This document shows positions 1-13,610 of a stretch of 13,610 nucleotides of DNA, in pieces. Under the pieces are notes generated by a model, which made no database searches, was not told the DNA's origin, and was given only the letters and a program-made list of their open reading frames with translations. This stretch comes from Chlamydiales bacterium (GTDB taxonomy: Bacteria > Chlamydiota > Chlamydiia > Chlamydiales > JBDQID01). How positions within the stretch are numbered: position 1 is the first letter of the stretch; every line of letters starts with the position of its first letter. The DNA is taken from NCBI GenBank assembly GCA_047611865.1, contig JBLFWS010000089.1, positions 1-13,610 of the forward strand, written 5' to 3'. A program made the translations under genes and the position numbers.

Positions 1-266
1 ATGACGGTGCCGATTATTCCCATGGCTGTTACACGTGAGCCTTTTTGCATGCTGGAACGTTGATCTTCCAAAGCTTTGTGCTTTTGCTGTTCGGGACGAA
101 TCAGAATCAGGTAAAAGAATACTATGCCGATACCCAGCATAATTAGTGTCTGCATCATTCCATGTTCGGGCTCTGGTGGTGGGGGTAAATCACCGCCTTG
201 CGCCGAAAGGCTGGATGCCATAAGAGTTGTGCAAAAGCACAGGAAAAAATAAAAGTATTTGGTCAT
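1..266 (-). CDS. yajC: Preprotein translocase subunit YajC (5' part; runs off the left edge of the window)
   Basis: Not in the ORF track. Manual translation from ATG at 266 gives MTKYFYFFLCFCTTLMASSLSAQGGDLPPPPEPEHGMMQTLIMLGIGIVFFYLILIRPEQQKHKALEDQRSSMQKGSRVTAMGIIGTV, which has the YajC hallmarks FFY-x-I-x-RP-EQ and KG-x-x-V-x-x-x-GI-x-G-x-V. AAGGTG lies upstream of the ATG, and the gene is directly downstream of tgt. Confidence 0.93.
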   Translation of the reverse strand, partial: MTKYFYFFLCFCTTLMASSLSAQGGDLPPPPEPEHGMMQTLIMLGIGIVFFYLILIRPEQQKHKALEDQRSSMQKGSRVTAMGIIGTV

Positions 267-295
267 CAATACACCTTATATTTTTGAAAAGTTGC

Positions 296-1399
296 TTATA
301 CGGGGTATATAGCACATACGCGCTCGTAAAATGCGTCTAAAGTATCATCAGCGATAGATTGCCGCAAGGTACGCATGAAATCAAGATAAAATGCCAGGTT
401 TTGGATCGTTACCAAAGTAAGACCTGTGATCTCATCTACATTGAGAAGGTGGCGGATATAGGCTTTGGAAAATTTGGACGTGTAACAGTCTAATTCCGGA
501 TCGAGAGGTGTGAAGTCTTTTGCATATCTGCCGGCTTTTATATTTATTTTCCCTGCCCATGTGAAGGCTGTGCCGTTGCGGGCATTGCGTGTAGGCATTA
601 CACAGTCGAACATATCTATGCCACGCATAACGGCTTCGATAATATTTCTTGGTGTGCCTACCCCCATGAGGTAGCGCGGCTTGTCTTTCGGGAGGTGTGG
701 CTCAACGGCGTCTATCATGTCATACATTACGGGAGCAGGTTCTCCTACTGAGAGCCCACCAATAGCATATCCCGGGAATCCCATGGAGCTGAGCTCCTGC
801 GCACACTGTTTACGCAATTCTGCATGGGAGCCTCCCTGCACAATGGCAAAAAGATTCTGATGACTTTGCAGTCCTTCTTCTAAACAGATTTTTTCCCATT
901 TCAGGGTGACTTCCATAGAGCGGGCTGCGGTGTCATAATCGCAGGGGAAAGGAGGACACTCATCAAAGGCCATTACAATATCGGAACCTAGAGTCCTTTG
1001 GATAGCCATGCTTTCACGAGGGCCTAAAAAATAGGAGGAGCCATCAATATGAGATTTGAAATGAACACCCTCTGGCGTTACTTTGTTTAGCTTGGAAAGA
1101 GAGAATACCTGAAAGCCTCCAGAATCCGTCAAAAGAGACTTATCCCAGTTCATAAATTTATGCAGGCCTCCTGCGCCTTCTATCACTTCCATCCCTGGAC
1201 GAAGCATTAGGTGATAGGTATTTCCAAGGATGATATCTGCTCCGATATCATCGAGTTGTTGACCTGTGAGAGTTTTCACAGCTCCACGCGTCCCTACCGG
1301 CATAAAAACAGGAGTTTCAATTGTACTGTGCTCTGTCTCCAAGACACCAAGGCGTGCTTTGCTATTGTTGCTGGCAACTTTTGTAATATTGAAACGCAT
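296..1399 (-). CDS. tgt: tRNA-guanine(34) transglycosylase (queuine tRNA-ribosyltransferase)
   Basis: Motifs TPVFMPVGT, ILGNTYHL, LTDSGGFQVFSL, MAFDEC, IVQGG, AIGGLSVGE, PRYLMGVG, DMFDCVMPTRNARNG. The ORF track starts at 1459; I prefer ATG 1399 (MRFNITK), which has AGGA just upstream. ATG 1405 is an alternative. Confidence 0.97.
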   Translation of the reverse strand: MRFNITKVASNNSKARLGVLETEHSTIETPVFMPVGTRGAVKTLTGQQLDDIGADIILGNTYHLMLRPGMEVIEGAGGLHKFMNWDKSLLTDSGGFQVFSLSKLNKVTPEGVHFKSHIDGSSYFLGPRESMAIQRTLGSDIVMAFDECPPFPCDYDTAARSMEVTLKWEKICLEEGLQSHQNLFAIVQGGSHAELRKQCAQELSSMGFPGYAIGGLSVGEPAPVMYDMIDAVEPHLPKDKPRYLMGVGTPRNIIEAVMRGIDMFDCVMPTRNARNGTAFTWAGKINIKAGRYAKDFTPLDPELDCYTSKFSKAYIRHLLNVDEITGLTLVTIQNLAFYLDFMRTLRQSIADDTLDAFYERVCAIYPV

Positions 1400-1482
1400 A
1401 TTCATCCTAAAAAATACAAACAAGTGACAGATTATGAAGCATTTGAGAATGAATTTCAATCACAAAAAGTCCGTGTTAAATT

Positions 1483-2919
1483 TTATTTATTCCTTTCTAG
1501 AACCGCAATATTTTCTACATGAACAGTATGTGGAAACTGATCAACAGGCCTGACAGCCACAAGAGAATATTTTTCTTCTGTGAGCACTTTAATGTTCTCT
1601 GCTTGTGTGGCTGGGTTGCAGGAAATGTAGAGAATTTTATCTGGAGACAGATCCAAAATATTTTTTAGAGCTTCTTCATCAAGACCAACCCTTGGAGGAT
1701 CTACAACTACCAGCTGGGGAGTTTCAAAACCCTCTTCGGCTCTCAGTAGAGTCAAAGTTTTTCCTACATCACCTGTAATCACTTCCATATTATTAATGTG
1801 ATTATCTTTTACATTTTCACGGGCGTCCAATGAGGATTCTGGTGAGAGCTCAATACCCAAAACTCTTTTGGCCTTTCCGGATGCAAGCATTCCTAGAGTT
1901 CCTGTGCCACAATAGAGATCGAAAACTGTTGTGTCTTCAGAGAGTCCCGCCATTTTTAGTGCTAGGGCATAAAAGTTCTCTGCCTGATCCGTGTTTGGCT
2001 GAAAAAAGGATGTGGGACTAACGTTAAACTGCAAGCTTGCCTCATCCATAGAGAGAGTTTCCCTGAGAAACTCAGGCCCGTACAGCTTCCACTCATAGAA
2101 TTTTGTAGGTTGACCCTTCTTGATTTGATGAATCCGTACAAAGATGCTGAGCTTAGGTGGTGATGGCTCCTTTTCCAATGCTTCCCTTAGGCAAGCCACA
2201 AAACTATCAAGAGAATCTTTTGATAACGCATAATCTGGATTTCCAGAGACCGTAAGCATCACGAGGCGATCTCCACTGCGCTTTCCCTCTCGCACCGTCA
2301 AAACTCGCAGACTTCCCTCATCTTTTCTGAAATGGTAGGCAGAGATCTTTGATTCTTCCCACCACTTTTTCACTGCAATCACAGTCTCAGCAAACCAGGG
2401 ATTCACCAGGTGGCACTCTGTAAGGTTAAAAACCTTTCCCCCACCTCCGGCCATCATCAGGCCTAGAAACTTTGTCTGCTTGCCGTTTTCAGAAAAAGAA
2501 AATTCCATCTTATTACGGTATTTCCAAGGCGTTTCACAAGGGATAATGGGCTCTATCTCGACGGATGTATTTTCTAGTAATGGAGCGAATTCTCTTTGGA
2601 CAAAGTCTGCTTTTCTTTCCAGTTGCTTGGAATAGGGGAGGTGCTGCCAACGGCAACCACCACAACTTCCGAAGTGGGCGCATTTAGGCTCAATCCTGTC
2701 TGGAGAGGCTTTTATTACCTCCTTCAAAATACTTGAGTATTTACCCCTTCTCTTGCTCATAAGGAGTGCAAGAACCTTTTCACCAGGAATGGTATGAGGA
2801 ACATCAACAGAATAGCTATCGCCATGTGTATTTTTGTAAGTACCCTGTCCAAAACCCTCTTTTGTCCAGGATTCAATTTCCAGCTCAACTTCTATAGGAG
2901 CTTTTTTTCTTCTTGCCAT
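1483..2919 (-). CDS. rlmD: 23S rRNA (uracil-C5)-methyltransferase, RlmD/TrmA family
   Basis: N-terminal TRAM-like region, 4Fe-4S motif C-x-HFG-x-CGGC, YRNKMEF, SFFQPN, SAM motif DLYCGTG, DPPR-x-G, catalytic YISCNP-x-T, and DQFPHT-x-HVE. The exact target base is not determinable from the sequence. Confidence 0.93.
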   Translation of the reverse strand: MARRKKAPIEVELEIESWTKEGFGQGTYKNTHGDSYSVDVPHTIPGEKVLALLMSKRRGKYSSILKEVIKASPDRIEPKCAHFGSCGGCRWQHLPYSKQLERKADFVQREFAPLLENTSVEIEPIIPCETPWKYRNKMEFSFSENGKQTKFLGLMMAGGGGKVFNLTECHLVNPWFAETVIAVKKWWEESKISAYHFRKDEGSLRVLTVREGKRSGDRLVMLTVSGNPDYALSKDSLDSFVACLREALEKEPSPPKLSIFVRIHQIKKGQPTKFYEWKLYGPEFLRETLSMDEASLQFNVSPTSFFQPNTDQAENFYALALKMAGLSEDTTVFDLYCGTGTLGMLASGKAKRVLGIELSPESSLDARENVKDNHINNMEVITGDVGKTLTLLRAEEGFETPQLVVVDPPRVGLDEEALKNILDLSPDKILYISCNPATQAENIKVLTEEKYSLVAVRPVDQFPHTVHVENIAVLERNK

Positions 2920-2960
2920 TAGATTTAATTTTGTATGGATGTGTCACGGAAAGGTTAATT

Positions 2961-3188
2961 TTATCCGCTTTTATTGAAAGACTGACACTCTGGACATTTG
3001 GTGACATGTTTGATGCTCTCTTCAAGGTATGCCTTGCTACAGTATTCACAAACAAAAAGAGAACGCTCATAAGGGACTATTTTTTTTCTACCTTGAACCA
3101 TATTGTAGTAGATCCACAGTACCAGTAAGACACCAAGAGTTGCCCCCAAGTAAAACATAAAAGCGGTTGAGAGAGAGAGTTTTAGCAT
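2961..3188 (-). CDS. Small hypothetical membrane protein with a C-terminal Cys4 zinc ribbon (CEYC...CPEC)
   Basis: 75 aa, with an N-terminal hydrophobic helix (TAFMFYLGATLGVLLVLWIYY), a basic stretch and two CxxC pairs. GAGG RBS upstream of ATG 3188. It fills the gap between two same-strand genes with 23 and 41 nt spacers. Confidence 0.82.
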   Translation of the reverse strand: MLKLSLSTAFMFYLGATLGVLLVLWIYYNMVQGRKKIVPYERSLFVCEYCSKAYLEESIKHVTKCPECQSFNKSG

Positions 3189-3211
3189 GTTTCCTCATTA
3201 AATAGCAAAGG

Positions 3212-4000
3212 TTAAGGGTGTCCAAGCATCTGGCTGCGAGAGGATAAGCTATCTTCGGCAAAGTTAAAAAGGATTTCTACCTCTCCCTCCGAAACAAAGG
3301 CTTTAGCTTGTCTGTCAAAAAGGAGATTCTTTGCCACTTCCAGGGCAAAGCTATCAATGCTACCTATTCGTGAGGAATGTCGAACGGCAGCCCAAAAGAC
3401 CTCTCCTGTTCTATCATCTACTCGGACTTCCACTTTTACTGAGTGAACGCCAGTGATAACTCTCCTTTGCAGCTCCTTCATCAGAGACTCCATGCCTTCT
3501 GAAGACGCCTCTCGTAAAGCCAGTTCTCCCGAAATACGAATTCTTACAGGAGTATCTAACTGTCCAAAAGAAATCGGCTGAATGAGAGAGAGAAAAGGAA
3601 TTTTTTCTACCTGAGTAAATTGATTTCCTGGATTGGAGAGTTCTTTTTGATTTTTTGTTTGCATCTTCACTTGTACATCGGGCATTTCTGGGAGAAGGGG
3701 AATGGAGGCCTCAGGCTCCAGAACATACCTTGGCAACAGTCCTTGATCATCCACGTACAATGCCGTGAGACTTCCTTTCATTTCTGAAGGTATTCCCATA
3801 TCTGCAGTGGTGATAACAGTAGAATAATGGAGAAGCGCACTAGGCTTCATGGAAGTAATCCCTACAATGGCAAAACCAGCTAAATGCAATGCTATCGCGA
3901 TAAGAAATGCCTTGCCGAATTTTTTATTCAGCAAAGGTTCATTATCTCGCAATCGTATCGCGATTTCTCGATGTGGGGCACCGCGGGTTAACTTCAGCAT
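3212..4000 (-). CDS. TonB/TolA-like energy transducer (N-terminal TM helix with His, Pro-containing linker, TonB_C-like C-terminus)
   Basis: TM segment FGKAFLIAIALHLAGFAIVGI with His at the TonB/TolA-like position, linker PEASIPLLPEMPD, and C-terminal VKVEVRVDDRTGEV...VRHSSRIGSIDSFALEVAK resembling the TonB_C pattern V-x-x-x-G-x-V...SSG-x-x-x-LD-x-AA. It lies 13 nt downstream of exbD. The CDS is confident; the family call is moderately confident. Confidence 0.72.
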   Translation of the reverse strand: MLKLTRGAPHREIAIRLRDNEPLLNKKFGKAFLIAIALHLAGFAIVGITSMKPSALLHYSTVITTADMGIPSEMKGSLTALYVDDQGLLPRYVLEPEASIPLLPEMPDVQVKMQTKNQKELSNPGNQFTQVEKIPFLSLIQPISFGQLDTPVRIRISGELALREASSEGMESLMKELQRRVITGVHSVKVEVRVDDRTGEVFWAAVRHSSRIGSIDSFALEVAKNLLFDRQAKAFVSEGEVEILFNFAEDSLSSRSQMLGHP

Positions 4001-4013
4001 CTCTTTTACGGCC

Positions 4014-4475
4014 TTATCGTCCTACTGTGTCAAAGTACTCTTGCTCATCATCTTCTGACGGTTTGTACACAAGGCGTACTTTCGCACTACACTCTTGTGT
4101 CGTAGAAAACAAACGTAAAAAAGGACCATACTCCACTCTTCGATCAATACTCAGCACAATGGTGGGATCAACACCGGAACGTTGCTTTTTAACAAGAGCG
4201 ATCTCTTCCATCAGGTGTTCTTTCAGTGAAGCTAAATCCACAATATCCTTCTTGGGTCCCAAGTAGATAACATTTTGTGCATCCATGACCACAAGAAGTT
4301 GTGTGGTCATGGGGGGTGAATCTTTGTTTATCTTCGGGTTTTCCACATTAAGTGATTTTAATGGGAGAATATCCGATGTGATAACAAAGAACACCAACAA
4401 GAGGAATATAACATCCACCAGTGGAGTCAGATCAATAAGAGTGTTTGAAGCCCGAAGGTTTGTTTTAAAATTCAT
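4014..4475 (-). CDS. exbD: ExbD/TolR family biopolymer transport protein
   Basis: IDLTPLVDVIFLLLVFF with the essential membrane Asp, and C-terminal IVLSIDRRVEYG matching the ExbD V-x-I-x-AD-x-x-x-x-Y motif. It overlaps the end of exbB by 11 nt. Confidence 0.92.
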   Translation of the reverse strand: MNFKTNLRASNTLIDLTPLVDVIFLLLVFFVITSDILPLKSLNVENPKINKDSPPMTTQLLVVMDAQNVIYLGPKKDIVDLASLKEHLMEEIALVKKQRSGVDPTIVLSIDRRVEYGPFLRLFSTTQECSAKVRLVYKPSEDDEQEYFDTVGR

Positions 4476-5139
4476 ACTCTTCCTGATGACTTACAAGGAG
4501 ATCTACAATTTCTGATGAGGTCGTCTGAATTTCCAGCACAAAGCCTTCGATCCGACTCACTATATAGTTGAATGCCACAACTGTGGGGATAGCCACTACG
4601 AGACCTGCTGCAGTAGTTGTTAGTGCGTACTCCATAGCCTCACCGATTTTCGTCGTTGAGATATCCATAAGACCACTAAGACGCATCTCACTAAAAGCTG
4701 CGATAAATCCCAGAACGGTACCCAACAATCCTATCAAAGGTGTGATATGTGCTATTATTGAAAGGATTTTTGCGTTCTTTTCCAGTTTTGCCACTTCTAT
4801 CAGACCAGCAATTTCCATAGAGTTTTCTATCTGCTGCCTGCCCTTATTATGCTTTAGCAGTCCTGCCTTAACAATATTGGCAATGGTTCCACCGGTGTAT
4901 TCACAGATGTTTACCGCCTCAACAATATTTTTTTCCTTAATCACTTTACGAAGATTGATAATGAACTTATTAGTGTCCACTTCAGACTTTCGCAAGTGAT
5001 AAAGCCTTTCGATAAATACCGTGAAGCTTAAAACAGAACAACCACCAATGATAACAAGTATACTATTCCAGTCAGAAACATTACGAAACAGCTCCATAAA
5101 GCTACCTAATGTTTCCGGGAGAATCTCAGTTAAAGCCAT
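4465..5139 (-). CDS. exbB: MotA/TolQ/ExbB family proton channel protein
   Basis: TPLIGLLGTVLG and ALTTTAAGLVVAIP motifs, and a first TM ending in IERL. The start is uncertain: ATG 5139 (14 nt overlap with the TPR gene) or ATG 5097. The 5187 start in the ORF track looks over-extended. Confidence 0.92.
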   Translation of the reverse strand: MALTEILPETLGSFMELFRNVSDWNSILVIIGGCSVLSFTVFIERLYHLRKSEVDTNKFIINLRKVIKEKNIVEAVNICEYTGGTIANIVKAGLLKHNKGRQQIENSMEIAGLIEVAKLEKNAKILSIIAHITPLIGLLGTVLGFIAAFSEMRLSGLMDISTTKIGEAMEYALTTTAAGLVVAIPTVVAFNYIVSRIEGFVLEIQTTSSEIVDLLVSHQEEYEF

Positions 5140-8100
5140 AGTCTTTTTCCAGTTTTTCTTTCGCTTTATATGCCCAGTCGCCACCAATTTTGGCGGTAGC
5201 TTCCAATTGTTTTATAGCTAGATCATGCCGGCCTTCGAGTTCATAGATCTCAGCCCGCAGGAACATTGATTTTAAGCGTAACGGTGAAACAACATCTTCG
5301 TTGATAACTTTAGAAAGAGTTAACATCGCAGTATTGTAATCTTCCATTTCACGATAACAGTGGCTTTGCTGAACCCAGAGATCCAGTCTCTGCTCGGTAT
5401 TCAGCAACCTACCCCTTGCAGTGTTTTCTGCATGGTTAAAAAATTTCAAAGCCAATTCATGCTCATCTTTCATCATAGCGATACGCCCCTGCTCATACCA
5501 CGCACGGGAGAGGTAGTACCCTCTTCTAACGTTAGCTTTTGAATACTTTTCTAACATCAGAGAAAGAAGTTCTTCAGCACCTGTATATTCTTTTGCTGTT
5601 ATATAGACCCTTACCAAACCATATTCACTCTCTTCAAATATCCTAGGGTAGGGATGCCCTCTCGTGAGGACTCGAGCCAAGGGGTGGTCTGGGTCATGAA
5701 AATCTTTAAGTATTTCCTCGAAAGATTCAGCAGCCCATTCCAGGTATACCTGCTGCTTAGCTCCTTCTACTTCCTCGGCCAGTCGGAGCTTTATAAGAGC
5801 TCTCTCCAATAGGGCACGATAGCGCACGGTTATGAAATACACTAGATCTTCTGAAGGTATAAACCCACGAGCATCTGCTCTGTCAAAAACAGCCTGGGAT
5901 TCTTCAAACGCATGAATGGCTGCACCGTAATCAGCTTTTTTCCAAACCGATCCATCACGACTCTTTCGATTTTGCTTGTGGTTCATCCCTACGAGATAAT
6001 GAGCGACGATGAGATAAGGAGACTGAGGGTACAGCAGTTCCATATTTTGCAAATGGGAAAGAGCTTCCGCATTTCCCTGCATATATTCGGTGAAGCTATA
6101 ATATTTGAAGTACGCCTGGTTCCCGTATTTTGAGTCAGAGTATTTTTCGAATACATTCTTTCTATACTCTCGTACAACTTCAGGTTTCTTACGCTGCCAC
6201 TGTGCACTTTCTCCTGCAAAAAACCAGGCCTCTCCAGCAAATTTTGATTTTGGATAGGTGACAGCAAGACGAGTATAGGCTCTTTCGGCCTTGTCGTATT
6301 CACCTTGTTTAAAATGAATCGTTCCTAAGAGATTCAAGGCATTATCTGCATACTTACCTTTGGGAAAATAATCTACAACTTGAGTAAGAGACTGATTTGC
6401 AATATTTAAGAAATCTTCTAGCTTATCATTAAAAAGGAGGCGAGAAGCTACAATTCCCTGAAGATAGAGGAGCTCATCCCGATTCTTCATCTTGGCAAAA
6501 ATATCACCATGCTCATTAAACAACTTGTTAAACAAGGCATAGGCTTCTAGACGTGATTCTTTATCATCTTTATAGAAGTGAGCCTGTGCAGCATATTTTA
6601 GAGATAATCCAGCGAGAGATTTTTCACTATCCTTAAGCAATTCAAAAGCTTTTTCAAAAGACAAGATAGCCCTGTCAAAGAGAACCCTCACCTCTAAAGA
6701 TTTTCTAGGTTCACGAAGTAGTTTTTGTCCCTGTTGTAAATCGTTGATACCCTTGAAGTACCATCCTTTTCCGTAATAGGGAGTCTTAGCGTAAACATCT
6801 TGCGCCAGCCTATCAAAGATCTCTACTCTTTTGCTATAAGTTCCCGCTGCCTCTCCTCTCAAAAGGATAGCTTCTGCCTCCTGATCAATTGAAGAAAAAG
6901 CTCCCTTGCCTTCCAGCAAGCGACTCGCTTTTAGATGAGATTTTGGATCACCCAACAAACGGGCGCGCAGCATATACAGTCGGGCTAAGCCAATGTATGC
7001 CTGATCGTTATGGTTAAAACTGATCAACTCTTGAAAAGCCGCTTCACCTTTGTCGAACAATGGCGGTAACTTATCTTTATGATCGTGATTGGCCTCACCC
7101 ATCTTCAAATAGCACCAAGCTAAATTATACAACGTATCAGGGTACCACTCGGCAAGGGTTTTGTTTCGTTTCGGTATAGCCTGATGAAACAATGCTGCTG
7201 CTTTCTCATATTGCTTTTTCTGGAAAAATGCTTCAGCACGAAGATACGAAGCTTCGTAACGAAGTGATTCATCGTTGGTGAATATCCCCAGTAGAGGGAA
7301 TAAGACATGTTCCACAGCTTCGTAATCTTGTCGCTGAAGGTAAATACGTGCCAAATAAAGCCTTCCTAGATAGTAAAGCTTTATATTTCCTGTGGCTCCT
7401 GACTGTGCTTTAAAGTATTCCTCAGCTTTTTCGTAGTCTTGTCGCTGAAAATTCATAAGGCCAAGCTGCCACTGAACTTCATTATAAAAAGTCAGGAGTT
7501 TTTTATCATCAAGCTTCAGATATGTGAAGAAAGAAGATATTGCATGCTCTCTTTTTCCCATTTCTTGATAGACAAGACCCAAAAGATAAAATACATTTTT
7601 CTGTGTATCACTAAGGAATCCGCTTTGATTGAGTAGCTCTCTATTCTTTTCTCTTTTCACGTTCGAGGCCAATTTCTCCAAAAGTACGGAGGCATCCCCG
7701 TAGCTTTCCACATGAAAATATGCCTCAGCCAAACGATAACGTACTTGCGTGGGTCTGTCGTCACCTTCACCTACGGTTTCTATAGCTGCTGGAAAAAAAC
7801 GACCATCAATAGCTTCAAGGACTTCCTCAAATAGTGGAACAGACTCTTCAAAAAGAGAAGCCTCTGCCAGCCTTTCTGCATTTCGGAGGAGGTCACCATA
7901 TTTTTTATTCAGTGAATATTCTAAACCTACAAGAAAGGATTTCTCTTCTGAGGGCCATTGCTTTAGAGGAACAAATTGTTCGAGGTTCTTAAGAATTGTG
8001 TAGGCCTCTCCAGAATTTCCTTGGGCATTGCGAAATTGAGCTCTTAAGGCCTCAATACGAATCAGGAATCTTTCATCAGGACCTTCTTTCAACAAAGCCC

Positions 8101-8398
8101 TTAAGCGAGCTTCCGCACTTTGGAAATCCTGAAGCCTGGCTTCTGCGGCTGCCAATCGCAATATCACGTCCATGTAGGTATTGTCGTTGGCGACTTCCTT
8201 TGCTCCCAGCTTTAATAACTTCATATAAGCTACGCGAGCGGCAGGATAGTCCTCTCTAGACATGGCGGCTTCAGCTTTTTCATAAAGCTTTCGCATTTCT
8301 TCTATTGTAGATATTTTCTCTTGTGCGAAACCAAAAGTCGTTACACAGCAGAAGAAAAGCAAGAAATAAACGTAAATTCGAACACTGTCACGAAACAT
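5126..8398 (-). CDS. Large exported tetratricopeptide-repeat (TPR) protein, ~1090 aa, with CpoB/BamD-like repeats
   Basis: Many TPR-like units (e.g. YRLAEAYFHVESYGDA, YLRAEAFFQKKQYEKA, YADNALNLLGTIHFKQGEYDKAERAYTRLAVTYPKSKFAGEA). From ATG 8398 (AAGGT upstream) there is a Sec-type signal peptide MFRDSVRIYVYFLLFFCCVTTFGFA|QE. The ORF track starts at GTG 8443. Confidence 0.88.
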   Translation of the reverse strand: MFRDSVRIYVYFLLFFCCVTTFGFAQEKISTIEEMRKLYEKAEAAMSREDYPAARVAYMKLLKLGAKEVANDNTYMDVILRLAAAEARLQDFQSAEARLRALLKEGPDERFLIRIEALRAQFRNAQGNSGEAYTILKNLEQFVPLKQWPSEEKSFLVGLEYSLNKKYGDLLRNAERLAEASLFEESVPLFEEVLEAIDGRFFPAAIETVGEGDDRPTQVRYRLAEAYFHVESYGDASVLLEKLASNVKREKNRELLNQSGFLSDTQKNVFYLLGLVYQEMGKREHAISSFFTYLKLDDKKLLTFYNEVQWQLGLMNFQRQDYEKAEEYFKAQSGATGNIKLYYLGRLYLARIYLQRQDYEAVEHVLFPLLGIFTNDESLRYEASYLRAEAFFQKKQYEKAAALFHQAIPKRNKTLAEWYPDTLYNLAWCYLKMGEANHDHKDKLPPLFDKGEAAFQELISFNHNDQAYIGLARLYMLRARLLGDPKSHLKASRLLEGKGAFSSIDQEAEAILLRGEAAGTYSKRVEIFDRLAQDVYAKTPYYGKGWYFKGINDLQQGQKLLREPRKSLEVRVLFDRAILSFEKAFELLKDSEKSLAGLSLKYAAQAHFYKDDKESRLEAYALFNKLFNEHGDIFAKMKNRDELLYLQGIVASRLLFNDKLEDFLNIANQSLTQVVDYFPKGKYADNALNLLGTIHFKQGEYDKAERAYTRLAVTYPKSKFAGEAWFFAGESAQWQRKKPEVVREYRKNVFEKYSDSKYGNQAYFKYYSFTEYMQGNAEALSHLQNMELLYPQSPYLIVAHYLVGMNHKQNRKSRDGSVWKKADYGAAIHAFEESQAVFDRADARGFIPSEDLVYFITVRYRALLERALIKLRLAEEVEGAKQQVYLEWAAESFEEILKDFHDPDHPLARVLTRGHPYPRIFEESEYGLVRVYITAKEYTGAEELLSLMLEKYSKANVRRGYYLSRAWYEQGRIAMMKDEHELALKFFNHAENTARGRLLNTEQRLDLWVQQSHCYREMEDYNTAMLTLSKVINEDVVSPLRLKSMFLRAEIYELEGRHDLAIKQLEATAKIGGDWAYKAKEKLEKDYGFN

Positions 8399-8859
8399 AG
8401 GAACCTTTACACAGTAGTTTTTAAACCTTTCAGTGCTTTGCACCCCTAGCTCAGTTAAAATAAATCATATTAAGAACTTCCCCAAAAGTCCAGTTATATC
8501 CTTGTACCTCGTTTTTTGAAAGTCTTATAGACCCTTTAATGAGGCAAATTTTATTGGAGAGTTTCTTTTAAGCTCTCTCTTGAATCATACTTTTAAAATG
8601 AAAAAGTGCCCTGTGATACCCTCTAAAGCACAACCCACCCCTTCTCAGCCGTATTTATGTTCAAAAAACACCAAAATCCGTAGAATTACTGAAAAAACAT
8701 GCACTAACGAAAAATATTTTTACAGAAAAGCGTTTCTTTTTATTTTTTTCCTCCGAAAGCCTCATTTTCCAAATACCTTTCTAGAATACCCTCTCAAGCC
8801 TTTTTTATTTAAAAGATTTCTGTAATAAGGCAATCTTTTGAAAAGTAGAAAAAAATATT

Positions 8860-8887
8860 TTGCAAAAAAATCTAGCACTTATATATT
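8860..8887 (+). promoter_or_regulatory. Candidate sigma70/sigma66-type promoter for hctA
   Basis: TTGCAA (8860-8865), 16 nt spacer, TATATT (8882-8887), about 60 nt upstream of the ATG and preceded by an A/T tract. The region is AT-rich, so a chance match is possible. Confidence 0.35.
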
Positions 8888-8930
8888 TAAAGTTAATATT
8901 CACTTAGTTGTGAACCTACTTTCAACAATT

Positions 8931-8938
8931 AGAAGGAG
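8931..8938 (+). promoter_or_regulatory. Shine-Dalgarno sequence of hctA
   Basis: AGAAGGAG ends 8 nt before ATG 8947. Confidence 0.8.
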
Positions 8939-8946
8939 TTCTTGGC

Positions 8947-9360
8947 ATGGCACTGAAAACAACAATTACCCAACTCAAACGGCTTCTAGAAGATGCCAGA
9001 CTTGACTTGGAAAAAGCGGAATCTGGTAACAAAGCAGCTTCCCAACGCGTACGTACTGGGACTATTAAGCTAGAAAAAGTTGCTAAAACTTACCGCAAAG
9101 AGTCTATTACAGACGAAAAGAAAAACAAAGGGAAACAAGCTAAGCCGAAGGCTAAAGCAAAATCTAAGGCTGCTGCTAAAAAGAAAGCTGCTCCTAAAAG
9201 AGCTGCTCCTAAGAAAGCTGCACCTAAGAAAGCTGCTCCTAAGAAAGCTGCACCTAAGAAAGCTGCTCCAAAGAAAGCTGCTCCAAAGAAAAAAGCTGCT
9301 TCGCGTCCTACTGGCAGAAAAGCTACAGCAAGAGTACCAAGAAGAAGATCAGCTAGATAA
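8947..9360 (+). CDS. hctA: Chlamydial histone H1-like nucleoid-condensing protein Hc1
   Basis: The N-terminus MALK...DLEKAESGNKAASQRVRTGTIKLEKVAKTYRKESI is the Hc1 signature, followed by a Lys/Ala/Pro-rich tail. Strong RBS upstream and terminator downstream. Confidence 0.95.
   Translation: MALKTTITQLKRLLEDARLDLEKAESGNKAASQRVRTGTIKLEKVAKTYRKESITDEKKNKGKQAKPKAKAKSKAAAKKKAAPKRAAPKKAAPKKAAPKKAAPKKAAPKKAAPKKKAASRPTGRKATARVPRRRSAR
9181..9285 (+). repeat. 15-bp tandem repeat x7 (AAGAAAGCTGCWCCW) encoding KKAAP within hctA
   Basis: Units start at 9181, 9196 (KRAAP), 9211, 9226, 9241, 9256 and 9271, followed by a degenerate KKKAA. Confidence 0.97.
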
Positions 9361-9395
9361 TTTCTCGGCAGAGTTTTTTCTCTTCAACAAGTTAC

Positions 9396-9429
9396 GAGGA
9401 AGACAATTTCCATTGTCTTCCTCTTTTTT
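9396..9429 (+). terminator. Rho-independent terminator of hctA
   Basis: Perfect 12-bp stem GAGGAAGACAAT / ATTGTCTTCCTC, loop TTCC, followed by TTTTTT, 35 nt after the stop codon. Confidence 0.92.
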
Positions 9430-9965
9430 ATTCCTCTCTTTCCTAAGAATACGCCTGGACTCAGCGCTCCTGATCATCCTTTGTCATTTATAATTATACT
9501 CAATGCGGCTTAGTTTAACGCTTGTCTGCACCAATCTAACACTTCTGTGGAAGTGTGGAGATCTCAGCTACTAGTTTAAGTATGTTGGAAATCCCCATTT
9601 ATCTAGAATCTAGATTTTATTGGGAATTGCTATCAACAACTCCTACCTTCATGTGAATATCCCCTCCCTTCTGCCCAAAACCCTAGACTTCAAAAATGTC
9701 ACAGCTAGCGGGCGTATAGGTTTTGTATATACGCAGAAAAGTGAATTAGGCATTTTGAGTAAAATAGGTGAGAATTTTGAATTACATAAAAAAAAGGGCA
9801 TGGTTCAATTCAAGGTAACACTTTTTCCTAAGCCTATAGGCTGTCTGACCAAAATCTCGGATGACTTAAGAGAAGTGAAGGAATTTGTGCTTATGTAACT
9901 GAGTCATGCCCGATCTTCTAAAAATGCAGGGTATCAAAATTGATAAATGTTTTGTTCTTTGCTTA

Positions 9966-10255
9966 TATTGGAGAGGTGCCACTACCGTGGCACAGAATCT
10001 TTTTTTCCTATCCCCGATCTAAAGCACGGGGCTATCAAGAGGGAAGACCACTACCGTGGGCTTAAGAAGAAATCACCTATACACCCCTCTCCAACAAAGA
10101 AATAAAATTATCCCATTATTAGCTAATTTGAATAAGCCGGCTATGGATAACTCCTAATAGCCATGGTAGTGGCTCTGTCTCCAAATAGCCCTGTGCTTTA
10201 GCTCAGGGGATGAACGATACACATTTCGTGCCACGGTAGTGGCACCTCTCCAATA
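9966..10255. repeat. Composite inverted repeat: two ~95-100 bp arms, each hairpinA-hairpinB-hairpinA', around an AT-rich ~95 bp core (REP/BIME- or MITE-like)
   Basis: 9966-9993 TATTGGAGAGGTGCCACTACCGTGGCAC is the exact reverse complement of 10228-10255. Inner modules ATCCCCGATCTAAAGCACGGGGCTAT (10010-10035) and CCACTACCGTGG (10048-10059) have inverted, slightly diverged counterparts at about 10185-10211 and 10161-10172. Confidence 0.9.
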
Positions 10256-10392
10256 CTTCAAGAACAGGTAGCTTAAGCATAGCTTTACTTTTCTCGATTT
10301 AGCCTTCGCAATTTTGGCAATTAGACATATTCTAACGGCATGATCCCACAACCCTTTTTGTTACCTAAAAAAGCCTCTTTCTGAACCATCCC

Positions 10393-10421
10393 AAAAAAAG
10401 AGCGACGAAAATCGTCGCTCT
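10393..10421 (-). terminator. Rho-independent terminator of hppA
   Basis: 10-bp stem AGAGCGACGA / TCGTCGCTCT with a 3-nt loop and an A7 run on the left (a U-tract on the minus strand), about 30 nt downstream of the hppA stop. Confidence 0.88.
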
Positions 10422-10450
10422 CCAAGGGATTCGTTACTTTTTGCTCTAAC

Positions 10451-12430
10451 TTATCCGACAAAAATCTTGATAAATACCAATGAAACTATAGACATAAGCT
10501 TAATCAAGATATTAAGGCTAGGGCCGCTAGTGTCTTTCAGAGGATCTCCAACAGTATCGCCAATTATAGCAGCTTTGTGAGGCTCTGAGCCTTTACCACC
10601 ACAATTTCCTGCCTCAATATATTTCTTAGCATTATCCCAAGCACCTCCTGAATTAGCCATCGCTATAGCCAGCAGAACACCTGTCGTAAGAGATCCAGCG
10701 AGAAAGCCTCCTAATGGCTCCAATCCCAAGATGACTCCTACCACAATAGGACTGAGAATAGCCAAAACACCAGGGGCTACCATCTCTCTAATTGCCGATT
10801 TTGTGGATATATCTACGCATTGAGTATAATTTGGTTTCGAAGTACCTGCTAAGATACCTGGGTCTTCTCGGAATTGCCTTCTCACCTCTTCGATCATCTC
10901 AAATGCGGCTCTCCCTACAGCTTTTATAGACAGGCTACAAAATACAAACGGAAGCATCCCTCCCAAAAGTAAACCCATCATCACTTTTGGTTTTGTCAAG
11001 CTGATAACCGTCAAATGAGATTCTGTGGCGAAGGTAGAAAAGAAAGCCAACGCCGTCAAGGCAGCAGACCCAATAGCAAAACCTTTACCAATAGCAGCCG
11101 TTGTATTTCCAACTGAATCCAAAATATCAGTTCTTTTACGAACCACCTCATCAAGACCTGCCATCTCGGCAATTCCTCCGGCATTGTCAGCCACGGGGCC
11201 GTAAGCATCGACTGCGAGACTTATGCCCAAAGTACTCAGCATGCCCACTGCTGCAATAGCAATGCCATACAGTCCTGCCGAACTAAACCCGAGGAATATA
11301 GTCGCCACAATAACCAAAATGGGCATGGCAGTACTTCCTAAACCTATAGCCAAACCTTCTATAATGTTTGTGGCTGCACCAGTCTTTGAGCTTTCGACAA
11401 TTTGCTTTACTGGTGGATAGCTCGAAGAGGTATAATATTCTGTAAACCACCCTATCAAGACTCCAGAAACCAAGCCCCCAATAGTTGCCCAAAATGGACC
11501 TAGTGAATCAAAAAGGCACCAACTCAAGCCAAATGCGGCTAACGCAACAACAATATTACTTACTATCAAAGCTCGTCTCAAGGCTTTGTGTATACCATGC
11601 TCGTCATCTGCTTTCACAAAAAAGACGCCGATAATACTGCCAACTATTCCCACTGATGCCAATGCCAAGGGATAATACAAGCCATCCGCTCCGTGAGAAA
11701 GAAGCCCAAGAGCCATTGCTGCAATAATACTGCCTACATAACTTTCAAAAAGATCTGCACCCATTCCGGCTACATCACCCACATTGTCCCCTACATTATC
11801 TGCAATAACTGCAGGGTTACGTGGATCATCTTCTGGAATACCACTTTCTATCTTTCCTACCAGGTCAGCTCCAACATCGGCGGCTTTTGTAAATATCCCT
11901 CCACCGACGCGGGCAAACAAAGCTACGGAGCTTGCTCCAAAACTCATTCCGAAAAGCACTTTAGGGTCTTCAAACATTTGATAAAGAACTAAAATCCCTA
12001 ACATGCCAAGCCCAACAACACTTAAACCAAGTACCGATCCAGAAGAAAAGGCAATGTTTAGAGCTTCATTCAGAGAACTTTTTGCGGCATTAGCGGTCCG
12101 AACATTGGCAATTGTAGCCACTTTCATTCCAATAAATCCAGCGATCGCAGAGCACAAAGCTCCGACTAAAAATGCGATTCCTGTTCTCCCGTCGATAAGA
12201 GCGATCAGAACAAGGAACACCACAAGAACAAACATAGAAAGTAGACGATACTCTCGCTTTAGGAAAGCATCCGATCCCTCCCGAATCATATCCGAGATTT
12301 CTACCATCTTTGCATCGCCCGGATCATATTGCTTCATTCTATAGAAGGTATAGATGACATAAACAAATGCTATAACTACCGAAGCATAGAATAAAGTAAA
12401 TGAAGAGGCCAAAAACAAATCAGTCAGCAT
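10451..12430 (-). CDS. hppA: Membrane-integral cation-translocating pyrophosphatase, K+-dependent, probably Na+-pumping
   Basis: Signature motifs [88 protein letters not shown] and [21 protein letters not shown]. Many TM helices; GGGG RBS upstream. Confidence 0.97.
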
Positions 12431-12528
12431 TGCTGTCCCCTGTGTATGTTGTCAGTACAAAACTGTTTACTTCATTACATATCACAAATCGGGAGACTGT
12501 TCAAAAGTTTTTTTTAACTAAAAGAAGG

Positions 12529-13610
12529 CTAGCTGCCGTTCTGGCTCTGTAAGCTCCGAGCAAAAGCTTCATCTCGATCAAGATCGGCCTCAACTTCCAA
12601 GTCTAATTCAATAGGGTCGTAACCTAATTTCCCCGGAATATCTCTTAGTAGGCTACGAATGGAACTGACGCAATTAAAGTGTTCTGGAATAGCCAAATTT
12701 ACCTGAACTAAATCCCCCTCGCCCATCTGAACCCATTCAAGTTTATCAGCTATATCTGTTAATAGAATGGTTTGGGACCTTAACAGCATCAATTTTTCTT
12801 CACTCATTCTATCAGGACTCTCCATTAACTCAAAATTTTCAAGAACTCCTCTAAGAAACCCCGTAACCTCTTGCAGATTATAAACATCCTTAGAATTTAA
12901 TTCTTTAATCGCGTGCCATGATCTCAAAAATGGCCCCTCTTCCTCTAATCCTAATGAATCAATTAGACTATTCAGCTTGTTTCCGCTTACAAAGTCAAAA
13001 GAGCATATCTTTTTTACAAATATCTCACGGGCATCTATCATTATCTGCGAAATGCTTTCAGTATTTGCATCACTAAGATTAGGAAGAGCCTCTAAATTTT
13101 GCAAAGTAGCAATCAGTTCTTCCATGGATTTTTCTAAGGAATTCAAATCATCGGATTTTTGAATTTTAGCCTTTCCTAGCATTTCAAATTGCTTAATTAG
13201 CTGCTGGAAAGTTTGCCCCATCTTTTCGTCAAATTGAGCATCCGGGAAATTTTGATAAAATTTACTGACACTTACACCGAAAGAAACAAAATCTTCTTCA
13301 ACAAAAATTCCTTCCCGAAAAGGATAAGTACCTAAAAAGTCTTTTAACTCTTTATCCAGCAAGCGCTCCCAACTATCTTTCTGTTCAGTTAGATCTTTTA
13401 TGACAATACTGTAGTAATCATAGAGAGATTGCATTTCGCCAAAAGCATTTAAGTCTTTTTTCTTTTTGATTAATGCCAGCCAACTTGAAAAGCCTTCTTC
13501 TATCAACAGCTCTGTATGTCGCTTGATATCAACAGTTGGATCTCTCCTTGAAGGGAATTTTTTAATTTCTAAAGAAACCTTTTCTAACAAGCCCAAGACA
13601 AGCTCAAAAG
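12529..13610 (-). CDS. Hypothetical alpha-helical acidic protein, 3' part only (possible secreted effector)
   Basis: Open frame of at least 355 codons. The frame stays open from the TTG at 13596 to the window edge (...F-E-L-V-L-G-L-L-E-K), so the real start is probably outside the window. It is rich in L/E/K/D/S, has no domain I recognise, and ends in DRDEAFARSLQSQNGS. Confidence 0.75.
   Translation of the reverse strand, partial: FELVLGLLEKVSLEIKKFPSRRDPTVDIKRHTELLIEEGFSSWLALIKKKKDLNAFGEMQSLYDYYSIVIKDLTEQKDSWERLLDKELKDFLGTYPFREGIFVEEDFVSFGVSVSKFYQNFPDAQFDEKMGQTFQQLIKQFEMLGKAKIQKSDDLNSLEKSMEELIATLQNLEALPNLSDANTESISQIMIDAREIFVKKICSFDFVSGNKLNSLIDSLGLEEEGPFLRSWHAIKELNSKDVYNLQEVTGFLRGVLENFELMESPDRMSEEKLMLLRSQTILLTDIADKLEWVQMGEGDLVQVNLAIPEHFNCVSSIRSLLRDIPGKLGYDPIELDLEVEADLDRDEAFARSLQSQNGS

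What the first reader, a model, noticed from the sequence alone, without database searches (positions are those of the whole stretch)
2961..8398. Five-gene ion-driven motor module: giant periplasmic TPR + ExbB + ExbD + TonB-like + membrane Zn-ribbon, with no receptor or tolB/pal
Seen: five same-strand genes with overlaps or gaps of 23 nt or less, consistent with translational coupling. Established: ExbB/ExbD-type stators use the ion gradient to drive a TonB/TolA-type transducer, usually acting on a TonB-dependent receptor (Ton) or TolB/Pal (Tol). Related stators with TPR and TonB_C partners drive myxobacterial gliding (AglRQS-Glt). Here there is no beta-barrel receptor, tolB or pal in the window, and the channel motif (TPLIGLLGTVLGFI) is not the TolQ-type (SPYIGLFGTVWGIM). 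Inference: this is a separate energised envelope machine in which the ~1090-aa TPR solenoid is the load or scaffold. It sits head-to-head with the late developmental gene hctA, so it could act in envelope remodelling during RB-to-EB conversion, in outer-membrane protein assembly, or in uptake. I do not know of a functional description of this cassette.
Basis: partly seen in the sequence, partly recalled or inferred. Interest (0 to 1): 0.72.

Follow-up and report, generated by a model that had tools for sequence, protein, structure and literature searches.

The report
Chlamydial receptor-less TonB-type motor cassette
Five tightly packed genes of an environmental chlamydia encode a predicted ion-driven membrane motor of the Ton/Tol kind plus a giant repeat protein and a small zinc-ribbon membrane protein; the set recurs in many chlamydiae and related phyla, is separate from the Tol-Pal genes, and likely acts on the cell envelope through the repeat protein rather than through a nutrient receptor.

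Summary
Observation confirmed. The genome, a Chlamydiota assembly, has a separate tolQRAB-pal locus, and no TonB-dependent receptor was found. Orthologues of the cassette ExbB (52-83% identical) occur in 86 of 300 chlamydial genomes; all five genes lie in order in 54 of 60 fetched loci. The zinc-ribbon gene tracks the stator (39 of 40 versus 0 of 40 genomes). ExbD Asp21, the TonB-like His39 and ExbB Thr176 are invariant, and the transducer's C-terminal domain folds like TonB/TolA. The same cassette recurs in Omnitrophota-like contigs; this scan noted it there before. New here: the TPR's C-terminal cap is kept in 59 of 60 motor-linked loci but missing in 6 of 8 motor-less copies, and the presumed Chlamydiaceae keep only the TPR (probably CT744). 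The proposed link to hctA and RB-to-EB conversion is not supported: in Protochlamydia exbB is constitutive and low. The target is unknown; best guess is an accessory envelope force machine acting through the TPR. New variant of a known kind; not found described in 9 literature searches.

The parts
5126..8398 (-). Giant TPR solenoid, 1090 aa, with a predicted cleavable signal peptide (predicted soluble periplasmic); conserved C-terminal cap about residues 1001-1090; probable orthologue of C. trachomatis CT744
   Evidence: Pfam TPR; all-helical model pLDDT 93.5; cap column identity 0.60-0.62 vs 0.0-0.33 in residues 1-700; N-terminal hydrophobic stretch in 53 of 60 relatives, lipobox-like in 1
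4465..5139 (-). ExbB/TolQ-type stator subunit, 224 aa, three predicted membrane helices, Thr141 and Thr176
   Evidence: PF01618 E 6e-27; Thr176 in 60 of 60; Thr141 in at least 90%; median 68.5% identity to 60 orthologues
4014..4475 (-). ExbD/TolR-type subunit, 153 aa, membrane Asp21
   Evidence: PF02472 E 1e-23; Asp21 in 72 of 72 aligned
3212..4000 (-). TonB/TolA-type transducer, 262 aa: short cytoplasmic hairpin, membrane helix with Ala35-x3-His39, Pro-containing linker, TonB/TolA C-terminal fold at about 150-250
   Evidence: His39 in 71 of 71; model; Foldseek top hits TonB CTD; top 11 VIA rows all TonB/TolA/HasB/FusB CTD, best Z 7.6, rmsd 2.6, 78 aligned
2961..3188 (-). Single-pass membrane protein, 75 aa, with a predicted cytoplasmic CxxC-x14-CPxC zinc ribbon
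   Evidence: C47, C50, C65, P66, C68 invariant in 38; mean 4.2 K/R in 15 residues after the helix; 894 clusters at E<=0.001
8947..9360 (+). hctA (histone H1-like), divergent neighbour; conserved neighbour but not part of the machine
   Evidence: NF051889 above cut-off; present in 54 of 60 loci and next to motor-less TPRs

Best explanation
The five genes encode a predicted Ton/Tol-family ion-driven inner-membrane motor (ExbB, ExbD, TonB-like) that is separate from Tol-Pal and lacks a detectable TonB-dependent receptor, and that likely transmits force to the envelope through the giant TPR protein, whose conserved C-terminal cap likely docks on the motor, with the zinc-ribbon protein as a likely dedicated membrane accessory. 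Shown: co-conservation, intact catalytic residues, fold, absence of a found receptor. From established Ton/Tol biology: an ExbB pentamer with an ExbD dimer conducts ions via the Asp/Thr ring and the transducer binds the pentamer edge through its His. Inferred: TPR docking on the periplasmic face (ExbD or the TonB stem), the variable N-terminal solenoid reaching an unidentified outer-membrane or wall target, and a low-level housekeeping role in envelope maintenance or assembly that small-genome lineages can drop.
For: Order kept in 54 of 60 chlamydial loci and in 29 of 30 Omnitrophota-like loci with room upstream. Zn gene in 39 of 40 stator-positive and 0 of 40 stator-negative genomes. Asp21 72/72, His39 71/71, Thr176 60/60. 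ExbB is more conserved (median 68.5%) than neighbouring RlmD (50%) and, in one genome pair, than TolQ (73% vs 48%). TPR cap reached in 59 of 60 motor-linked loci, even in 153-372 aa mini-versions that lose N-terminal repeats, but missing in 6 of 8 motor-less TPRs. The TonB CTD is missing in 17 of 59 transducers (one cut by a contig end) while His helix, stator, cap and Zn gene stay, so the CTD is not the essential output. Plug domain in 1 of 40 cassette genomes. Precedents for TPR or receptor-less partners: TtpD2 (PMC6957404), PocAB-TonB3 (PMC5285504), TPR-tolQ-vWA loci (PMC12204202).
Against: No target identified and no binding measured. Two of 8 motor-less TPRs (L103, L107) plus G190 keep the cap; L107 keeps a TonB-like gene without exbBD, which points to a TPR-TonB rather than TPR-stator contact. 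The TPR profile was built from motor-linked copies, which favours them. In P. amoebophila TPR RNA is about 20-fold above exbB and pc1548-pc1551 are not in the table, so the TPR may mostly work without the motor. Partial decay occurs (L037, L065, L073, L140, L155, L160). Related genomes are not independent.
Confidence: 0.55

Rival explanations
1. Ton-like uptake: the motor energises import through a non-canonical outer-membrane channel, with the TPR as a TtpD-like helper.
For: TonB-type CTD fold; TtpD2, a TPR protein, is essential for iron transport in Vibrio TonB2 (PMC6957404, title and passages); exbBD-tonB with TPR genes is up-regulated on cellulose in Fibrobacter without an identified receptor (PMC6851124).
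Against: No PF00593 or PF07715 match in the genome; plug in 1 of 40 cassette genomes; CTD missing in 17 of 59 transducers.
Confidence: 0.15
2. PocAB-TonB3-like accessory motor that positions or assembles a pilus/secretin machine.
For: PilX-like gene follows the cassette in 12 of 80 non-chlamydial loci and a PilM gene in some; Poc precedent (PMC5285504); weak sub-threshold PorW/SprE similarity of the TPR.
Against: No pilus genes recognised next to the chlamydial loci (unlabelled ORFs not all annotated); the genome's PilM/GspL-like gene is found in 36 of 40 cassette-positive and 33 of 40 negative genomes; most non-chlamydial loci continue with DUF2582/CutA-type genes instead.
Confidence: 0.15
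3. A decaying relic: the TPR has its own motor-independent job and the motor genes are on their way out.
For: Stator orthologue not found in 214 of 300 genomes, with TPR-only states in several families; low exbB RNA; broken loci.
Against: ExbB 52-75% and ExbD 45-73% identical across many families with invariant functional residues; same cassette in other phyla.
Confidence: 0.07
4. Developmental envelope-remodelling motor co-regulated with hctA at RB-to-EB conversion.
For: hctA is the divergent neighbour in 54 of 60 loci; hctA and TPR share the 'mid' class in P. amoebophila.
Against: exbB is 'const'; neither gene is 'late'; adjacency survives motor loss; non-chlamydial copies lie behind uvrA.
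Confidence: 0.05
5. A duplicate TolQRA that serves the genome's TolB-Pal.
For: Best NCBIfam and PDB sequence hits of ExbB are TolQ, though far below cut-off; TPR has a sub-threshold CpoB/YbgF hit.
Against: Complete tolQRAB-pal on C98; cassette ExbBs form their own group (SH-aLRT 99) apart from chlamydial TolQ (98); window ExbB is only 31-41% identical to chlamydial TolQ over partial alignments.
Confidence: 0.05

Closest known systems
ExbB-ExbD-TonB (Ton system, E. coli type)
   Same: Stator pair with Thr/Asp residues; transducer with membrane His and TonB-CTD fold
   Different: No TonB-dependent receptor found; Ala-x3-His instead of Ser-x3-His in 66 of 71 chlamydial copies; CTD often missing; fixed TPR and zinc-ribbon partners
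TolQRA-TolB-Pal(-CpoB)
   Same: Homologous motor; TPR partner (CpoB) in the known system
   Different: No tolB/pal in the locus; the genome has a separate tol-pal; ExbB in a different group; TPR about four times CpoB's length and upstream
vWA force transducers beside TPR-tolQ-tolR-tolR genes (PMC12204202)
   Same: PVC bacteria, TPR gene upstream of the motor, His-anchored transducer, function unknown
   Different: One ExbD, TonB-type rather than vWA C-terminal domain, separate zinc-ribbon protein; this genome has a vWA transducer elsewhere (C53)
Vibrio TonB2 system with TtpB/TtpC/TtpD (PMC6957404)
   Same: TonB system with an essential TPR accessory
   Different: No TtpB/TtpC counterpart; Vibrio system serves siderophore receptors; TtpD is 425 aa
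PocA-PocB-TonB3 of Pseudomonas aeruginosa (as described in PMC5285504)
   Same: ExbBD-TonB homologues with a non-transport role
   Different: No TPR or zinc-ribbon partner described in the passages read; pilus link not seen in chlamydiae
AglRQS-Glt gliding motor of myxobacteria (recalled, not tested)
   Same: 5:2-type stator with TonB_C and TPR partners
   Different: Single ExbD here; no sequence comparison made; no gliding known to me in chlamydiae

Membership tests
Ton/Tol 5:2 motor family | MotA/TolQ/ExbB subunit with three membrane helices and lumen threonines | tested here: met
Ton/Tol 5:2 motor family | ExbD/TolR subunit with membrane aspartate | tested here: met
   Asp21 in 72 of 72
Ton/Tol 5:2 motor family | Transducer with membrane His and TonB/TolA CTD fold | tested here: met
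   His39 71 of 71
Ton/Tol 5:2 motor family | Ion-gradient-driven force generation | not testable with these tools
   needs experiment
Ton system | TonB-dependent plug-and-barrel receptor as partner | tested here: not met
   0 matches in own 95.5% complete genome; plug in 1 of 40 cassette genomes
Tol-Pal | tolB and pal in the locus | tested here: not met
   absent from window and not recognised in 60 loci; present with a different stator on C98
Tol-Pal | Stator within the chlamydial TolQ group | tested here: not met
   quick trees; no AU test run
vWA force transducer system | TPR gene upstream of a tolQ-like gene | tested here: met
vWA force transducer system | Two different tolR-like genes and a vWA C-terminal domain | tested here: not met
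   one ExbD; no Pfam VWA hit, TonB-type fold instead
Vibrio TonB2/Ttp system | TtpB and TtpC genes beside exbBD-tonB-ttpD | tested here: not met
   only five genes, one ExbB-family gene in the cassette
PocAB-TonB3 | Required for pilus and flagellum placement | not testable with these tools
   co-occurrence with PilM-like gene absent; orthology to PocA not tested
AglRQS-Glt | Orthology to AglR/Q/S and Glt proteins | not tested
   no myxobacterial sequences were fetched

The most novel reading that the evidence does not exclude
A third, PVC-ancestral class of Ton/Tol machine in which a giant TPR solenoid, not the TonB C-terminal domain, carries the motor's force to the envelope, gated by a cytoplasmic zinc ribbon; it and the TPR-vWA motor are alternative solutions to one envelope task (71 of 74 sampled genomes outside the presumed Chlamydiaceae have at least one), and CT744 of C. 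trachomatis is its motor-less relic.
Probability: 0.3. Interest if true: 0.75.

Novelty: new variant of a known kind. Interest (0 to 1): 0.5.

Why it matters
It adds an undescribed, widely conserved configuration to the small set of machines that carry inner-membrane energy across the periplasm. Earlier notes of this scan placed it in uncultured phyla; here it is shown in chlamydiae, including cultured amoeba symbionts (gene order in P. amoebophila; named zinc-ribbon homologues in Criblamydia and Estrella), so it can be studied. It gives a first structural and evolutionary reading of the hypothetical protein CT744 and shows that chlamydiae have up to three Ton/Tol-type motors without receptors, which bears on the open question of what chlamydial ExbBD-like proteins do (PMC5599777).

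Tried and rejected
Complex prediction (TonB-like 46-250, two ExbD 36-140, partner TPR 750-1090): verdict 'no answer'. Score 0.69, partner-replaced controls 0.00 and 0.00, but 0.59 with the TonB-like chain replaced, under the 0.20 margin; not used as evidence either way. Promoter and terminator scan: 13 and 5 sites, equal to shuffles. No tRNA. Foldseek on the TPR model: generic TPR solenoids only, TM by query under 0.3; the PflA/PflB-type flagellar scaffold rows (9hmf) are not specific. Atlas search of the TPR cap: unnamed TPR clusters. HypA label for the zinc-ribbon protein rejected: sub-threshold, 35 residues. PilM co-occurrence rejected. Omnitrophota neighbours DUF2582, the 88-aa gene and PilX-like have no match in this genome. 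Joint monophyly of chlamydial and Omnitrophota-like ExbBs is unresolved (support 69); the careful tree did not finish and no AU test was run. A peptidoglycan link (sacculus in Protochlamydia, ring in C. trachomatis, none isolated from Simkania; PMC5814848 passages) fits three species at most and Simkania's status was not verified here. Literature searches found no description of the cassette; subscription papers and bioRxiv supplements were not searchable, and only part 13 of 29 of the PMC12204202 supplement was read. Verrucomicrobial gene neighbourhoods could not be fetched.
Full report
Observation. The five ORFs are present on the minus strand from 8398 to 2961 with spacings of -14, -11, +13 and +23 nt. 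Families: TPR repeats, MotA_ExbB, ExbD; the fourth and fifth proteins have no above-threshold family. The fourth has one membrane helix with His39 and a modelled C-terminal domain whose best structural matches are TonB and TolA C-terminal domains (Foldseek ranks 1-2; top 11 VIA rows, best Z 7.6, rmsd 2.6, 78 residues; Z under 8 is modest, but the top rows are one family). The fifth has one helix and an invariant four-cysteine ribbon on the predicted cytoplasmic side. The TPR models as an all-helical solenoid, pLDDT 93.5.

Genome context. The genome (3.59 Mb, 272 contigs, 95.5% complete) is chlamydial: its homologues are titled Parachlamydiaceae, Waddliaceae, Chlamydiales. It has four MotA/ExbB genes: flagellar on C106, a tolQ-tolR-tolA-tolB-pal locus on C98 (TolB above its NCBIfam cut-off), an orphan exbBD on C14, and this one. 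No TonB-dependent barrel or plug was found (controls rang in 3 of 14).

Chlamydial distribution. In 300 scored genomes the window ExbB has a clear orthologue class (E 5e-53 or better, 52-77% identity, next hits E 1.6e-19) in 86, counting G000 (my count from the table): f6 28 of 32, f3 15 of 18, f13 6 of 6, f17 5 of 5, f18 5 of 5, and none in f4 (29), f7 (46), f9 (26), f10 (62), f31 (11). I fetched 60 of the 85 other loci. All five genes are in order in 54; two are cut by contig ends, one has the zinc-ribbon gene further off, three are disrupted. In a panel of 40 stator-positive and 40 stator-negative genomes the zinc-ribbon profile hits 39 and 0 (the miss ends at a contig break), the plug domain 1 and 0. 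Related genomes are not independent, so these are descriptive counts. Quick trees place the cassette ExbBs apart from chlamydial TolQ and from the C14 type. Asp21 (72/72), His39 (71/71) and Thr176 (60/60) are invariant; their equivalence to E. coli ExbD Asp25, TonB His20 and ExbB Thr181 is from the TolQ alignment and from recall.

Modularity. The TPR's last 90 residues are its most conserved part. Motor-linked TPRs range from 153 to 1080 aa, shrink from the N-terminal side and reach the cap in 59 of 60 loci. At the hctA locus of 20 stator-negative genomes, 8 keep a detectable TPR and one more has a syntenic 941-aa ORF; 6 of the 8 lack the cap, two of them while matching strongly up to their own ends, and 2 keep it; one search adds one more of each. 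The small-genome family f4, which I take to be Chlamydiaceae, keeps the TPR between hctA and hemG-hemN. From recalled gene order and its 821-823 aa length (PMC1403754 and PMC11925237 table rows) this is probably CT744; not checked by sequence. A transposon insertion at codon 257 of 823 is listed for CT744; the authors did not assess fitness (passages). The TonB-like CTD is missing in 17 of 59 copies. Together this suggests a core of stator, His-anchored stem, TPR cap and zinc-ribbon protein (inference).

Beyond chlamydiae. The zinc-ribbon profile finds 894 clusters; named members among 20 looked up are Omnitrophota, Auribacterota and Hydrogenedentota, and Atlas look-alikes are mostly Verrucomicrobiota and Lentisphaerota clusters. 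Of the best 80 of 356 metagenome loci, 29 of 30 with at least 4.6 kb upstream have TPR, ExbB and ExbD, 44 of 45 with 1.9 kb have ExbB and ExbD, and 51 of 51 transducers have Ser-x3-His; their ExbBs are 40-48% identical to the window's. Their phylum is inferred from the query's relatives. They sit behind uvrA, not hctA; 12 of 80 have a PilX-like gene downstream. Earlier notes of this scan describe the same cassette in uncultured phyla; none by sequence or place for chlamydiae. One note found Asp-less, CTD-less copies; chlamydial copies keep the Asp.

Expression. In the P. amoebophila developmental RNA-seq table (PMC5451489, supplement file 2 rows) the genes rumA1-hctA-TPR-exbB (pc1544-pc1547), matched by order, are classed mid, mid, mid and const; log2 RPKM is mostly 8.4-9.3 for the TPR and 4.3-5.4 for exbB; pc1548-pc1551 are not listed; tolQRAB are 'early II'. 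This argues against a late, hctA-coupled role and shows the TPR in excess over the motor.

Mechanism. Shown: genes, conservation, residues, fold, separation from Tol-Pal, no receptor found. From established knowledge: such stators form 5:2 ion-driven motors and engage transducers via the His (PMC12204202 section 8). Inferred: the TPR docks by its cap on the periplasmic side and extends to an unidentified envelope target, with the zinc-ribbon protein as accessory; a low-level envelope maintenance or assembly role (0.55). Rivals: unconventional uptake (0.15), Poc-like pilus or secretin assembly (0.15; the PilM-like gene does not track the cassette), decaying relic (0.07), developmental role (0.05), duplicate TolQRA (0.05). 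A vWA-type transducer with its own TPR exists in this genome and shows a roughly complementary distribution (12 of 40 versus 31 of 40), which may reflect function or only phylogeny.

Literature seen. PMC12204202: passages, sections 8 and 11, supplement search and part 13 of 29; it lists only tol-pal for Chlamydiae in that part and describes the vWA system, not this one. Passages only: PMC5599777, PMC6957404, 10.64898/2026.06.07.730766 (69), PMC6851124, PMC5814848, PMC5285504, PMC13174399, PMC11925237, PMC1403754. PflA/PflB papers: listing only (122). AglRQS-Glt is recalled. Nine searches found no description of the cassette; unsearched subscription papers and unseen supplements could hold one.

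Verdict. Real, conserved, a member of the Ton/Tol motor family but of neither the Ton nor the Tol-Pal system by their partner criteria. New variant of a known kind, already noted by this scan on other DNA; the chlamydial distribution, cap co-retention and CT744 link are the additions. Interest 0.5.

Noticed in passing
G000 C14:4980-8968 (L271): Third Ton/Tol-type stator: exbB-exbD without a TonB gene, preceded by an 844-aa membrane-anchored coiled-coil protein with a C-terminal LysM domain; its ExbBs form their own group (support 100), seen in 13 of 20 paralogue loci fetched.
   Followed up: partly
G000 C53:10654-15439 (L270): 952-aa TPR plus 651-aa membrane protein with Ala-x3-His helix and a vWA domain, like the vWA transducers of PMC12204202. 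Found in 12 of 40 cassette-positive and 31 of 40 negative genomes; all 12 positives have 3 or more ExbB-family matches and 27 of the other 28 have at most 2, suggesting it pairs with the C14 stator.
   Followed up: partly
G000 C106:3-6296 (L001): Flagellar genes (MotA/PomA-type stator, MotB-like, hook-associated ORFs) in a chlamydial genome; flagellar ORFs also on C1 73849-75162 (read by eye).
   Followed up: no
L107 (G001) 1640-5650: Full-length TPR followed directly by a TonB-like gene that lacks the membrane His and has no exbBD beside it.
   Followed up: partly
window 296-2919: tgt and rlmD lie downstream of the cassette here, whereas most relatives have rlmD-tgt behind hctA: a local rearrangement; L141 and L154 show other arrangements.
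   Followed up: partly
window 10451-12430 and 12529-13596: Membrane H+-pyrophosphatase (PF03030, E 8e-278) and a 355-aa ORF with no family.
   Followed up: no
G000 C1:66342-69871 (L269): PilM/GspL-like, PilN/O-sized and MORN-repeat genes before recA; widespread in chlamydiae, 69 of 80 genomes.
   Followed up: partly
L165-L244: In Omnitrophota-like ExbDs the membrane Asp position is Asp in 32, Asn in 5 and unmatched by my pattern in 16 of 53: some copies may be non-conducting.
   Followed up: no
G058, G147: Second copies of the zinc-ribbon gene (and in G058 of exbB).
   Followed up: no
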